DNA of 64,000 bases from an uncultured Bacteroidales bacterium. GTDB taxonomy: Bacteria; Bacteroidota; Bacteroidia; Bacteroidales; UBA1402. This document shows, piece by piece, positions 1-64,000 of the stretch (position 1 is its first letter; every line of letters starts with the position of its first letter). The notes under the pieces were generated by a model. The model saw nothing but the letters and a program-made list of their open reading frames with translations, was not told the DNA's origin and did no database searches. The translations under genes and the position numbers were made by a program. The stretch spans positions 14,486 to 78,485 of the forward strand of contig CAZAUQ010000002.1 of the NCBI GenBank assembly GCA_964488495.1. The letters run 5' to 3'.

Positions 1-594
1 CTCAATGCCCTTCACCAGCAATTTGTGATTGAAAGGCTTCCGGAAGCTATGATCGAAAGCATCGTTGTAAATAGAATAAACTATTTTGGTGTTCCTGAAA
101 CAGGGATCATCGTCGAAGGCTTTTTTTATATACAGGGGAACCAGGGCCGAAAACCATCCGTGGCAATGGATAATATCCGGTGTCCAGCGTAGTTTTCGAA
201 CTGTTTCAATGACTCCGCGTGCAAAGAAAATCGACCTATCGTCGTTATCAAAATAATCTATACCCGATTCATCACAAACCAAGGCTTTGCGTTGAAAAAA
301 ATCGTCGTTATCAATAAAATAAACTTGCATACGGGCCGCCTGTATGGAAGCCACTTTGATAATCAGCGGATGATCGTTGTCGTCGATAATCAGATTCATA
401 CCTGATAATCTGATTACTTCGTGCAATTGGTTTCTGCGTTCGTTTATACAGCCGTATTTGGGCATAAAAGTCCTGATTTCACAGCCCTTATCCTGAATAG
501 ATTGAGGTAAACGGCGGCAGATGGACGAAAGTTCCGTTTCTGGAACATAAGGCATAATTTCTTGACAGATGAACAGTACTTTCGCCGGTTTCAT
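1..594 (-). CDS. glycogen/starch synthase-like glycosyltransferase (GT5-type), N-terminal part; the gene runs off the left edge
   Basis: This gene is absent from the ORF track because it is open to the window edge. My reverse-strand translation from the ATG at 594..592 reads MKPAKVLFICQEIMPYVPETELSSICRRLPQSIQDKGCEIRTFMPKYG...QVYFIDNDDFF...PDIIHCHGWFSALVPLYIKKAF, with no stop down to position 1. The N-terminal pattern and the HCHGW block are typical of the bacterial glycogen synthase family. Confidence 0.7.
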   Translation of the reverse strand, partial: MKPAKVLFICQEIMPYVPETELSSICRRLPQSIQDKGCEIRTFMPKYGCINERRNQLHEVIRLSGMNLIIDDNDHPLIIKVASIQAARMQVYFIDNDDFFQRKALVCDESGIDYFDNDDRSIFFARGVIETVRKLRWTPDIIHCHGWFSALVPLYIKKAFDDDPCFRNTKIVYSIYNDAFDHSFRKPFNHKLLVKGIE

Positions 595-624
595 AAAAAT
601 AAATGGATTGTGAACATATAAGTG

Positions 625-632
625 CAAAGATA
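625..632 (-). promoter_or_regulatory. Bacteroidota sigma-A -7 box (TATCTTTG) for the glycogen synthase-like gene
   Basis: Plus-strand caaagata is TATCTTTG on the minus strand. It is a perfect match to TAnnTTTG and lies 30 nt upstream of the ATG at 594. Confidence 0.55.
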
Positions 633-741
633 CTAAAAAAAACAGGTAGATATCCAAGAAATGAGCGTATTATTTTTTTTAATGGCAAAAAATTGGTTTT
701 TTTGCGCCCTCTTTTATGGGAGAAATTAAGAAAATTTTCAG

Positions 742-1596
742 ATGATTATGCAAGTAGTAAAAACAAAAAGTCAGCTAAGGGAGATTTTAAACGGAGAACG
801 CTGCAAAGGCCGTAGCATAGGGCTTGTTCCCACTATGGGCGCTTTACATCAGGGACATATTTCCCTGATAGAACGTTGTGTGCAGGAGAATGCTGTTTGT
901 GTCTGTAGCGTCTTTGTAAATCCGACTCAGTTTAATGATAAAAATGATTTAATCAAATACCCAAGACAGCCCGAAAAAGATGCCGCGATGTTGCAAAAAG
1001 CCGGTTGCAGCTTGTTATTTATGCCTGATGAACAGGAAATGTACCCCGAGGAAGATACCCGCCTTTTTAATTTCGGCTTGCTCGAAGAGGTCATGGAGGG
1101 TGTATACAGAAAAGGACATTTTAACGGAGTTGCTCAGATTGTAAGCAAACTTTTTGATTCAGTGCAGCCTGATAAAGCTTATTTCGGGCAAAAAGATTTT
1201 CAACAATTGGCCGTAGTACGTGAAATGGTCAGGCAATTGGACATGAAAGTACAAATCGTACCCTGTCCCATTGTGCGGGAAAAGAGCGGATTAGCCATGA
1301 GCAGCCGCAACGAGCTTTTATCGGTGGAACAAAAAGAAAAAGCAAGCCTTATATCTAAATATTTATTTGAAAGCCTTACCTTTGTTTCGAAGAAAAGGCC
1401 GGCAGAGATAAAAGAGTTTGTAGTTAATGGAATCAATGCCGAGCCAATGCTTCGCCTGGAGTATTTTGAAATTGTTGACGGAACCACCTTGCAAAGCATA
1501 CACGAATGGGCTGAGTCTTCCTATGTGGTTGGATGCATTGCGGTTTATTGCGGATCCGTACGTTTAATTGATAACATTGAATATAAAAAATGCTGA
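742..1596 (+). CDS. panC: pantoate--beta-alanine ligase
   Basis: The 284-aa ORF carries [14 protein letters not shown] (HxGH nucleotidyltransferase motif), FGQKDFQQ and MSSRN blocks typical of PanC. It overlaps the panD start by 7 nt. Confidence 0.95.
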
Positions 1597-1943
1597 TTGA
1601 GGTACTAAAATCAAAAATTCACAGGGTTCATGTGACAGAAGCCAACCTGGATTACATCGGTAGCATCACTATCGACGAAGACCTGATTGAGGCGGCCAAC
1701 CTCATTCCCCACGAAAAGGTTACCGTGTTGAACAACAATAACGGAGAACGCTTCGAAACCTATGTTATCAAGGGAAAGAGAGGTTCAGGTGTTATTTGTC
1801 TGAACGGAGCTGCGGCTCGTCGGGCTTTACCCGGTGATATTGTGATTATTCTTTCCTATGCTCAGATGGAGGCCGAAGAGGCACGCAAATTTGAGCCCCG
1901 GGTTGTTTTCCCTGATACCGCTACCAACAGACTGATAAAGTGA
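1590..1943 (+). CDS. panD: aspartate 1-decarboxylase (pyruvoyl-dependent)
   Basis: The 117-aa product begins [32 protein letters not shown]. It contains the self-cleaving G-S site in YIGSITID. Confidence 0.95.
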
Positions 1944-1945
1944 GG

Positions 1946-3748
1946 ATGAAGCAGTTTGCATTCATACTGTTCGCTTGTTTTACTTTTATTCTTAACGCAC
2001 AAAAAGAAAAGGCGGTTTTGTTGGAACAAGACGCTTTTTTTGTTCATTCATACAGGTTGCAAGACAGTGTTTCGCCTTCATATTTTGATTTACCCTTACG
2101 TATTACTCCCTACCTGAGTGCCAATTTCGGTGAATTGCGCAGGGATCATTTTCATTCGGGCCTGGATATCAAAACCCAGGGTGTAATCAATAAGCCCGTA
2201 TACGCGATAGCTCCGGCTTTCGTTTCACGTATAAACGTGCGTGAAAAAGGATTCGGGAAGGCGGTTTACCTGGATCACCCCAATGGCTATACCAGCGTTT
2301 ATGGACATTTGGAGTCTTTTTCCCCTAAGCTGGATTCGATTGTTAAAAACGCACAATATACGGCTGAGTTGTACGAACAAAATCTGGTTTTCTCTGACGG
2401 ACAAATACCTGTTGAACGAGGTGAATTGCTAGGATATAGCGGAAACACCGGCAGCTCAGGCGGCCCTCATTTGCATTTTGAAATTCGTCATACAGAATCA
2501 GAAGAGCCCGTTGATCCTCTGTTTTGGTATAAAGATCGCATCAAAGATACCAGTCCTCCAAAAATGTTAGCATTGGCAATCTATGCTATAGACGGGCAGG
2601 GGATATTGCTAAACCTCGACGGCAGGGAATCTTTAAAAGAAATAATCCAGCTTGGACAGGAAGGAACAGCCGTCCAAAATAGTAAACTGCCCTTGGTCTG
2701 GGGCAAAATAGGCCTGGGTATTAAAGCTTATAATTACATGAACGGCACCAACAATAGGTATGGTCTGAGTCGGATTCGCTTATTCCTGAACGGTGAAGAA
2801 ATATTTCAGCAAGACATCGGCCGTTTTTCTTTCGATGAAAGCCGTTATGTGAATTCTCTGGTCGATTACGAAGAGTGGGTACAAAACCGTTCCTGGATTA
2901 TGAAATCTTTTGTGGATCCTTTCAATAAACTGGATATATATCCCGTCAGGCATAACGACGGCTATATTGACATAAATCAAGAACAGGTTTACCATTTTAT
3001 CTACGAATTGTACGATGTATCAGGCAATAAAGCCCAATACAGCTTTCAATTACAGGCAAAACGAATGGCTATCCCTCAGGAGGACACAACTACCTTGTTT
3101 TTTTATCCGGCCTATAAAAATACTTACACTTCCAGGGATATTTTTCTGGAATTTCCGGAGGCTTCGTTTTATAATAAACTGGCCTTCGGATACGATTATA
3201 TGCCTCCAAAGAATGTTACTAATCCCGGGCTCAGAAATCATCGTTTATTCACAGGCATTCATAAAATTCACCAATCCACTGTTCCGCTGCATAAAGCAGC
3301 ACTTATCCGTATAAAAATAAATGACGATGTATTAAGGGATAAGAGCCACTATTATCTGGCCGCACTATTGCCTGATAATAAGATAGAATACATAGAGGCA
3401 ATTTATGCAAACGGTTTTATGGAAGGCAAAATACCTTATTTTGGCGATTATACCGTATTAAGCGACAGCCTGCCTCCAAAAATATTTCTGCCTCAACTTG
3501 AAAAGAATCAGAAAAATTCTTTAATTCGCATACTTGTCCTTGATGATGATTCGGGTATAGATACTTATCGATGTACTATCAACGGTAAATGGGCTTTGTT
3601 TGAATACGATTACAAAACCAATACCCTGACGGCCGATCTTAAGGACAAGCGGATTGATTTGTTGCCGGCCGACAACCTGCTGCAGATTTATGTGAAAGAT
3701 AAATGCGGCAACGAGAAGTACAGAGAGTGGTTATTTAATGCAGAATAA
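1946..3748 (+). CDS. M23 (LytM-type) metallopeptidase family protein, secreted
   Basis: HFHSGLDIKT and GNTGSSGGPHLHFEIR supply the HxxxD and HxH zinc motifs. The signal-like N-terminus MKQFAFILFACFTFILNAQ starts at ATG 1946, whereas the track ORF starts at GTG 1940. Confidence 0.85.
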   Translation: MKQFAFILFACFTFILNAQKEKAVLLEQDAFFVHSYRLQDSVSPSYFDLPLRITPYLSANFGELRRDHFHSGLDIKTQGVINKPVYAIAPAFVSRINVREKGFGKAVYLDHPNGYTSVYGHLESFSPKLDSIVKNAQYTAELYEQNLVFSDGQIPVERGELLGYSGNTGSSGGPHLHFEIRHTESEEPVDPLFWYKDRIKDTSPPKMLALAIYAIDGQGILLNLDGRESLKEIIQLGQEGTAVQNSKLPLVWGKIGLGIKAYNYMNGTNNRYGLSRIRLFLNGEEIFQQDIGRFSFDESRYVNSLVDYEEWVQNRSWIMKSFVDPFNKLDIYPVRHNDGYIDINQEQVYHFIYELYDVSGNKAQYSFQLQAKRMAIPQEDTTTLFFYPAYKNTYTSRDIFLEFPEASFYNKLAFGYDYMPPKNVTNPGLRNHRLFTGIHKIHQSTVPLHKAALIRIKINDDVLRDKSHYYLAALLPDNKIEYIEAIYANGFMEGKIPYFGDYTVLSDSLPPKIFLPQLEKNQKNSLIRILVLDDDSGIDTYRCTINGKWALFEYDYKTNTLTADLKDKRIDLLPADNLLQIYVKDKCGNEKYREWLFNAE

Positions 3749-3760
3749 AACCAGGAGAAT

Positions 3761-5512
3761 ATGGAAAATGTACAGTTGATAAAAGAAGTAACAGCCAAGG
3801 CTAAACGTTGGCTGTCCGAGGCATACGATGCACAAACCAGAGCAACTGTTCAGGCTATGCTCGATAAAGAAGATAAAAGCGAATTGATCGAATGTTTTTA
3901 CAAAGATCTGGAGTTTGGTACCGGTGGGCTGCGCGGGATAATGGGTGCGGGGAGCAACAGGATGAATCGTTATACGGTTGGAGCTGCCACTCAAGGCCTG
4001 TCCAATTATTTGAATAAATCTTTCGGACACTTACCCCGGATTTCGGTGGTAATCGGGCATGATTGCAGAAACAACAGTCGCTTGTTTGCTGAAATCTGTG
4101 CCGACATTTTTTCGGCCAACGGTATATATGTGTACCTATTCGACAATTTGCGTCCCACCCCCGAAGTATCTTATGCCATACGTCATCTTAAATGCCAAAG
4201 CGGTATTATTATAACAGCCTCCCACAATCCTAAAGATTACAATGGCTACAAAGCGTATTGGGACGACGGAGCTCAGGTGGTGGCTCCCCACGATCATAAT
4301 ATTATTGACGAAGTACAAGCTATCAAGGATGTCAACTCCATTCGTTTTGAAGGGAATAAAAAGCTTATTCGCCCGATAGGTGCCGATATTGACGAGAAAT
4401 ACATTAAAAAGATCAAGACGATCTCTTTATCTCCCGAGGCAATTCGAAAACACGAAGATTTAAAAATTGTATACACCCCCATACACGGTACAGGTGTCAG
4501 AATTATTCCTGCCTGTCTCAGGGCTTTTGGTTTCAAGAACATCATCAATGTGCCCGAACAGGATGTAGTCAGCGGGGACTTTCCTACGGTGGTTTCGCCC
4601 AATCCCGAAGAACCGGCGGCTTTGTCGCTGGCATTGAAAAAAGCGGCCGAAGTGGATGCGGATATCGTAATGGCTTCCGATCCTGATGCTGACCGCATGG
4701 GCATAGCAGTCAAAAACGATCGTGAAGAGTGGATTCTGGTCAACGGACATCAGACCGCACTTATTTTTATCTATTATTTGATTAAAAGACGTTCCGAACT
4801 GGGAATGTTGGAAAACGGCAAAGAGTATATAGTAAAAACCATAGTTACTACCGAATTGATCAAAGAAATTGCCGACAGGCACCAGGTAGATATGTTCGAT
4901 ACTTATACCGGCTTCAAATGGATAGCAGCTGTAATAAGGGAATTTGAAGGTAAGCGGCAATATGTTGGCGGCGGTGAAGAAAGTTACGGCTTCCTGCCCC
5001 AGGATTTTGTTCGCGACAAAGACGCTGTTTCGTCCTGTGCTTTGATGGCCGAAATTGTTGCCTGGGCCAAAGACAGGGGAAAAAGCCTGTATGAATTGTT
5101 GCTGGATATTTATATGGAATATGGTTTTTCGAGAGAAAAAGGCATTTCTGTCGTTAAAAAGGGGAAATCTGGGGCTGAACAAATTAAACTCATGATGGAT
5201 AATTTCAGGTCGAAACCGGTGAGCGAACTGGCAGGTTCTCCTGTTATTTTGGTTAAAGATTATATGACTCTTAAAGCATGTAAACCTAAGAGCGAGGAAT
5301 GTTTTGATCTTAAAATGCCGGAAACTTCAAATGTTTTGCAATACTTCAGCCTGGACGGAACAAAAGTGTCCATTCGTCCTTCGGGTACAGAGCCTAAAAT
5401 TAAATTCTACATCGAAGTACGCGATGTGCTAAAATCTCCTTCGGATTATTCTGCCAAATGTAAGCTGGCCGAAGAAAAATTCAATGAGATAATGAAGTCA
5501 TTGGGCTTATAG
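3761..5512 (+). CDS. phosphoglucomutase/phosphomannomutase (alpha-D-phosphohexomutase superfamily)
   Basis: The 583-aa product has the phosphoserine loop TASHNPKDYNGYK, the Mg site ASDPDADRMG and the sugar-binding block GGEESYG. Confidence 0.9.
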   Translation: MENVQLIKEVTAKAKRWLSEAYDAQTRATVQAMLDKEDKSELIECFYKDLEFGTGGLRGIMGAGSNRMNRYTVGAATQGLSNYLNKSFGHLPRISVVIGHDCRNNSRLFAEICADIFSANGIYVYLFDNLRPTPEVSYAIRHLKCQSGIIITASHNPKDYNGYKAYWDDGAQVVAPHDHNIIDEVQAIKDVNSIRFEGNKKLIRPIGADIDEKYIKKIKTISLSPEAIRKHEDLKIVYTPIHGTGVRIIPACLRAFGFKNIINVPEQDVVSGDFPTVVSPNPEEPAALSLALKKAAEVDADIVMASDPDADRMGIAVKNDREEWILVNGHQTALIFIYYLIKRRSELGMLENGKEYIVKTIVTTELIKEIADRHQVDMFDTYTGFKWIAAVIREFEGKRQYVGGGEESYGFLPQDFVRDKDAVSSCALMAEIVAWAKDRGKSLYELLLDIYMEYGFSREKGISVVKKGKSGAEQIKLMMDNFRSKPVSELAGSPVILVKDYMTLKACKPKSEECFDLKMPETSNVLQYFSLDGTKVSIRPSGTEPKIKFYIEVRDVLKSPSDYSAKCKLAEEKFNEIMKSLGL

Positions 5513-5531
5513 ACCCTATTTTATGAGGTCT

Positions 5532-5570
5532 CTGCCGAGACTATACAACTCTGCCAAAGACTATACAACT
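5532..5570. repeat. imperfect tandem direct repeat, 2 units of 19-20 nt
   Basis: ctgccgagactatacaact (5532..5550) is followed directly by ctgccaaagactatacaact (5551..5570). The repeat sits in the convergent intergenic spacer. Confidence 0.85.
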
Positions 5571-5619
5571 GTTGGCAAATCTCCGGGCAGTCGTAACTTA
5601 GCCGGGCTGCAGCAAAATG

Positions 5620-6612
5620 TTATGCTTCCAGAAAAGTAATAATTTTTTTGCGGTTTACCAGGTAGGCGCAGAGCCCAAGGCCCAGGAGATAGCCCAGAAA
5701 AGCCCGGATTATCATCACTTTATATCTTGGATTTGCCACCCCAAGATATAAAATGGGTAATTCTACCCGTATGGCGCCTTCATTAAGTTCTTTAATCGCG
5801 CGTTTATGGTTGTTTATAATTTCCAAAGAGTGAATTTTGTCACCAGTAAACATTTGCATCTTTGTTTCGCCCAACACGGTCATTATATTGGGATCAGACC
5901 GTAGTTCTTTGGGCTTTTGTCTTAAACTCAGAGAAGTGACGTTGCTTACATCTTCGGCAAACATTTTAGATTGTAGTTCCTTAATCTTTCCCAATTCTTC
6001 ATCAAGCATGGAAATCCAGTCGGCATGTTGCTCATCCATGAAAAATTTCTCTTTTTGCACGGATGGATCATTATTTAAGGCATAGATAACACCTTCTCTT
6101 ATTCTAGGAAAAAGTGTTTCATCTTTGGATAAGATTTCAACGTATAAGTAATTATTGCTCCAGATGTTGATGGTGTCACCCTTAAAGGTTTCTTTGTAAT
6201 CAACCTGATCAAGAATACCATCAGCGCCAATGTCAACTAAAAAGAACGATTCCAGGGAAACAATTTTTTTAGCTTCTTCTTCAGAGATATTAAGCTTTTT
6301 AGCTAAATTGCTCTTGTCTTTTTTCCCGCACTCAGCATTCAATGTTTTGATAAAATCCTTGCTGTACGGACTTCCTTTAATGATAGTTTTGAGGGTTATG
6401 GACGCTTTGTGTATCTGTTTGTCGGGTGTAGAAGCAAAATATCCCCAGACCAGACCAGCAAGGATAAAACCCAGAATAATCCATTTTTTTCGGTAACTTA
6501 AGCGTAAGGCTTGTATAAAAAGATTCCACATCCACTTAATCAGATTGCCGATGCCTTTGAATAAAAGCATCAGAAGTTCTGAAAGATTGATTTCTTTTTG
6601 TTGTTTTTCCAT
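5620..6612 (-). CDS. hypothetical two-TM membrane protein with a Wzz/chain-length-determinant-like topology
   Basis: I prefer the ATG at 6612 (MEKQQKEINLSELL...). A hydrophobic segment WIILGFILAGLVWGYFA lies near the N-terminus and a second, IIRAFLGYLLGLGLCAYLV, at the C-terminus. A charged, coiled-coil-like region of about 260 aa lies between them. I recognise no catalytic motif. Confidence 0.45.
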   Translation of the reverse strand: MEKQQKEINLSELLMLLFKGIGNLIKWMWNLFIQALRLSYRKKWIILGFILAGLVWGYFASTPDKQIHKASITLKTIIKGSPYSKDFIKTLNAECGKKDKSNLAKKLNISEEEAKKIVSLESFFLVDIGADGILDQVDYKETFKGDTINIWSNNYLYVEILSKDETLFPRIREGVIYALNNDPSVQKEKFFMDEQHADWISMLDEELGKIKELQSKMFAEDVSNVTSLSLRQKPKELRSDPNIMTVLGETKMQMFTGDKIHSLEIINNHKRAIKELNEGAIRVELPILYLGVANPRYKVMIIRAFLGYLLGLGLCAYLVNRKKIITFLEA

Positions 6613-6651
6613 AGTTTGAAATGTCGTAAGTAAATGTATAAATTGAGAATA

Positions 6652-6659
6652 CAAAAATA
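6652..6659 (-). promoter_or_regulatory. -7 box (TATTTTTG) for the membrane protein gene
   Basis: Plus-strand caaaaata lies 39 nt upstream of the ATG at 6612. This position supports the shorter start over the track start at 6702. Confidence 0.5.
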
Positions 6660-6881
6660 CTAAAATTCTGCAATTGCCAACAAAATACCCCTTATAAAGC
6701 AAAAACTGCCCGAAGAGAAGCTAAAAGATGACGTATAACATAAACCCGGAATCGTATATTTAAAGATTTTATCACAAGTAATTTCTAAAAAAAACTTATC
6801 TTCGTCTATTGTTTTTTTATAAAGAGCCGGGTATAATACTAAAGCGGGATAATGAGTTGTGATACCAAAACATAGATTGTT

Positions 6882-8840
6882 ATGACCTATTTAAAATTCG
6901 ATAAAACCCTAATGGTCAATTTGCAGCAATCATTAACCAAAGAGTTGTTGCAGACTAATAAATCGGGAGCCTATAGTTATTCCACCATAGTTGACTGCAA
7001 TACCAGGAAATATCACGGTTTGTTGGTTATTCCCGTTCCGGAACTGGACGGAAAAAACCATGTGCTTGTTTCTTCATTGGATACAACAGTCATTCAACAT
7101 GGAGCAGAATTCAATCTTGGTTTACACAAATACGAAGGGGACAATTACAGCCCTCAGGGGCATAAATACATTCGCGAGTTTGAATGTGATTCCAATCCAT
7201 CGACTATTTATCGGGTAGGAGGGGTAATACTTTCCAAGGAAAAAATATTTGTATCTCACGAAAACCGTATACTGATAAAATATACCTTACTCGAAGCGCA
7301 TTCTCCAACCAGGCTCAGATTGAGGCCATTTTTAGCATTTAGAAGTATTAATGATCTCTGTAAGGAAAATAATTATATAAACAAAGATTATCAGCAAATC
7401 GATTATGGTATTAAACTTTGTCTTTACAACGGTTATCCGGAGCTGCATATGCAACTGTCCGCGAAAAATGAATTTCAGTATTCCCCCGATTGGTATAGGA
7501 ATATTGAATACATGAAAGAACAAGAGAGAGGTTATGAATACAAAGAAGACTTGTTTGTTCCCGGTTGCTTTGATTTATCCATAAAAAAAGGAGAAAGCGT
7601 TTATTTTTCGGCAGGTGTTTCGGCTATACAACCGGGAACTATGAGAAAAATGTTTGATGAAGAGAAGGCGATTCGTATACCCAGAAGTAGTTTTACTAAC
7701 AGCCTGAAAAATGCCGCCTACCAGTTTTACAACAAACATCCCGACGGACAACGATACTTATTGGCAGGTTATCCCTGGTTTGAATGTCGTGCAAGGGATA
7801 TGTTTGTGTCTCTTCCCGGTTGTACCCTTGCGGCTGAACATCCGGGCTTGTTTGAGGCAATAATGAAAACTGCCGAAAAAGGCCTGCAAAATTTTATGAA
7901 TCACAAAGCAGCCGATTGTGCCATTACAGAAATAGATGCACCCGATGTCTTGTTGTGGATGATATGGGCCCTTCAACAATATGCCAAAGACCAGGGTATA
8001 GAAAAATGCGCAGAGAATTACAACCAACTCCTTTTTGATGCGTTGGATTTTATAATCAATCAAAAACACGATAAACTTGTTTTGCACAACAACGGATTGC
8101 TTTTTACCAACGGCAAAGAGCAACCTGCCAGCTGGATGAATTCCACTATGTACGGCAAACCTCTGGTGCCAAGAACCGGTTATTTGGTCGAATTCAATGC
8201 TCTATGGTATAATGCACTTTGCTTTGCCTCAGAAATGGTCGTCTTGGCCGATAAGCCGGATTTGCAAACCCGGTACTCTGAACTTGCACAGAAGGCCGGA
8301 GCCTCTTTTATAGAAGTATTCCGCAATGATTTCGGTTATTTATACGATTTTGTGGATGGACAGACGGTAGACTGGAGTGTAAGACCGAATCAGATTTTCG
8401 CTGTATCGCTCGATTTTTCTCCTTTGGACAAGATGCAAAAAAAACAGGTACTCGATATTGTAACCAAGGAATTGCTCACCCCCAAGGGCTTAAGAACGCT
8501 CAGCCCTAAGAGTTTAGGATACAATCCTATATTCGAAGGACCAGAAAGTCGAAGGACCTGGGCTTATCATCAGGGAGCAGCCTGGGCCTGGCTGATTGGC
8601 CCGTACCTTGAAGCTTATCTTAAAATTCACAAAATCCGGGGACTTGATTTTGCTGAACGCATCATTTATGGTTTTGAAGACGATCTGACAGACAGAGGTA
8701 TAGGCACCATCTCAGAACTATACGACGGGAATCCTCCTTATAAGGGAAGAGGAGCTGTCTCCTTTGCCATGAGTGTTGCAGAGATACTTCGGATAAAAAA
8801 AATAATCAAAGAAATGTCAGCTAATACCACACAAGGATGA
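6882..8840 (+). CDS. glycogen debranching enzyme family protein (amylo-alpha-1,6-glucosidase-type, GDE_N + GDE_C)
   Basis: The 652-aa product has the overall look of the bacterial/archaeal 'glycogen debranching protein' family. It is the first gene of the GDE-GT4-GH57 triad, and its stop overlaps the next start (ATGA at 8837..8840). Confidence 0.75.
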   Translation: MTYLKFDKTLMVNLQQSLTKELLQTNKSGAYSYSTIVDCNTRKYHGLLVIPVPELDGKNHVLVSSLDTTVIQHGAEFNLGLHKYEGDNYSPQGHKYIREFECDSNPSTIYRVGGVILSKEKIFVSHENRILIKYTLLEAHSPTRLRLRPFLAFRSINDLCKENNYINKDYQQIDYGIKLCLYNGYPELHMQLSAKNEFQYSPDWYRNIEYMKEQERGYEYKEDLFVPGCFDLSIKKGESVYFSAGVSAIQPGTMRKMFDEEKAIRIPRSSFTNSLKNAAYQFYNKHPDGQRYLLAGYPWFECRARDMFVSLPGCTLAAEHPGLFEAIMKTAEKGLQNFMNHKAADCAITEIDAPDVLLWMIWALQQYAKDQGIEKCAENYNQLLFDALDFIINQKHDKLVLHNNGLLFTNGKEQPASWMNSTMYGKPLVPRTGYLVEFNALWYNALCFASEMVVLADKPDLQTRYSELAQKAGASFIEVFRNDFGYLYDFVDGQTVDWSVRPNQIFAVSLDFSPLDKMQKKQVLDIVTKELLTPKGLRTLSPKSLGYNPIFEGPESRRTWAYHQGAAWAWLIGPYLEAYLKIHKIRGLDFAERIIYGFEDDLTDRGIGTISELYDGNPPYKGRGAVSFAMSVAEILRIKKIIKEMSANTTQG

Positions 8841-10102
8841 GAGCACTTATGTTTGGCTGGGAATTCCCTCCACATATTCTGGGCGGTTTGGGAACGGCCA
8901 GCTATGGACTGACCAGAGGTATGGCCATGCAAGCCGATATGGATCTGGTTTTTGTCATACCCAAACCTTACGGAGATGAAGACCAGAGTTTCCTAAAAAT
9001 TATCGGCGCCTGCAATACACCGGTGGTTTGGAGAGATGTTTCATGGGAACATCTTGAAAGTCGTTTCGGCTCTTATATGAACCCTCAGGATTTTTACAAT
9101 ATGAGGGGCCACATCTATGCCGATTTCAGATATCTCTATACCAACGACCTGGGCTGTATTGAATTTTCGGGACGTTATCCCGACAATCTGATGGAAGAAA
9201 TAAACAACTATTCCATTTGTGCCGGAGTCATCGCACGTACTGAGCATTACGACATAATCCATTCGCACGACTGGCTCACTTATTCTGCAGGTATACATGC
9301 CAAAAATGTAAGCGGCAAACCTTTGGTCATTCATGTTCATGCCACCGATTTTGACCGCAGCCGGGGCAATGTCAATCCACAGGTTTACAGCATAGAAAAA
9401 AACGGCATGGATCACGCCGATCATATCATTTGCGTCAGTAATCTGACCAGGGAAACCGTGATTAACAAATACCATCAGGATCCCCGTAAGGTATCCACCA
9501 TTCATAATGCCGTTGAGCCTGTAAGCAAGCAGATTGAAGAAATTGAACCAGAACGCCATACTCATCAGAAGATTGTTACTTTTTTGGGAAGAATCACTAT
9601 GCAGAAAGGGCCGGAGTATTTTGTCGAAGCCGCCAGCCGGGTTTTGCAAAAAACCTCCAATGTCCGTTTTGTGATGGCCGGCAGCGGCGATATGATGGAG
9701 GCCATGATAAGCCTGGTGGCTAAGAGGGGAATTGCAGACAAATTCCATTTTCCGGGTTTTTTGAAAGGCAATCAGGTATACAGAATGCTAAAATCAAGTG
9801 ATGTCTACATAATGCCCTCGGTGTCAGAGCCTTTTGGAATTTCTCCGCTCGAAGCCATGCAGGTAGGTGTCCCTTCCATTATATCAAAACAATCCGGTTG
9901 TGCCGAAATCCTGAACTACGCCATAAAAACCGATTATTGGGACATAGATGCCATGGCCGATGCCATCTATTCGATCATCAGCAATCCGGCCATGTATGAA
10001 TTTCTTAAGATTCAGGGCAAAAAAGAAGTGGACGAGATAAAATGGGAGTATGCAGGGCAAAAAGTCAGAGCTATCTACGACCGTCTTTTAGGAATAAAGT
10101 AA
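8837..10102 (+). CDS. GT4-family glycosyltransferase (glycogen-synthase-like, retaining GT-B)
   Basis: The 421-aa product has the N-terminus FGWEFPPHILGGLGTA, the block HSHDWLT and the C-terminal E-x7-E motif SEPFGISPLEAM. Confidence 0.8.
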   Translation: MRALMFGWEFPPHILGGLGTASYGLTRGMAMQADMDLVFVIPKPYGDEDQSFLKIIGACNTPVVWRDVSWEHLESRFGSYMNPQDFYNMRGHIYADFRYLYTNDLGCIEFSGRYPDNLMEEINNYSICAGVIARTEHYDIIHSHDWLTYSAGIHAKNVSGKPLVIHVHATDFDRSRGNVNPQVYSIEKNGMDHADHIICVSNLTRETVINKYHQDPRKVSTIHNAVEPVSKQIEEIEPERHTHQKIVTFLGRITMQKGPEYFVEAASRVLQKTSNVRFVMAGSGDMMEAMISLVAKRGIADKFHFPGFLKGNQVYRMLKSSDVYIMPSVSEPFGISPLEAMQVGVPSIISKQSGCAEILNYAIKTDYWDIDAMADAIYSIISNPAMYEFLKIQGKKEVDEIKWEYAGQKVRAIYDRLLGIK

Positions 10103-10119
10103 TTAATAAATAAAACCTT

Positions 10120-11463
10120 ATGAAAACGATTTGTTTTTATTTTCAGATTCACCAACCTTTTCGTCTTAAGCGATACCGCTTTTTTGATATAGGTGCAGAT
10201 CATTATTATTATGACGATTTCACCAACGAGCAAATACTTCAACGTATTGCCAACAATTCCTTTTTACCCGCCAATCAGATTATTTACGATTTGATTCAGG
10301 CAAGCGAAGGGAAATTCCGTGTGGCTTTTTCCATTTCAGGTGTAGCGTTGGATCAACTGGAGCAATACGCTCCCGAAGTCATCGAAAGTTTTCGGAAATT
10401 AGCTAAAACCGATGCTGTTGAATTTCTCTGCGAAACCTATGCACATTCATTGTCTTCCGTTATAGATGAAAAGGAATTTAAAGATCAGGTCACTCAACAC
10501 CGCAAACGTATTGAGGTCTTATTTGGCCAAAAACCCAAAACCTTTAGAAACACCGAATTGGTCTATTCCGACGATTTAGGAGAATTGATCTATTCCATGG
10601 GTTACAAAACCATTATTGCAGAGGGAGCTAAAACGGTGCTGGGATGGAAAAGCCCCAATTTTGTCTACCACAGTGCCTTGAATCCCAACCTGAAACTCTT
10701 GTTGAAAAACGATAAACTGAGCGACGATATCACTTTCCGTTTTTCCAATTACAACTGGAGCGAATATCCCCTGGTGGCTGAGAAGTTTATCGACTGGATT
10801 CACAAAACCCCTGAAAATGAGCAGGTAATCAATTTATTTATGAATTATGAAACCTTTGGCAACCTCCAGCCCAAAGAAAGCGGCATTTTTGAGTTTCTTA
10901 AAGCCTTGCCCAAGTATGCTTTTGAAAAAGGGATAGAGTTTTCGACACCTTCCGAGGTCAGCGGACTGGTAAAAGCAACAGGCCCTATCAGCGTTCCCAA
11001 TCCCACTTCCTGGGCAGACGAAGAAAGAGATTTAAACGCCTGGCTGGGGAACGACCTTCAGCAGGAAGCATTCAACAAACTCTACAGTATAGCCGAAAGA
11101 GTGCGGATGAGCAAAGACCGCCGCTTGCACCTGGACTGGAATTACCTGCAGACCAGCGATCATTTTTATTATATGAGCACAAAAAGCTTTTCGGATGGCG
11201 GATTGTATCGATATTTCAGCCCCTACGAGACCCCCTTTGAGGCTTTTATTAACTATATGAATGTACTGAGCGATTTCATGGAGCGTGTAGAGGCCCAGTT
11301 CCCTTCGTCGGTGGGGAACGAGGAATTAAATTCTTTGCTGACTACCATACAAAACCAGGAGCTTAAAATCGCCGATCTCGAAAAGCAATTAAAAAAATAC
11401 AAAAAGGGAAACCACACTGACAATTCCCAGGGAACAGTAAAAAAGGGAAATTCCGCAAAATAG
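10120..11463 (+). CDS. GH57-family alpha-glucan-active enzyme (alpha-amylase / branching-enzyme family)
   Basis: The 447-aa product begins MKTICFYFQIHQPFRLKRY; the HQP block is characteristic of GH57. It ends in a Lys-rich, coiled-coil-like C-terminal tail. Confidence 0.75.
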   Translation: MKTICFYFQIHQPFRLKRYRFFDIGADHYYYDDFTNEQILQRIANNSFLPANQIIYDLIQASEGKFRVAFSISGVALDQLEQYAPEVIESFRKLAKTDAVEFLCETYAHSLSSVIDEKEFKDQVTQHRKRIEVLFGQKPKTFRNTELVYSDDLGELIYSMGYKTIIAEGAKTVLGWKSPNFVYHSALNPNLKLLLKNDKLSDDITFRFSNYNWSEYPLVAEKFIDWIHKTPENEQVINLFMNYETFGNLQPKESGIFEFLKALPKYAFEKGIEFSTPSEVSGLVKATGPISVPNPTSWADEERDLNAWLGNDLQQEAFNKLYSIAERVRMSKDRRLHLDWNYLQTSDHFYYMSTKSFSDGGLYRYFSPYETPFEAFINYMNVLSDFMERVEAQFPSSVGNEELNSLLTTIQNQELKIADLEKQLKKYKKGNHTDNSQGTVKKGNSAK

Positions 11464-11489
11464 TAAAGAAGCAGCTACAACCGAAAGCA

Positions 11490-12038
11490 TCAACTATTGC
11501 TTATCACTCGTTGAACCGGGATGTCCCAGACCTCAACAGGCAGGTTTTCAAGGTAGCGGTAAGCAAAACACAAGCCAAACACGGGGCATTGTAGTTGGCC
11601 CAGAAAACGATCGTAATAAGCTTTGCCCCTTCCCAGCCTGTAGCCTCGTTTATCGAAGGCCAGTCCGGGAATTACAGCCAGATCTATTTTTTCGTAAGCA
11701 TTGAAATCTTTACCCTGAGGTTCGGAAATCCCCCAGCGGTTCTGCAGCATGTTTCTGTTGCCGGTATAAGAGCGCAAAACCATTGTTTTGTCATCAACTA
11801 TTACAGGAAGCAGGATGCTCTTGTTTTTGTAATAGCCCTGAATTAATTCCTGGGTGTTTACTTCGTCTGGCAGGGCATAATACAACAAAATAGTTTCAGC
11901 TTTTATAAATTCAGGGGTCAATTCCAGTCTGTTACAAATAAGTCTGGATTCTTTTTTGAGCTCCGCAGGATCTTGTTGTTTTGCCAGCAAGCGCAGAGTT
12001 TTTCTCAGCTGTTCTTTTTGCCTGGCCGGACTAATCAT
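11490..12038 (-). CDS. 5-formyltetrahydrofolate cyclo-ligase
   Basis: The 182-aa product carries GLAFDKRGYRLGRGKAYYDRFL, the MTHFS signature block. Confidence 0.85.
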   Translation of the reverse strand: MISPARQKEQLRKTLRLLAKQQDPAELKKESRLICNRLELTPEFIKAETILLYYALPDEVNTQELIQGYYKNKSILLPVIVDDKTMVLRSYTGNRNMLQNRWGISEPQGKDFNAYEKIDLAVIPGLAFDKRGYRLGRGKAYYDRFLGQLQCPVFGLCFAYRYLENLPVEVWDIPVQRVISNS

Positions 12039-12043
12039 TGTAT

Positions 12044-13681
12044 TTAGTGTTTTTGCTCTGCTGTATCCGTGGCAACATTTACCCCTTGGTCCAGGATAAG
12101 CGAAATGGCTTTGTTGAGTGTGATATCTTTTTCTTGCAAAAGCATCCAGAAGGCATCTTCTCCCAGAATATTACGTGCGATATAAGCATAAATCTGAGTA
12201 GCGGCCAATTCTTTGGATTCGGAGATTTGTTCCGGCTTTTTTGGAAAGCCTTGTGCTGCAGTAAAATCAACAAAGTTTTCGAAGACTCTTTGCTCCTGTA
12301 AGTAAGCTTTTAGGGCGGCAGGAGTTTTCAAAGCCACTAACTGCTCACGGTGGTGATCGGCGTAGTTGGCCGCAAAGTTGTAAGGTAACATTTGGTTGAA
12401 CACTGTATTGTACCATTCACTGTTACCGGTGGTGTCTATGGGCACAAAGAAATCGGGCATTATGCCTCCGCCACCATACACCAAACGTCCACCCTTGGTT
12501 TCATATATTAGGCTGTCACTCAGTTGAATGCTATCGCGGGAGTCGAATTCTCCCCGCATGTAGCGATTCACCAAATCCATCTCGTACTCTTCGAAATCAC
12601 CCTTTTCGAAAGGTTTTTGAATATTGCGCCCCGAAGGTACGTAGTAATGCGCCACAGTCAGGCGGATGGCAGAGCCGTCTTTAAATGGAATTTGTTGCTG
12701 AACCAGGCCTTTCCCGTAAGATCTGCGCCCGACAATGTAACCCCTGTCGTTGTCCTGTATGGCTCCGGCCACAATCTCACTCGAGGAGGCGGCCCATTCA
12801 TCCATTAACACAATAAGCGGAGTATTCTGGCAAGAGCCTCTGCCGTCAGAATAACTCTCTTCTCTTTTGTAGGCCTTGCCTTCTACGTACAACATCAGGC
12901 TGTTGCGGGGCAAAAACTCGTTCAGAATAGCCAGAGCAGGTCCCATTAATCCTCCGGGATTGCCTCTGAGGTCCAGAATAACACGGTCGCAATTGTCCTG
13001 AGCCTGCATTTTACTGATAACAGACAAGAACTCATTGTAGGTGGTTCTGGTAAATTTACCGAGTTTAATGTAGGCAATGTTTTCTCCTATCTTGTAAGAG
13101 GCATCGATGCTGGTTACCGGAATGTCGTCGCGGGTAAGGTTAAAACTGAGTTCCTGGCCGGCGTTTCTTCTTAAGACACCTACTTTGACCTTGGTGTTTT
13201 TTTCGCCTCTCAGAGTTTTCATCACGCGTTCGTTAGTGATTGTCGAACCCACAAAACTACTGTCGTTAATACTGACAATCATATCACCCGCCCTGAGGCC
13301 GGCTTGCTCGGCGGGACCCCCCGTGATGACGGCAACCACTCGTATAGTGTCTTCCCGTATATTGAATTGTATGCCCACCCCGCTGAACGAACCTTCGATG
13401 TCTTCGTTGGCTCTTTCCATTTCTTCTGCCGTGATGTAGACCGAGTGGGGGTCCAATTCCAACAATACTTTAGGGATCAGATTTTCTATGAGTTCTTTTT
13501 CGTCTATATCTTCGACGTATTTCGATGAAACGAGGTTGAGTAGCGCGTCCAGTTTGTTAAAACTGACCAGAGAGGGAATGACTTTATTGTTTTGTTGCCT
13601 GAGGGAAACAAAATTACCTATGGTTATACCGATCAGTACAGAAAGAAATATGATAAGAAACAGTTGATACCGGTTTTTCAT
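12044..13681 (-). CDS. S41 family C-terminal processing peptidase (PDZ-containing)
   Basis: It has the PDZ segment GGPAEQAGLRAGDMIVSIN, the blocks DLRGNPGGL and WAASSSEI (Ser nucleophile region), and YGKGLVQ (Lys). An N-terminal membrane anchor is present. Confidence 0.85.
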   Translation of the reverse strand: MKNRYQLFLIIFLSVLIGITIGNFVSLRQQNNKVIPSLVSFNKLDALLNLVSSKYVEDIDEKELIENLIPKVLLELDPHSVYITAEEMERANEDIEGSFSGVGIQFNIREDTIRVVAVITGGPAEQAGLRAGDMIVSINDSSFVGSTITNERVMKTLRGEKNTKVKVGVLRRNAGQELSFNLTRDDIPVTSIDASYKIGENIAYIKLGKFTRTTYNEFLSVISKMQAQDNCDRVILDLRGNPGGLMGPALAILNEFLPRNSLMLYVEGKAYKREESYSDGRGSCQNTPLIVLMDEWAASSSEIVAGAIQDNDRGYIVGRRSYGKGLVQQQIPFKDGSAIRLTVAHYYVPSGRNIQKPFEKGDFEEYEMDLVNRYMRGEFDSRDSIQLSDSLIYETKGGRLVYGGGGIMPDFFVPIDTTGNSEWYNTVFNQMLPYNFAANYADHHREQLVALKTPAALKAYLQEQRVFENFVDFTAAQGFPKKPEQISESKELAATQIYAYIARNILGEDAFWMLLQEKDITLNKAISLILDQGVNVATDTAEQKH

Positions 13682-13705
13682 CGTCGGGCTATGTTGAATA
13701 GTTAA

Positions 13706-14134
13706 TTAAAGCAGGCTTTTATCGCAAAAGCAAACATCGATGCCTGCTCTCTGCAAAAGATTCAAACCGTCTTCGGCATGGTAGGGTTCTCCGTAGACCA
13801 CCCTTACGATACCTGCTTGAATGATCAATTTGGCGCAATCTATACAAGGACAGGCAGTAACATAAATAGTTGATCCCTGGCTGCTGTTGTGCGACCGGGC
13901 TACTTTGGTTATGGCATTGGCTTCTGCGTGCAAAACGTAAGCTTTAGTGTTGCCCTCACCATCTTCGCATATATTTTCAAAACCCGAAGGGGTGCCGTTG
14001 TAACCATCAGAAATAATACGTTTGTCTTTCACCATAAGAGCACCAACCTGCCTGCGTTTACAGTAGGAATTTTCAGCCCAGATCAAGGCCATGCGCATAT
14101 ATCGTTTATCCAGTAAGGCTTGTTTTTCGTCCAT
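13706..14134 (-). CDS. deoxycytidylate (dCMP) deaminase / ComEB-type cytidine-deoxycytidylate deaminase
   Basis: The 142-aa product has the zinc motifs HAEANAI and CPCIDCAKLI. Confidence 0.9.
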   Translation of the reverse strand: MDEKQALLDKRYMRMALIWAENSYCKRRQVGALMVKDKRIISDGYNGTPSGFENICEDGEGNTKAYVLHAEANAITKVARSHNSSQGSTIYVTACPCIDCAKLIIQAGIVRVVYGEPYHAEDGLNLLQRAGIDVCFCDKSLL

Positions 14135-16219
14135 TTATTTTATTCCGTTGCGTTTAAGTAAAGCATCAATACGGGGTTCACGCCCTCTGAATTTCAAATA
14201 AAGCTCCATGGGATCCTGTGTGCCTCCCCTCGAAAGGATGTTTTCGCGGAAAGAAGCTGCCCGTTGGGTGTCGAATACTTCGTTTTCGGTAAAGAATTCA
14301 AAAGCGTCGGCATCGAGTACTTCTGCCCATTTATATCCATAATAACCGGCAGCATAACCTCCCGAGAAGATATGGCTGAAGCCCGTACTCATGCAGGCTT
14401 CCTGAGGTTGCGCCAGCAGAATAACCGAGTTCCAGGCTTGATTTTCGAATTGCCGCACATCCCCTTCGAAGGGTTTTTTAATGCTGTGCCAGCCCATGTC
14501 CAGATAGCCGAAACTCAGCTGACGCAAACAGGCATATCCTACATTGAAATTATCGGAGGCAATTATTTTTTCGATCAGATCGGCAGGTATCTTTTCGCCG
14601 CTTTGGTAATGAACGGCAAAGGTATTCAGAAATTCTTGCCTGGTGGCCCAGTTTTCCATTATTTGTGAAGGCAACTCCACAAAATCCCGGTAAACGTTGG
14701 TGCCTGCCAGCGAGGCGTAGGTGGTGTTTGAAAGCATTCCGTGCAGGGCATGACCAAATTCGTGCATGAAGGTGGTTACTTCATCAAAAGTGAGCAGGGA
14801 AGGCTTTTCGGTGGTAGAGGGAGTGAAATTGGTAGTCAACGTAATATGGGGCCGGATATCCTTGTTTTTGATTTTATGCTGGGCTTTAATATCACTCATC
14901 CAGGCTCCGGAGCGTTTGCTTGCTCTGGGGTGGAAATCAGTATAAAGAACAGCCAGGAAAGAACCATCTTTGTCGAAGACTTCGTACGCGGTCACCTCCT
15001 CATGCCAGACCTGGATCTTGTCGTTTTTCTCGAAACGTAGACCGTATAATTTAGTGGCCAGCCCAAAGACGCCTTCAATGACATTATCCAACTTAAAGTA
15101 GGGTTTGAGCATTTCGTCGTTGAGGTCAAACTGCAGATCTTTGAGTTTTTGGGAATAATACGACCAATCCCAGGCTTCCAGTTTAATGAAGTTTTTCTCA
15201 TATCCCAGGGCAAATCCCTGCAGAGCCGAAAGCTCTCTTTGTCCCAGGGGCAAATAGGCTTCTCTGAGCTGATCCAGCAGGTTGTAAACGGTTTCCGGAT
15301 TTTTAGTCATCCTTCTGCGCAGCACATAAGAGGCATAGTCGGGATAGCCAAAAAGGCCGGCCATTTCGAGACGGGCATTGACGATATCCCGGATAATGGA
15401 TTGGTTGTTGAATTCTCCCTCCAGGCCCCTGCTCATGTAAGCCCGGTAGATTTCTTCGCGAAGTTCCCGATTGTCGGCATACTTCAAAAATGCGCCGTAA
15501 CTGGGTGCAGAGAGATCAAAAAGCCAGCCTTCCAGGCCTTTGGCTTTAGCTTTTTCGGCAGCAATGCTTAATACATCTTCGGGAATGCCGGACAATAATT
15601 CTTTATCGGTAAATACTTTTGAGTAGGCATTGGTGGCTTTCAATACATTTTGTCCGAAATTCAGGCTAAGCTTATTCAGTTTGGTGCTCAGTTCCCGGTA
15701 TTTTTCCCGGTTGGCACCTTCCAGTGTGGCTCCGCTGTCCAGGAAGTCCATATAAGTTTCCCAAAGCAGGCGGCTTTGTTCTGTATTCAGGTTAAGGTTT
15801 TCCCTGTTGTCGTAAACTGTTTTGATTCTCTGGTACAGAGTTTCATTCAGAACTATATTGTTGTAATGTTCGGACAACATGGGCGAAATCTGCTGAGATA
15901 AATCCATCAGCTCATCAGTGGTCTGGTTGTTGAGCAAGGTATAATAGACTGCCGACACTTTGTCGAGTAATTCACCGGAGCGTTCCAGCGCTTCGATGGT
16001 ATTTTCGAAAGATGCACGCTCTTTGTTGGCAGTAATTTTTTGAATTTCGTTATCGTGTATGCGTATAGCTTCCTGATAAGCAGGCAGAATATGTTCTATG
16101 GTTACTTCCCGGAAAGGGGCAGTCTCATGCAGGGTTTTGTATTTTCCCAAAAAAGGATTGGAGGCCTGAAGACCAATAACGGTCAGCGTTGTCATAATAA
16201 AAAATAATTTAGTTCTCAT
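14135..16219 (-). CDS. dcp: M3 family peptidyl-dipeptidase (Dcp-like), secreted
   Basis: The 694-aa product has the HEFGHALH zinc motif, M3-typical length and an N-terminal signal peptide. It directly abuts the previous gene with 0 nt between them. Confidence 0.88.
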   Translation of the reverse strand: MRTKLFFIMTTLTVIGLQASNPFLGKYKTLHETAPFREVTIEHILPAYQEAIRIHDNEIQKITANKERASFENTIEALERSGELLDKVSAVYYTLLNNQTTDELMDLSQQISPMLSEHYNNIVLNETLYQRIKTVYDNRENLNLNTEQSRLLWETYMDFLDSGATLEGANREKYRELSTKLNKLSLNFGQNVLKATNAYSKVFTDKELLSGIPEDVLSIAAEKAKAKGLEGWLFDLSAPSYGAFLKYADNRELREEIYRAYMSRGLEGEFNNQSIIRDIVNARLEMAGLFGYPDYASYVLRRRMTKNPETVYNLLDQLREAYLPLGQRELSALQGFALGYEKNFIKLEAWDWSYYSQKLKDLQFDLNDEMLKPYFKLDNVIEGVFGLATKLYGLRFEKNDKIQVWHEEVTAYEVFDKDGSFLAVLYTDFHPRASKRSGAWMSDIKAQHKIKNKDIRPHITLTTNFTPSTTEKPSLLTFDEVTTFMHEFGHALHGMLSNTTYASLAGTNVYRDFVELPSQIMENWATRQEFLNTFAVHYQSGEKIPADLIEKIIASDNFNVGYACLRQLSFGYLDMGWHSIKKPFEGDVRQFENQAWNSVILLAQPQEACMSTGFSHIFSGGYAAGYYGYKWAEVLDADAFEFFTENEVFDTQRAASFRENILSRGGTQDPMELYLKFRGREPRIDALLKRNGIK

Positions 16220-16341
16220 CTGGTCAATTCTTTCTGTCTTGTCCTATTAAATTTTTTAGTAACAGTAGTTTTGTGACTGCTTCCGGGATTGTTTTGGAAG
16301 CAGCGTAAAATGGAAAAGGAATGAGTTTATTGGTGCCGGAT

Positions 16342-16740
16342 TCATGCAATCAGATCCGAAATCAAATCGAGATAATTGCATAATACGGTTTGATTGTTGC
16401 GCATTAAAAACAGTAAGGACTTTCTGTCTATCTGCATAATGCTGCAATTATCCAAGGCTTTGACACTAACAGGCATTTGGCGGTTCTGCCCGAATAAACG
16501 GGAAAAAACGATCAATTCCGGCCCTTGTGCAATGCGTTTTTTCTTTTGTTCGTTTTCGAGTTCCACTTTGCCGTCCAGCAAAAAGATCAGATTCTCGCAA
16601 ACGGTATCTTTGTTAAAGAGAAGATCACCGGTGCTAAAGTTGTCGAAGTCGAGGCTGACTTTGGTCAAAAGCGGGAACAACTCATCCATACTCATTCCCT
16701 TAAATAAAGGGTATTTTAAAAAAAGTTCAAATCTTGACAT
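16342..16740 (-). CDS. stand-alone cyclic-nucleotide-binding (Crp/Fnr effector-type) domain protein without an HTH
   Basis: The 132-aa product begins FLKYPLFKGMSMDELFPLLTKV...FSTGDLLFNKDTVCENLIFLLDGKVEL, a typical cNMP-binding beta-roll start. The ORF ends after the C-helix, and only 122 bp remain before dcp. Confidence 0.6.
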   Translation of the reverse strand: MSRFELFLKYPLFKGMSMDELFPLLTKVSLDFDNFSTGDLLFNKDTVCENLIFLLDGKVELENEQKKKRIAQGPELIVFSRLFGQNRQMPVSVKALDNCSIMQIDRKSLLFLMRNNQTVLCNYLDLISDLIA

Positions 16741-16804
16741 CTTGCGTTTTTTTTGAGTATAAATAATTCCTTTGCGAAAATACTCAAGATTTCTGAAAAT
16801 ACGC

Positions 16805-16812
16805 TACTTTTG
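16805..16812 (+). promoter_or_regulatory. -7 box (TACTTTTG) for the MarC-family gene
   Basis: This is a perfect TAnnTTTG match 15 nt upstream of ATG 16828. It lies inside the track ORF that starts at 16753, so I use 16828. Confidence 0.55.
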
Positions 16813-16827
16813 CAAAAATTAATAGCC

Positions 16828-17415
16828 ATGGAATTCAATTTAAAAGAGATATTAAGTGCATTCACGGTTTTATTTGCTATTATCGATATCGTTGGGTCCA
16901 TTCCGATCATCATTGATTTACAGAATAAACCAGGAGGAGTTCCGGCATTAAAAATTTCTTTGATTTCTTTTGCCCTGTTGATTGCCTTTTTCTTTTTAGG
17001 CGACGGAGTGCTTGCTTTGTTTGGTGTGAATATCTCTTCTTTCGCGGTTGCCGGTGCAATTGTGATTTTTGCCGTGGCCGCCGAAATGATTTTCGATATC
17101 GAAGTATTTCGCTACAAAGGCCCGTCCGAAGTTTCTTCTATTGTGCCTTTGGTGTTTCCTCTTATTGTAGGTGCCGGATCTTTCACAACCATGCTTTCTT
17201 TGAAGGCTGAATTTCAAACAATTAATATTGTAATAGCCCTTTTCCTTAATATTGTAGTTGTCTTTTTGGTCCTAAAGGGAATTAAACGAATCGAAAAAAT
17301 CATTGGCCATGCCGGTATTTATATTATTCGAAAATTCTTCGGGATTATTTTGCTGGCCATTTCGGTAAAATTATTTACTGCCAACCTGGAAGGCTTACTA
17401 AATCAACTCAAATAA
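16828..17415 (+). CDS. MarC/UPF0056 family integral membrane protein
   Basis: The N-terminus is MEFNLKEILSAFTVLFAIIDIVGSIPIII. About six hydrophobic segments and the length of about 195 aa are typical of the MarC family. Confidence 0.75.
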   Translation: MEFNLKEILSAFTVLFAIIDIVGSIPIIIDLQNKPGGVPALKISLISFALLIAFFFLGDGVLALFGVNISSFAVAGAIVIFAVAAEMIFDIEVFRYKGPSEVSSIVPLVFPLIVGAGSFTTMLSLKAEFQTINIVIALFLNIVVVFLVLKGIKRIEKIIGHAGIYIIRKFFGIILLAISVKLFTANLEGLLNQLK

Positions 17416-17426
17416 AACCATGGAAA

Positions 17427-17717
17427 TCAATGCAGCACCAGATTTTTAACTGCCGGGCTGCCAATTTTTTCGTTCAGGCGCTTAATCAACTGAGGCCTGA
17501 TAAGCATAAGTTCATTGCGGATAATGGCCGATTTGACGTGGACGTGCAAGACGGAATTTTTGAAATACAAATTGTTCGTGTGTTCAGCCAAGGCTTTGCC
17601 AACAACCTCTGGCCATAGCCTGATGGCTGCCGTTTCGTTCAGTTTGCCTTCGAGATGCTGATTTTTGAGCACTTCGCTGAGCACTTCTGCCAGACTTTGG
17701 GTGTTCTTCCTGCGCAT
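17427..17717 (-). CDS. DUF721-type small protein (DciA-family-like), downstream of recF
   Basis: The 96-aa product contains LAEVLSEVLK...IRLWPEVVGKALAEHT...VLHVHVKSAIIRNEL, which resembles DUF721. Its position right after recF is the classic context. Confidence 0.6.
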   Translation of the reverse strand: MRRKNTQSLAEVLSEVLKNQHLEGKLNETAAIRLWPEVVGKALAEHTNNLYFKNSVLHVHVKSAIIRNELMLIRPQLIKRLNEKIGSPAVKNLVLH

Positions 17718-17724
17718 AGTGTAC

Positions 17725-18825
17725 TTATTCTGTAGGACAGATGCAGGCGTTTTCTATGTGAAAAACTCGAAAATCCTTACCGTTGGCCTGCAAAATCATG
17801 TTCAGGTGCTCCCGGTGGGTATCGGTAATAAAAATTTGCCCGAAATCTTCTTTGGAAACCAGTTGAATGATGCGTTCCACCCTTGAAGCATCAAGTTTAT
17901 CGAAGAGGTCGTCGAGCAGAAGAATGGGTTTTTTCTTACCGGCTTGCTTCAGATATTCGTATTGTGCCAGTTTTAAGGCAATCAGGTAACTTTTGTTTTG
18001 TCCCTGAGAGCCTACCCGTTTGATGGGATAGCCGTCGATTTGCATTTCGAGCTCGTCTTTGTGAATACCTTTGGTTGTATAACCAAGAATAATATCTTTT
18101 TCTCTGAACCGCAGAAGCTGTTCTCGAAAATTTCCCTGTTCGAGATGTGAGATATATTGCAGCCCTATACTTTCTCTGCGGTCGGAAACAGCATGGTAAT
18201 AATGTTCAAAAACCGGCTGAAAGGCTGCGATGAATTCCCTGCGTTTTTGAAAAATCAGCTTGGCATAGTCGTTCATGGGAATATCGTACATTTCATAGAG
18301 AGATTCCTCCCGGTTCATCTGCTCGTTTTTCAACAGTGAGTTACGTTGATACAGAGCCTTGTTGTAAGCCATGAGAGCCTCCATATAGGAACGATCAAAT
18401 TGCGAAAGAGCGATATCCATAAATCTTCGGCGTTCATCACTGCCTTCGCGAATCAGATTTTCGTCAGCCGGAGACACAATAACCAAAGGTAAGCGCCCTA
18501 TGTGATCAGATAAGCGTTCATATTCTTTTTTGTTGAATTTGAATACTTTTTTTTGGCGGCGCTTCATGGCGCAATAATATTCTTCCTCTTTGCCCTCAAT
18601 CAGATAACTGCCCTGCAGCATAAAATAATCGGCCTCATGAAAAATATTCTGAGAGTCAACCGGATTGGTATGGCTTTTACAAAACGAAAGATAATGAATG
18701 GCATCCAGGAAATTGGTTTTGCCTACTCCGTTATTGCCAAAAAAACAATTTAAACGTGGAGAGAATTCAATGTTGGCCTCCTGTATATTTTTGTAATTGA
18801 AAATGGATAACTTATGCAGGTACAT
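17725..18825 (-). CDS. recF: DNA replication and repair protein RecF
   Basis: It has Walker A GNNGVGKTNFLDAI, the signature GSQGQNKSYLIALKLAQ and Walker B LLLDDLFDKLD. The start MYLHKLSIFNYKNI at 18825 is preferred because of the promoter box at 18851. Confidence 0.92.
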   Translation of the reverse strand: MYLHKLSIFNYKNIQEANIEFSPRLNCFFGNNGVGKTNFLDAIHYLSFCKSHTNPVDSQNIFHEADYFMLQGSYLIEGKEEEYYCAMKRRQKKVFKFNKKEYERLSDHIGRLPLVIVSPADENLIREGSDERRRFMDIALSQFDRSYMEALMAYNKALYQRNSLLKNEQMNREESLYEMYDIPMNDYAKLIFQKRREFIAAFQPVFEHYYHAVSDRRESIGLQYISHLEQGNFREQLLRFREKDIILGYTTKGIHKDELEMQIDGYPIKRVGSQGQNKSYLIALKLAQYEYLKQAGKKKPILLLDDLFDKLDASRVERIIQLVSKEDFGQIFITDTHREHLNMILQANGKDFRVFHIENACICPTE

Positions 18826-18850
18826 GGACGAGTTTTGGACAAAATGCATA

Positions 18851-18858
18851 CAAAAGTA
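18851..18858 (-). promoter_or_regulatory. -7 box (TACTTTTG) for recF
   Basis: Plus-strand caaaagta lies 25 nt upstream of the ATG at 18825. The longer track start at 18849 would be only 1 nt from the box. Confidence 0.55.
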
Positions 18859-18900
18859 TAAAAAAAATCATGGAAATTTTATTAATAGAACGAAATGCTA

Positions 18901-18908
18901 TACTTTTG
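18901..18908 (+). promoter_or_regulatory. -7 box (TACTTTTG) for the TPR-ribH operon
   Basis: This perfect match lies 34 nt upstream of ATG 18943 and downstream of the track start at 18895. Confidence 0.55.
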
Positions 18909-18942
18909 CACACCAAATTTGTCTTATACAATTATAAAAGAA

Positions 18943-19638
18943 ATGGCTAATAAAAATGCATCCCCAAAAGCCGGTCAAAAAGAAGAACTGCAAAATGTAG
19001 GCGAAGTATTGACCCGTTCGGAACAATTCATAGAAAACAACCAGAAAAACCTTTTGGTAGCCTTGTTGGTTGTCGTAGTAGTGGTAAGTGGCATCATCCT
19101 TTTCAGGAACAGTTTTATGGGGCCTAAAGAAAAAGAAGCCCAGGAAATGATGTTCCGCGGAGAGCAGTACTTTGCAGCTGATTCATTTGAACTGGCTCTT
19201 TATGGCGATGATTATGAATTTATAGGTTTTGAAGGCATCATCGAAAACTACGGCATCACCAAAACCGCCAAACTGGCCTCTGCTTATGCCGGTTTGTGCT
19301 ACAAACACCTGGGAGATTACGAAAAAGCCATCGACAGACTCAGTAAACTCAATGCGGTTGATATTATGGTTTCGCCAGCATTGACCGGAGCAATCGGTGA
19401 TTGTTATGTGGAACTCGATCAATTACAAAAAGCTTTACCCTATTTCGAAAGAGCAGGACAGGCCGACAACAATTTGCTGGCTCCCGTTTATTTAATGAAA
19501 GCGGGCCGTGTTTACGAAGCATTGGGAAAATACGACAAAGCACGCGAAGCATACGAAAAGATCAAAATGAATTTTCCTCTTTCACAAGAAGGCCTGAATA
19601 TTGACAGGTATATCGAAAGAACGAGATTACAGAAATAA
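18943..19638 (+). CDS. membrane-anchored tetratricopeptide-repeat protein
   Basis: It begins MANKNASPK..., followed by the TM segment LLVALLVVVVVVSGIILF. The C-terminal half is TPR-like (AYAGLCYKHLGDYEKAI, AGRVYEALGKYDKAREAYEKI). Its stop overlaps the ribH ATG (TAATG). Confidence 0.55.
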   Translation: MANKNASPKAGQKEELQNVGEVLTRSEQFIENNQKNLLVALLVVVVVVSGIILFRNSFMGPKEKEAQEMMFRGEQYFAADSFELALYGDDYEFIGFEGIIENYGITKTAKLASAYAGLCYKHLGDYEKAIDRLSKLNAVDIMVSPALTGAIGDCYVELDQLQKALPYFERAGQADNNLLAPVYLMKAGRVYEALGKYDKAREAYEKIKMNFPLSQEGLNIDRYIERTRLQK

Positions 19639-20123
19639 TGAGTACCAAAAATCTTTCTGAATACAACCCTGATACTCTGCCCGATGCATCCGATATGAGA
19701 ATTGGCATTGTGGTATCCGAATGGAATTACGATGTCACGGTCAAGTTGCTGGAAGGAGCCCGTCAGTTTTTACTGAATAACAAAGTAGATCCCGAAAACA
19801 TTCTGGTTGCCTGGGTTCCGGGCAGTTTTGAATTGATTTACGGGGCTGCCAGAATGGAAGCTGTTGCCTCTGTGGATGCCGTCATTGCTTTGGGTAGCGT
19901 AATTCGCGGAGAAACACCTCATTTCGAGTATGTTTGTTCAGGAGTGACACAGGGCATCGCCCAATTAAATGCCAAAGGAAGCATTCCCTTTATTTTCGGT
20001 TTGCTTACTACCAACGATATACAGCAGGCTTTAAACCGGGCTGGCGGTATACACGGGAACAAAGGAGTGGAAGCAGCCAAAACTGCTGTACAAATGATTT
20101 ACTTCAATCGACAACTGAAATAA
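19638..20123 (+). CDS. ribH: 6,7-dimethyl-8-ribityllumazine synthase
   Basis: The 161-aa product contains RIGIVVSEWN, VPGSFELIY and VIRGETPHFEYV, which are typical RibH blocks. Confidence 0.92.
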   Translation: MSTKNLSEYNPDTLPDASDMRIGIVVSEWNYDVTVKLLEGARQFLLNNKVDPENILVAWVPGSFELIYGAARMEAVASVDAVIALGSVIRGETPHFEYVCSGVTQGIAQLNAKGSIPFIFGLLTTNDIQQALNRAGGIHGNKGVEAAKTAVQMIYFNRQLK

Positions 20124-20195
20124 TTCAGAATAAATAATCTTGCAGTAAAATCCCGGTACATTTCTTCAAGCCTCGGCTACCGGATAGTTGACCGA

Positions 20196-22049
20196 TTATT
20201 CCAACTCAAGGTTTAATTTTTGTTTCAGGTTTTGCAGGTTCGGATTCTTTTTGATCATTTCTTCCAACTGATCCTGAGAGCTTAAGGGCTTTTTTAACTC
20301 ATTCTCTTCACTGATTCGCAACTGCATATGCACTTTGCCGTTTTGTAAATCCTCTTGCAAGCGGTTTTCTATTTCTCCCCGAATGGCTTCGAGTCGTTGA
20401 GCGGTCAATGGATGGAATACCACCACTTCAAAATCACTTTTGTTCAGCAAACGAGGTTTGCAGGCCTGCATGGAGTTCAATAAATAAGGATCTTCCCTCA
20501 GTGTGCCGGCAAAACGAAGCCAGGCCTTAATCAGGTCCTTTTCGTCAAAATGTTCTTCAGCCTTTACGACTTCTTTTTTGGCTGCCTCCTCGTTTTGAAT
20601 TTCTTCTGCTTGCATTTTACGACGGCGTATGGAAGTAGTCAGGCCTGGCAAGGCTCTTTCTTTAGCTGCCCCGGTGGTGGAATTTTGATTATTAGGGGCG
20701 GGTTCAGGCTGTGCCGATTGCTGATACTTTACAGCCTCTTTGTCGGGCTCCCTGCTGCTGGATTGAGGAATTGTTTGGAGTGCCGGATTGGCCTGAGAGG
20801 TGGCATTTGTCTGTTTGGCCGGCATTGATTGAGTTGTTGGCACAGACAGAAGGGGAGTAGTTGTCTGAGTTTTCGCTTCAACCCTGGGAAGGGGATTGTT
20901 TTCGGCTTTAGCCGCTGCGAGTTTATCGGTTTTCAGGTCGTCCTGTTTTTTTTTTGCTTCGCCAGTCAGGCAAAGTTGAATCAGGCAAAGTTCCACCAAC
21001 AGGCGCTTGTTTTTGCTTTGATTATACTGCAGGCTGCATTCATTACTCAGTTTAAGAGCTCTGAACAGAAAGCCCATACTGCATTCTTCAGCTTGTTTTT
21101 TGTATTTGACACGCACACTCTCAGCTTGCTCCAGCAGACTTATGCTTCGGGAATCTTTTGAAACCATCAGATCTCTGAAATGAGAAGCCAGGCCATTGAT
21201 GAAATGCATGCCTTCAAAGCCCAGGTTCAAAATCTGATCAAACAACAGCAATGCCTCTGTAGTGTTTTCGTTCAAAAAAGCCTCAACCAGCCTGAAATAA
21301 AAATCGTAATCCAGTATATTCAGATTATCGATGACATGCTGATATGTAATTTTACCTTCACCGTAACTGCAAACCTGGTCAAAAATTGAGAGGGCATCGC
21401 GCATGCCACCGTCTGATTTCAGGGCAATAGCGTTCAGGGCTTCAGGTACTGTTTCGATTCCTTCTGAGTCGGCAACATACTGCAGATAGGCGCTGATGTC
21501 GTTGATGCTGATGCGGTGAAAATCGTAAATTTGACAACGGGAGAGTATAGTAGGTATAATTTTATGCTTTTCGGTGGTTGCCAGAATAAAAACAGCATGA
21601 GCGGGGGGCTCTTCCAGAGTTTTGAGGAAGGCGTTAAACGCACTGGAAGAGAGCATGTGTACTTCGTCGATAATGTAAACCTTGTATTTACCCAGTTGTG
21701 GCGGAATGCGCACTTGTTCGGTCAGGGAACGGATGTCGTCCACCGAATTATTGGAGGCGGCATCCAGTTCGTGAATGTTATATGAACGCTGCTCGTTGAA
21801 AGAAACGCAGGATTCGCATTTATTGCAGGCTTCTCCCTGGTTGTTGGGATGAAAGCAATTGATGGCCTTTGCAAAAATTCTGGCGCAGGTGGTTTTACCA
21901 ACTCCTCTGGGGCCGCAAAACAAATAGGCATGAGCCAGTTGCTTGTTTTTGATGGCATTTTGGAGAGTTGTAGTAAGGGCGCTCTGTCCGACGACCGATT
22001 TAAAGTTGTCCGGACGGTATTTTCGTGCTGAAACCAAATAATTTTCCAT
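20196..22049 (-). CDS. dnaX: DNA polymerase III subunit gamma/tau
   Basis: It has Walker A GPRGVGKTTCARIFAK, the zinc module CNKCESC, Walker B IIDEVHMLS and sensor SRCQ, followed by a Q/P/T-rich linker and a C-terminal domain. The start MENYLVSARKYRP at 22049 is supported by the promoter box at 22077. Confidence 0.93.
   Translation of the reverse strand: MENYLVSARKYRPDNFKSVVGQSALTTTLQNAIKNKQLAHAYLFCGPRGVGKTTCARIFAKAINCFHPNNQGEACNKCESCVSFNEQRSYNIHELDAASNNSVDDIRSLTEQVRIPPQLGKYKVYIIDEVHMLSSSAFNAFLKTLEEPPAHAVFILATTEKHKIIPTILSRCQIYDFHRISINDISAYLQYVADSEGIETVPEALNAIALKSDGGMRDALSIFDQVCSYGEGKITYQHVIDNLNILDYDFYFRLVEAFLNENTTEALLLFDQILNLGFEGMHFINGLASHFRDLMVSKDSRSISLLEQAESVRVKYKKQAEECSMGFLFRALKLSNECSLQYNQSKNKRLLVELCLIQLCLTGEAKKKQDDLKTDKLAAAKAENNPLPRVEAKTQTTTPLLSVPTTQSMPAKQTNATSQANPALQTIPQSSSREPDKEAVKYQQSAQPEPAPNNQNSTTGAAKERALPGLTTSIRRRKMQAEEIQNEEAAKKEVVKAEEHFDEKDLIKAWLRFAGTLREDPYLLNSMQACKPRLLNKSDFEVVVFHPLTAQRLEAIRGEIENRLQEDLQNGKVHMQLRISEENELKKPLSSQDQLEEMIKKNPNLQNLKQKLNLELE
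20946..20955 (-). other. A10 homopolymer (candidate slippery / recoding site) inside dnaX
   Basis: Plus-strand T10 at 20946..20955 corresponds to coding-strand GCA AAA AAA AAA CAG. See the finding on this site. Confidence 0.9.
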
Positions 22050-22076
22050 ACTAATTTTGCTACTGGCTAAGTTGGA

Positions 22077-22084
22077 CAAAGATA
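22077..22084 (-). promoter_or_regulatory. -7 box (TATCTTTG) for dnaX
   Basis: Plus-strand caaagata lies 27 nt upstream of the ATG at 22049. It overlaps the longer track start at 22079, which is therefore rejected. Confidence 0.55.
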
Positions 22085-22161
22085 CATAAGGCTTTTTTAA
22101 AAAGGAAGTTCCTGCAGCGATTTTTCATTCCGAATATTCTTGGGCATCCGGATAATTCTAG

Positions 22162-22169
22162 TAATTTTG
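22162..22169 (+). promoter_or_regulatory. -7 box (TAATTTTG) for the ftsB-like operon
   Basis: This perfect match lies 20 nt upstream of ATG 22190. Confidence 0.55.
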
Positions 22170-22189
22170 TCCAGTTCATAAATCCACTT

Positions 22190-22489
22190 ATGCGCAAGAT
22201 TTTAGCGTTTTACGAAAAGATTAAGCCGTATTTGAACAAATACCTGATCGTGTTGATTTTGTTCGGTGTACTGATTGTGTTCATTGATGAGCACAACCTG
22301 ATCAGGCGCATGCAATACGACCGCAAAATCAGAGATTTGCGCAAAGAAATACGACGCTACGAAAAAGAAAGAGATCATGCCCTGGAACAGCTTAAGGATT
22401 TAAGAACCGGCAGCGAAGAACTGGAGAAAATTGCCCGTGAGCGCTACCTGATGAAAAAAGACAACGAAGAAATTTTTTTACTGGAATAA
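22190..22489 (+). CDS. septum formation initiator (FtsB/DivIC-like) protein
   Basis: The 99-aa product has one N-terminal TM segment (LIVLILFGVLIVFI) and a coiled coil. It ends IARERYLMKKDNEEIF, as in FtsB/DivIC family members. Confidence 0.6.
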   Translation: MRKILAFYEKIKPYLNKYLIVLILFGVLIVFIDEHNLIRRMQYDRKIRDLRKEIRRYEKERDHALEQLKDLRTGSEELEKIARERYLMKKDNEEIFLLE

Positions 22490-22490
22490 C

Positions 22491-22835
22491 ATGTCCAAAA
22501 ATTTACTAAAAGATGGATTATTTATCGTGGCCGCGGTGCTGATCCTGATTTCCTCTGTTTTAGTAATGGAGCAATACGAATGGGCCAGATATAGTTTTGC
22601 AGCCGGAGTGGTCCTGTACATTGCCCATCGAGCCATCACAGCCTACAGAGGCAATGATTTCAGGCTTAAGCGACTTAACAGAATGTTTGCTTTCAATGCC
22701 ATCGTTTTTATGCTCGCTGTCTATCTGATGTTCAAAGACAGCAAATCCTGGGTGGCTATCTTGTTGATAGTGGCTGTGGTTGAATTGTATGTGGCATTTC
22801 GTTCAGCCTCCTACAAGAAAGAAAACGAGCAATAA
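22491..22835 (+). CDS. hypothetical small integral membrane protein
   Basis: The 114-aa product has four hydrophobic segments. Its start is 1 nt after the ftsB-like stop. I recognise no motif. Confidence 0.5.
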   Translation: MSKNLLKDGLFIVAAVLILISSVLVMEQYEWARYSFAAGVVLYIAHRAITAYRGNDFRLKRLNRMFAFNAIVFMLAVYLMFKDSKSWVAILLIVAVVELYVAFRSASYKKENEQ

Positions 22836-22836
22836 T

Positions 22837-23574
22837 ATGTCGTCCTCCTCTTTCCGTTTCAAGCAATTTGAGGTTTTTCACGACCGTTGTGCCATGAAAG
22901 TGGGTATGGACGGAGTGCTCCTGGGAGCTTGGGCAAAACCTGCTGCAGAACTTATTGAAGCATCCGGCTTAAGGATACTGGATGTAGGCAGCGGTTCCGG
23001 TTTGATTGCGTTGATGATGGCTCAGCGTTTCCCTTCATCTTCGGTTTTTGGTATAGAAAAAGACATTCAGGCGGCATTGCAGGCTCAGGAAAATGTCGCC
23101 CACAGTCCCTGGTCTGAAAGAATACAAATTATTCAGGGATCTTTCCCCGAAAGCATCAACGGCAATTTTGTTCCCGAAGAGCAACAATTCGACCTGATTG
23201 TTTCCAATCCTCCCTATTACAGGAATGGCCTGAAAGGCAGCATATATACGCGCAATCTGGCCCGCCATGGTGACAAATTAAGCTTTGAACAATTGACGAT
23301 GAGCGCTGCCGGCCTCCTGAGCGAGCAAGGGATCTTTGCACTTATCGTACCTGCCGAAGCCGCAGAATTAATGGAAGAACTCTGCTGGGGGCAGAGACTT
23401 TACCTGACAAACATCTGTCAAATTTCACATCGTCAGGGTAAAGAGCCAAAGCGTTGCCTTATGGCTTTTGCAAAATCCAGAGCGGATATTTGTCGTCAGG
23501 AATTGCAAATCGAAGACAGAAAAGGTGAATATACTCCTGAGTTCAAGGCGTTAACCTCCGATTTTTATCTATAA
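22837..23574 (+). CDS. tRNA (adenine-N6)-methyltransferase, YfiC/TrmN6-like SAM-dependent methyltransferase
   Basis: I use the start MSSSSFRFKQFEVFHDRCAMKVGMDGVLLGAWA at 22837; the track start at 22780 overlaps the previous gene. It has SAM motif I, ILDVGSGSGLIAL, and the N6-MTase motif IVSNPPYY. Confidence 0.75.
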   Translation: MSSSSFRFKQFEVFHDRCAMKVGMDGVLLGAWAKPAAELIEASGLRILDVGSGSGLIALMMAQRFPSSSVFGIEKDIQAALQAQENVAHSPWSERIQIIQGSFPESINGNFVPEEQQFDLIVSNPPYYRNGLKGSIYTRNLARHGDKLSFEQLTMSAAGLLSEQGIFALIVPAEAAELMEELCWGQRLYLTNICQISHRQGKEPKRCLMAFAKSRADICRQELQIEDRKGEYTPEFKALTSDFYL

Positions 23575-23603
23575 AACCCTTTTCATAGTACAATTTTTTA
23601 ATG

Positions 23604-23611
23604 TACCTTTG
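23604..23611 (+). promoter_or_regulatory. -7 box (TACCTTTG) for ileS
   Basis: This perfect match lies 29 nt upstream of ATG 23641. Confidence 0.55.
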
Positions 23612-23640
23612 CGCCCTTAATTAGGATAACGAACGCGAAG

Positions 23641-26600
23641 ATGTCAAAAAAATTTGCTGAGTATACTGAATTCGATTTGTCGGTTATCAACAAATCGATG
23701 TTGGAAAAATGGGAATCAAATAATCTTTTTCGGAAAAGTACGACTTTGAGAGAAGGAGGACCGTCTTTTGTTTTTTACGAAGGACCCCCCTCGGCCAATG
23801 GAATGCCCGGAATACACCATGTAATGGCCAGGACTATTAAAGATATTTTTTGCCGTTACAAAACCATGAAAGGCTTTGAGGTAAAGCGCAAAGCCGGTTG
23901 GGACACCCACGGCCTTCCGGTGGAACTGGGAGTGGAAAAAGCCTTGGGAATTACCAAAGAAGATATTGGCAAAAATATTTCTGTGATCGACTACAATGCT
24001 GCTTGCCGTAAGGACGTGATGAAATACACCCGCGAATGGGAAGACCTTACCCGACGGATGGGTTATTGGGTTGATATGTCCGATCCCTACATTACCTATG
24101 ACAATCGTTATATTGAAACGCTGTGGTACCTTCTTAAGGAGTTATACAAAAAAGGCTTGCTCTACAAGGGTTACACTATACAACCTTATTCTCCTGCCGC
24201 CGGTTCAGGGCTGAGTACCCATGAATTGAATCAGCCCGGCTGCTACAGGGACGTTAAAGATACTACCTGTGTGGCTCAATTCAGAATAAAAAATCCACGT
24301 CCTGAATGGAGTCAGCACGGAGATGCCTTTTTCCTGGCCTGGACCACAACTCCCTGGACTTTGCCCTCCAATACGGCTCTTTGTGTGGGCCCGGCTATCA
24401 ACTATGTAGCAGTGCAAAGTTATAATTTTTACACAGGCCAACCGGCCACGTATATCTTAGCCAAAGAATTACTGAATGCTCATTTCAATCCCAAGGCCGC
24501 AAGTCTGCCAATGGACCATTACCAGGCGGGAGAAAAGAGTATTCCTTACAAAGTGTTGGCACAGGAATACAAAGGAGATGAATTGCTGGGTATACAATAC
24601 GAGCAATTAATTCCCTGGATCAATCCCGGAGGAAAGGCATTTGAGGTCATCAGTGGTGACTATGTCTCCACCGAAGACGGTACCGGCATTGTACACATTG
24701 CCCCTACTTTTGGAGCTGACGACCAGTTTGTGGCAAAAAAATTCAACATTAGCCCTCTCTTATTAATTGATAAAGACGGTAATACTCGTCCCATGGTGGA
24801 CATGAGCGGTAAATTTTTCAGGTTGGAAGATCTCGATCCTGCCTTCGTCAGTAGCAATATAAATGTAGAAAAATACGCACCTTACGCAGGTCGTTATGTC
24901 AAGAACGAATATATACCTGAAGCCTCCGAAAACGAAGCTAATCTGGATGTAGATCTTTGTGTGATGCTAAAGCAGGAGAACCGTGTATTTAAAATTGAAA
25001 AGCAGGTTCACAATTATCCTCATTGCTGGCGCACAGACAAGCCCATTCTTTATTATCCCATGGACAGCTGGTTTATAAAATCGACTGCCTGTCGCGAACA
25101 AATGATTGCCCTCAACCAGACCATATTGTGGAAACCTGGCTCGACAGGTACCGGTCGTTTTGGCAAATGGCTGGAGAATCTGCAGGATTGGAACCTCTCA
25201 CGTAGCCGCTTCTGGGGTACACCTCTACCCATTTGGCGTACTGAAGACGGAAGCGAAGAGCTTTGTATTGGATCGATAGCCGAGTTGTACGAAGAGATAG
25301 AGAAAGCAGTCAGACTGGGATTCATGAAAGAAAATCCTTATAAGGATTTTATTCCTGGTCTGTATACGGCCCAAAATTATTCGGTAGAGAAAATAGATCT
25401 GCATCGTCCTTATGTGGATGAAATTGTGCTGGTTTCTCCTTCGGGAAAAGTCATGAAACGTGAACCTGACCTGATTGATGTCTGGTTTGATTCCGGGGCC
25501 ATGCCTTATGCCCAAATTCATTACCCCTTCGAAAACAAAGAAGCCTTTGATTCAGGTCAATGTTATCCTGCCGACTTCATTGCAGAGGGGGTAGACCAGA
25601 CCCGTGGATGGTTTTTCACCCTGCACGCCCTGGCGGTTATGCTCTTTAATTCTGTTGCCTTTAAAAGTGTGGTTTCCAATGGTTTGGTTCTCGACAAGAA
25701 CGGCAACAAAATGTCCAAACGTCTGGGTAACGCCGTAGATCCTTTCGGTACTATCGAAAAATACGGCTCGGATCCTCTGCGCTGGTACATGATTACCAAC
25801 GCCTCTCCCTGGGATAATTTGAAATTTGATGAAGAAGGCATAGAGGAAGTTAGAAGGAAGTTTTTTGGCACTCTGTACAATACTTATTCTTTCTTTGTTT
25901 TGTATGCCAACGTAGATGGTTTCGACAATCAGGCAGCACAAATTCCTTTGCAGGAAAGACCGGAAATTGATCGTTGGATTCTTTCACAGCTGAATAGCCT
26001 GATTCGCGATACAGATCAGTACTATAACGACTACGAAGCCACAAAATCGGGACGCGCAATAGCGGACTTCGTAGGGGAAAATTTGAGTAACTGGTACGTT
26101 CGTCTCAACCGTAAACGCTTTTGGGGCGGGGGATATTCCAAAGATAAACTTTCGGCTTATCAGACTTTGTATACTTGTCTGGAAGCCGTATCCCGCCTGA
26201 TGGCTCCCATTGCTCCTTTTTACGCAGACCGACTGTTTCTGGATCTAAACGCCGTCGCAAAAGGAGAGCCCTGTGAATCTGTTCACCTGGCCGATTATCC
26301 ACAATGTGATTACGAAGCTATAGATACCGATCTGGAGAACCGTATGCAGATGGCTCAGCAAATATCATCCATGGTGTTGGCACTGAGACGCAAAGTGAAT
26401 ATCAGGGTCAGGCAACCCCTGCAGACTATCATGATTCCTGCTTTGGATGCTGCCCAGAAAACAGCTATCGAAGCAGTTCGGGAGCTCATTCTAAATGAGG
26501 TCAACGTGAAGGATTTAAAGTTCATAGATACTGCCGGAGGCTTGTTGATTAAGCGCATCAAACCCGATTTTAAAAAGCTGGGTCCTAAATGCGGAAAAAA

Positions 26601-27069
26601 CATGAAGCTGGCCGCCAGGATTTTGAGCGAAATGCAACAAGATGCCATTGCCTTATTTGAACAAAAAGGCTATTGTATACTAGAACTGGAAGGTCAGAAT
26701 CTGCGTGTTGAAGCCAACGATGTGGAAATTCTCTCGGAAGATATCCCCGGTTGGCTGATGGCCAACGAAGGACGTCTTACAGTAGCCCTCGATGTCAGTA
26801 TTACCGAAGAATTGAAGAGGGAAGGTCTGGCCCGCGAACTGGTAAATCGAATACAGAATCTGCGCAAAGCTCAGAATTTTGAGATAACCGACCGCATTCA
26901 TATTCTTATTGAAAAGCATCCGGCTTTTGCAGGAACCATGGAAGATTGGGGAGAATATATCTCTGCTCAGACCTTAGGTTTAAGTTTGCGACAAGTCGAT
27001 TTGATCGAGGATGGAACAGAATTAGACATGGATGAGTTATCCTTAAAAATAAAAGTTTTAAAAGCGTAA
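23641..27069 (+). CDS. ileS: isoleucine--tRNA ligase (long, type 2 form)
   Basis: The 1142-aa product has the HIGH motif PSANGMPGIHHVMAR and the KMSKS motif KMSKRLGN. The WTTTPWTLPSN block marks the editing-domain entry. Confidence 0.97.
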   Translation: MSKKFAEYTEFDLSVINKSMLEKWESNNLFRKSTTLREGGPSFVFYEGPPSANGMPGIHHVMARTIKDIFCRYKTMKGFEVKRKAGWDTHGLPVELGVEKALGITKEDIGKNISVIDYNAACRKDVMKYTREWEDLTRRMGYWVDMSDPYITYDNRYIETLWYLLKELYKKGLLYKGYTIQPYSPAAGSGLSTHELNQPGCYRDVKDTTCVAQFRIKNPRPEWSQHGDAFFLAWTTTPWTLPSNTALCVGPAINYVAVQSYNFYTGQPATYILAKELLNAHFNPKAASLPMDHYQAGEKSIPYKVLAQEYKGDELLGIQYEQLIPWINPGGKAFEVISGDYVSTEDGTGIVHIAPTFGADDQFVAKKFNISPLLLIDKDGNTRPMVDMSGKFFRLEDLDPAFVSSNINVEKYAPYAGRYVKNEYIPEASENEANLDVDLCVMLKQENRVFKIEKQVHNYPHCWRTDKPILYYPMDSWFIKSTACREQMIALNQTILWKPGSTGTGRFGKWLENLQDWNLSRSRFWGTPLPIWRTEDGSEELCIGSIAELYEEIEKAVRLGFMKENPYKDFIPGLYTAQNYSVEKIDLHRPYVDEIVLVSPSGKVMKREPDLIDVWFDSGAMPYAQIHYPFENKEAFDSGQCYPADFIAEGVDQTRGWFFTLHALAVMLFNSVAFKSVVSNGLVLDKNGNKMSKRLGNAVDPFGTIEKYGSDPLRWYMITNASPWDNLKFDEEGIEEVRRKFFGTLYNTYSFFVLYANVDGFDNQAAQIPLQERPEIDRWILSQLNSLIRDTDQYYNDYEATKSGRAIADFVGENLSNWYVRLNRKRFWGGGYSKDKLSAYQTLYTCLEAVSRLMAPIAPFYADRLFLDLNAVAKGEPCESVHLADYPQCDYEAIDTDLENRMQMAQQISSMVLALRRKVNIRVRQPLQTIMIPALDAAQKTAIEAVRELILNEVNVKDLKFIDTAGGLLIKRIKPDFKKLGPKCGKNMKLAARILSEMQQDAIALFEQKGYCILELEGQNLRVEANDVEILSEDIPGWLMANEGRLTVALDVSITEELKREGLARELVNRIQNLRKAQNFEITDRIHILIEKHPAFAGTMEDWGEYISAQTLGLSLRQVDLIEDGTELDMDELSLKIKVLKA

Positions 27070-27177
27070 TTTTTTTAAAAAGTCAGATACTTTTTTTCTA
27101 TTGATATCGATGTTTATTTTTGCTATATTCGCAGATTAAAATTCAAACAAGAGATTAACCATATAATACAAAATACC

Positions 27178-27555
27178 ATGTCGGAAATTATACGTTATTC
27201 AGATGCAGAACTGGAAGAATTTCGTCAACTGATTCAAAAAAAACTGGACAAGGCCAGGGATGAGTATGAACAATTAAAAGCTAGCATCAATAATATGGAT
27301 GGTAATGACGTAACGGATACTTCTCCCATCTTCAAGGTTTTTGAAGAAGGTGCCAATACTTTGTTAAAAGAAGAAACCGGTCGTCTTGCCCAACGTCAGA
27401 TGAAATTCATAGAAAATCTGGAAGCAGCCTTGGTTCGTATTGAAAACAAAACCTACGGAATATGCAGGGAAACCGGGAAGCTCATTCCTAAAGAGCGCTT
27501 ACGTGCGGTTCCACATGCAACGCTGAGTATTGAAGCCAAAAATATTAAGTCTTAA
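27178..27555 (+). CDS. DksA/TraR-family protein with a degenerate (single-Cys) zinc-finger region
   Basis: The 125-aa product has a coiled-coil N-terminal half with the acidic tip DGNDVTD. The C-terminal region YGICRETGKLIPKERLRAVPHATLSIEAK has C-x2-T-x17-S-x2-A where the canonical family has C-x2-C-x17-C-x2-C. Confidence 0.7.
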   Translation: MSEIIRYSDAELEEFRQLIQKKLDKARDEYEQLKASINNMDGNDVTDTSPIFKVFEEGANTLLKEETGRLAQRQMKFIENLEAALVRIENKTYGICRETGKLIPKERLRAVPHATLSIEAKNIKS

Positions 27556-27558
27556 AGG

Positions 27559-28212
27559 ATGGGAAAACTTTCCAAAGTATGGAAAGCGTTTATTCTAATT
27601 GCGATCATTCTAATTGTAGATCAAGCGGTTAAGGTATATATAAAAACGCACTTCCAGTTGCATGAAAGCATTCGTGTAGCCGATTGGTTTTATATATACT
27701 TTACCGAAAACAACGGTATGGCGTTTGGCTGGGAATTCTTTGACAAGATATTTTTAACCTTGTTCAGACTGATTGCTGCCGGCTTACTGATATGGTATAT
27801 GGTTCACATCAGCCGGAAAAGACAATTCCCTACAGGTTATGTATTGAGTATCGCGCTTATCATTGCAGGCGCCCTGGGCAATGTGATCGATTGTGTGTTT
27901 TACGGTTTGATTTTTGATCACAGTTATGGACAGGTAGCCGGATTTTTTCCTGAGGGCGGCGGTTATGCCCCCGTCTTTTATGGCAAAGTGGTAGATATGC
28001 TTTTTTTCCCGTTGATAGATACCACTTTACCTGATTGGCTGCCTTTTTGGGGTGGTCGTGATTTTTTGTTTTTCAGGCCTGTTTTTAATATTGCTGATGC
28101 CTCAATTACTACAGGTATCCTGATACTGTTGATTTTTTATCGCTCATATCTCGCCGAGGATACAGGAAAGAAAAGCAAGAAAAACAAGGCAGATTCTCCT
28201 CTCCCAAGCTGA
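27559..28212 (+). CDS. lspA: lipoprotein signal peptidase (signal peptidase II)
   Basis: The 217-aa product has four TM segments and the conserved blocks NNGMAFGW, GNVIDCVFYG and FNIADASI (catalytic Asp). Confidence 0.87.
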   Translation: MGKLSKVWKAFILIAIILIVDQAVKVYIKTHFQLHESIRVADWFYIYFTENNGMAFGWEFFDKIFLTLFRLIAAGLLIWYMVHISRKRQFPTGYVLSIALIIAGALGNVIDCVFYGLIFDHSYGQVAGFFPEGGGYAPVFYGKVVDMLFFPLIDTTLPDWLPFWGGRDFLFFRPVFNIADASITTGILILLIFYRSYLAEDTGKKSKKNKADSPLPS

Positions 28213-28223
28213 CCATCGTGCTT

Positions 28224-28982
28224 ATGAAAAGCATTAAAGGTATACTGGATAAAGTACTGTTTTTTGGTTTGTCTGCTCTTATGCTGGCAGCCTGCAGACA
28301 AGAAGAAGGCAAGATTCTTTCGCAAAATAAGATGGCGGCAGTGCTGACGGATGTTTATCTCACCGAAGCCATGCTGCAGAATATAGATAAAAAGAAAAAG
28401 ACAGACTGGTCCAGGGGGCTGAAAGATGTTTTTTTTCAGGATCTGGCTTATAGAAGAATATTAGAAAAACACCATATCTCCGAAGAAGATTTTTATAATT
28501 CGGTGGCTCATTACAGCCAGCAATACAAGGTATATGCCAAAATATATGCTCAGGTGGAACTCAATTTGCAGGCTATCCAGGCAGAAGTAAACGAACGAGA
28601 CAAGTTAGAGGCAAAATTACGGGAATTGGCCCAGGAACAAGCTGCTTTAATTGATGCGCTCGATACAGCCTCTTATATCAAGTGGTTCGAAATATGGGCG
28701 GCAGACTCAGTTCGAATTTCACCGGATACGCTGGTGTTTCATGCAGACTCTATGATTTTGTCTGACACCTCGGTGCTGCAAACAGATAACTTATCTTTAT
28801 ACCCCCTGAACTGTTTCAATTTATATAATACTTCTTTTTGGCCACAATCCTGTGTCCGGGATAGTAGCGAGTGGACAGTGGTTGATTTTGAGCCTGAAAT
28901 TAAATCGGAAAAAGCACTCCCGGGCTACAAAAACGCTAATAGATTGGATTTGAAAAAAACGATTAAGGAAGGCGAGAATTAG
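28224..28982 (+). CDS. hypothetical lipoprotein (DUF4296-like, the usual neighbour of lspA in Bacteroidota)
   Basis: I use ATG 28224 (MKSIKGILDKVLFFGLSALMLAAC), which gives the lipobox LAAC. The block MAAVLTDVYLTEAML resembles DUF4296. The 3' end overlaps the convergent TrmH-family gene by 20 nt. Confidence 0.5.
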   Translation: MKSIKGILDKVLFFGLSALMLAACRQEEGKILSQNKMAAVLTDVYLTEAMLQNIDKKKKTDWSRGLKDVFFQDLAYRRILEKHHISEEDFYNSVAHYSQQYKVYAKIYAQVELNLQAIQAEVNERDKLEAKLRELAQEQAALIDALDTASYIKWFEIWAADSVRISPDTLVFHADSMILSDTSVLQTDNLSLYPLNCFNLYNTSFWPQSCVRDSSEWTVVDFEPEIKSEKALPGYKNANRLDLKKTIKEGEN

Positions 28983-29730
28983 TTTGTGGTTTTCTGAAAG
29001 CAGCACAAATGATTCCTGTTGCAATGGAGACATTGAGCGATTCTACCCTTTTGCTTCCGGACGGATATTCAGGTATATACAGCTTTTCGTTTACTATCGG
29101 TTTAAGTTTTTCCGAAATCCCATTGCCTTCGTTCCCCATCAGTATCACGGCTGCTTGTGGCAGATTTGGTAACTCATATAGATTTTTCCCTTCGAGAAAT
29201 GTTCCGAAAACCGGAATGTTCAATGTCGGAAGGAAATCTTCGAGTTTAAGATAATGAACAGCAACCCTGGCTATAGATCCCATGCTGGCCTGTACGGTCT
29301 TGGGATTATAGGCATCGGCGCAGCCGATGGAACAAAGCAGAGTATTGATGCCAAACCAGTCGGCAGTGCGAATGATGGTGCCCAGATTGCCGGGATCCTG
29401 AATATTATCAAGAGCCAGCGATAAATTATTCTTTAAATAATTCAAATCCGTTTTTTTGTCAGGTATTTCAAAGACAGCCAGCACTTCCTGGGGATGTTGT
29501 TGATTGCTGGCTTTGCTAAGTTCCTGTTGGGAGGCTTCTGCTATTTCGGCAGCGTGAATGTCCGAATGAGTATGCAGCCATTCTGCTGTTGCAGTCAGAA
29601 ACCGACAGGGCATAAGGGGCAGAAGCTCTGTAACTAATTTATGGCCTTCGGCTACAAATAAATGGAGTTCGGTCCTGTTTTTTTTAAGATCCAGCGAATG
29701 TATCCACTTGATTTTGGCTTTACTTAGCAT
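28963..29730 (-). CDS. SpoU/TrmH-family RNA 2'-O-methyltransferase
   Basis: The 255-aa product has the three SpoU motifs: IQDPGNLGTIIRTADWFG, LMGNEGNGIS and ESLNVSIATGIICAAF. Confidence 0.82.
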   Translation of the reverse strand: MLSKAKIKWIHSLDLKKNRTELHLFVAEGHKLVTELLPLMPCRFLTATAEWLHTHSDIHAAEIAEASQQELSKASNQQHPQEVLAVFEIPDKKTDLNYLKNNLSLALDNIQDPGNLGTIIRTADWFGINTLLCSIGCADAYNPKTVQASMGSIARVAVHYLKLEDFLPTLNIPVFGTFLEGKNLYELPNLPQAAVILMGNEGNGISEKLKPIVNEKLYIPEYPSGSKRVESLNVSIATGIICAAFRKPQTNSRLP

Positions 29731-29748
29731 AAGCGAATTTTAGAAAAA

Positions 29749-29756
29749 CAAAACTA
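29749..29756 (-). promoter_or_regulatory. -7 box (TAGTTTTG) for the TrmH-family gene
   Basis: Plus-strand caaaacta lies 18 nt upstream of the ATG at 29730. Confidence 0.5.
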
Positions 29757-29819
29757 CAAAAGAAATTCAGCCCGCAGAAATTTATCCATTTGAATTTGTG
29801 AACATTGCCAGGAATGATG

Positions 29820-29827
29820 TACATTTG
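29820..29827 (+). promoter_or_regulatory. -7 box (TACATTTG) for the TamL-like gene
   Basis: This perfect match lies 20 nt upstream of ATG 29848. Confidence 0.55.
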
Positions 29828-29847
29828 CCGCTATAAGAAAATCCGGA

Positions 29848-32184
29848 ATGCGAATAAAAAGTCTGTTTTATGTGTTGATTTCCCTGCTGTTTGTTTCCTG
29901 CAATACACTGAAATATGTGCCGGAAGACAAACAATTGCTTACCGGAACAAGCATAGAGCTTAAAGACGAAGAAGTTGCGAAAAAAGAGTTAAAGAATTAC
30001 CTGCGCCAACAACCAAACTCGCGTTTTTGGGGCTTGTTCAGAATTAATCTGGGACTTTATAACATATCCGGCCAAGACACCAGCAAATGGATAAACCGCA
30101 GCCTGAGAAAAATTGGTGAAGCTCCGGTCATTTACGAAGAATTGCTCACTCAGCGCTCTGCCATGGCCATGCAGCGCTATTTGTTCAGCAAGGGTTATTT
30201 TGATTCAGAAGTGGATACACGGGTTGTGAGCAAAGGGCGAAAAATTAATACTGTTTACAGCGTTAACACCAATCAGGCCTACCGAATCAACAGTTATACT
30301 GCAGAAATTGATCTTCAGGATCCTTTTCAAATACTTATTTACGATGCCTTGTCTTCGTCCCCGGTAAAAATAGGAGACAAATTCGACACCAACTTGCTTA
30401 ACGAAGAACGTTCCCGACTGGTTTCCTGGGCCCGAAACTATGGCTATTATGCTGTCAATAAGGACCATTTCAGTTTTGAAGCAGACAGTTCTCTCAATAA
30501 GAATCTGGTTGATCTCCGGCTGATAATCCGGCCATATTTAAAACGCAGTCAGGAGGGCAGTTCTCAATACGGACCGCATCAACAATACCGTATTCGTCGT
30601 GTATATTTTATGTTGGATGTGCCCAGTTCGGTTTATCTGCAAAACGTAGGACTTCAGGACGTATCGAATCCTTTTATGGCACTATCGGATTACGATTCCA
30701 TACCTTACGAAAATTATGCCGTTGTTTATCGGGACAAACCTTTTATTAAACCAAAAGTTTTGGTGGATAATTGTATGATTGCTCCCGGTGATTTTTATGA
30801 TGCCAGGGCTGTAAACAGGACCTACGCCCGCCTCAACTCCATGCAGAATATGAAATATGTCAATATTCGGTTTGAGGAAATTGCTACTGAAGATTCTATA
30901 TCCGGAAATGAAGCTCAACTGGATTGTTATTTGGTGTTGACACCCGGTAAAAACAATATAATTTCCATGGATGTGGAGGGGACCAACACAGCGGGCGATC
31001 TGGGTGTTGCGGGAACAATAACTTATTCGCATCTTAATTTGCTTCGGGGTGGAGAAACATTCAGCACCAGTTTACGCGGAGCCTATGAGGCTTTATCAAG
31101 TTCATTCCTGAACGACTATGCCGAATTTGGCGGCGAAGTCGGTTTGCAGTTTCCGGACTTTAAAATTCCTTTTTTGTCCAGGGATTTCAAAAAGGGAGTG
31201 GATGCCAATACAAATTTCAAAATAAGTTACGATAACCTTTCCCGTCCGGAATTTTTGAGAACCATGGCTGCCGGCACTGTGGAGTATACCTGGAGAAAGC
31301 AACGTTTGCGTCAGAATTTGAATTTGCTCGATTTGGCCTATGTATACATGCCACGTGTAGACTCCGCTTTCAAAGCGACCTATCTCACCGATAATTCATA
31401 TCTAAAATACAGTTACGAAGATCACTTTATATTGCGCACCCAATATGGACTTCTTTATTCCAGCGTTCCTTTTGGTGTGACCAACCAGACTTTTTTTACC
31501 ATACGAGCCAATGTCGAATCGGCAGGTAATTTGTTAAGTCTGGCCTATTCCGTACTGGGGGCCGAAAAAGATCAAAATCAGGCATATACCATTGGGAATA
31601 TCCCTTTTTCTCAATATCTGAAAGGAGAATTTGAATTTACGAGAAGCGTAGTTTTGAATCCTCGTAACCGTTTTGCCTATCGTGTGGGTATGGGGGTGGC
31701 TTATCCCTATGGAAATTCAAAGATCTTGCCGTTTGAAAAACGCTATTTTTCAGGAGGAGCCAACTCAGTACGTGGCTGGTCTGTAAGAACGCTGGGGCCG
31801 GGTTCCTACAAAAGCAGCCTGAATACTATAGATTTCATGAATCAGTCCGGAGATCTTAAGCTGGACCTTAATGCGGAATTGCGCAGCAAGTTGTTTTGGG
31901 TGCTCGAGGGTGGTTTGTTTGTAGATGTTGGTAATATTTGGACCTTACGCAATTACGACAATCAGCCGGGTGGCCAGTTCCATTTCGATGAGTTTTATAA
32001 ACAATTGGCTTGCAGTGCAGGTCTGGGTTTACGATTTGATTTTGATTTCTTTTTGGTACGTGTAGATGCGGGTATGAAAGTGTTTGATCCTTCGGGTCTT
32101 AGTGTTGATGATCGATGGAGGATAAAACATATCGATCAATGGAACGACTTTGCCCTACACCTGGCCATAGGTTATCCTTTTTAA
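29848..32184 (+). CDS. Omp85-superfamily outer-membrane protein, TamA/BamA-like with a lipoprotein signal (TamL-type)
   Basis: The 778-aa product begins MRIKSLFYVLISLLFVSCN, with the lipobox LFVSC. The C-terminal beta-barrel region has Omp85-type features (RYFSGGANSVRGW, terminal IGYPF). Confidence 0.75.
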   Translation: MRIKSLFYVLISLLFVSCNTLKYVPEDKQLLTGTSIELKDEEVAKKELKNYLRQQPNSRFWGLFRINLGLYNISGQDTSKWINRSLRKIGEAPVIYEELLTQRSAMAMQRYLFSKGYFDSEVDTRVVSKGRKINTVYSVNTNQAYRINSYTAEIDLQDPFQILIYDALSSSPVKIGDKFDTNLLNEERSRLVSWARNYGYYAVNKDHFSFEADSSLNKNLVDLRLIIRPYLKRSQEGSSQYGPHQQYRIRRVYFMLDVPSSVYLQNVGLQDVSNPFMALSDYDSIPYENYAVVYRDKPFIKPKVLVDNCMIAPGDFYDARAVNRTYARLNSMQNMKYVNIRFEEIATEDSISGNEAQLDCYLVLTPGKNNIISMDVEGTNTAGDLGVAGTITYSHLNLLRGGETFSTSLRGAYEALSSSFLNDYAEFGGEVGLQFPDFKIPFLSRDFKKGVDANTNFKISYDNLSRPEFLRTMAAGTVEYTWRKQRLRQNLNLLDLAYVYMPRVDSAFKATYLTDNSYLKYSYEDHFILRTQYGLLYSSVPFGVTNQTFFTIRANVESAGNLLSLAYSVLGAEKDQNQAYTIGNIPFSQYLKGEFEFTRSVVLNPRNRFAYRVGMGVAYPYGNSKILPFEKRYFSGGANSVRGWSVRTLGPGSYKSSLNTIDFMNQSGDLKLDLNAELRSKLFWVLEGGLFVDVGNIWTLRNYDNQPGGQFHFDEFYKQLACSAGLGLRFDFDFFLVRVDAGMKVFDPSGLSVDDRWRIKHIDQWNDFALHLAIGYPF

Positions 32185-32196
32185 TCAGTTGTGCAT

Positions 32197-32232
32197 AAAA
32201 AAAACTGTGCTCTTGTGGAGACACAGTTTTTT
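32197..32232. terminator. bidirectional intrinsic terminator between the TamL-like gene and cspA
   Basis: An A8 run (32197..32204) precedes the stem ctgtg-ctc / gag-a-cacag (32205..32226, one bulge, 5-nt loop), which is followed by a T6 run (32227..32232). This gives a U-tract on both strands. Confidence 0.7.
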
Positions 32233-32262
32233 CAATCGTACTAAATGTTGTATGTTAAGATG

Positions 32263-32454
32263 TTACACCAATTTAACATTTACTGCATTTAATCCTTTTC
32301 TGCCTTCTTCCAGTTCGAAAGTGACTTCGTCATTTTCTTTGATGCGGTCGATAAGACCATTGGCATGTACGAAATACTCTTTTGAAGTTTCCGTTTCTTT
32401 GATAAAACCGAAGCCCTTGGCCTCGTTAAAAAATTTTACTTTTCCGTTGTACAT
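32263..32454 (-). CDS. cold-shock domain protein (CspA family)
   Basis: The 63-aa product begins MYNGKVKFFNEAKGFGFI (RNP1), followed by FVHANG (RNP2). Confidence 0.95.
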   Translation of the reverse strand: MYNGKVKFFNEAKGFGFIKETETSKEYFVHANGLIDRIKENDEVTFELEEGRKGLNAVNVKLV

Positions 32455-32476
32455 ATTGTTTAAAAATTTTGACGGC

Positions 32477-32484
32477 GAAAGATA
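32477..32484 (-). promoter_or_regulatory. near-consensus -7 box (TATCTTTC) for the csp gene
   Basis: Plus-strand gaaagata lies 22 nt upstream of the ATG at 32454. It has one mismatch to TAnnTTTG, in the last position. Confidence 0.35.
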
Positions 32485-32600
32485 AGAACTAAAATTTAAT
32501 ATTTTTCAAAAAATGCAATTTTTTTGTTTATTTTTCTGCATTTCTAGTGTTTTTATAAGAAAAACGGCTGATTTTCGTACAAATACATTGTTTTGAAACT

Positions 32601-32623
32601 AAAAAACTGAATGAAAAATTCAG
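32601..32623 (-). terminator. weak AT-rich intrinsic terminator downstream of tRNA-Arg
   Basis: The minus strand reads CTGAAT-TTTTC-ATTCAG (6-bp stem, 32607..32623) followed by TTTTTT (32601..32606). Confidence 0.4.
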
Positions 32624-32746
32624 GTTCAGAAAACAAGATAAATACGAATAAGGTGCTTTTGTAAAATAAAGAGAGTGATTCGTAAGAGATATTAAGCAGG
32701 CTTTGCTTATACTACCGAAGTCTTGGCTTGCAGAAAACAGGAAAAG

Positions 32747-32820
32747 TGAACCGGTTGGGATTCGAACCCAAGACCTACAGCTTAGAAGGCTGTTGCTCTA
32801 TCCAGCTGAGCTACCGGTCC
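32747..32820 (-). tRNA. tRNA-Arg (anticodon TCT)
   Basis: I folded the 74-nt cloverleaf by hand: GGACCGG TA GCTC AGCTGGATA GAGC A ACAGC CTTCTAA GCTGT AGGTC TTGGG TTCGAAT CCCAA CCGGTTC A. The 3' CCA is not encoded. Confidence 0.9.
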
Positions 32821-32834
32821 CTTTTTTGCGCCGG

Positions 32835-32842
32835 CAAAGTTA
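32835..32842 (-). promoter_or_regulatory. -7 box (TAACTTTG) for tRNA-Arg
   Basis: Plus-strand caaagtta lies 14 nt upstream of the tRNA 5' end. Confidence 0.55.
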
Positions 32843-32901
32843 AGCTAAAACATACTAATTTGCAAGGCTTATTCTGCTATAATCATTAAGTTTTGTTCTT
32901 C

Positions 32902-33822
32902 TTAGCCCTTGCTGCTCAATAGATCTTCAAAAATGTCCTGTACAGATTCTTCTTTGGATATACTACCGGCACATTGTCCTATTTCCAGGGCTCCTTCTTT
33001 CAAATCTCCTTCGAATATTCCTTTTTTGGCTCGTCCTTTGCCTAATAAATCCCTGAGTGCATCTATGTCGGCACCATTTTCTTCAGCCTGAGCCAGTCTC
33101 AGGGCAAAGTCGTTTATAGCCAGACGGGTGGGTGATAGTTTCTTCAACATCAATTTGGTCATACCTTCTTGCAAGCCACGGCAATAATTTTTAAAGTCGG
33201 GATGAGCAGAACTTTCCTTACATAAAGCAAAACGGGTTCCAATTTGCACTCCATCTGCGCCCAAAGCCAATGCCCCATGGTAGCTTCTTCTCGAAGATAT
33301 CCCTCCGGCAGCAATCAAAGGTAAAGAACAGACCTCTCTTACCCGGGGAATCAGGCATAAAGTACTGGTTTCTTCACGGCCGTTATGCCCTCCGGCTTCG
33401 AAACCTTCCGCTACTACGGCATCAACTCCGGCTTCCTGACATTTAATACTGAATCGGGAGCTTGAAACTACGTGAGTAACTAATATATCGTGTTGATGCA
33501 ACCATTCGGTCCATTGTTTGGGATTACCCGCAGAGGTAAAAACAAGCCGGACTTTTTCATCACGTATTATATGCATGATCTCTTCTAACTGCGGATACAT
33601 CAGGGGGATATTCACTCCAAAAGGGTGATCAGTAGCATTCCGGCATTTTTGAATATGTTCTCTCAGAGTTTCAGGATGCATGGAGCCCGCTCCAATCAGG
33701 CCGAGGCCACCCTGATTGCTGACTGCCGAGGCTAGTCTCCATCCGCTGCACCAGGCCATACCGCCTTGTATTACAGGATGTTGTATGCCGTACAAACGAC
33801 AAATACTATTTGTAGTGTTCAT
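32902..33822 (-). CDS. NAD(P)H-dependent flavin oxidoreductase of the nitronate monooxygenase / FabK (enoyl-ACP reductase II) family
   Basis: The 306-aa product has the N-terminal block GIQHPVIQGGMAWCSG...GGLGLIGAG and the later blocks VVAEGFEAGGH and IAAGGI, which are typical of NMO/FabK TIM-barrel flavoenzymes. Confidence 0.75.
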   Translation of the reverse strand: MNTTNSICRLYGIQHPVIQGGMAWCSGWRLASAVSNQGGLGLIGAGSMHPETLREHIQKCRNATDHPFGVNIPLMYPQLEEIMHIIRDEKVRLVFTSAGNPKQWTEWLHQHDILVTHVVSSSRFSIKCQEAGVDAVVAEGFEAGGHNGREETSTLCLIPRVREVCSLPLIAAGGISSRRSYHGALALGADGVQIGTRFALCKESSAHPDFKNYCRGLQEGMTKLMLKKLSPTRLAINDFALRLAQAEENGADIDALRDLLGKGRAKKGIFEGDLKEGALEIGQCAGSISKEESVQDIFEDLLSSKG

Positions 33823-33826
33823 GCAA

Positions 33827-33834
33827 CAAAGATA
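33827..33834 (-). promoter_or_regulatory. -7 box (TATCTTTG) only 4 nt upstream of the NMO/FabK-like ATG
   Basis: Plus-strand caaagata at 33827..33834 precedes the start codon at 33822..33820. This spacing implies a leaderless or near-leaderless mRNA if the box is functional. Confidence 0.35.
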
Positions 33835-33835
33835 A

Positions 33836-33877
33836 AAAGAATGAGGATGAATCTAGCTTCAGACATCCTCATTCTTT
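33836..33877 (-). terminator. intrinsic terminator of the beta-helix lipoprotein gene
   Basis: A perfect 14-bp stem, aaagaatgaggatg (33836..33849) / catcctcattcttt (33864..33877), encloses a 14-nt loop. On the minus strand it is followed by TTTTTATCTTTG. Confidence 0.75.
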
Positions 33878-33961
33878 GTTTTAAGCTTAAAGTCTTTGCT
33901 TATCTGCGAAACCAGATATTCTATTTCCAATGATTTCGCAAGGCCATACTTCCGAAGTTAT

Positions 33962-35677
33962 TTATATTTCGTAATACACATCAATTACATTCCCTTCGTA
34001 CGTATTGTTTTGTATAACTGGAGTGTAGGCAGGATCGTTCCAACGAATAAAAATTCCGTAATTATTTGAATGTCTTATGGTTGAATTTGTTATGCTGACA
34101 TTGGATGTTCCAATGCCAATGTTGAAAAGATCCTGATGACCCGCATATTCAACTACGCAATAATCGAGCAGGGTTCCACCCTGGGTGCCCTCATAAAATT
34201 CAATCCCTCCCCAGTCGCCTGGCGAATCTGTAATGGCATTGGAGGTGAAAACGATCATAGAATCGGCTTTACCGGCAGCTGACAAAGCCCCGTTGTCAGA
34301 TACATGAAGTTTTACACCACTTTGAAAAGCCAGCGTAGTACCCGGATCAATACTTAGTTTGGCTGTACCCGATTCCGTGGTTATTGTAATGCTGCCACCG
34401 ATAATATAGGGTACGCTTTGTTTAATCCAACGAACATTTCCGGTAAGATAAGAGCCTTCAATATAAACTCCTTTACCGGCTGCTGCAGTGAGGACATTAT
34501 TAAAACCTATGCCGTGAGCATTCTCGGCCCAAATAACAATCGGATCTTTAGCGCAATCGCTTATGGTGTTGTTTTTGAAAGAGGTAAAAAATCCTTCCTG
34601 GTAACAAAATATACCATTGGTATTACTGTGTCGTAAGGTTGTATTTTCCATGGCAAATCCGCTGCTGTTCTGAATAGCACCATCGTAATATGTAGGATTG
34701 CCGGCGTATTCTATCACTGCATGTTTGATAATGGATTTAGTGGACGAATTTGAAGAATAAAACCCTATTCCCAACCAGTCGCCTGCCTGAGGAGATTGAG
34801 CAGAGGAACCAAATACAATAGGCAGCTGTTCAGTACCCTCTGCGATTAATGCAGCATACTCCCCTTCACCAACCTTAAGCAGAGCATTGCTTTCGAACAG
34901 CAAGCTTACGCCGGGCTCTATGCTGAGTTCAGCACCCAGGACGTCCAGAGTTCCCTCAACAATGTAAGGAACACTGAGTTTTGTAAAACTGCCAGTTGTA
35001 GAAACAGATCCGGATTTGATAAGCAGATTCTTACCCAGGTTTTCGACAAAGTCGTTGTTGTTGCTCAAATCGAGCATCTGGTTAGGTTCTCCTTTCAACA
35101 GATAACTGCCGCAATCGGTCAGTTGATTGTGTTCAAAATTAGTAAAACCACCTCCGTTTTTCAGGTCAATACCATCAGCCATACAATACCTGACAGTACA
35201 GGAATCCATGGAAATATTGGTATTGTCTACGGTAATAGCCGGTTGGTTGTTTTTGCCCGCTCCCTGGATGGTGCAATTTTTAAGCACAGTAGTATTGGAC
35301 AAATTGTTTGCTCCAAAGCTAATACCATACCAACCACCTTCGTCGTTGTTGACAGCTCCCGTAAACAAGATGGGCTTTTCGGCTGTACCCTCGGCTACCA
35401 GTGCGGCATTGGTGGAAGAGCCTATCATCAGGCTGCCGTTTTCCGTAAATTTAATTGTAGAGCCCTCTTCGATGGTCAGGATGGAGTTAATAATCAGGGG
35501 GCAGTCAATGGTTTTTACAGAATTCGCTTCCCAAGTGGTCGGAGTGCTTATTAGGCTGTTTTCGGCACCAATCAGATTAGGATCAATTTCGGGTATCTGG
35601 TCGCAGGCGGACGAAAACAAAAAAACAGTTGCCAGTATACTGGCAAACAGGTACCATTTTGAATAAAGTTTGTTCAT
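33962..35677 (-). CDS. secreted lipoprotein with three tandem right-handed parallel beta-helix-type modules
   Basis: The start MNKLYSKWYLFASILATVFLFSSAC (lipobox) at 35677 is supported by the promoter box at 35704. Three modules of about 175 aa each carry VPY[IV]-x-G...L-x-I-x-PG-x3-F...G-x4-[IP]I-x-F[TG]...G[DG]W-x-GI-x-F, followed by N/T/C-rich beta-helix turns. Confidence 0.6.
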   Translation of the reverse strand: MNKLYSKWYLFASILATVFLFSSACDQIPEIDPNLIGAENSLISTPTTWEANSVKTIDCPLIINSILTIEEGSTIKFTENGSLMIGSSTNAALVAEGTAEKPILFTGAVNNDEGGWYGISFGANNLSNTTVLKNCTIQGAGKNNQPAITVDNTNISMDSCTVRYCMADGIDLKNGGGFTNFEHNQLTDCGSYLLKGEPNQMLDLSNNNDFVENLGKNLLIKSGSVSTTGSFTKLSVPYIVEGTLDVLGAELSIEPGVSLLFESNALLKVGEGEYAALIAEGTEQLPIVFGSSAQSPQAGDWLGIGFYSSNSSTKSIIKHAVIEYAGNPTYYDGAIQNSSGFAMENTTLRHSNTNGIFCYQEGFFTSFKNNTISDCAKDPIVIWAENAHGIGFNNVLTAAAGKGVYIEGSYLTGNVRWIKQSVPYIIGGSITITTESGTAKLSIDPGTTLAFQSGVKLHVSDNGALSAAGKADSMIVFTSNAITDSPGDWGGIEFYEGTQGGTLLDYCVVEYAGHQDLFNIGIGTSNVSITNSTIRHSNNYGIFIRWNDPAYTPVIQNNTYEGNVIDVYYEI

Positions 35678-35703
35678 AATTTTTTGATAACTATAATTTT
35701 GTT

Positions 35704-35711
35704 CAAAAGTA
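35704..35711 (-). promoter_or_regulatory. -7 box (TACTTTTG) for the beta-helix lipoprotein gene
   Basis: Plus-strand caaaagta lies 26 nt upstream of the ATG at 35677. The track start at 35758 is upstream of the box and is rejected. Confidence 0.55.
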
Positions 35712-35845
35712 AATAGCAGCCAATCAATGATGTACCTCCCTTTGGGTAGGAAAATCAATTTGGCCCCCTAAAATAAGAAGAAATGTTTAAATAAAAAATA
35801 ATCATCTAAAATAAAGTGAAAAGGCCGTACTTTTTTGTAAAGCTG

Positions 35846-37228
35846 TTATCTATAGGCCTCAACTTCGCTTATACTCATGGGCTTTCTCTTGTTTCCCAAC
35901 AGACGAAAGCTGTTTGCCGTTATTAGGTAATCCTCTTCGTTTCGTATACCGCCGAAGTTTCTGAATTTTTCAATTTCGTTCCAGCATAAAAAATCACTGT
36001 GTTTTTTCTCCGCTTTCCATAAGTCGATAAGTTCAGGAATAAAGTAGATGCCGGGCTCTATGGTAAAAACATGGCCGGGTTTGAGTTTTTTGGCAAAACG
36101 CAGCGATTTTAAGCCAAACTGAGTGCTTTTGGGCTCACCGTCGTAACCTACCCATATTTCGCCGAGATCTTCCATGTCGTGCACATCCAGCCCCATCTGG
36201 TGACCGGTTCCGCAGGGAAGGAACAAGGCATGTGCTCCCTGTTCAAAAGCATCTGCAGGATTCCCTTTCATTAAACCTAAAGCGATCATGCTGTCAATAA
36301 TTGACATACAAGCAGCCCGATGAATTCCTCTAAAAGTCTTGCCGGGAGCCAGGCTGTTTACGGCAGCGCGGTGAGCTCTCAAACTGGCTTCATAGACGAC
36401 TCTTTGGAGAGGGCTGAAAGTTTTGCTGACAGGAAATGTGCTCGAAAGATCTCCCGAATAATGCCGGGCTGTTTCTGCGCCTGCATCCAGCAAAAACAAA
36501 TCGCCATCTTTCAATATATTGCCGTGGTAATGATTGTGTAAAGTCTGGCCGTTAATGGTGGCGATTATCGGGAAAGAGATGTTCCCACCCTGTGCCAGTG
36601 CAATACGGTGAACTTCGGCTGCCACCTCAGCTTCAATCATGCCCGGCCTGGCTGTTTTCATGGCTGCGATATGCATGTCTACCGATGTGTCTACCGCTTT
36701 TTCAATCTCTTCAATTTCCTCTTCAGACTTTATTTCCCTTTGCTGAACTACGGCTTTGATTAAGCTCAGTGAAGCCTGCTCAGCCAGCTTTTCAATAGGA
36801 AGTTTTAAAGCTTTTGATAGCCATATTTTGTTGTCGTGTCGGTAAGGAGGAAGATAATGAATAATTCTTCCAAGAGATTTAGCTTTATTCAATAAATCAG
36901 GAAGTTGACTAATATCTCTGCTTTGTGTAATTCCAGATTTAAGAGCCTTTTCGGCAAGACTGCTTTGAGGCCCCATCCATACAATATCGTCAATACTGGC
37001 ATCTTTGCCGAACAGAATGGTTTGGCCTTCGTTGATATCTATAAGAGCCATCAATCCGGCCAGATCCAGCCCGATGTAATAAAGAAAACTACTATCCTGA
37101 CGAAACTGATAGGTGTTATCGGTGTAGTTCATAGGGCTTTCGTTGTTGCCCTGCAATAATATTACACCATTATCAACTAATTGACATAAAGTCTTACGTC
37201 GTTGAATATATGATGTTGAAGAAAACAT
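35846..37228 (-). CDS. pepP: Xaa-Pro aminopeptidase (M24B, aminopeptidase P family)
   Basis: The metal-ligand blocks DAGAETARHYSGDLSSTF, GHQMGLDVHD, FTIEPGIYF and GGIRNEED are present. I prefer ATG 37228 (MFSSTSYIQRR); the track ORF begins at a TTG at 37246. Confidence 0.87.
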   Translation of the reverse strand: MFSSTSYIQRRKTLCQLVDNGVILLQGNNESPMNYTDNTYQFRQDSSFLYYIGLDLAGLMALIDINEGQTILFGKDASIDDIVWMGPQSSLAEKALKSGITQSRDISQLPDLLNKAKSLGRIIHYLPPYRHDNKIWLSKALKLPIEKLAEQASLSLIKAVVQQREIKSEEEIEEIEKAVDTSVDMHIAAMKTARPGMIEAEVAAEVHRIALAQGGNISFPIIATINGQTLHNHYHGNILKDGDLFLLDAGAETARHYSGDLSSTFPVSKTFSPLQRVVYEASLRAHRAAVNSLAPGKTFRGIHRAACMSIIDSMIALGLMKGNPADAFEQGAHALFLPCGTGHQMGLDVHDMEDLGEIWVGYDGEPKSTQFGLKSLRFAKKLKPGHVFTIEPGIYFIPELIDLWKAEKKHSDFLCWNEIEKFRNFGGIRNEEDYLITANSFRLLGNKRKPMSISEVEAYR

Positions 37229-37315
37229 AGCTCGGATTTGATCCAAATATCAGACTTATTATTTTAACAAGCAAACAATTTCTTGTAAACAGCCGGTTTA
37301 ACAGCTAAAATATTT

Positions 37316-37323
37316 TATATTTG
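37316..37323 (+). promoter_or_regulatory. -7 box (TATATTTG) for the ADP-forming acyl-CoA synthetase gene
   Basis: This perfect match lies 36 nt upstream of ATG 37360. Confidence 0.55.
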
Positions 37324-37359
37324 TCCACTGTCTGGCAAGCTCTTTAATACCTTGAATCT

Positions 37360-39423
37360 ATGATTAACCAAGCACTTATCAATCCTCAAAGCATCGTTAT
37401 TGTCGGGGGATCAAACAACGTACACAAACCCGGTGGGCGTATTGTACGCAACCTTATAGAAGGTAAATTCCGGGGAGAACTCTATACCGTAAATCACAAA
37501 GAAGAAGCCGACATTCAAGGCATCAGAAATTTCAAAAACGTGAAGGATATCCCTGAGGTGGAGTTGGCTATTCTCTCTATTCCTGCTATAGCCTGCCCTG
37601 CTATGGTTGAAATACTCGCCAAAGAAAAAAAGGTCAAAGCCTTTATTGTGGTATCGGCTGGTTTTGGTGAAGAGACCAAAGCCGGATCTGTTTTGGAGGA
37701 ACAATTGTTCAGAATCGTGGAGGAAACCGAGACAGCACTTATAGGCCCGAATTGCATAGGTGTTATGAATATGAATTATCATGGAGTGTTTACACAACCG
37801 ATTCCGGAATTTCATAACGAGGGTGTTGATTTTATTTCCAGTTCGGGTGGCACAGCTCTTTTTATCATTGAATCCGCTTTGATGAAAGGCTTGCGTTTTT
37901 CTTCGGTCTGGTCTGTGGGAAACAGCAAGCAAAACGGTGTGGAAGATGTGCTGGAATACATGGATCTGAATTTTGATCCCCTGCGCGATTCGAAAATTAA
38001 AATGCTTTATGTGGAACAAGTCAAGAATCCTGATAAAATGTTGTACCATGCCTCCTCTCTGATAAAGAAAGGATGCAAAATTGCTGCCATTAAAGCCGGA
38101 AGCAGCGATTCCGGAAAAAGAGCAGCCTCCTCTCATACGGCCGCCATTGCCAGCAGCGATTCTGCCGTGGAGGCTTTGTTACGCAAAACGGGCATTGTGC
38201 GTTGTTACAGTCGCGAAGAACTGACAACAGTCGCCAGCATATTTACCCTGAAAGAAGCCAAAGGTAGAAATTGCGCCATTATTACTCAGGCCGGAGGTCC
38301 GGCAGTGATGTTGGCCGATGCCTTATCCAAGGGGCATATTAATGTACCTCTGCTAGAGGGAGAAAAGGTGGAGGAGTTGAAAACCAAATTGTTGCCGGGG
38401 GCGGCTGTAGGCAATCCCATTGACCTTGTAGGTACCGGTACTCCCGAGCACCTGGCAACAGCCATCGATTATTGTGAGAAATATTTTGACAACATCAATC
38501 TGATGATGGTCATTTTTGGCAGCCCGGGTTTGGTGAAAGTTTACGATGCCTACGAGGTGTTGCATAAGAAAATGGAAGAATGCTCTAAACCAATTTTTCC
38601 GGTTTTGCCTTCGATCGTAACAGCCGGTCCCGAAGTTAAAAGCTTCGTCAAAAAGGGACATGTCAATTTTTCGGACGAGGTGACCCTGGGAACTGCTCTC
38701 TCGAGGATATTGAATACACCAACCCCTGCCAGTCGCGATATACAGCTCTATGGAGTGGATGTGCCCGAAGTACGTAAAAAAATAGATCATCTTACTTACA
38801 GCGGCTTTTTAACACCACAGGATGTACGTTCCCTGTTAAGTCTGGCCAAAATCCCTTTGGTTGATGAATTGGTTACGAACGATTTGGATGCTTTAAAAGC
38901 TTTTGCTCAAAAAACAGGCTATCCGGTGGTTTTGAAGGTGGTGGGTCCGATACACAAGACCGACATTGGCGGTGTCGCACTGAATGTGCGTACCAGCGAA
39001 CATCTGCAGGTGGAATACGAACGTATGATGAGCATTCCCGAAGTAACAGCCTTGTTGATTCAGCCCATGTTAAAAGGGCAGGAACTCTATATTGGAGCCA
39101 ATTACGAGGATCGTTTCGGGCATGTTGTTTTTTGCGGCCTGGGCGGTATTTTTGTCGAAATACTCAAAGACGTTTCCTATGGTCTGGCTCCCTTATCGTA
39201 CGAGGAAACCTTTTCCATGATCCGCTCTCTTCGCAGTTATCCTATCATCAAAGGGGTCCGTGGACAAAAAGGCCTTGGGGAGCAGCAATACGCCGACATC
39301 ATTGTCAGACTGTCCACGCTCTTGCGTTTTGCCAAGGAAATCAAGGAAATGGACATTAATCCTTTGATAGCAACAGACAAGGGCATCTATGCCGTAGACG
39401 CCAGAATGCGGATAGAAAAATAG
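37360..39423 (+). CDS. ADP-forming acetyl/acyl-CoA synthetase (fused alpha-beta; CoA-binding + ligase-CoA + ATP-grasp domains)
   Basis: The 687-aa product has the N-terminus PQSIVIVGGSNNVHKPGGRIV (CoA-binding Rossmann fold). The phosphohistidine-region block is SSHTAAIAS, and the C-terminal ATP-grasp region is GYPVVLKVVGPIHKTDIGGV. Confidence 0.8.
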   Translation: MINQALINPQSIVIVGGSNNVHKPGGRIVRNLIEGKFRGELYTVNHKEEADIQGIRNFKNVKDIPEVELAILSIPAIACPAMVEILAKEKKVKAFIVVSAGFGEETKAGSVLEEQLFRIVEETETALIGPNCIGVMNMNYHGVFTQPIPEFHNEGVDFISSSGGTALFIIESALMKGLRFSSVWSVGNSKQNGVEDVLEYMDLNFDPLRDSKIKMLYVEQVKNPDKMLYHASSLIKKGCKIAAIKAGSSDSGKRAASSHTAAIASSDSAVEALLRKTGIVRCYSREELTTVASIFTLKEAKGRNCAIITQAGGPAVMLADALSKGHINVPLLEGEKVEELKTKLLPGAAVGNPIDLVGTGTPEHLATAIDYCEKYFDNINLMMVIFGSPGLVKVYDAYEVLHKKMEECSKPIFPVLPSIVTAGPEVKSFVKKGHVNFSDEVTLGTALSRILNTPTPASRDIQLYGVDVPEVRKKIDHLTYSGFLTPQDVRSLLSLAKIPLVDELVTNDLDALKAFAQKTGYPVVLKVVGPIHKTDIGGVALNVRTSEHLQVEYERMMSIPEVTALLIQPMLKGQELYIGANYEDRFGHVVFCGLGGIFVEILKDVSYGLAPLSYEETFSMIRSLRSYPIIKGVRGQKGLGEQQYADIIVRLSTLLRFAKEIKEMDINPLIATDKGIYAVDARMRIEK

Positions 39424-39432
39424 TCTTAAGGC

Positions 39433-41799
39433 TTAAATTGATTCGTGTTCGGTCCGTTGGATAATCTCGTTTTGGAGATCAGTGCCCAGATCGTTGAAAT
39501 AATCACTATATCCGGCTACTCGAACAATCAGGCCCTGATGGTTCTCGGGATTTTTTTGAGCATCCCTCAGTGTATCTGCATCAACCACATTGAATTGAAT
39601 GTGGTGGCCGTTCATTTTGAAATAAGCCCTGATCAATTGTCCCAGTTTACGAATAGCGTCATCGTTTTCAAAAAAAGCGGGGCTGAACTTTTGGTTAAGC
39701 AGGGTGCCACCGGTGTGCAGGTGATCAATTTTAGCCGCAGATTTTAGTACGGAGGTAGGACCTTTCTTGTCGGCTCCCTGAACGGGTGAAATACCTTCGG
39801 AAACCGGCAGTCCCGATTTGCGACCATCAGGGCTGGCGTGCATGACACTGCCAAAATAGACATGGCAGGTAGTGGGCAGGAGATTGATGCGGTATTGGGC
39901 TCCGCGTGGGCTGACATATCCGCTGACTGCGCGATAATAAATATCGAAGACCTCGCTGAGGTGAACATCGGCCACATCGTCGTCGTTGCCGTATTTAGAA
40001 GTATTGAACAAAAGCTGATAACGCAGTTCTTCTGCTCCGCTGAAATTGTTCTCCAGAGCATGAACTAACTCGCTGAAAGCTATTTTTTTGTCGTCGAAAA
40101 CATGCAACTTGATGGCAGTCAGCGAATCGGTGATGGTACCTAAGCCTACACCCTGCAAATAGTTGGTATTATAACGGGTTCCACCTCCCACATAATCCAT
40201 GCCTTTAGCAACGCAATCATCTATGAATAAGGAAAGGAATGGAGTAGGAATGTGTCTCATAAAGATACTTTCAATCAGGTTGCTTCCGGCCAGCTTGATG
40301 CGGACAAAGTGTTCTATCTGGGCCTTATAAGCAACCAGAAAAGATTCAAAGGAACTAAAGGAGTCAACTTTACCCGTATGTAGGCCAATTTGTTTACCTA
40401 TGCGGGGGTCAAAACCATCGTGCAGGGTTACTTCCAGGATTTTGGGCAGGTTGAAGTAACCGGTCAGGATATAGCTTTCTGTGCCGAAAGCTCCTGCTTC
40501 TACGCAGCCACTGCAGCCTCCGTTACGGGCATCTTCCAGGCTTTTCCCTTGATTTAAAAGCTCTTGAATTATAGCATCGGTGTTAAAAATGGAAGGTTGC
40601 CCAAAGCCTGTTTTAGTGATTTTTAGGGCACGTTCAATAAAAGCGTCGGGATTTTTTTCACTCAGCTGCACCATGGAGCTGGGTTGCAACAACCTCATTT
40701 CTTCTATAACGTCCAACAATATAAAACTCATTTCGTTCACTGCGTCTTTCCCGTCGGGCGTGAGACCACCGTGATTGATCAGCGAGAAATCGGTATACGT
40801 ATTGCTTTCCTGGGCAGTGATTCCGACTTTGGGAGGAGCCGGGTGGTTGTTGAATTTTATCCAGAAAGATTGCAGGATTTCAACGGCTTGTTCTTTGCTC
40901 AGGCTTCCGGCAGCTGTTTCTGCCTGGTAAAAAGGATACAGATGCTGGTCCAGCCTTCCGGGATTGAAGGAATCCCAGGGATTGAGTTCGGTGATTACAC
41001 CCAGATGGATAAACCAGTAATGTTGCAGCACTTCATGAAAACACGAGGGAGCATGAGCCGGAACACGACGGCAAATGCCGGCCATCCTGATCAATTCCTT
41101 GCGACGTTTATCGTTGGTTTCGTCAGCAGCCAACTCTTCCAGTTTTTGAGCGTGGCGTTCGGCGTATTCCATAATGGCATAGGCTGCAATCTCCATGGCT
41201 TTGAGCTCTTCCAGCTTGTCGTAAGCAGAAGCATCGTTCAATGGATCGATGTTGGCACGACTATGCTTTATGTCTTCAAGTATATCCAGCATACCTTTTT
41301 GAAACAACTTATAACCTGCCACCGTATGGCCGGGAGCCCGTTGTTCCATAAACTCAGTAAAAATGCCTGCCTGATATGCGTTCAGCCATTCGGGACTCAT
41401 GCTTTCCATAATGCGGTCGCGGTTGCAACGCCCCTTCCAGAATGGAATGATAATGTCTTCGTAGGCTTTTCGGGTTTCCTTGTCCACCCGGAACCAGACC
41501 TTTTCTCTGGTATCTAGTATATCAAGATCCTGCAGCGAATGCACGTTGATTTCGGGATAGGTAGGAGTGGCTTTTGGAGCCGGCCCGCGTTCACCTACAA
41601 TCAGTTCATTGTCGTTGATGCAGATGCTTTTGTTTCTCAATATATATTGCAAAGACTTTGCACGCTGAACCGGTATGGAGTCACCAAAAGCAAGGTGTTT
41701 GCTGTAGAATTCTGTTATCAGCAAAGCTCTTTCGGCATTGATGCAGTTGACAGCCTCCAGGCTTTCCCGGCGAAGTTGTTTGATACGTTCGGTCATCAT
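39433..41799 (-). CDS. glycyl radical enzyme of the PFL2/glycerol-dehydratase-like (eliminase-type) group; substrate unknown
   Basis: It is about 788 aa from ATG 41799 (MMTERIKQLRRESLE); the track ORF starts at a TTG at 41853. The C-terminal glycyl-radical motif is LIVRVAGYSDYF, with the Gly codon at 39511..39513. The Cys loop is GGCSGCVEAGAFG (thiyl Cys followed by V-E). Confidence 0.9.
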   Translation of the reverse strand: MMTERIKQLRRESLEAVNCINAERALLITEFYSKHLAFGDSIPVQRAKSLQYILRNKSICINDNELIVGERGPAPKATPTYPEINVHSLQDLDILDTREKVWFRVDKETRKAYEDIIIPFWKGRCNRDRIMESMSPEWLNAYQAGIFTEFMEQRAPGHTVAGYKLFQKGMLDILEDIKHSRANIDPLNDASAYDKLEELKAMEIAAYAIMEYAERHAQKLEELAADETNDKRRKELIRMAGICRRVPAHAPSCFHEVLQHYWFIHLGVITELNPWDSFNPGRLDQHLYPFYQAETAAGSLSKEQAVEILQSFWIKFNNHPAPPKVGITAQESNTYTDFSLINHGGLTPDGKDAVNEMSFILLDVIEEMRLLQPSSMVQLSEKNPDAFIERALKITKTGFGQPSIFNTDAIIQELLNQGKSLEDARNGGCSGCVEAGAFGTESYILTGYFNLPKILEVTLHDGFDPRIGKQIGLHTGKVDSFSSFESFLVAYKAQIEHFVRIKLAGSNLIESIFMRHIPTPFLSLFIDDCVAKGMDYVGGGTRYNTNYLQGVGLGTITDSLTAIKLHVFDDKKIAFSELVHALENNFSGAEELRYQLLFNTSKYGNDDDVADVHLSEVFDIYYRAVSGYVSPRGAQYRINLLPTTCHVYFGSVMHASPDGRKSGLPVSEGISPVQGADKKGPTSVLKSAAKIDHLHTGGTLLNQKFSPAFFENDDAIRKLGQLIRAYFKMNGHHIQFNVVDADTLRDAQKNPENHQGLIVRVAGYSDYFNDLGTDLQNEIIQRTEHESI

Positions 41800-41815
41800 A
41801 ATAAACAGATTAATG

Positions 41816-42613
41816 TCAACCTCCGATTTTAGTTTCAAATCCCACTCGCTCAAATTGTTCCTTCATCCTTAATAAGCTCGATTTTGGGAGACTTTGCAAT
41901 GAACTCAGTGAATTCTCTTTTTTGAATCGCAGGTATTTGTGGTTGGCCATGTTGTGATAAGGTAAGAGGTCCACTCCCTTAATGTTGCCGGGATGGGCCG
42001 CTAAAAAACGCAGGCATTCGTCAATGTTCTCCTGATTGAAATTAATTTCGGGAATAACCGGAATGCGAATTCTGAGAGGGTGCTTGTTGTCGAGCAGGTA
42101 AATCAGATTGTCGAGAATAAGCTTATTTGAGACAGCAGTGAAATAATGATGAGCCTGGTCGTTCATCAGTTTCAGGTCATACAAAAAAAGATCAGTATAA
42201 GGAGAAATAGCCTGAATAACAGAGAGCTTTGCATATCCGGAAGTGTCTACCACCGTGTGTAATCCTTCCTTTTTACAAGCAATGAGCAGCGCTTTTAAAA
42301 AAGTATATTGCATCATGGGTTCACCTCCCGAGAATGTGACTCCGCCTTCTGAAGAGTCCATGAATACTTTTTCTTTGAGCAATTCCTGCATTACCTGTTC
42401 AACAGACATAGTGAATCCGACCCTTTCTTCTTCTTGAAAAAGTTTTCCATCCACGCTGATGCTTTTACTGACAGTTTGAGGATCAGGGCTGATGCCCTCC
42501 GGGTTGTGGCACCAGGCACAACAAAGAGGGCAGCCTTTCAGAAAGACGGTAGTTCTGATGCCAGGTCCATCGTGGACGGCAAAACGTTTGATGTCAAATA
42601 CCAGACCTTGCAT
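41816..42613 (-). CDS. glycyl-radical enzyme activating protein (radical SAM), short form without auxiliary Fe-S cluster motifs
   Basis: It begins MQGLVFDIKRFAVHDGPGIRTTVFLKGCPLCCAWCHNPE from ATG 42613; the track start is a TTG at 42619. The C-x3-C-x2-C motif is C-PLC-C-AW-C, and GGEPMM is the SAM-binding block. Only two further Cys residues occur in the whole protein. Confidence 0.9.
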   Translation of the reverse strand: MQGLVFDIKRFAVHDGPGIRTTVFLKGCPLCCAWCHNPEGISPDPQTVSKSISVDGKLFQEEERVGFTMSVEQVMQELLKEKVFMDSSEGGVTFSGGEPMMQYTFLKALLIACKKEGLHTVVDTSGYAKLSVIQAISPYTDLFLYDLKLMNDQAHHYFTAVSNKLILDNLIYLLDNKHPLRIRIPVIPEINFNQENIDECLRFLAAHPGNIKGVDLLPYHNMANHKYLRFKKENSLSSLQSLPKSSLLRMKEQFERVGFETKIGG

Positions 42614-42641
42614 GCTCAAACGATAAAAAGGTTGCCTTAAA

Positions 42642-43955
42642 TTATTTTTTCAAACGTTCGTATTCACAGGAAGCCATGGTAAAAGAACCTATGGCTTTGC
42701 CTTCGTTTTGGGTGATGGTTACATCGCTGCCGCAAAGATAATAATTGATGGTGCCGGTGCGCGATGGATTACGGGCAGGTCCGAGTCCGGCGGAGGCGCA
42801 ACTCTGAATAATATTGATACTTTGATCGGGATTGACGGTAATAAATTGATCAATTAAGCCCTGATAAGCTTTTTCAATTGTGGGCATAAAGCTCTTTTTG
42901 TTCAGTAAGCCCAGTCGCACACCTTTGGCCATTGCGTAACAGAACATGCCGGAAGCAGATGATTCCAGGTAATTTGGTAAATTTCCGATATTGTAGCGTT
43001 GCCCGTTTACCAGATCGCCCAGTCCGTCAGCAGTTGTAGTTTCGTCGTATTGCAACAATTGATACCAACAGCCCGATTTTTTATCTTGCCAGCGTTGCAG
43101 GCCCAAAGCCACCTGAGTATATATTTCGTGCAAGGCTTTGTAGTCCGGATGTTCTTTAGGCATCAGTTCCAGCACGTCAACCAGAGCGGCAAAGTACCAT
43201 CCGTTTCCTCTGGCCCAAAACTCTTTGGAAGCTCCCAAAAATGGTTCTTGCTGATTGGCCCAGAAAGAATTGAGATCTGAGGGGGAAGCAGACCAGGCAT
43301 GATAATTGAGTTGTTTGTCGCTATCCCAGGTATACCGGTGTATAGTCTTGAACTGATGGGCAATGTCAGACCATGACTCAGTGTTGTCGGGCCCTCCGAA
43401 AGTGGCTTCCCATTCGGCATAAAAGGCAGCTCCCATATACAGTCCGTCCAGCCACATCTGGTCGGGATAGCGTTCTTTATGTATAAAACCTCCGGCTCCG
43501 GGTTTAGGTTCAAGGATCCGTGTGTGATCGTTTTTAAGCATGTTATACATAAAAGTTGCAGCAGTTTTGTATTTCCCGGCACTTTGATTATCGCCGTCTT
43601 TCAGGGCCTGTTTGTACAGGTCAAAAAAGATTTTGCCCGCATTGATGGCATCGACATCGTTTTTTCTCAGTTTGAGAGGAGCAGAAGGATCGTCCTGGAG
43701 CTGGCGGTCTGCGTATGCTTTGACTGCATCATAATAATGCCTTTTATCGGGATACAATTCAAAGGTTTTCAATACACTTTTTGCCATCAGGCCGGGGACA
43801 TAGCTAAAATCAGCTTGAAGTAATGTGCTGGTGTTCCGGTTGTTGTTGAATGTGCTCAGGCTGAGCGATTCGACCATTTTTTGCGAATAGGGCTGGCTTG
43901 AACTTCCGTTACAGGCAATCAGAGTAAAAAAGAAAAGAGGGAAAAAATACTTCAT
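42642..43955 (-). CDS. GH88/GH105-family unsaturated glycuronyl / rhamnogalacturonyl hydrolase, lipoprotein
   Basis: I use the start MKYFFPLFFFTLIACNGSS (lipobox) at 43955. The blocks QMWLDGLYMGAAFYAEW and ARGNGWYFAAL are typical of the (alpha/alpha)6 GH88/GH105 fold. Confidence 0.75.
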   Translation of the reverse strand: MKYFFPLFFFTLIACNGSSSQPYSQKMVESLSLSTFNNNRNTSTLLQADFSYVPGLMAKSVLKTFELYPDKRHYYDAVKAYADRQLQDDPSAPLKLRKNDVDAINAGKIFFDLYKQALKDGDNQSAGKYKTAATFMYNMLKNDHTRILEPKPGAGGFIHKERYPDQMWLDGLYMGAAFYAEWEATFGGPDNTESWSDIAHQFKTIHRYTWDSDKQLNYHAWSASPSDLNSFWANQQEPFLGASKEFWARGNGWYFAALVDVLELMPKEHPDYKALHEIYTQVALGLQRWQDKKSGCWYQLLQYDETTTADGLGDLVNGQRYNIGNLPNYLESSASGMFCYAMAKGVRLGLLNKKSFMPTIEKAYQGLIDQFITVNPDQSINIIQSCASAGLGPARNPSRTGTINYYLCGSDVTITQNEGKAIGSFTMASCEYERLKK

Positions 43956-44113
43956 AATATAGTTTAATCTAATGATGTACAATCGTTTGATATGTAGGTA
44001 TATACTGTATTAATAACTAAACAAGATTTTCTCAAATGGAAGATTCAATACTTAATAAAAAAAAGAATCGGGCAGTAAAAATACGAAAAAATCTGCATTC
44101 CTTTAAAATTATG

Positions 44114-44121
44114 TATTTTTG
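44114..44121 (+). promoter_or_regulatory. -7 box (TATTTTTG) for fabD
   Basis: This perfect match lies 23 nt upstream of ATG 44145. Confidence 0.55.
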
Positions 44122-44144
44122 CCCCGCATTATAACTACAAATTT

Positions 44145-45005
44145 ATGAAAGCATATGTATTTCCCGGACAGGGAGCCCAATTTACAGGTATGGGCAAAGA
44201 CCTGTACGATAGTTCCAATGAAGCAAAGAAGTTTTTTAAACAGGCCAACGAAATCCTGGGATTTGATCTGGTAAAAATTATGTTTGAAGGAAGCGAAGAA
44301 GACCTGAAACAAACCCGGGTCACACAACCGGCTATCTTTTTACATTCGTTGGTAGCAGCCAAATGTCTGCCCGATTTCAAACCGGATATGGTTGCCGGCC
44401 ATTCTTTGGGAGAATTTTCAGCTTTGACAGCGGCCGGAGCATTGGCTTTTGAAGACGGCCTGAGTCTGGTTTATAAAAGAGCTATGGCCATGCAGGCAGC
44501 CTGCGAAAAGAATCCTTCAACCATGGCCGCCGTATTGGGGGCCACAGACGAGTTGGTCGAAAATACCTGTCATTCAATAAACACAGAAACTGTGGTTCCG
44601 GCCAATTACAATTGTCCGGGACAAATTGTGATTTCGGGAAGTTTCAAAGGAGTGGAGCTGGCTTCTGAACAACTCAAAGCCGCAGGTGTAAAACGCGTAT
44701 TACCTCTCAAGGTTGGGGGAGCGTTTCATTCTCCCCTTATGGAAAGTGCCGCAGTAGAATTGCAGGCTGCCATCAAACAAACCCGTTTTAGTTCTCCTTG
44801 TTGTCCGGTATATCAAAACGTCGACGCCAAACCTTATACTGATCCCGCCACCATACAAAAGAATCTGATTGCTCAGCTGACTTCTCCGGTGCGTTGGACA
44901 CAAAGTGTTGTGGCGATGCTAAAAGACGGAGCCGATGAATTCATAGAACTGGGCCCCGGGGCAGTATTACAAGGCTTGATTGCTAAAATCAGGGCAAATC
45001 AATAA
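44145..45005 (+). CDS. fabD: malonyl-CoA:ACP transacylase
   Basis: The 286-aa product begins FPGQGAQFTGMG, has the active-site block GHSLGEFSAL, and carries GAFHSPLM. Confidence 0.95.
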   Translation: MKAYVFPGQGAQFTGMGKDLYDSSNEAKKFFKQANEILGFDLVKIMFEGSEEDLKQTRVTQPAIFLHSLVAAKCLPDFKPDMVAGHSLGEFSALTAAGALAFEDGLSLVYKRAMAMQAACEKNPSTMAAVLGATDELVENTCHSINTETVVPANYNCPGQIVISGSFKGVELASEQLKAAGVKRVLPLKVGGAFHSPLMESAAVELQAAIKQTRFSSPCCPVYQNVDAKPYTDPATIQKNLIAQLTSPVRWTQSVVAMLKDGADEFIELGPGAVLQGLIAKIRANQ

Positions 45006-45006
45006 T

Positions 45007-46701
45007 ATGACTAAACTTATTATCTATCAGGTATTTCCCCGCTATTTCGGCAACAACTGCAGAAACTCGGTAAGCAACGGAGACCTCAAGGACAACGGAA
45101 CAGGAAAGTTTAATGACTTTAGCGCCAAAGCCCTGAATGCCATCAAAGAGCTGGGAGTGACTCACCTTTGGTACGCAGGAATCCTGGAGCATGCTACTCA
45201 AACCGATTATTCGCAGTACGGCATACAGTCCGATCCTCCCGAATTAGTCAAAGGCAAGGCCGGTTCACCTTATGCCGTTAAAGATTACTACGACATAAGC
45301 CCCGATTTGGCCGTATCTGTTCCTGATAGAATTAAGGAGTTTAAGAATCTGCTGAGGCGAACACATCAGGCCGACTTGAAAGCCCTCATCGATTTTGTTC
45401 CCAATCACTTGGCCCGTACTTATTATTCTGATGCATCGCCACGCGAAGTTGAAGATTTCGGCTCTCGGGATCAGACAGATAAAGCCTTCTCACCTGCTAA
45501 TAATTTTTATTATTTACCCGGGCAAAGTTTCCGGCTTCCCCACGAAGCGTCGATGCCCTTTAAAGAATCGCTATACACTGAAGAACCTGCCAAAGTAACA
45601 GGCAACGATTGTTTTAAGGCTCAACCCTCGGTTAACGATTGGTATGAAACCGTAAAATTAAATTACGGCATAGATTATCAAGGCGGAAGCCTGACTTATT
45701 TTGATCCGGTTCCCGACACCTGGCGTAAAATGAAAGTCGTATTGGAATACTGGGTAAGACTTGGCGTAGATGGTTTTCGTTGCGATATGGCCGAAATGGT
45801 ACCTCTGGAATTTTGGGCCTGGGTGATTCCTCAGATAAAAAAAATCAAAAAGGTGCTTTTCATAGGTGAAGTGTATAATCCGGGCAAGTATGAGTCTTTT
45901 ATACAAAGAGGCGGTTTTGATTATTTGTACGACAAGGTGGGGCTTTACGATACTTTACGTAATGTTATATGCGAATATGCGCCGGCCAGTGCTATATCGG
46001 ATTGCTGGAAACGAATCGGCCTTTTGCAGGATTCCATGTTAAATTTTCTGGAAAATCACGACGAACAACGTATTGCCTCCGATTTTTTTGCCAAAGATCC
46101 CCGCAAAGCTTTGCCTGCCTTGATAGTATCGGCCTGCATGCGAAACAATCCTTTTATGCTTTATTCTGGTCAGGAACTGGGCGAAAAAGGAATGTATCGG
46201 GAAGGTTTCAGCGGACTGGATGGCCGCAGCAGTATTTTTGACTACTGGTGCATAGACAGTCTGGCTGATTGGAACAACCAGGGACGATTTGACGGTGCTT
46301 TATTGAGTGCAGAACAAAAGGAATTACGCAATAAATACACTAAAATCCTGAATCTGTGCCTGCAGGAGCCGGCTCTGTACAGAGGTTTGTTTTTTGATCT
46401 GATGTATGTTAATATGGACAATCCGTATTTTGATTTCTCCAGACAATTTGCCTTTTTGCGTAAGGCCGATCAGGAACTCTTACTGATAGTAGTTAATTTC
46501 AGTGCCGAAAGCAAACACATACAATTGCGGATTCCTGAACATGCCTTTGACTATTTTCAGATTAAGTCCCAAAAACAATGGCAGGGCCGCGATTTATTGA
46601 GCGGAGAAATACTGCCTCAGGAACTGAATGCACAAGATCCTTTGCCTATGCAGGTTCCGGGCTATTACGGAAGAATCTGGAAGTACGATATCCAGCCCTG
46701 A
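45007..46701 (+). CDS. cytoplasmic GH13 alpha-amylase-family enzyme
   Basis: The start MTKLIIYQVFPRYFGN at ATG 45007 is 1 nt after the fabD stop. The GH13 conserved regions are DFVPNH, GVDGFRCDMAEMV, IGEVY and FLENHDEQR. There is no signal peptide. Confidence 0.85.
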   Translation: MTKLIIYQVFPRYFGNNCRNSVSNGDLKDNGTGKFNDFSAKALNAIKELGVTHLWYAGILEHATQTDYSQYGIQSDPPELVKGKAGSPYAVKDYYDISPDLAVSVPDRIKEFKNLLRRTHQADLKALIDFVPNHLARTYYSDASPREVEDFGSRDQTDKAFSPANNFYYLPGQSFRLPHEASMPFKESLYTEEPAKVTGNDCFKAQPSVNDWYETVKLNYGIDYQGGSLTYFDPVPDTWRKMKVVLEYWVRLGVDGFRCDMAEMVPLEFWAWVIPQIKKIKKVLFIGEVYNPGKYESFIQRGGFDYLYDKVGLYDTLRNVICEYAPASAISDCWKRIGLLQDSMLNFLENHDEQRIASDFFAKDPRKALPALIVSACMRNNPFMLYSGQELGEKGMYREGFSGLDGRSSIFDYWCIDSLADWNNQGRFDGALLSAEQKELRNKYTKILNLCLQEPALYRGLFFDLMYVNMDNPYFDFSRQFAFLRKADQELLLIVVNFSAESKHIQLRIPEHAFDYFQIKSQKQWQGRDLLSGEILPQELNAQDPLPMQVPGYYGRIWKYDIQP

Positions 46702-46755
46702 AAAAACCGGGGAGATTTTTTTTTGACATTACTTAAATTCTTGAAAGCAAATGTC

Positions 46756-46763
46756 TATCTTTG
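46756..46763 (+). promoter_or_regulatory. -7 box (TATCTTTG) for prs
   Basis: This perfect match lies 41 nt upstream of ATG 46805. Confidence 0.55.
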
Positions 46764-46804
46764 TGCTCGATTTACAACCTCACAACTTCTCAAGTTAAAG
46801 TTCT

Positions 46805-47743
46805 ATGCATTTACGGGGGCCTATCAAAATCTTTTCAGGAACAAAATCACATTACCTGGCCGAAAAAATATGTGCGGCCCTGGAATGTCCGCTGGGGAGA
46901 ATGAATATTCAGCATTTTGCAGACGGGGAATTTTCTGTTTCCTACGAAGAATCCATACGGGGCGACTATGTTTTTTTGGTGCAGTCTACCTTTCCCAATT
47001 CCGACAATTTGATGGAGTTGCTGTTAATGATTGATGCTGCCAAACGCGCTTCGGCCGGGAAAATTATTGCCGTAATTCCTTATTTCGGCTGGGCTAGGCA
47101 AGACCGCAAGGATAAACCAAGAGTGTCGATTGGCGCCAAACTAATCGCTGATGTCTTATCGGTGGCCGGTATAGACCGAATGATTACCATGGATCTTCAT
47201 GCCGATCAGATTCAGGGTTTTTTCAACGTACCTGTTGACCATTTATATGCCTCCACCATTTTTCTGCCCTATATCCGTTCTTTGAACCTGGAGAATCTGG
47301 TCATTGCCACCCCGGATGTAGGAGGTTCTAAAAGAGCCAATTCCTATTCCAAATACCTGGGAGTACCCATGGTGCTTTGCCACAAGTCTCGTAATAAACC
47401 AAACGAGGTGGCCGAAATGCGTATAGTAGGAGATGTCGAGGGCAAGAATGTCTTGTTGGTAGACGATATGGTTGATACGGCAGGTACTCTTACCAAAGCC
47501 GCCAATTTGATGCTGGGCGAAGGCGCTCTGTCGGTGCGCGCAGTAGCCAGTCATTGTGTTATGTCGGGCAAAGCCACCGAACTGGTGGAAAATTCAGATC
47601 TTACGGAATTGATTTTTACCGACAGCATTCCTTACGACAAGGTTTCGACTAAAGTTAAAATACTGAGCATTGCTGATATGTTCGCAGACACCATTCAGCG
47701 TGTTTACGACAATCGGTCCATTTCTTCTCAATACCTTATTTGA
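46805..47743 (+). CDS. prs: ribose-phosphate pyrophosphokinase
   Basis: The 312-aa product has IPYFGWARQDRK, the block DLHADQIQGFF and the PRPP-binding loop LLVDDMVDTAGTL. Confidence 0.95.
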   Translation: MHLRGPIKIFSGTKSHYLAEKICAALECPLGRMNIQHFADGEFSVSYEESIRGDYVFLVQSTFPNSDNLMELLLMIDAAKRASAGKIIAVIPYFGWARQDRKDKPRVSIGAKLIADVLSVAGIDRMITMDLHADQIQGFFNVPVDHLYASTIFLPYIRSLNLENLVIATPDVGGSKRANSYSKYLGVPMVLCHKSRNKPNEVAEMRIVGDVEGKNVLLVDDMVDTAGTLTKAANLMLGEGALSVRAVASHCVMSGKATELVENSDLTELIFTDSIPYDKVSTKVKILSIADMFADTIQRVYDNRSISSQYLI

Positions 47744-47752
47744 GATGAAATG

Positions 47753-48343
47753 TTAGCTATGAAGATTTAATTCTTCAAATAAAAGCCGGTAGTAATCGGC
47801 TTTTTTCTTTAATGCCAAGGGGTAAGCCCTCGAAGTAGATGGCATTCTATACAGTTTGCAGGTTTTTGCTCCCAAAGTAAAGTGAACAAACTGTCCTATG
47901 GCCGGTTCTTCCTTTATATGTAGTGACGATTTCAACGTATCCATGGCTTTTTGGCCCGTTACGGCAATGGTGTGGCAGAGGGGTATTTTTGCCAGTACTT
48001 CTTCCAATGCTATTGGTTGAATTACTTCAAGATGTTTGTCCGAGGCATTGTCGGTCAGTCTCACCACCTGAAGAGCCGTGTCTCCAAATGCAATACCCCT
48101 CTCAAGGCAAAAGGCCCTTATGGCTGTTTCATTGTATTTCTTAGGCTGTTCCACAAAATAGGCCGGATTCTCGTAAAAAAGCAGACCCATAATTTTCCAC
48201 ATGTCGTTTTGAAAATTAGGGTAATAAAAGGACATTGACCACCTTGTTTTGGGAGGCGGGAAACTGCCCAAAATAAGCAAGCGGGCTTGTTCCGGCAGGA
48301 AAAAGCCCAGCGGATGCTCTTCAACAGGGTTATTATTCTTCAA
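47753..48343 (-). CDS. uracil-DNA glycosylase superfamily protein (family-6 / DNA-deoxyinosine glycosylase-like)
   Basis: The 196-aa product carries LLILGSFPPPKT...FYYPNFQNDMW, which resembles UDG-superfamily motif 1 and the YY..N.FW block of hypoxanthine-DNA glycosylases. The inferred start is a TTG at 48343, 8 nt after the GH43 stop, and there is no in-frame ATG before residue 36. Confidence 0.5.
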   Translation of the reverse strand: MKNNNPVEEHPLGFFLPEQARLLILGSFPPPKTRWSMSFYYPNFQNDMWKIMGLLFYENPAYFVEQPKKYNETAIRAFCLERGIAFGDTALQVVRLTDNASDKHLEVIQPIALEEVLAKIPLCHTIAVTGQKAMDTLKSSLHIKEEPAIGQFVHFTLGAKTCKLYRMPSTSRAYPLALKKKADYYRLLFEELNLHS

Positions 48344-48351
48344 TGCGGTAA

Positions 48352-49884
48352 TCAGAGCGAAGTGTACTTGAAATTTTTAAACCTGACCTTACCTTCGCCG
48401 GCGGCATAAAGAGCGGGTAACATGCTTTGGAATTCATAGAGCGTGTTGTGATTGTAGCCGGAAATTTCCATACCCCAGCTTTCCTTAATCCAGTTAATGC
48501 CGTCGTGACTGTATGCGCCGGTCAATACCTGATTGTCGTTTCTCAGGCGCAGCCAAAGATGATTGCCGCCCTCGTGGCGAGAGGCTGAACGCTGTATGCC
48601 CTGGCGGAAACGCATAGTTCGCTGTTGGTCAAAGCCAATACCGGCATAGTAATCGCTGTTGTAATACAACACAAGTCCGGCTGTGGTATTATCGTCTTTT
48701 TCAATTTCGACTTCAATTTCGTAGGCGCGTTCACCTGCCACGCACATGATGGGAGAGGAGGTTCCAGGACTGTTTCCCTGAGCCTGAAGAATCAGTTCAC
48801 CTTGCTTTACCTCAAAGCGGGCAGTGTCGAAATTTTTGTAAAATTTCCAGTCCAAACCCACTCTAAACTCTCCCAACTTGCTTCGGTGATCCATCTTTTC
48901 TTTGGCAGGAAGTGGATTTTTGATGGGGCGCTCAATATCACTGCCAAGAGGTGCCAAAAACCATCCGTCTTTGGTAAATTTTACCGGCTCGAGCAAGGTT
49001 TGACGTCCCAGGGAGGTGAAATTGTTCTCATAGGCGTGGTAAATGATCCACCAATCACCTTCGGGGGTGTCTATCAGAGAGCCGTGCCCTTTGGACCACC
49101 AGCGTTCAGAGTTTTGCCAGGTGCGGATAAGAGGATTATATGGAGAGTTTTCCCAGGGTCCGTTTATGGATTTGGAGCGGGCGACAACCACCATATGGCT
49201 GGTAGGAGGCCCGGCTGTACCGCCCTCTGCGTTGAGGTAATAATAGTAGTCACCGATTTTGCGAATCTTGGGGCCTTCAAGACACATCCCTTCGGTAACC
49301 CAGTCCGAGGGGAAAATCCAGCCCTCATATACTTTCTCCACACTGCCGGGAACAATCGAAAGGCCGTCATCGGTAAGTCTTGCCCTTTGGCCTCCGCTCA
49401 GGAAGATCCAGCGAGATCCGTCTTCGCCTACAGCATGCCCGGGATCAATGTTGCCTACTCTTAAATCGATGGGGTCGCTCCAGGGGCCGTAGGGCGAATC
49501 GGCATAAGTGACGAAATTCATTCTGCCCGAAGGATGAGCCACCGTGAAATAAATGTAATAAAGATCTCCGTGTTTGCAGATATCCGGAGCCCAGACCGAG
49601 CCCAGATAGCGCTTCAGTGCAAAACTGATCGGTTGCCAGTTGATCAGGTCGGTGGAATGGAATACAACCAGTCCGGGAACATAGTCAAACGAAGAATGAG
49701 TCATGTAATAATCATTACCTTCTCTCATTATGGTTGGATCGGGATAATCACCACCTAAAACAGGATTCATATAATGACCATTGCCCAAGTCGCCTTGCGC
49801 GGTTCCGAATTCCTGCCTGTTGGTATCTGTCTGGCTGCAAGCCATAAGCAGGCTAATTAATGAAAGAAATGCTATTTTTTTCAT
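48352..49884 (-). CDS. GH43-family glycoside hydrolase (beta-xylosidase / alpha-L-arabinofuranosidase type) with a C-terminal beta-sandwich domain, lipoprotein
   Basis: I use the start MKKIAFLSLISLLMACSQ at 49884. The N-terminal five-bladed-propeller blocks are NPVLGGDYPDPTIMREGNDYYM, VWAPDI and CLEGPKI. The C-terminal module of about 200 aa is concanavalin-like. Confidence 0.8.
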   Translation of the reverse strand: MKKIAFLSLISLLMACSQTDTNRQEFGTAQGDLGNGHYMNPVLGGDYPDPTIMREGNDYYMTHSSFDYVPGLVVFHSTDLINWQPISFALKRYLGSVWAPDICKHGDLYYIYFTVAHPSGRMNFVTYADSPYGPWSDPIDLRVGNIDPGHAVGEDGSRWIFLSGGQRARLTDDGLSIVPGSVEKVYEGWIFPSDWVTEGMCLEGPKIRKIGDYYYYLNAEGGTAGPPTSHMVVVARSKSINGPWENSPYNPLIRTWQNSERWWSKGHGSLIDTPEGDWWIIYHAYENNFTSLGRQTLLEPVKFTKDGWFLAPLGSDIERPIKNPLPAKEKMDHRSKLGEFRVGLDWKFYKNFDTARFEVKQGELILQAQGNSPGTSSPIMCVAGERAYEIEVEIEKDDNTTAGLVLYYNSDYYAGIGFDQQRTMRFRQGIQRSASRHEGGNHLWLRLRNDNQVLTGAYSHDGINWIKESWGMEISGYNHNTLYEFQSMLPALYAAGEGKVRFKNFKYTSL

Positions 49885-49906
49885 TTGGTTTTTGTTTCGT
49901 AATGGA

Positions 49907-49914
49907 CAAAAATA
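49907..49914 (-). promoter_or_regulatory. -7 box (TATTTTTG) for the GH43 gene
   Basis: Plus-strand caaaaata lies 22 nt upstream of the ATG at 49884. Confidence 0.55.
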
Positions 49915-49956
49915 CTCAAAAAGCCGAATTTGGGAGGAAGAAGAGTAAAAAAACCG

Positions 49957-49964
49957 TAGTTTTG
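49957..49964 (+). promoter_or_regulatory. -7 box (TAGTTTTG) for the pectate lyase gene
   Basis: This perfect match lies 34 nt upstream of ATG 49999. Confidence 0.55.
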
Positions 49965-49998
49965 CATTAAATTGAACCTCAAAACAGAACTGTTTGCT

Positions 49999-51786
49999 AT
50001 GAAAAAAGCCCAACTCTTATTCCTTATTTGTCTTTTACTGGCCGGTACACGCTCTTTTGCTGAACAAACTCCCGCTTTTCCCGGAGCAGAAGGCCACGGC
50101 CGATATACTACGGGAGGACGAGGCGGAACAGTATATTTTGTGAACAGTCTTGAAGACAGCGATCCTCCTGTAGCGGGAACCCTGAGGTATGCTTTAAACC
50201 AAAGCGGGCCACGTACAGTGCTTTTTACTGTTTCGGGAACCATCCATCTTGTCAATGAACTTAGAATCACAAAAGGCGATGTCACTATTGCCGGACAGTC
50301 GGCTCCGGGAGATGGCATTTGTCTGGCTGATTATCCGGTAGTGATTTCTGCGAACAACATTATCATTCGTTTTATTCGTTGCCGCATGGGCGACCAGGGC
50401 GATGCCAATGCCGATGGCGCAGATGTGATGGGAGGCCGGGGCTATAAAAATATCATCATAGACCATTGCTCCATGAGCTGGAGTACAGATGAATGTGTCT
50501 CTTTTTACGGAAACGAAAACTTTAGCCTGCAATGGTGCATTATATCAGAGAGTTTACGTTTATCGGAACACTCCAAGGGGCCTCACGGCTATGGGGGCAT
50601 CTGGGGTGGAGTAAACGCCAGTTTTCATCACAACCTGCTGGCCCATCACGACAGTCGAAATCCCCGTTTAGGTCCCTATGCAGCAACTTCCGGCCGGGAA
50701 TATGTCGATATGCGAAACAACGTTATTTACAATTGGTGCGGTAACTCCTGTTACGGAGCCGAGGGCATGAACGTCAACATTATCAATTGCTATTACAAAC
50801 CCGGCCCTGCTACACCCGGCGGTGAAAAACGGGGAAGAATTATTTCAATTGACAAGAAAACAGGCATTTCTGCAGGCAGTGATTTTTATAATATAAACAA
50901 TGTCTGGGGAAAGTTTTACATAGAGGGCAATATAGTGTCGTCAGGCGTGCCCGGTTACGGAGATGAAAACGAGATCAATGCCACCAGCAACAATTGGTTT
51001 TATGGTGTATACAATCAATTTGCCAGCGGCTACGGTACTGTATCGAGTGCCGACAGACAAGCTATGAAAATGTCCGAAGCTTTCGATCCCGGCATTGTTA
51101 CCACTCACACGGCTGCCAAAGCCTATCAAAAAGTCCTGGAGTATGCCGGCTGCTCTCATAAAAGAGACTCCCACGATGCCCGTATCGTTGAGGAAACGTC
51201 GACAGGTAAAGCTGCCTTTAAAGGTCTTTCTCCTTATAACGGTTTTGGTGACGACTGGAAAAGTTTAAATTATCCCCGGCCCGGAATTATCGACAGTCAG
51301 GAAGATTTGCGACCCCAAAATGCTGCTGGCGACTGGACACCCTGGCCTGTGCTGAATTCCGTAACAGCTCCCTTAGACAGTGACAATGACGGGATGCCCG
51401 ACGACTGGGAGGACATCAGAGGCCTGGATCCCTCCGATCCTGCCGACAAAAATTCACTGAACAAAGAGGGCTACACCCGTTTGGAAGAATACCTGAACAG
51501 TCTGGTTGCTCCTATTATTACAGAACAGAATCAGGAAGCTGTCTCTAGCCTTAGCAGCCAGGCTTCCGAAAAGGCTTTTTTTGTAGAAGCCATATGGAAA
51601 GCGGGAAGCCTTTATCTACATTCCAACAGGGAGATCCAAAAAGTAGAGCTTTTCGATTTAAGTGGCCGAAAAGTACTGCAGTTTAAAGGCAAGTCGCACA
51701 CTGAAACATTACCCCAGTCTTGTTATTTGCTGAAAGTCACCAGTACCGGTGGAGAAACAAAAGTAATCCGCCTCATTAATTTGTAG
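49999..51786 (+). CDS. pectate lyase (PL1-like parallel beta-helix) with a T9SS C-terminal sorting domain
   Basis: It has the signal peptide MKKAQLLFLICLLLAGTRSFA. The blocks FPGAEGHGRYTTGGRGG, IIDHCSMSW and HHNLLAHHDSRNPR are typical of PL1. An acidic, Ca-binding-like stretch DSDNDGMPDDWED follows. The last 75 aa or so (KVELFDLSGRKV...YLLKVTSTGGETKVIRLINL) look like a type-A T9SS CTD. Confidence 0.8.
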   Translation: MKKAQLLFLICLLLAGTRSFAEQTPAFPGAEGHGRYTTGGRGGTVYFVNSLEDSDPPVAGTLRYALNQSGPRTVLFTVSGTIHLVNELRITKGDVTIAGQSAPGDGICLADYPVVISANNIIIRFIRCRMGDQGDANADGADVMGGRGYKNIIIDHCSMSWSTDECVSFYGNENFSLQWCIISESLRLSEHSKGPHGYGGIWGGVNASFHHNLLAHHDSRNPRLGPYAATSGREYVDMRNNVIYNWCGNSCYGAEGMNVNIINCYYKPGPATPGGEKRGRIISIDKKTGISAGSDFYNINNVWGKFYIEGNIVSSGVPGYGDENEINATSNNWFYGVYNQFASGYGTVSSADRQAMKMSEAFDPGIVTTHTAAKAYQKVLEYAGCSHKRDSHDARIVEETSTGKAAFKGLSPYNGFGDDWKSLNYPRPGIIDSQEDLRPQNAAGDWTPWPVLNSVTAPLDSDNDGMPDDWEDIRGLDPSDPADKNSLNKEGYTRLEEYLNSLVAPIITEQNQEAVSSLSSQASEKAFFVEAIWKAGSLYLHSNREIQKVELFDLSGRKVLQFKGKSHTETLPQSCYLLKVTSTGGETKVIRLINL

Positions 51787-51851
51787 CAAGAGGCGGATTT
51801 AATAAAAATTCGGGGGTACGAAAAGTTGTTAAGGGCATTCAGAATAGCTCC

Positions 51852-53396
51852 TTAAGCCTGTTTTCTGAGCAATTGCTTCAGATCGACCTTGTCGGAGATC
51901 AGCGTTCTAAGATCTTCGATGGGTACACGAATTTGCTCCATGCTGTCGCGATCGCGTACAGTAACAGTATTATCAAGCAAAGTATCGTGGTCGACTGTGG
52001 CACAAAAGGGTGTTCCAATAGCGTCTTGTCTGCGGTAGCGCTTACCGATGGAGTCTTTTTCGTCGTACTGGCATTTAAAATCAAAGCGTAGCTCATCGAT
52101 TATCTGACGAGCTTTTTCGGGCAGTCCGTCTTTTTTGACCAAAGGCAGGATGGCCAGCTTTATGGGAGCCAGGGCCGGAGGCAAATGAAGCAGCACCCGG
52201 CTTTCGCCTCCAGGTAAAGCTTCTTCTTCGAACGAACCGGCCAGAATGCTCAGGAAGGTACGGTCAAGACCAATAGATGTTTCAATGACATAAGGCACAT
52301 AGGATTCGTTGAGTTCCGGATCAAAATACTTGATGCTTTTACCGGAAAATTTCTCGTGGCTACTCAGGTCAAAATCGGTTCTGGAGTGAATGCCTTCCAC
52401 TTCCTTGAAGCCAAAAGGCAGTTGAAATTCAATATCGGTGGCGGCGTTAGCGTAATGTGCCAGTTTGTCGTGATCGTGAAAGCGATATTTGTGATCACCC
52501 AGGCCCAGAGCCTTATGCCATTTCAGGCGGATTTCTTTCCAATTGGCAAACCATTCCAGCTCGGTGCCCGGTTTGACAAAAAATTGCATTTCCATTTGTT
52601 CAAACTCCCGCATTCTGAAAATAAACTGGCGGGCAACAATTTCGTTGCGAAAAGCCTTGCCGATTTGAGCGATGCCAAAAGGAATTTTCATCCTCCCGGT
52701 TTTTTGAACATTGAGGTAGTTTACAAAAATACCCTGAGCGGTTTCGGGCCTTAAATAGACCTTCATCGCGCCGTCGGCAGTGGAACCCATTTCGGTAGCA
52801 AACATCAGGTTGAACTGACGTACTTCTGTCCAGTTTTTGGTACCGCTGACAGGGCAGACGATTTCTTCGTCCAAAATGATCTGGCGCAGAGCCTCCAGGT
52901 TGTTTTGATTTAGAGCTTCGGAAAAGCGCTTATGTAAAGCTTCTTTTTTTTGCAGGTTTTCGAGGACTCTGGGATTGGTGGCTCTAAACTGGACTTCGTC
53001 AAAAGCTTCTCCAAAACGTTTGGCGGCCTTGGCGATCTCCTTATCAATTTTTTCGTCGTATTTAGCCAGTTGCTCTTCGATGAGCACATCGGCGCGATAT
53101 CGTTTTTTGGAATCCTTGTTGTCGATTAGGGGGTCGTTAAATGCGTCTACATGACCCGAAGCTTTCCAGATGGTGGGATGCATAAAGATGGCCGAATCAA
53201 GGCCGACAATATTCTCGTGCATCAGCACCATGGAATCCCACCAATATTTCTTGATGTTGTTTTTGAGTTCAACTCCCATTTGCCCGTAATCGTAAACAGC
53301 TGCCAATCCATCGTAAATTTCACTGGATGGGAAAACAAAACCGTATTCTTTGCAATGGGAAATAAGTTTCTTGAAAACATCTTCTTGTTGTGCCAT
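51852..53396 (-). CDS. glyQS: glycine--tRNA ligase (class II, homodimeric type)
   Basis: The 514-aa product has the blocks FPSSEIYDGLAAVYDYG, LRPETAQGIF and FRNEIVARQFIFRMREFEQMEMQFF, and a C-terminal anticodon-binding domain. Confidence 0.93.
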   Translation of the reverse strand: MAQQEDVFKKLISHCKEYGFVFPSSEIYDGLAAVYDYGQMGVELKNNIKKYWWDSMVLMHENIVGLDSAIFMHPTIWKASGHVDAFNDPLIDNKDSKKRYRADVLIEEQLAKYDEKIDKEIAKAAKRFGEAFDEVQFRATNPRVLENLQKKEALHKRFSEALNQNNLEALRQIILDEEIVCPVSGTKNWTEVRQFNLMFATEMGSTADGAMKVYLRPETAQGIFVNYLNVQKTGRMKIPFGIAQIGKAFRNEIVARQFIFRMREFEQMEMQFFVKPGTELEWFANWKEIRLKWHKALGLGDHKYRFHDHDKLAHYANAATDIEFQLPFGFKEVEGIHSRTDFDLSSHEKFSGKSIKYFDPELNESYVPYVIETSIGLDRTFLSILAGSFEEEALPGGESRVLLHLPPALAPIKLAILPLVKKDGLPEKARQIIDELRFDFKCQYDEKDSIGKRYRRQDAIGTPFCATVDHDTLLDNTVTVRDRDSMEQIRVPIEDLRTLISDKVDLKQLLRKQA

Positions 53397-53418
53397 AGGA
53401 GCGTTTTTTTTTAGTTTG

Positions 53419-53426
53419 CAAAGGTA
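53419..53426 (-). promoter_or_regulatory. -7 box (TACCTTTG) for glyQS
   Basis: Plus-strand caaaggta lies 22 nt upstream of the ATG at 53396. Confidence 0.55.
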
Positions 53427-53467
53427 GGGTTTAATTTGTTTTTATGCGCATTGGATGAAAAAAATCG

Positions 53468-53475
53468 TATCTTTG
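53468..53475 (+). promoter_or_regulatory. -7 box (TATCTTTG) for parC
   Basis: This perfect match lies 32 nt upstream of ATG 53508. Confidence 0.55.
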
Positions 53476-53507
53476 TGACTTAAAATAACCAAAAACTAAG
53501 CCTTTGT

Positions 53508-56228
53508 ATGGAGGAAGAACATTTTCTGAATGAGACTGATGTTCCAGACAATTTAGATGGTCAGGCCAAAGCGGACAAAGATGGAATTACGCTCTCGCCT
53601 GACCTGCTCAATCCTGCTCACATTAAGCAACAATTAACGGGAATGTACCGCAATTGGTTCCTGGACTATGCTTCGTATGTGATACTTGAGCGTGCTGTTC
53701 CACACATTGCCGACGGCTTGAAACCTGTACAGCGGAGAATTCTGCACTCCATGAAACGCCTGGACGATGCCCGGTACAACAAGGTGGCCAACATCATAGG
53801 CCATACCATGCAGTTTCACCCTCACGGCGACGCCTCCATCGGTGACGCTTTGGTGCAATTGGGGCAAAAGGAGTTATTGATTGATTGCCAGGGGAACTGG
53901 GGCAACCTGCTCACCGGTGACGGAGCGGCGGCTCCTAGGTATATCGAAGCCCGACTTTCAAAATTTGCGCTGGAGGTGCTTTTCAATCACAAAATTACCG
54001 AATGGAAACCCTCTTACGACGGCCGTAATCAGGAACCGGTCTGTCTGCCGGTAAAATTTCCTTTATTATTGGCACAGGGGGTTGAAGGTATCGCAGTTGG
54101 TCTTTCTTCTAAAATACTGCCTCATAACTTTAATGAATTGATAAATGCTTCTATTGCATATTTACGCAATGAAGCGTTTACCTTGTATCCCGATTTTCAA
54201 ACCGGCGGTTATGTGGATGTGAGCCGTTACAACGACGGTGAACGCGGAGGCAGCGTAAAAGTCAGGGCCAAAATCAGCAAACTCGACAACAAAACCTTGG
54301 TGATTACCGAGATTCCTTTTAGCAAAACCACTTCGGGCATCATTGAATCCATTTTAAAAGCCAACGAAAAAAACAAAATCAAAATCCGGAAAGTGGACGA
54401 TAACACCGCCCAGAATGCCGAGATATTGATACATTTGGCTCCGGGCACTTCTTCGGACAAGACCATTGATGCGCTATACGCCTTCAGCGATTGCGAAGTC
54501 AGCATTTCTCCCAATTGCTGCGTGATTATGGACGAAAAGCCCCAATTCCTGACGGTAAGCGACGTGTTGAGATACTCAACCGATAACACTAAGGAATTGC
54601 TCAAAAAAGAATTGCTCATCCGCAAGGGAGAATTGCTCGAAAGCCTGTTGTTTGCATCCCTGGAAAAGATCTTCATCGAGGAAAGAATTTACAAGGACAA
54701 GGCTTTTGAAGAAAGTACCAACATGGACAAGGCCCTTTTGCATATCGACAAAAGGCTGGAGCCCTTCAAAAAAGATTTTGTACGGGAAATCAAACGCGAA
54801 GATTTGTTGCGTCTGATGGAAATCAAGATGGCCCGTATCCTGAAATTCAATACAGATAAAGCCGATGAAGCTATTGCCTCGATGAAAGCACAGGTCGAGG
54901 AAATCGATCATCATTTGGCCAACCTGGTAGAATACACCATTGCCTGGTTCGAAAGCCTGAAAAAGAAATACGGAGCCGCTTTCCCGCGAAAAACCGAGAT
55001 CAGGGGCTTTGATACCATCGAAGCGGCCAAAGTGGTAGAAGCTACCGAAAAGTTGTACATCAACCGCGAAGAAGGTTTTATTGGCACCTCACTCAAAAAA
55101 GACGAATTGGTTTGTCCTTGTTCCGATCTGGACGATGTAATTATTTTTTACAAAGACGGCAAGTACAAAGTTGTCAAGGTGTGCGAGAAAATGTTTGTCG
55201 GCAAAAATGTACTTTACCTGAATGTTTTCAAGAAAAACGACACCCGTACCATTTACAACGTCATTTACCGGGACGGCAAGTTTGACAACAGAGGCGGAGG
55301 AATATCCTACATCAAGCGTTTTGCCGTAAACGGCATCACCAGAGATAAGGAATACGATCTGACCAAAGGCAGCCCGGGTTCACGTATTCAGTATTTCAGC
55401 GCCAATCCCAACGGTGAGGCCGAAATTGTTCGTGTCACACTTAAGCCTGCTCCCAGAATAAAAAAACTCCAATTCGAAAAAGATTTTGGAGAAATTGCCA
55501 TCAAAGCTCGTCAATCAATGGGTAATATTCTAACCAAAAACGATGTCTTCAAAATCATGTTGAAGCAAAAGGGCGGTTCTACGCTGGGCGGCCGAGAGGT
55601 CTGGTTCGATCCGGATGTACTGAGGCTGAATTACGACGGACGCGGAGATTACCTGGGCGAATTTCAGAACGAAGACAGTATTTTGGTAATTACAAAGAAC
55701 GGTGAATACTATATGACCAATATTGACCTGAGCAATCATTACGAGGACAATATTCTGCGCATAGAAAAATTCGAGAAAGACAAAATCTGGACAGCGGCAC
55801 TTTATGATGCAGAGCAACAGAATTATCCCTATCTGAAACGTTTTCCGCTCGAACTTTCACAACGCAAACTGAGTTTTACCGGAGAAAATCCCGGATCCAG
55901 ACTGATATTGCTCAGTGATACCTATTATCCCCGTATCGAAGTCAGCTTCGGAGGCAACGATAGTTTCAGGGAAAAATTGATACTGGATTGCGATGAATTC
56001 ATAGGAATTAAGAGTTTCAAGGCTAAGGGGAAACGCATAAGCACCTTCGAAATTGCAGATATAACAGAAATAGAACCTTTACGTTTCCCGCCTTCCAAAG
56101 ATGAGGACAACGATCCGGGTCCGGGAACTGAACCTGTAATTGATGCTGAGCCTGAAGATTTTGAAGAGGAAGATAATCCCGGTAAACTGATTGATGAAAT
56201 TACCGGTCAGATGACGCTTTTTGATTAA
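53508..56228 (+). CDS. parC: type IIA topoisomerase subunit A, topoisomerase IV ParC-like
   Basis: The 906-aa product has IADGLKPVQRRILHSM and the active-site Tyr block AAPRYIEARL. I see no GyrA-box (QRRGGKG-like) in the C-terminal domain. The C-terminal tail is acidic. Confidence 0.85.
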   Translation: MEEEHFLNETDVPDNLDGQAKADKDGITLSPDLLNPAHIKQQLTGMYRNWFLDYASYVILERAVPHIADGLKPVQRRILHSMKRLDDARYNKVANIIGHTMQFHPHGDASIGDALVQLGQKELLIDCQGNWGNLLTGDGAAAPRYIEARLSKFALEVLFNHKITEWKPSYDGRNQEPVCLPVKFPLLLAQGVEGIAVGLSSKILPHNFNELINASIAYLRNEAFTLYPDFQTGGYVDVSRYNDGERGGSVKVRAKISKLDNKTLVITEIPFSKTTSGIIESILKANEKNKIKIRKVDDNTAQNAEILIHLAPGTSSDKTIDALYAFSDCEVSISPNCCVIMDEKPQFLTVSDVLRYSTDNTKELLKKELLIRKGELLESLLFASLEKIFIEERIYKDKAFEESTNMDKALLHIDKRLEPFKKDFVREIKREDLLRLMEIKMARILKFNTDKADEAIASMKAQVEEIDHHLANLVEYTIAWFESLKKKYGAAFPRKTEIRGFDTIEAAKVVEATEKLYINREEGFIGTSLKKDELVCPCSDLDDVIIFYKDGKYKVVKVCEKMFVGKNVLYLNVFKKNDTRTIYNVIYRDGKFDNRGGGISYIKRFAVNGITRDKEYDLTKGSPGSRIQYFSANPNGEAEIVRVTLKPAPRIKKLQFEKDFGEIAIKARQSMGNILTKNDVFKIMLKQKGGSTLGGREVWFDPDVLRLNYDGRGDYLGEFQNEDSILVITKNGEYYMTNIDLSNHYEDNILRIEKFEKDKIWTAALYDAEQQNYPYLKRFPLELSQRKLSFTGENPGSRLILLSDTYYPRIEVSFGGNDSFREKLILDCDEFIGIKSFKAKGKRISTFEIADITEIEPLRFPPSKDEDNDPGPGTEPVIDAEPEDFEEEDNPGKLIDEITGQMTLFD

Positions 56229-56351
56229 AAGCCGCAAACAATAAATAGTATTGCGTGTAAAAGTACAAAGGCGATAGGTTTTCCGGTGATTTTACTGGTC
56301 TATGTTGTTGCCGATTTTCCGACAGAATTTTGGCGATTGAAATTATTCAGC

Positions 56352-56359
56352 TACCTTTG
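56352..56359 (+). promoter_or_regulatory. -7 box (TACCTTTG) for tRNA-Leu
   Basis: This perfect match lies 17 nt upstream of the tRNA 5' end. Confidence 0.55.
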
Positions 56360-56376
56360 CGCTGATTTTCAGATAG

Positions 56377-56458
56377 GCGGCTGTGGTGGAATTGGTAGTC
56401 ACGTCAGACTTAGGATCTGGTGCCGAAAGGCGTGGGGGTTCGAGTCCCTTCAGCCGTA
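56377..56458 (+). tRNA. tRNA-Leu (anticodon TAG), class II with a long variable arm
   Basis: I folded the 82-nt tRNA by hand. The acceptor is GCGGCTG/CAGCCGT (1-72 is a G-T pair) and the D-loop is AATTGGTAG. The anticodon arm is TCAGA-CTTAGGA-TCTGG, the variable arm GCC-GAAA-GGC and the T-arm GGGGG-TTCGAGT-CCCTT. The discriminator is A and no CCA is encoded. Confidence 0.85.
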
Positions 56459-56470
56459 CTTATAGTACAA

Positions 56471-56510
56471 AATAGGAGAAAACTGAGGCAGTTTTCTCCT
56501 ATTTTAGTTT
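56471..56510 (+). terminator. strong intrinsic terminator after tRNA-Leu
   Basis: A perfect 15-bp stem, aataggagaaaactg (56471..56485) / cagttttctcctatt (56489..56503), has a 3-nt loop. It is followed by ttagttt. Confidence 0.8.
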
Positions 56511-56515
56511 AATCT

Positions 56516-56523
56516 TACCTTTG
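56516..56523 (+). promoter_or_regulatory. -7 box (TACCTTTG) pointing into the GC-rich element
   Basis: This perfect TAnnTTTG lies 11 nt upstream of the first base of the 27-bp terminal stem (56535). No protein-coding gene follows on this strand. Confidence 0.4.
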
Positions 56524-56534
56524 TTTTCTTTCCA

Positions 56535-56720
56535 GTGCTCCCCACCGTTCAAGCCCGGCCCGCTCAGCCTCCCGATATTCCCTGCTGGTCAGCGCCGGAC
56601 GAAGGTGTTGTCTGTTTGTCTCTGCCGAGCCTGCACAGGCAAATATTGCCGGCCTCTGCGCGCTTCGGGCGCAGAGGCTATATATCGGCTTCGGGGCCGG
56701 GCTTGAACGGTGAGGAGCGC
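56535..56720. mobile_element. 186-bp GC-rich element with 27-bp terminal inverted repeats and a flanking 7-nt direct repeat (MITE-like), alternatively a structured ncRNA of about 190 nt on the plus strand
   Basis: Positions 56535..56561 pair with 56694..56720 at 25 Watson-Crick positions, plus one G-T and one C-A. CTTTCCA occurs at 56528..56534 and again at 56720..56726. By my count 120 of 186 nt are G/C, against 22 of the preceding 74 nt. Internal hairpins lie at 56652..56678 and 56638..56650. See the findings. Confidence 0.5.
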
Positions 56721-56750
56721 TTTCCAAAAATCAATCAGCAGCGAGTGCTG
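56721..56750 (-). terminator. weak intrinsic terminator of rubrerythrin
   Basis: The minus strand reads CAGCA-CTCGC-TGCTG (56736..56750) directly after the rbr stop. It is followed by ATTGATTTTTGGAAA. Confidence 0.4.
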
Positions 56751-57323
56751 TCAATAGTTTTCGCAACGTCTTTCGAAATAGGCTTTGGCATGCTTGCAAA
56801 CGGGGCAGGCATCGGGAGCGTTTTTGCCTTTGTGCACGTGACCGCAGTTGCGGCAGGTCCAGGCGATGTTTTCATCGTCCTCGAACACCTTGTTTTCGAT
56901 AATGTTTTGCAACAACTTGCGGTAGCGTTTTTCGTGTTCGGCTTCTACTTTGGCCACCAAAGTGAAAGTAGCGGCAATTTCTTTGAAACCCTCTTCTTTG
57001 GCAATCTGCGCAAACAAAGGATATAAGTCGGCCCATTCTTCGTGCTCGCCATCGGCGGCGGCCTTCAGGTTTGCGGCAGTAGTACCGATAACGCCGGCAG
57101 GATAAGTGGCCGTAATTTCGACCATTCCACCTTCGAGGTATTTAAAGAACAATTTGGCATGCTCCTTTTCGTTGAGAGCTGTTTCGGTAAAGAAAGCACT
57201 GATTTGTTCGTAACCTTCCTTTTTGGCTACGCTGGCAAAAAATTCATAACGTGTCTTAGCCTGAGATTCTCCTGCAAAAGATTTAAGCAGGTTTTGTTCT
57301 GTTTTGGAGCCTTTAAGTTGCAT
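56751..57323 (-). CDS. rbr: rubrerythrin
   Basis: The 190-aa product has the diiron ferritin-like ExxH motifs EKEHAKLF and EAEHEKRY. The C-terminal rubredoxin-type region is CRNCGHV...CPVCKH. Confidence 0.93.
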   Translation of the reverse strand: MQLKGSKTEQNLLKSFAGESQAKTRYEFFASVAKKEGYEQISAFFTETALNEKEHAKLFFKYLEGGMVEITATYPAGVIGTTAANLKAAADGEHEEWADLYPLFAQIAKEEGFKEIAATFTLVAKVEAEHEKRYRKLLQNIIENKVFEDDENIAWTCRNCGHVHKGKNAPDACPVCKHAKAYFERRCENY

Positions 57324-57368
57324 AGTTAATACTAATTTTAAGAATAATGTGAATCAAATTGAGAGATA

Positions 57369-57376
57369 CAAATATA
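57369..57376 (-). promoter_or_regulatory. -7 box (TATATTTG) for rubrerythrin
   Basis: Plus-strand caaatata lies 45 nt upstream of the ATG at 57323. Confidence 0.5.
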
Positions 57377-57479
57377 GCAATTTCATCCCTAAATAGAATA
57401 TTTGGCGTACATATTTACGTTTTCGTCCCAGTTTTGACAGGGTGTAACCCATTTTTTTTATTATACCTGTGCGCGAAGG

Positions 57480-57487
57480 TACTTTTG
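57480..57487 (+). promoter_or_regulatory. -7 box (TACTTTTG) for the acyl-CoA ligase gene
   Basis: This perfect match lies 61 nt upstream of ATG 57549. Confidence 0.45.
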
Positions 57488-57548
57488 TCCGGTAAAAAAT
57501 AAAAATCAAAGTATTATTCAAACCAACCATCATAATTGATTTACCGCT

Positions 57549-59186
57549 ATGAGCAAACATTTTTTTAGTTTTCTGGAAGATACCATCAAAAACCATTGGG
57601 ACGCTCCCGCAATGACAGACTACGAAACCGATTTTACCATGACCTATGGTGAAGTGGCCGAACATATTGCCCAACTGCATTTGTTGTTTAAGGAAATGGG
57701 GCTTCAAAAGGGAGAAAAAGTAGCACTCTGCGGCAGAAATACTGTCAATTGGGCCATAAGTTTTTTGGCAGTGAACACCTACGAAGCTGTGGCCGTTTCA
57801 ATCTTGCCCGATTTTCATACAGACAGCATTCATGCCCTGGTAAATCACTCAGAAGCATCTCTGCTTTTTGTCGGCCCTTCGGTATGGGAGGCTATAGAAG
57901 CCGAAAAAATGCCCGAATTAAAGGGTATTGTATCGCTTAAAAATTTTGAGCTTATACAGGCCAAAACAGCCACCGTTCAGCAAGCCTTTGCGATCAAAGA
58001 TCAGCTTTTTGGCAGATACTATCCCAATGGTTTGCAAATGCAGGATGTTTCTTATCCCAAGAATAATCTCGATGAATTGGCGATAATCAATTATACTTCG
58101 GGCACCACCAGTGCCCCCAAAGGGGTAATGCTTACCCACAGAAGCATTAGTTCCAATGTGGAATTCGGCCAGCAACGTATTCCTAATCAGGTGGGCTGGA
58201 ATATTGTTTCTATGTTGCCTTTGGCTCATATGTTCGGGCTGACCTTCGAATTTCTGTACCAATTGGCCGGTGGTTGTCATGTTTATTTCCTGAGCAAAAC
58301 GCCTTCACCTCAGATCTTGATGAAAGCCTTTGCTGAAACCAGCCCTTACATGATCCTTACTGTTCCGCTGGTGATAGAAAAAATATTCAAAAAAACAGTA
58401 TTCCCTGTTATTCATAAGCCTGTTATGAAAGTGTTATGGAATATTCCCGGCATCAACAGAGTGTTGCGCAATGCAGTAAAGAAAAAGTTGATGACAGCTT
58501 TTGGCGGCCAGCTGAGGTATTTGATTATCGGTGGAGCTGCTCTGAACAATGAAGTGGAAAATTGTTTGAAACAGATACGTTTTCCCTATACAGTGGGATA
58601 TGGTATGACCGAATGCGGACCCTTGCTGGGATACGAAGACTGGAGACATTTTGAAAAAACCTCCTGCGGGAAACCGGTGCACAGGATAGAATTGAGGATA
58701 GATTCGGCGAATCCCTGCAAGGAAGTAGGAGAAATCCAGGTAAAAGGCGATAATGTGATGTTGGGTTATTACAAAAATACCGAAGCTACCGAAGCTGTTT
58801 TTACTAAAGACGGCTGGATGAGAACGGGTGATCTGGGTCTTATAGATAAAAAAGGAAATATATATATCAAGGGCAGAAGCAAAAGCATGATTTTGGGTTC
58901 TTCGGGCCAAAATATTTATCCCGAAGAAATCGAAGATAAATTGAATAATATGCCTCTGGTAGTAGAATCGGTAGTAGTAGAAAGAGATGAAAAGCTGGTT
59001 GCCATTGTATATCCCGACTTTGATACCGAATCAAAAGAAGAATCGATAAACGAAGTTATGGAACAAAACCGACTGCGTTTGAATAAAATTCTGCCCGCCT
59101 TTGCTCGTGTTATGAAAATTGAACTGGTGAAAAAGGAATTCGAAAAAACACCCAAACGCAGTATCAAACGTTTTTTATACAAATAA
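57549..59186 (+). CDS. AMP-dependent synthetase/ligase, long-chain-fatty-acid--CoA ligase-like
   Basis: The 545-aa product has the AMP-binding motif INYTSGTTSAPKGVMLTH and the blocks GYGMTECG and TGDLGLIDKKGNIYIKGRSK. Confidence 0.85.
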   Translation: MSKHFFSFLEDTIKNHWDAPAMTDYETDFTMTYGEVAEHIAQLHLLFKEMGLQKGEKVALCGRNTVNWAISFLAVNTYEAVAVSILPDFHTDSIHALVNHSEASLLFVGPSVWEAIEAEKMPELKGIVSLKNFELIQAKTATVQQAFAIKDQLFGRYYPNGLQMQDVSYPKNNLDELAIINYTSGTTSAPKGVMLTHRSISSNVEFGQQRIPNQVGWNIVSMLPLAHMFGLTFEFLYQLAGGCHVYFLSKTPSPQILMKAFAETSPYMILTVPLVIEKIFKKTVFPVIHKPVMKVLWNIPGINRVLRNAVKKKLMTAFGGQLRYLIIGGAALNNEVENCLKQIRFPYTVGYGMTECGPLLGYEDWRHFEKTSCGKPVHRIELRIDSANPCKEVGEIQVKGDNVMLGYYKNTEATEAVFTKDGWMRTGDLGLIDKKGNIYIKGRSKSMILGSSGQNIYPEEIEDKLNNMPLVVESVVVERDEKLVAIVYPDFDTESKEESINEVMEQNRLRLNKILPAFARVMKIELVKKEFEKTPKRSIKRFLYK

Positions 59187-59216
59187 AGTGGTCTTTATTA
59201 ACGGACAGCCGGGCTC

Positions 59217-60335
59217 TTATTTACTCAGAAAGGCAGCCGCCTGCGAAAACACTCCGTTGAAACACAAATTGACCAGGTCGTTTTGTTCTTTTTGCCCCTT
59301 AATGGGAAAAGGCTGTTCATGGCTGTATTCGTAGGGAAAATCAATCAGGCTGCTGTGTTTTAATGCGCATTCATAACCCAGAGCATTCACTATGCCATCG
59401 TAGGGGATAACGGTATCTTTCTTTAAAGCCATCACCTGAATGTTATTTCCCATGTCATTGAAGAAGCGATAACGATCTTCGGCGCAACGATCTTTTTCTA
59501 TCATGGTGTTGAAAGCAATCAGAGATGCTTCCGATGTTTTGTCTATCCGGTTGTCAATTTCGAAGTGATGCAGGTAGTAATCGCATAATTTATCAAAAGT
59601 GGGTTTATCCATAATTAAACGCGAAGTGCCATTCATTTGCCTGAAAACAGAACCTCCGCAAAACACAAAAAGTCTGGAATCTTTCAATAGAGACTCCCTG
59701 TCGCTCAGCATTGCTATTTGAACCAAAAATGCACCGATGGAATAAGCAAAAAAATCCACCCCGGCTCCAGAAGCAAACAAGGGATGTCGCCCTTGTTTGA
59801 TTTGTCCCGCCAAACCTGTCAAATCCTTAAGACTTTGCTTGCCGGAGCGATAAAAACGAGTAGGATCTTCACTGAGACGTTCACTCAAAATTGTGTTTGC
59901 AATACTTTGAGATTGTTCTTTGCCCAGGATCTCTCTTCGTTTTTCCAGAATGGGTGTAATTAGCCGCGGATTAATCCAGCTCTTCGGAGAACGGTTTATA
60001 TGAAAAGCAATGGGCAGTAAAATAACTGCTTTGCCTGTATGCATACATAAATATTCTGCCCAACACAGGTATTTGTTCCAGCTGCGTTCATTCAGTCCGT
60101 GCATCAGAAAAATAGCTCCGGGGCACTTGTGTTGTTTTTTTAATTTAAAAACCGGGTATACAAAATCGCGGTTCTCTGGAATATTGCAATCCAATCCGGA
60201 ATCTGTATCCAGGATCTTTTCACCAACCGAAGTGAAAGGGAAAAATCGAATTTCTACCGCTGAATTCTCCAGTTTGACATCCATCCCCAATGAAAATTGT
60301 CTCTGAAGTTCCTCTTGTCTTTGAGCCAGATTCAT
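59217..60335 (-). CDS. hypothetical protein with an alpha/beta-hydrolase-like core
   Basis: The 372-aa product has FLMHGLNE (oxyanion-region-like), the nucleophile-elbow-like FFAYSIGAF (G-x-S-x-G variant A-Y-S-I-G), and the late acid and His candidates KKDTVIPYD and YEYSHEQPF. I cannot assign a family from memory. Confidence 0.45.
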   Translation of the reverse strand: MNLAQRQEELQRQFSLGMDVKLENSAVEIRFFPFTSVGEKILDTDSGLDCNIPENRDFVYPVFKLKKQHKCPGAIFLMHGLNERSWNKYLCWAEYLCMHTGKAVILLPIAFHINRSPKSWINPRLITPILEKRREILGKEQSQSIANTILSERLSEDPTRFYRSGKQSLKDLTGLAGQIKQGRHPLFASGAGVDFFAYSIGAFLVQIAMLSDRESLLKDSRLFVFCGGSVFRQMNGTSRLIMDKPTFDKLCDYYLHHFEIDNRIDKTSEASLIAFNTMIEKDRCAEDRYRFFNDMGNNIQVMALKKDTVIPYDGIVNALGYECALKHSSLIDFPYEYSHEQPFPIKGQKEQNDLVNLCFNGVFSQAAAFLSK

Positions 60336-60425
60336 ACATTAAAAATTAATAAACACAACAAAAAAACAATAGTCCATTGGTCTTGACAAATAAATGGGAC
60401 TTAAGAGGTTTTTGGGGGATTTTTG

Positions 60426-60465
60426 TCCATATATTGGGTGAAAATCCCATATATGGGATGAAATT
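60426..60465. promoter_or_regulatory. two tandem 20-bp direct repeats (candidate LytTR-type operator) upstream of the LytTR gene
   Basis: TCCATATATTGGGTGAAAAT (60426..60445) and CCCATATATGGGATGAAATT (60446..60465) are identical at 16 of 20 positions. The second begins with the perfect 12-bp palindrome CCCATATATGGG (60446..60457). The repeats end 34 nt upstream of the -7 box. Confidence 0.4.
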
Positions 60466-60499
60466 ACTTTTTCCTATTGTGGGTAAAATGTAAAATCTC

Positions 60500-60507
60500 T
60501 ATCTTTG
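60500..60507 (+). promoter_or_regulatory. -7 box (TATCTTTG) for the LytTR gene
   Basis: This perfect match lies 32 nt upstream of ATG 60540. It lies inside the longer track ORF that starts at 60477. Confidence 0.55.
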
Positions 60508-60539
60508 TGCTTATTCTTAATAGAGGAAAGCCCCGATTT

Positions 60540-61397
60540 ATGGACAGAAGTATTCCGGATTACATCAACGAAAAGGGAAATGTGGTGCGCCTTGTGGTGC
60601 TTACAGCTATATTTGCTCTATTGTTTATTAACATTTATGAGCCCTTTGGTTCCAAGATGTGGTTGGGAGGTGTTTCGGATCTTACTTACTTTCTTTTTTC
60701 CAACCTGGTGATTTTAGTAGGTATGTGTGTGGTGGCCGTAAGCCGGATTATCATGTACAATTACAACAAAAATCACGAAATATCTGTGTTTTTGTATCTG
60801 GCCTGGGTGGTAATGGAAATCATTGCCATGTCTTTGTTTTATACTCTTTTTCAATACTTTGCACTCAACGACGCACGTCCTTTTTTGGAGATATGGAAAA
60901 ATGCCACCATCAATACCAGCCTTATTTTATTATTGCCTTATGCCATTCTATGGCTGTATTTTTCCTGGCGAGATAACGAAAAAATGCTGAAACGAATCCG
61001 TGAACAGGAAGGCCTGTTGACAGAAAAACAAAAAAACGGATTGATTTCTTTTTACGACGATAAGGGAGTGTTACGTTTATCCGTTGACATCAACAGCCTT
61101 TATTATATTGAATCTGCCGATAATTATGTCAAGATTCATTATTTAAACAAAGGCAAGATGCAACATTTTATGTTGCGAAGTTCGCTCAAAACCATCGATG
61201 ATTTGTTTGGGGATAAATACCTGGTGCGTTGCCATCGTTCGTATATCGTGAATTTTGACAAGATAAAAATACTCCGCAAAAGCGAAGAAGGCCTCAGTCT
61301 GGATCTGGACAGCGACCTGGTGCCGGATATACCGGTTTCAAAAACCTTTAGTAACAAATTAATGAGCAAATTTACCGACCTGCAGAAAGGTTCTTAA
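60540..61397 (+). CDS. membrane-anchored LytTR-domain DNA-binding protein (no receiver domain)
   Basis: It starts MDRSIPDYINEKGN. Four to five hydrophobic segments fill the first 150 aa or so. The C-terminal LytTR block is YIESADNYVKIHY...LVRCHRSYIVNFDKI. Confidence 0.75.
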   Translation: MDRSIPDYINEKGNVVRLVVLTAIFALLFINIYEPFGSKMWLGGVSDLTYFLFSNLVILVGMCVVAVSRIIMYNYNKNHEISVFLYLAWVVMEIIAMSLFYTLFQYFALNDARPFLEIWKNATINTSLILLLPYAILWLYFSWRDNEKMLKRIREQEGLLTEKQKNGLISFYDDKGVLRLSVDINSLYYIESADNYVKIHYLNKGKMQHFMLRSSLKTIDDLFGDKYLVRCHRSYIVNFDKIKILRKSEEGLSLDLDSDLVPDIPVSKTFSNKLMSKFTDLQKGS

Positions 61398-64000
61398 TCG
61401 CTTTTTAATAACACACCCTTTCCTTTTTTGCCATCTGTTTTAAAAACCAGGGGATTTTTAAATCTTAAATGCTTCAGGTACTGGTTTTCGAACAAAGCCG
61501 GATATTTGTACAAATAGTCGTAATCAAAATAATTATAGGCAATGTCGTTATTGGGTAAGCTGTAGTAATGGACTCCAAACGAAGTGAGGTTTTGAAAAAA
61601 GTGCGTACCCTGACTGGGATCAATCTGATATTTTCTTAAACCTGTTTCAACTATCAGCCGGGCATTGCTGATTTGAGGCCAGCGCACCGGGATCCCAAGC
61701 CAGGAATCGCTCGATCCCCAGCGTCCCGGGCCGATCAGAATGTAATTACGTCCCTCATCACCGAGTTGCTTATTCATTATTTCAATTTCGTAAACGCAAA
61801 GTTGATTGTTGGACGAACTAAACAATTCAGGCTTGATAAAGATTAGGTCGTAAATATCGTCCACTACGCCCTGCCCCAGTGCGGAAATCGTTCTTATAAG
61901 CAACTGATCATCAGGGATCTCGTCCAGATTATCGTCCATCATTTCTTTGCTATCCACAATAGGACGAATCTGCAAGAGATAAAAATACTTTTGTTCAGGG
62001 CTGTCGTCTTCTTCGTGTGGGTGGAGATCGACTGCAAATTCAATTTCGATGGGCCGTCCCATTTCCTGTTCTCCCCATTTCAAAACATTGGATAGTATTT
62101 CTGCCAAAGGGAAAACATCGTTTTGAAGAATGTGGGCAAAGGAGATTATTTTGCGTCCTCCTTCCCACAATCCGTCCCTTATCACCTGATCATTGGGATC
62201 AAAAGTAGAGGCTAGCAAATTGAGGTTGCCGTCTTTTTCGGCCTCATTTACCGGCAGCTTTAGTAAGTTTTGGCCGTCGTCAACTTTGAGCTGGAAGGAT
62301 TTGTTTTTCAGATCCAGAGCCAGAAAATGCGTCTGTGTTTCACTCAGAGCATAATTGAGCGAGCTCATTTGCAACAGGTGTTTGGGATGTTTGGGCGAGA
62401 ACCTCAGCGTAGTGCCGCCGTCAACAATGTATTTGCCTAAACCCAGGGCTACATTGGCAATTCCGTCACCTGCTTCTTCTTCTCCGATGGGATAATAATT
62501 AAGGGACCGGGCAACTCCCGAGAAGGTTGGATAAAAACGTCCCTCGTATGCGGTGCCGCAAACCTCTTCGAGAATAATAGCCATTTTTTCCTGGTCAATC
62601 AGGTTAGAAGTAGCTTTCATATAAGCCTTGCTTTGTTGAAAAAACACAGAAGCATAAACCGCTTTAATGCTGGACTTCAACATAATCAACATTGCTTCTG
62701 GTTGCTCGTTGTAGGGGATCATGTAGGTAGAATAAATTCCGGCGAAGGGCTGATAATGTGCATCTTCGAGCAAACTGGAAGAACGTATGGCTATGGGTTT
62801 TTGGACAACATCTACAAAGGCAGTCAGGTTTTCGAGCAGACGGGGAGGCAGGGCGGAGTTGAGAAAATGCTCCAGAATAATTTCGTCTGACTGATCCGAC
62901 ATGGCCAGGTCGTGCAGTTGGTTATTTTCCATGAATTCATCGAAAACATCGGTACACAAAACCAGAGTTTTGGGAATACCAATATGCACGTTGGGGTAAT
63001 TCTTTAGTTCCGGATGTCTTTTAAGCATGATATCCATAAAAGCCAGGCCTCTGCCTTTGCCCCCCAGTGAGCCTTCGCCGATGCGGGCAAAATTGGAATA
63101 CTTGTCAAAGCGGCCTTTTTGGAATTCTGCCACAATGCCCTGATTTTTAACTCTGCGATAGAGAACAATGGCATCAAAAAGCATTCTGCGTACCGGAGCA
63201 GTGTCTTCATAATCCTGGATGAGAACGCCTTTCATAAAGCGGGCAATGGGGAACATGGCTCTGGAAAACAACCAGCGCGAAGCGTGATTGCGTTCAAAAT
63301 GATAACGCAAAGAGTCATCGGGAATATTGAAAATGGCCGACTGTAATTCCTGTATGTTGTGTATGCGAGCCACTTCTTCGCCGGTCTGAGGATTTTTAAA
63401 CACAAAATCTCCAAAACCAAAGGTATCGGTCAGTAAACGTCTGAGTTCTTTGGAATAGGTTTTGGAGCCTTTTTGAATAAAACCCATTTCGTTTTGCTCA
63501 GCAAAAGTCCGGTTGGCTGCTTCGGATGAATTGATAATGATAGGAAGCACCTTGTCGTATTTTCGTAGCTCGTTGCACAAGAGAAAACCGGCGTTTTGAT
63601 CTTTTTTACCCTCCTTCACAAAACTTACATCCGAGATGACACCCAGCATATTTTCTTTGTATTTATCGTGTATTTCTTTGGCCTCCTCGTAACTGCGAGC
63701 CAGCAAAATTTTGGGTCGTCCTCTCATTCTGAGGGTACGTTGGTGAGCATTCAGGGCTTCAGTGGCAAAATTTCTTGATTGTTCCAACACATATTTATAA
63801 ATATCCGGCAAAATGGAAGAACAGAAACGGATGGAATCTTCGACCAGCATTATTACCTGTACACCTACAGAGAAAACATCTTCTTCGGCGTTCATTTTAT
63901 CCTCCATGAGCTTAACAATGGCCAACAGTAAATCGGAGTTGCCCAACCAGCTGAATACATAGTCGATGGCGCTGGTGTCGGCATTAGCCAGGTATTGCGA
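61394..64000 (-). CDS. receiver-domain-containing PEP/pyruvate-binding (PPDK_N, ATP-grasp-type) protein; the 5' end lies beyond the window
   Basis: The reading frame stays open from 63946 to 64000 (…SQYLANADTSAIDYVFSW-LGNSDLL), so the TTG in the track is not the start. The REC-like blocks are VIMLVEDS, GVISDVSF, PIIINSS and FIQKG. The PPDK_N blocks are GEGSLGGKGRGLAFM and IRSSSLLEDAHYQPFAGIYSTY. A conserved-looking C-terminal region (LIGPGRWGSSDSWLGIPV) follows. Confidence 0.65.
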   Translation of the reverse strand, partial: SQYLANADTSAIDYVFSWLGNSDLLLAIVKLMEDKMNAEEDVFSVGVQVIMLVEDSIRFCSSILPDIYKYVLEQSRNFATEALNAHQRTLRMRGRPKILLARSYEEAKEIHDKYKENMLGVISDVSFVKEGKKDQNAGFLLCNELRKYDKVLPIIINSSEAANRTFAEQNEMGFIQKGSKTYSKELRRLLTDTFGFGDFVFKNPQTGEEVARIHNIQELQSAIFNIPDDSLRYHFERNHASRWLFSRAMFPIARFMKGVLIQDYEDTAPVRRMLFDAIVLYRRVKNQGIVAEFQKGRFDKYSNFARIGEGSLGGKGRGLAFMDIMLKRHPELKNYPNVHIGIPKTLVLCTDVFDEFMENNQLHDLAMSDQSDEIILEHFLNSALPPRLLENLTAFVDVVQKPIAIRSSSLLEDAHYQPFAGIYSTYMIPYNEQPEAMLIMLKSSIKAVYASVFFQQSKAYMKATSNLIDQEKMAIILEEVCGTAYEGRFYPTFSGVARSLNYYPIGEEEAGDGIANVALGLGKYIVDGGTTLRFSPKHPKHLLQMSSLNYALSETQTHFLALDLKNKSFQLKVDDGQNLLKLPVNEAEKDGNLNLLASTFDPNDQVIRDGLWEGGRKIISFAHILQNDVFPLAEILSNVLKWGEQEMGRPIEIEFAVDLHPHEEDDSPEQKYFYLLQIRPIVDSKEMMDDNLDEIPDDQLLIRTISALGQGVVDDIYDLIFIKPELFSSSNNQLCVYEIEIMNKQLGDEGRNYILIGPGRWGSSDSWLGIPVRWPQISNARLIVETGLRKYQIDPSQGTHFFQNLTSFGVHYYSLPNNDIAYNYFDYDYLYKYPALFENQYLKHLRFKNPLVFKTDGKKGKGVLLKSD

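Follow-up and report, generated by a model that had tools for sequence, protein, structure and literature searches.

An A10 run at the end of the DnaX clamp-loader core in an uncultured Bacteroidales bacterium: a candidate transcriptional-slippage site with counterparts across the Bacteroidota

The dnaX gene and its A-run

The window, i.e., the whole 64-kb stretch of Bacteroidales DNA that was analysed, carries on its minus strand a gene for the tau subunit of DNA polymerase III. The product is matched by the NCBIfam equivalog PRK14971 at 822 bits (cutoff 685), with the model aligning from residue 11. It is matched also by TIGR02397 (dnaX_nterm), the end of which falls at residue 370, by the Pfam domains DNA_pol3_delta2, DNAX_ATPase_lid and DNA_pol3_gamma3, and by E. 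coli gamma/tau structures (E = 5e-65). As the family models begin at Met11, the real start of the gene is likely the ATG at 22049, giving rise to a tau of 617 aa. The features which matter here are the following.

20196..22079, minus strand: dnaX open reading frame (DNA polymerase III tau), a single frame of 627 codons with listed start TTG 22079
20957..20975, minus strand: upstream nascent-RNA hairpin CUUUGCC-UGACU-GGCGAAG, 7 bp, about -8.8 kcal/mol, ending 1 base 5' of the run
20946..20955, minus strand (plus-strand T10): A10 run, putatively slippage-prone, GC-A AAA AAA AAA-C, read as A K K K
20934..20945, minus strand: downstream hairpin CAGG-ACGA-CCTG, 4 bp, directly adjoining the run
20933..20935, minus strand: TGA, stop of the +1 frame, 3-4 codons on; predicted product ...KKNRTT or ...KKKNRTT, 371-372 aa from the ATG
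20923..20925, minus strand: TAA, stop of the -1 frame, 7 codons on; predicted product ...KKKTGRPENR, 375 aa from the ATG

At the run the minus strand reads GAA GCA AAA AAA AAA CAG GAC GAC CTG AAA ACC GAT AAA. A first-pass annotation had placed this A10 within dnaX just after the clamp-loader core, about 365 codons past the likely start. Both the sequence and the domain models confirm that placement: counted from ATG 22049, the three lysines are codons 366-368 of the 617-aa tau, i.e., just past the end of domain III and of the dnaX_nterm model, and the zero frame then stays open for 249 codons more. The two out-of-frame stops likewise were re-read as originally given. The TAA is reached via one extra A, via two fewer A's, or via a -1 ribosomal shift, with ...EAKKKTGRPENR as the predicted C-terminus of the resulting -1-frame gamma. 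The TGA is reached upon the loss of one A, with ...EAKKNRTT as the predicted C-terminus, or upon the gain of two.

The A10 in dnaX is the longest homopolymer of the window, and the only two other runs of at least 9, at 46716 and 53404, both lie between open reading frames. By itself such a run is not significant, as base composition alone leads to an estimate of about 0.4 A10 or T10 runs per 64 kb. It is the placement of the run together with its conservation which, as judged by sequence comparison, far exceeds chance.

Conservation of the run, its stops and its hairpin

Close relatives, as retrieved via exact-protein look-ups, consist of six distinct loci with amino-acid identities of 82-86%, and 22-30% of the codons for identical residues differ synonymously among them. 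GCA AAA AAA AAA C is unchanged in all six. The TGA of the +1 frame is kept in all six, as CTG AAA or TTG AAA, and so too is the TAA of the -1 frame, as GAT AAA, GAT AAT or GAT AAG. The first-pass annotation had proposed that relatives be checked for a run kept free of AAG and for retention of the out-of-frame stops, and the outcome of that check is clearly positive, both with these close relatives and with the phylum-wide survey.

The upstream hairpin is 100% paired in the six relatives. One of its pairs is compensatory, i.e., C-G in four loci, U-A in one and U-G in one, but this is a single covarying pair, in arms that are under coding constraint as well, and the shuffle control is not significant at such depth. 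The downstream hairpin is indeed present, as the first-pass annotation had stated, though the part in recoding that its presence might suggest does not hold up: 83% of its cells are paired, its top pair is broken in three of the six relatives, and the z-score of the 60-nt downstream fold is -1.5. With a weak fold and a helix broken in relatives, it was rejected as a stimulator and, as it is not conserved, it is probably no part of the signal.

For the survey of Bacteroidota dnaX, to which a metagenome scan contributed distant loci, loci were picked by N-terminal peptide patterns and the linker was anchored by tblastn, so selection was blind to the A-run site. An A9-A12 run stands at the domain III boundary in 92 of the 160 evaluable loci listed (66 A10, 13 A9, 12 A11 and 1 A12). 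The longest A-run of the linker is distributed bimodally, at no more than 7 or at least 9, with A8 in none of the 160 loci listed, and in a control window of the same genes the A-run never exceeds 7. Among the loci listed, the run lies at a variable 40-113 nt from the survey anchor, in linker which otherwise cannot be aligned, and its carriers among the genomes listed span 25% to 60% GC. Only 29 other A or T runs of at least 9 are found in 647 kb of the listed loci. Bacteroides and Prevotella lineages are without the A-run.

Codon choice is similarly informative. AAA makes up 63% of lysine codons in the listed loci. Lys-Lys-Lys is nevertheless encoded entirely by AAA in 60 of 83 cases (72%) within the linker versus 6 of 77 (8%) elsewhere in the same loci, and those linker triplets that are not all AAA are mostly AAAAAAAAG within an A10 run. 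The run usually takes in the flanking A of a neighbouring non-lysine codon, thereby reaching 10.

The zero frame continues through the run in 76 of the 92 A-run loci listed. Cultured carriers of this single-frame form include Parabacteroides distasonis, with A9, and Dysgonomonas and Pedobacter, with A10. In these single-frame loci the mean distance to the next stop is 2.7 codons in the -1 frame and 4.0 codons in the +1 frame, as compared with 14.0 and 16.9 codons, respectively, at control positions. None of 20000 Monte Carlo draws matched the observed closeness in either frame, counts which overstate independence owing to the shared ancestry of the loci. The flanks of the surveyed runs differ widely despite that ancestry.

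Hairpins abutting the run were scanned for using canonical pairs and matched control positions, and the scan was repeated after de-duplication. A hairpin ends within 2 nt of the run in 39% of the A-run loci listed versus 3% of control positions. After de-duplication, abutting hairpins of -7 kcal/mol or stronger are seen in 22 of 60 independent clusters (37%) versus 2.9% of controls (binomial p = 6e-19). About 60% of the A-run loci listed have no strong abutting hairpin, so such a hairpin is not obligatory. From its position and from this enrichment, the hairpin at 20957..20975 is a candidate stimulator of slippage.

A zero-frame stop follows 0-6 codons past the run in 15 loci listed, including Sunxiuqinia, Mariniphaga and a Paludibacter species, with three Prolixibacteraceae genomes having TTA AAA AAA AAA TAG CTG AC in common. 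Tau is essential, and these split genes therefore can supply it only via an efficient change of frame at the run. Of the 15, 13 carry the continuation of tau in the -1 frame and two carry it in the +1 frame. By the standard that Antonov et al. (PMC3711429) apply, use of both shift directions speaks for an event at transcription and not at the ribosome. Some of the split genes come from metagenome bins, in which errors in homopolymer length are possible.

Transcriptional slippage and its alternatives

We consider it probable that the A10 serves as a site of programmed transcriptional slippage (realignment), of the kind found in Thermus thermophilus dnaX, with slippage probably assisted by the upstream hairpin. 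As the T10 template is copied, the whole of the 9-10 bp RNA:DNA hybrid would come to be rA:dT, and the transcript would thereby be able to re-pair out of register. The 7-bp nascent-RNA hairpin one base behind the run would probably promote that realignment, as has been described of the Roseiflexus IS630 element. The expected outcome is a population of mRNAs mixed in A-run length. Transcripts with A10, A13 or A7 would give rise to full-length tau (617 aa), those with A11 or A8 would terminate at the TAA after ...KKKTGRPENR, and those with A9 or A12 would terminate at the TGA after ...KK(K)NRTT.

The truncated products, about 371-375 aa in length and about 41-42 kDa in predicted mass, would be gamma-like DnaX proteins consisting of domains I-III only, that is, of the clamp-loader core. 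In E. coli, domains IV-V of tau are the binding region for DnaB helicase and for the alpha subunit of the polymerase. The predicted 371-375 aa compare with the 368-373 aa of the E. coli gamma core constructs that were crystallised as an active clamp loader. Slippage at the polymerase step, its stimulation by the hairpin, and both the accumulation and the function of gamma are what we infer from these sequence features.

Two aspects of the survey are as would be expected of slippage by RNA polymerase. The reported run-length requirement of bacterial RNA polymerase is 9 (PMC5009743, PMC1088944), in agreement with the survey threshold of 9, which exceeds what a ribosomal heptamer needs; and early closure of both non-zero frames is a prediction of slippage in both directions. 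Counting against is that E. coli RNA polymerase reportedly slips more readily on sense-strand T-runs than on A-runs (PMC6260861). Literature searches found no experimental demonstration of dnaX slippage in any Bacteroidota. An exact look-up of four predicted gamma sequences in a DNA-derived protein collection gave no match, a look-up of low power as the species is represented by three contigs.

Gamma might be made instead via programmed -1 ribosomal frameshifting on an in-phase A_AAA_AAA of a faithful mRNA, as with E. coli dnaX. This may contribute, though we view it as an unlikely explanation of the site. Two such heptamers do lie in phase inside the run, the -1 stop is near and conserved, a net -1 change is what 13 of the 15 split genes listed need, and in some relatives (e.g., L014) the run ends in G, resulting in an in-phase A_AAA_AAG. 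Yet A_AAA_AAA is reportedly much less shift-prone than A_AAA_AAG (PMC5009743), and a heptamer would be enough, whereas the loci listed have essentially no runs of 7-8 and as a rule have 9-12. Nor would -1 frameshifting account for a +1 frame that closes far earlier than expected, or for the two split genes which need a +1 change. The conserved hairpin, furthermore, lies upstream, where it could act on RNA polymerase, and not at the position of a ribosomal stimulator.

The stimulators of the E. coli site also are absent. The first-pass annotation had likened the architecture of the window both to E. coli and to T. thermophilus, and it is only the latter comparison, i.e., a run of at least 9 A's, a single tau frame and closure of both other frames, that stands. 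The likeness to E. coli extends to the two products, tau and a gamma without domains IV-V, to an A-rich lysine slippery site and to a near -1 stop. The A_AAA_AAG heptamer of the E. coli type is absent from the window, which has A_AAA_AAA followed by CAG. The upstream CCUGACUGGCGAAGC contains no GGAG, GAGG or AGGA that might serve as a Shine-Dalgarno-like stimulator. A stable, conserved 3' stem-loop is missing as well, the only candidate being the 4-bp hairpin already described, and a scan of Rfam 15 at E up to 10 returned three chance-level matches to unrelated families but no frameshift element. Membership in the E. coli frameshift cassette was rejected on these four grounds. E. coli gamma is 431 aa in length and, going by that figure, the window site lies about 60 codons earlier on the domain map.

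Alternatively, the run could be a tract that is hypermutable at the level of DNA, with replication slippage toggling between tau and truncated alleles and with no recoding by RNA polymerase or ribosome. It is known that long homopolymers mutate readily (PMC1088944), and related lineages possess A9, A10, A11 or A12 in both single- and split-frame genes, which indicates that the length of the run shifts in the course of evolution. As an explanation of the site we nonetheless regard this as very improbable: a fixed split allele without recoding would be non-viable, tau being essential, yet split alleles are fixed in whole families (as in the three Prolixibacteraceae), the six relatives of the window's own clade all have exactly A10, and no truncated allele of the window protein is on record, albeit among just three contigs and so with low power.

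That there is no recoding, with the KKK a basic protein motif of the linker and its AAA codons reflecting A-rich usage, is already strongly disfavoured and scarcely to be credited, for although AAA is the commoner lysine codon and an A10 in 64 kb could plausibly arise from composition alone, 63% usage predicts all-AAA triplets about 25% of the time rather than the 8% and 72% seen, a flanking non-lysine A usually extends the run to 10, the run persists at 60% GC, both out-of-frame stops are conserved, and the split-gene relatives would be left without explanation.

Known systems and wider reading

Programmed transcriptional slippage in dnaX is known from T. thermophilus (Larsen et al. 2000; Yurieva et al. 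1997), here as those studies are related in PMC1088944 and PMC5009743. On that account, the Thermus gene and the window have in common a single tau frame, a sense-strand A-run of at least 9, and near stops in both non-zero frames, a layout in which any run length other than the templated one, plus or minus a multiple of three, yields a truncated gamma. The Thermus run is A9 rather than A10, and the window differs in that its run lies right where domain III ends (codon 366 of 617), such that the predicted gamma would be minimal. The conserved hairpin adjoining the run on its 5' side may be a further difference from Thermus. The Thermus case, in addition, is experimentally proven, whereas that of the window is a prediction.

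Within the Bacteroidota themselves, Antonov et al. 2013 (PMC3711429, Fig. S3) used GeneTack to predict transcriptional realignment at an A10 in the two-frame dnaX of Flavobacterium, Cytophaga, Capnocytophaga and Chlorobi. Their set spans Bacteroidetes, Chlorobi and Verrucomicrobia, and includes Flavobacterium johnsoniae, F. psychrophilum, Cytophaga hutchinsonii and Capnocytophaga ochracea. The A10 motif, its place and the proposed mechanism are alike in that set and in the window, with the Bacteroidetes members belonging to the same phylum. In the two-frame form, however, the zero frame stops at the run, so that gamma is the standard product and tau needs slippage; in the window this is reversed. 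That is, the zero-frame stop directly past the run is absent from the window but present in the 15 related loci. With the mechanism known from Thermus and poly-A dnaX predicted for other Bacteroidota in 2013, the window adds, as judged from its layout, a further member. The single-frame form is invisible to frameshift-finding programs such as GeneTack, and is the majority form in the survey (76 of the 92 loci listed).

Transcriptional slippage stimulated by a stem-loop has been described for IS630 of Roseiflexus (Penno et al. 2015, summarised in PMC5009743). According to that summary, the element shares with the window a nascent-RNA hairpin directly 5' of the slippage motif, i.e., the geometry of an intrinsic terminator but without termination. 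It differs in its heteropolymeric U5C5 motif, in a strict need for the hairpin and in gene class. As the A10 of the window would be expected to slip unaided, its hairpin would only tune efficiency. As a mutable handle, this hairpin offers something concrete with which to address how slippage efficiency is set.

In Caulobacter crescentus, gamma arises through partial ClpXP proteolysis of tau (cited in PMC5009743 and in bioRxiv 10.1101/2022.11.10.516041). This is a post-translational route without a nucleic-acid signal and a third way to both DnaX forms, the existence of which shows that gamma has been selected repeatedly. Proteolysis of the ClpXP type is relevant here only as a possible route in Bacteroides and Prevotella, in the lineages that have no A-run.

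The need for a short gamma in bacteria other than E. coli is still debated, and reviews hold that in most bacteria dnaX has retained no signature of frameshifting (PMC3290774). For one major phylum the survey contradicts this: a dedicated nucleotide signal at the boundary of domain III has been retained by over half of the Bacteroidota sampled. Its persistence at GC contents of 25-60% and despite repeated switching between single- and split-frame genes is strong comparative evidence that the making of both DnaX forms is selected. Split dnaX genes in Bacteroidota consequently should not be annotated as pseudogenes, and gamma-type products are to be expected in Bacteroidota proteomes.

A broader reading in three parts can be entertained tentatively, though its holding jointly is doubtful. 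First, there would be a phylum-wide dnaX cassette in Bacteroidota, consisting of a terminator-like hairpin abutting an A9-A12 run, with the hairpin setting slippage efficiency and hence the tau:gamma ratio. Second, single- and split-frame states would be interchangeable via one-base changes in run length. Third, a stronger GC hairpin, GGGC-N3/4-GCCC, would have taken the place of the A-run in Bacteroidaceae and Prevotellaceae; this hairpin shows nucleotide-level conservation and lies directly 5' of the remaining lysine codons. This GC hairpin may be a new, homopolymer-independent route to gamma, or instead may cause RNA polymerase or ribosome to pause at the same boundary. In B. thetaiotaomicron the site of the GC hairpin reads GGGCGUAGCCC.

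The A10 run and its reading frames

The minus-strand gene carrying the run is dnaX, as seen with an NCBIfam PRK14971 equivalog match of 822 bits (cutoff, 685) and with Pfam matches to DNA_pol3_delta2, an ATPase lid and gamma domain III. Family models begin at Met11, and the likely start thus is the ATG at 22049, giving a full-length product, tau, of 617 aa. On the minus strand, 20957..20919 is GAA GCA AAA AAA AAA CAG GAC GAC CTG AAA ACC GAT AAA, with the three lysines of the run being codons 366-368 of tau as counted from that ATG; the dnaX_nterm model match stops at residue 370. The out-of-frame stops, as had been placed by the first-pass annotation, are found just where it put them.

Features of the dnaX site and other long homopolymers
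20196..22079, minus: dnaX ORF, 627 codons (NCBIfam and Pfam profile matches)
20975..20957, minus: 7-bp hairpin, CUUUGCC-UGACU-GGCGAAG, about -8.8 kcal/mol, ending one base before the run
20946..20955, plus: T10, the dnaX run, longest homopolymer over the 64 kb
20933..20935, minus: TGA, +1 frame stop
20923..20925, minus: TAA, -1 frame stop
46716..46724: T9, between ORFs
53404..53412: T9, between ORFs

Approximately 0.4 ten-base A or T runs are expected per 64 kb from base composition alone, and an A10 run by itself therefore is unremarkable. Among the window's three homopolymers of at least nine bases, only that of dnaX lies inside a long ORF. Transcripts with A11 or A8 are predicted to give truncated products of 375 or 374 aa, and those with A9 or A12 products of 371 or 372 aa, counting from the ATG. 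In length these match the constructs of the E. coli gamma core, 368-373 residues, that were used for clamp-loader crystal structures.

Conservation of the run across the phylum

The run very probably is a conserved functional site yielding a gamma-type DnaX, that is, a shortened form consisting of domains I-III. For the survey of Bacteroidota dnaX loci (L numbers, below), loci were picked by N-terminal peptide patterns in two scans, a selection that is blind to the site, providing 80 loci from species-level genomes and as many from metagenomes among the matches listed, each anchored by tblastn at the end of domain III. Runs of A9-A12 are present in the linker just past domain III in 92 of 160 evaluable loci among the matches listed: 40/80 from genomes, 46/74 from metagenomes, plus the window and five distinct close relatives. 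A10 predominates (n=66), followed by A9 (n=13), A11 (n=12) and A12 (n=1). Carriers, which range from 25% to 60% in GC, include Paludibacter, Parabacteroides, Dysgonomonas, Proteiniphilum, Marinifilum and Labilibaculum, as well as Pedobacter, Mucilaginibacter, Sphingobacterium and Chitinophaga.

The longest linker A-run is bimodal in length, being seven or fewer in 68 loci, at least nine in 92 and eight in none, while in a control window of the same genes it never exceeds seven. Other A or T runs of at least nine number only 29 in 647 kb. Lys-Lys-Lys triplets of the linker are all-AAA in 60/83 cases, with AAAAAAAAG in 18 more, versus 6/77 all-AAA outside of the linker in the same loci. The run lies anywhere from 40 to 113 nt from the tblastn-based anchor and the neighboring linker is unalignable, implying that conservation is of the run itself and not of a protein motif with constant surroundings.

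Tau is uninterrupted in 76 of the 92 carriers, making this single-ORF form the majority. There the next stop is found on average 2.7 (-1 frame) or 4.0 (+1 frame) codons away, versus 14.0 and 16.9 codons, respectively, when counted from in-frame control positions in those genes. Neither frame's mean was reached in any of 20000 Monte-Carlo draws, a count which overstates independence as the loci share ancestry, though their flanking sequences nonetheless are widely different.

Closer to the window, exact-protein look-ups supplied six distinct relatives, which are 82-86% identical in amino acids and share the gene neighborhood. Synonymous differences affect 22-30% of identical-residue codons, yet GCA AAA AAA AAA C is unchanged in 6/6. 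The -1 TAA is retained through zero-frame changes of GAT AAA to GAT AAT or GAT AAG, and the +1 TGA through a change of CTG AAA to TTG AAA. The first-pass annotation had named just such a comparison as a test of its candidate recoding site, and both run and stops indeed are kept despite synonymous divergence. The synteny itself (window ~18895..23574; L161-L167) is ordinary, with a DivIC-like septum protein, a small membrane ORF and a methyltransferase to one side of dnaX and the lumazine synthase gene ribH, a TPR protein and an SMC/RecN-like ATPase to the other.

In 15 loci dnaX is split at the run, with a zero-frame stop 0-6 codons past it. A continuation of more than 200 open codons is found in the -1 frame in 13/15, as confirmed by homology to the tau C-terminus for Sunxiuqinia, Mariniphaga and one Prolixibacteraceae genome, and in the +1 frame in 2/15. 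Tau is essential, and split genomes thus represent natural evidence of efficient frame change at the A-run in Bacteroidota. Annotation pipelines and gene callers are likely to report such genes as truncated or as pseudogenes.

Split dnaX loci (zero-frame stop after the run)
Tau in -1: L054, L070, L076, L102, L107, L108, L135, L142, L144, L146, L147, L148, L151
Tau in +1, requiring one A fewer or two more: L045, L139

Slippage by polymerase or by ribosome

The event at the run is likely transcriptional slippage. The minimum run of nine agrees with an RNA:DNA hybrid of 9-10 bp and with the reported slippage threshold (PMC5009743, PMC1088944), and favors RNA polymerase, as do the closure of both alternative frames and the existence of split genes in both directions, the latter being the criterion for transcriptional realignment of Antonov et al. 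(PMC3711429). Ribosomal frameshifting on the same A-run may add to the effect. A heptamer would suffice for the ribosome, however, whereas these runs start at nine, and ribosomes reportedly shift poorly on A_AAA_AAA in comparison with A_AAA_AAG (PMC5009743), which also favors polymerase. So too does the absence from the window site of any E. coli dnaX stimulator: there is no Shine-Dalgarno-like sequence, no Rfam family matches the site, and downstream of the run is only a 4-bp hairpin (60-nt fold z = -1.5). That hairpin, which the first-pass annotation had pointed to, probably is no part of the signal, its top pair being disrupted in 3/6 relatives. Of the two architectures to which the site had been likened, then, the E. 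coli one falls away. The Thermus thermophilus one stands, consisting of a single tau ORF with stops in both other frames, there with an A9 run (PMC1088944) and here with A10.

The mechanism class thus is known, and transcriptional realignment at A10 was already predicted in split dnaX of Flavobacterium johnsoniae, F. psychrophilum, Cytophaga hutchinsonii, Capnocytophaga ochracea and Chlorobi (Antonov et al. 2013; PMC3711429, Fig. S3). That method detects split genes only, however, whereas the window possesses the single-ORF form, a type hard to predict according to Baranov et al. 2005 (PMC1088944). No description of a single-ORF dnaX run in Bacteroidota, nor any experimental demonstration in this phylum, was found in the literature. 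The present finding, as based on sequence comparison, is well supported and goes beyond these published predictions.

The hairpin upstream of the run is possibly a new accessory feature. All of its pairs are kept in the six relatives, one of them as C-G (4), U-A (1) or U-G (1), which given coding constraint on both arms hints only weakly at a selected hairpin. Across the phylum the signal is strong, with hairpins of -7 kcal/mol or stronger whose end is no more than 2 nt from the run being found in 39% of loci, versus 3% of random same-gene positions. With loci of similar upstream sequence merged into 60 clusters, this becomes 22/60 versus 2.9% (binomial p = 6e-19; Monte-Carlo 0/20000). In about 60% of the A-run loci no strong hairpin is present. 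Where present, hairpins are unrelated in sequence, e.g., CUCUAUCA-CUUU-UGAUGGAG in Flavobacterium-like loci and UGGGUGUCCC-GGAC-GGGGCGCCCG in a 58% GC locus, with position what they have in common. The geometry is that of an intrinsic terminator, i.e., hairpin then directly homopolymer, and resembles as well the Roseiflexus IS630 stem-loop, which directly precedes its slippage motif and enables slippage (Penno et al. 2015, as described in PMC5009743). The hairpin might similarly tune slippage efficiency. No such hairpin was found described for dnaX, in literature that covered the Thermus work through secondary sources (PMC1088944, PMC5009743). The 10-mer CTTTGCCTGA also occurs twice here, 5 nt apart (20966..20990, minus), encoding the repeated L-C-L of ELCLIQLCLTG. 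The first of these copies might pair with GGCGAAG, in which case the upstream hairpin would have a different 5' arm.

A GC hairpin in Bacteroidaceae and Prevotellaceae

The dnaX loci of these two families are without the A-run and have at the same boundary, ~60-72 nt past the domain III anchor, a GC hairpin.

Loci with GGGC-N3/4-GCCC
L003, L005, L009, L013, L015, L018, L023, L028, L029, L031
L034-L037, L043, L047, L049, L051, L055, L057, L060, L061
L068, L069, L072, L074, L077, L082-L091, L096

Its Gly codon is GGG in 33/34 distinct sequences, and the third codon is NGC, or else NNG followed without exception by CCC (6/6 vs. 4/26; Fisher p = 2e-4). Conservation thus is seen in the nucleotides of the stem, with the amino acids encoded there being variable (S, G, C, R, K, M, Q). 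Immediately 3' of the hairpin come Lys-rich codons, which in alignment match the KKK of sister families. Nearby out-of-frame stops are closer than under the null, perhaps only as a result of the conserved codons for Pro-Lys and Leu-Lys-Pro, and no slippery motif was identified at the hairpin in these loci. The GC hairpin may act in place of the run as a signal for gamma production or for pausing.

A few residues past either run or GC hairpin, a short peptide motif recurs in many loci (e.g., L003, L013, L016, L019, L035); Bacteroides and Prevotella have it as (I/L)-K-P-(I/L)-F, and Parabacteroides as L-I-E-P-I. Tau would contain this motif and gamma would lack it, and it resembles a motif of the beta-clamp-binding type. 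Lastly, L029 (CAVKGN010000028.1) is labelled 'uncultured Oscillospiraceae bacterium' while its dnaX is Prevotella-type, GC hairpin included, and the contig therefore is probably mis-binned or mislabelled.
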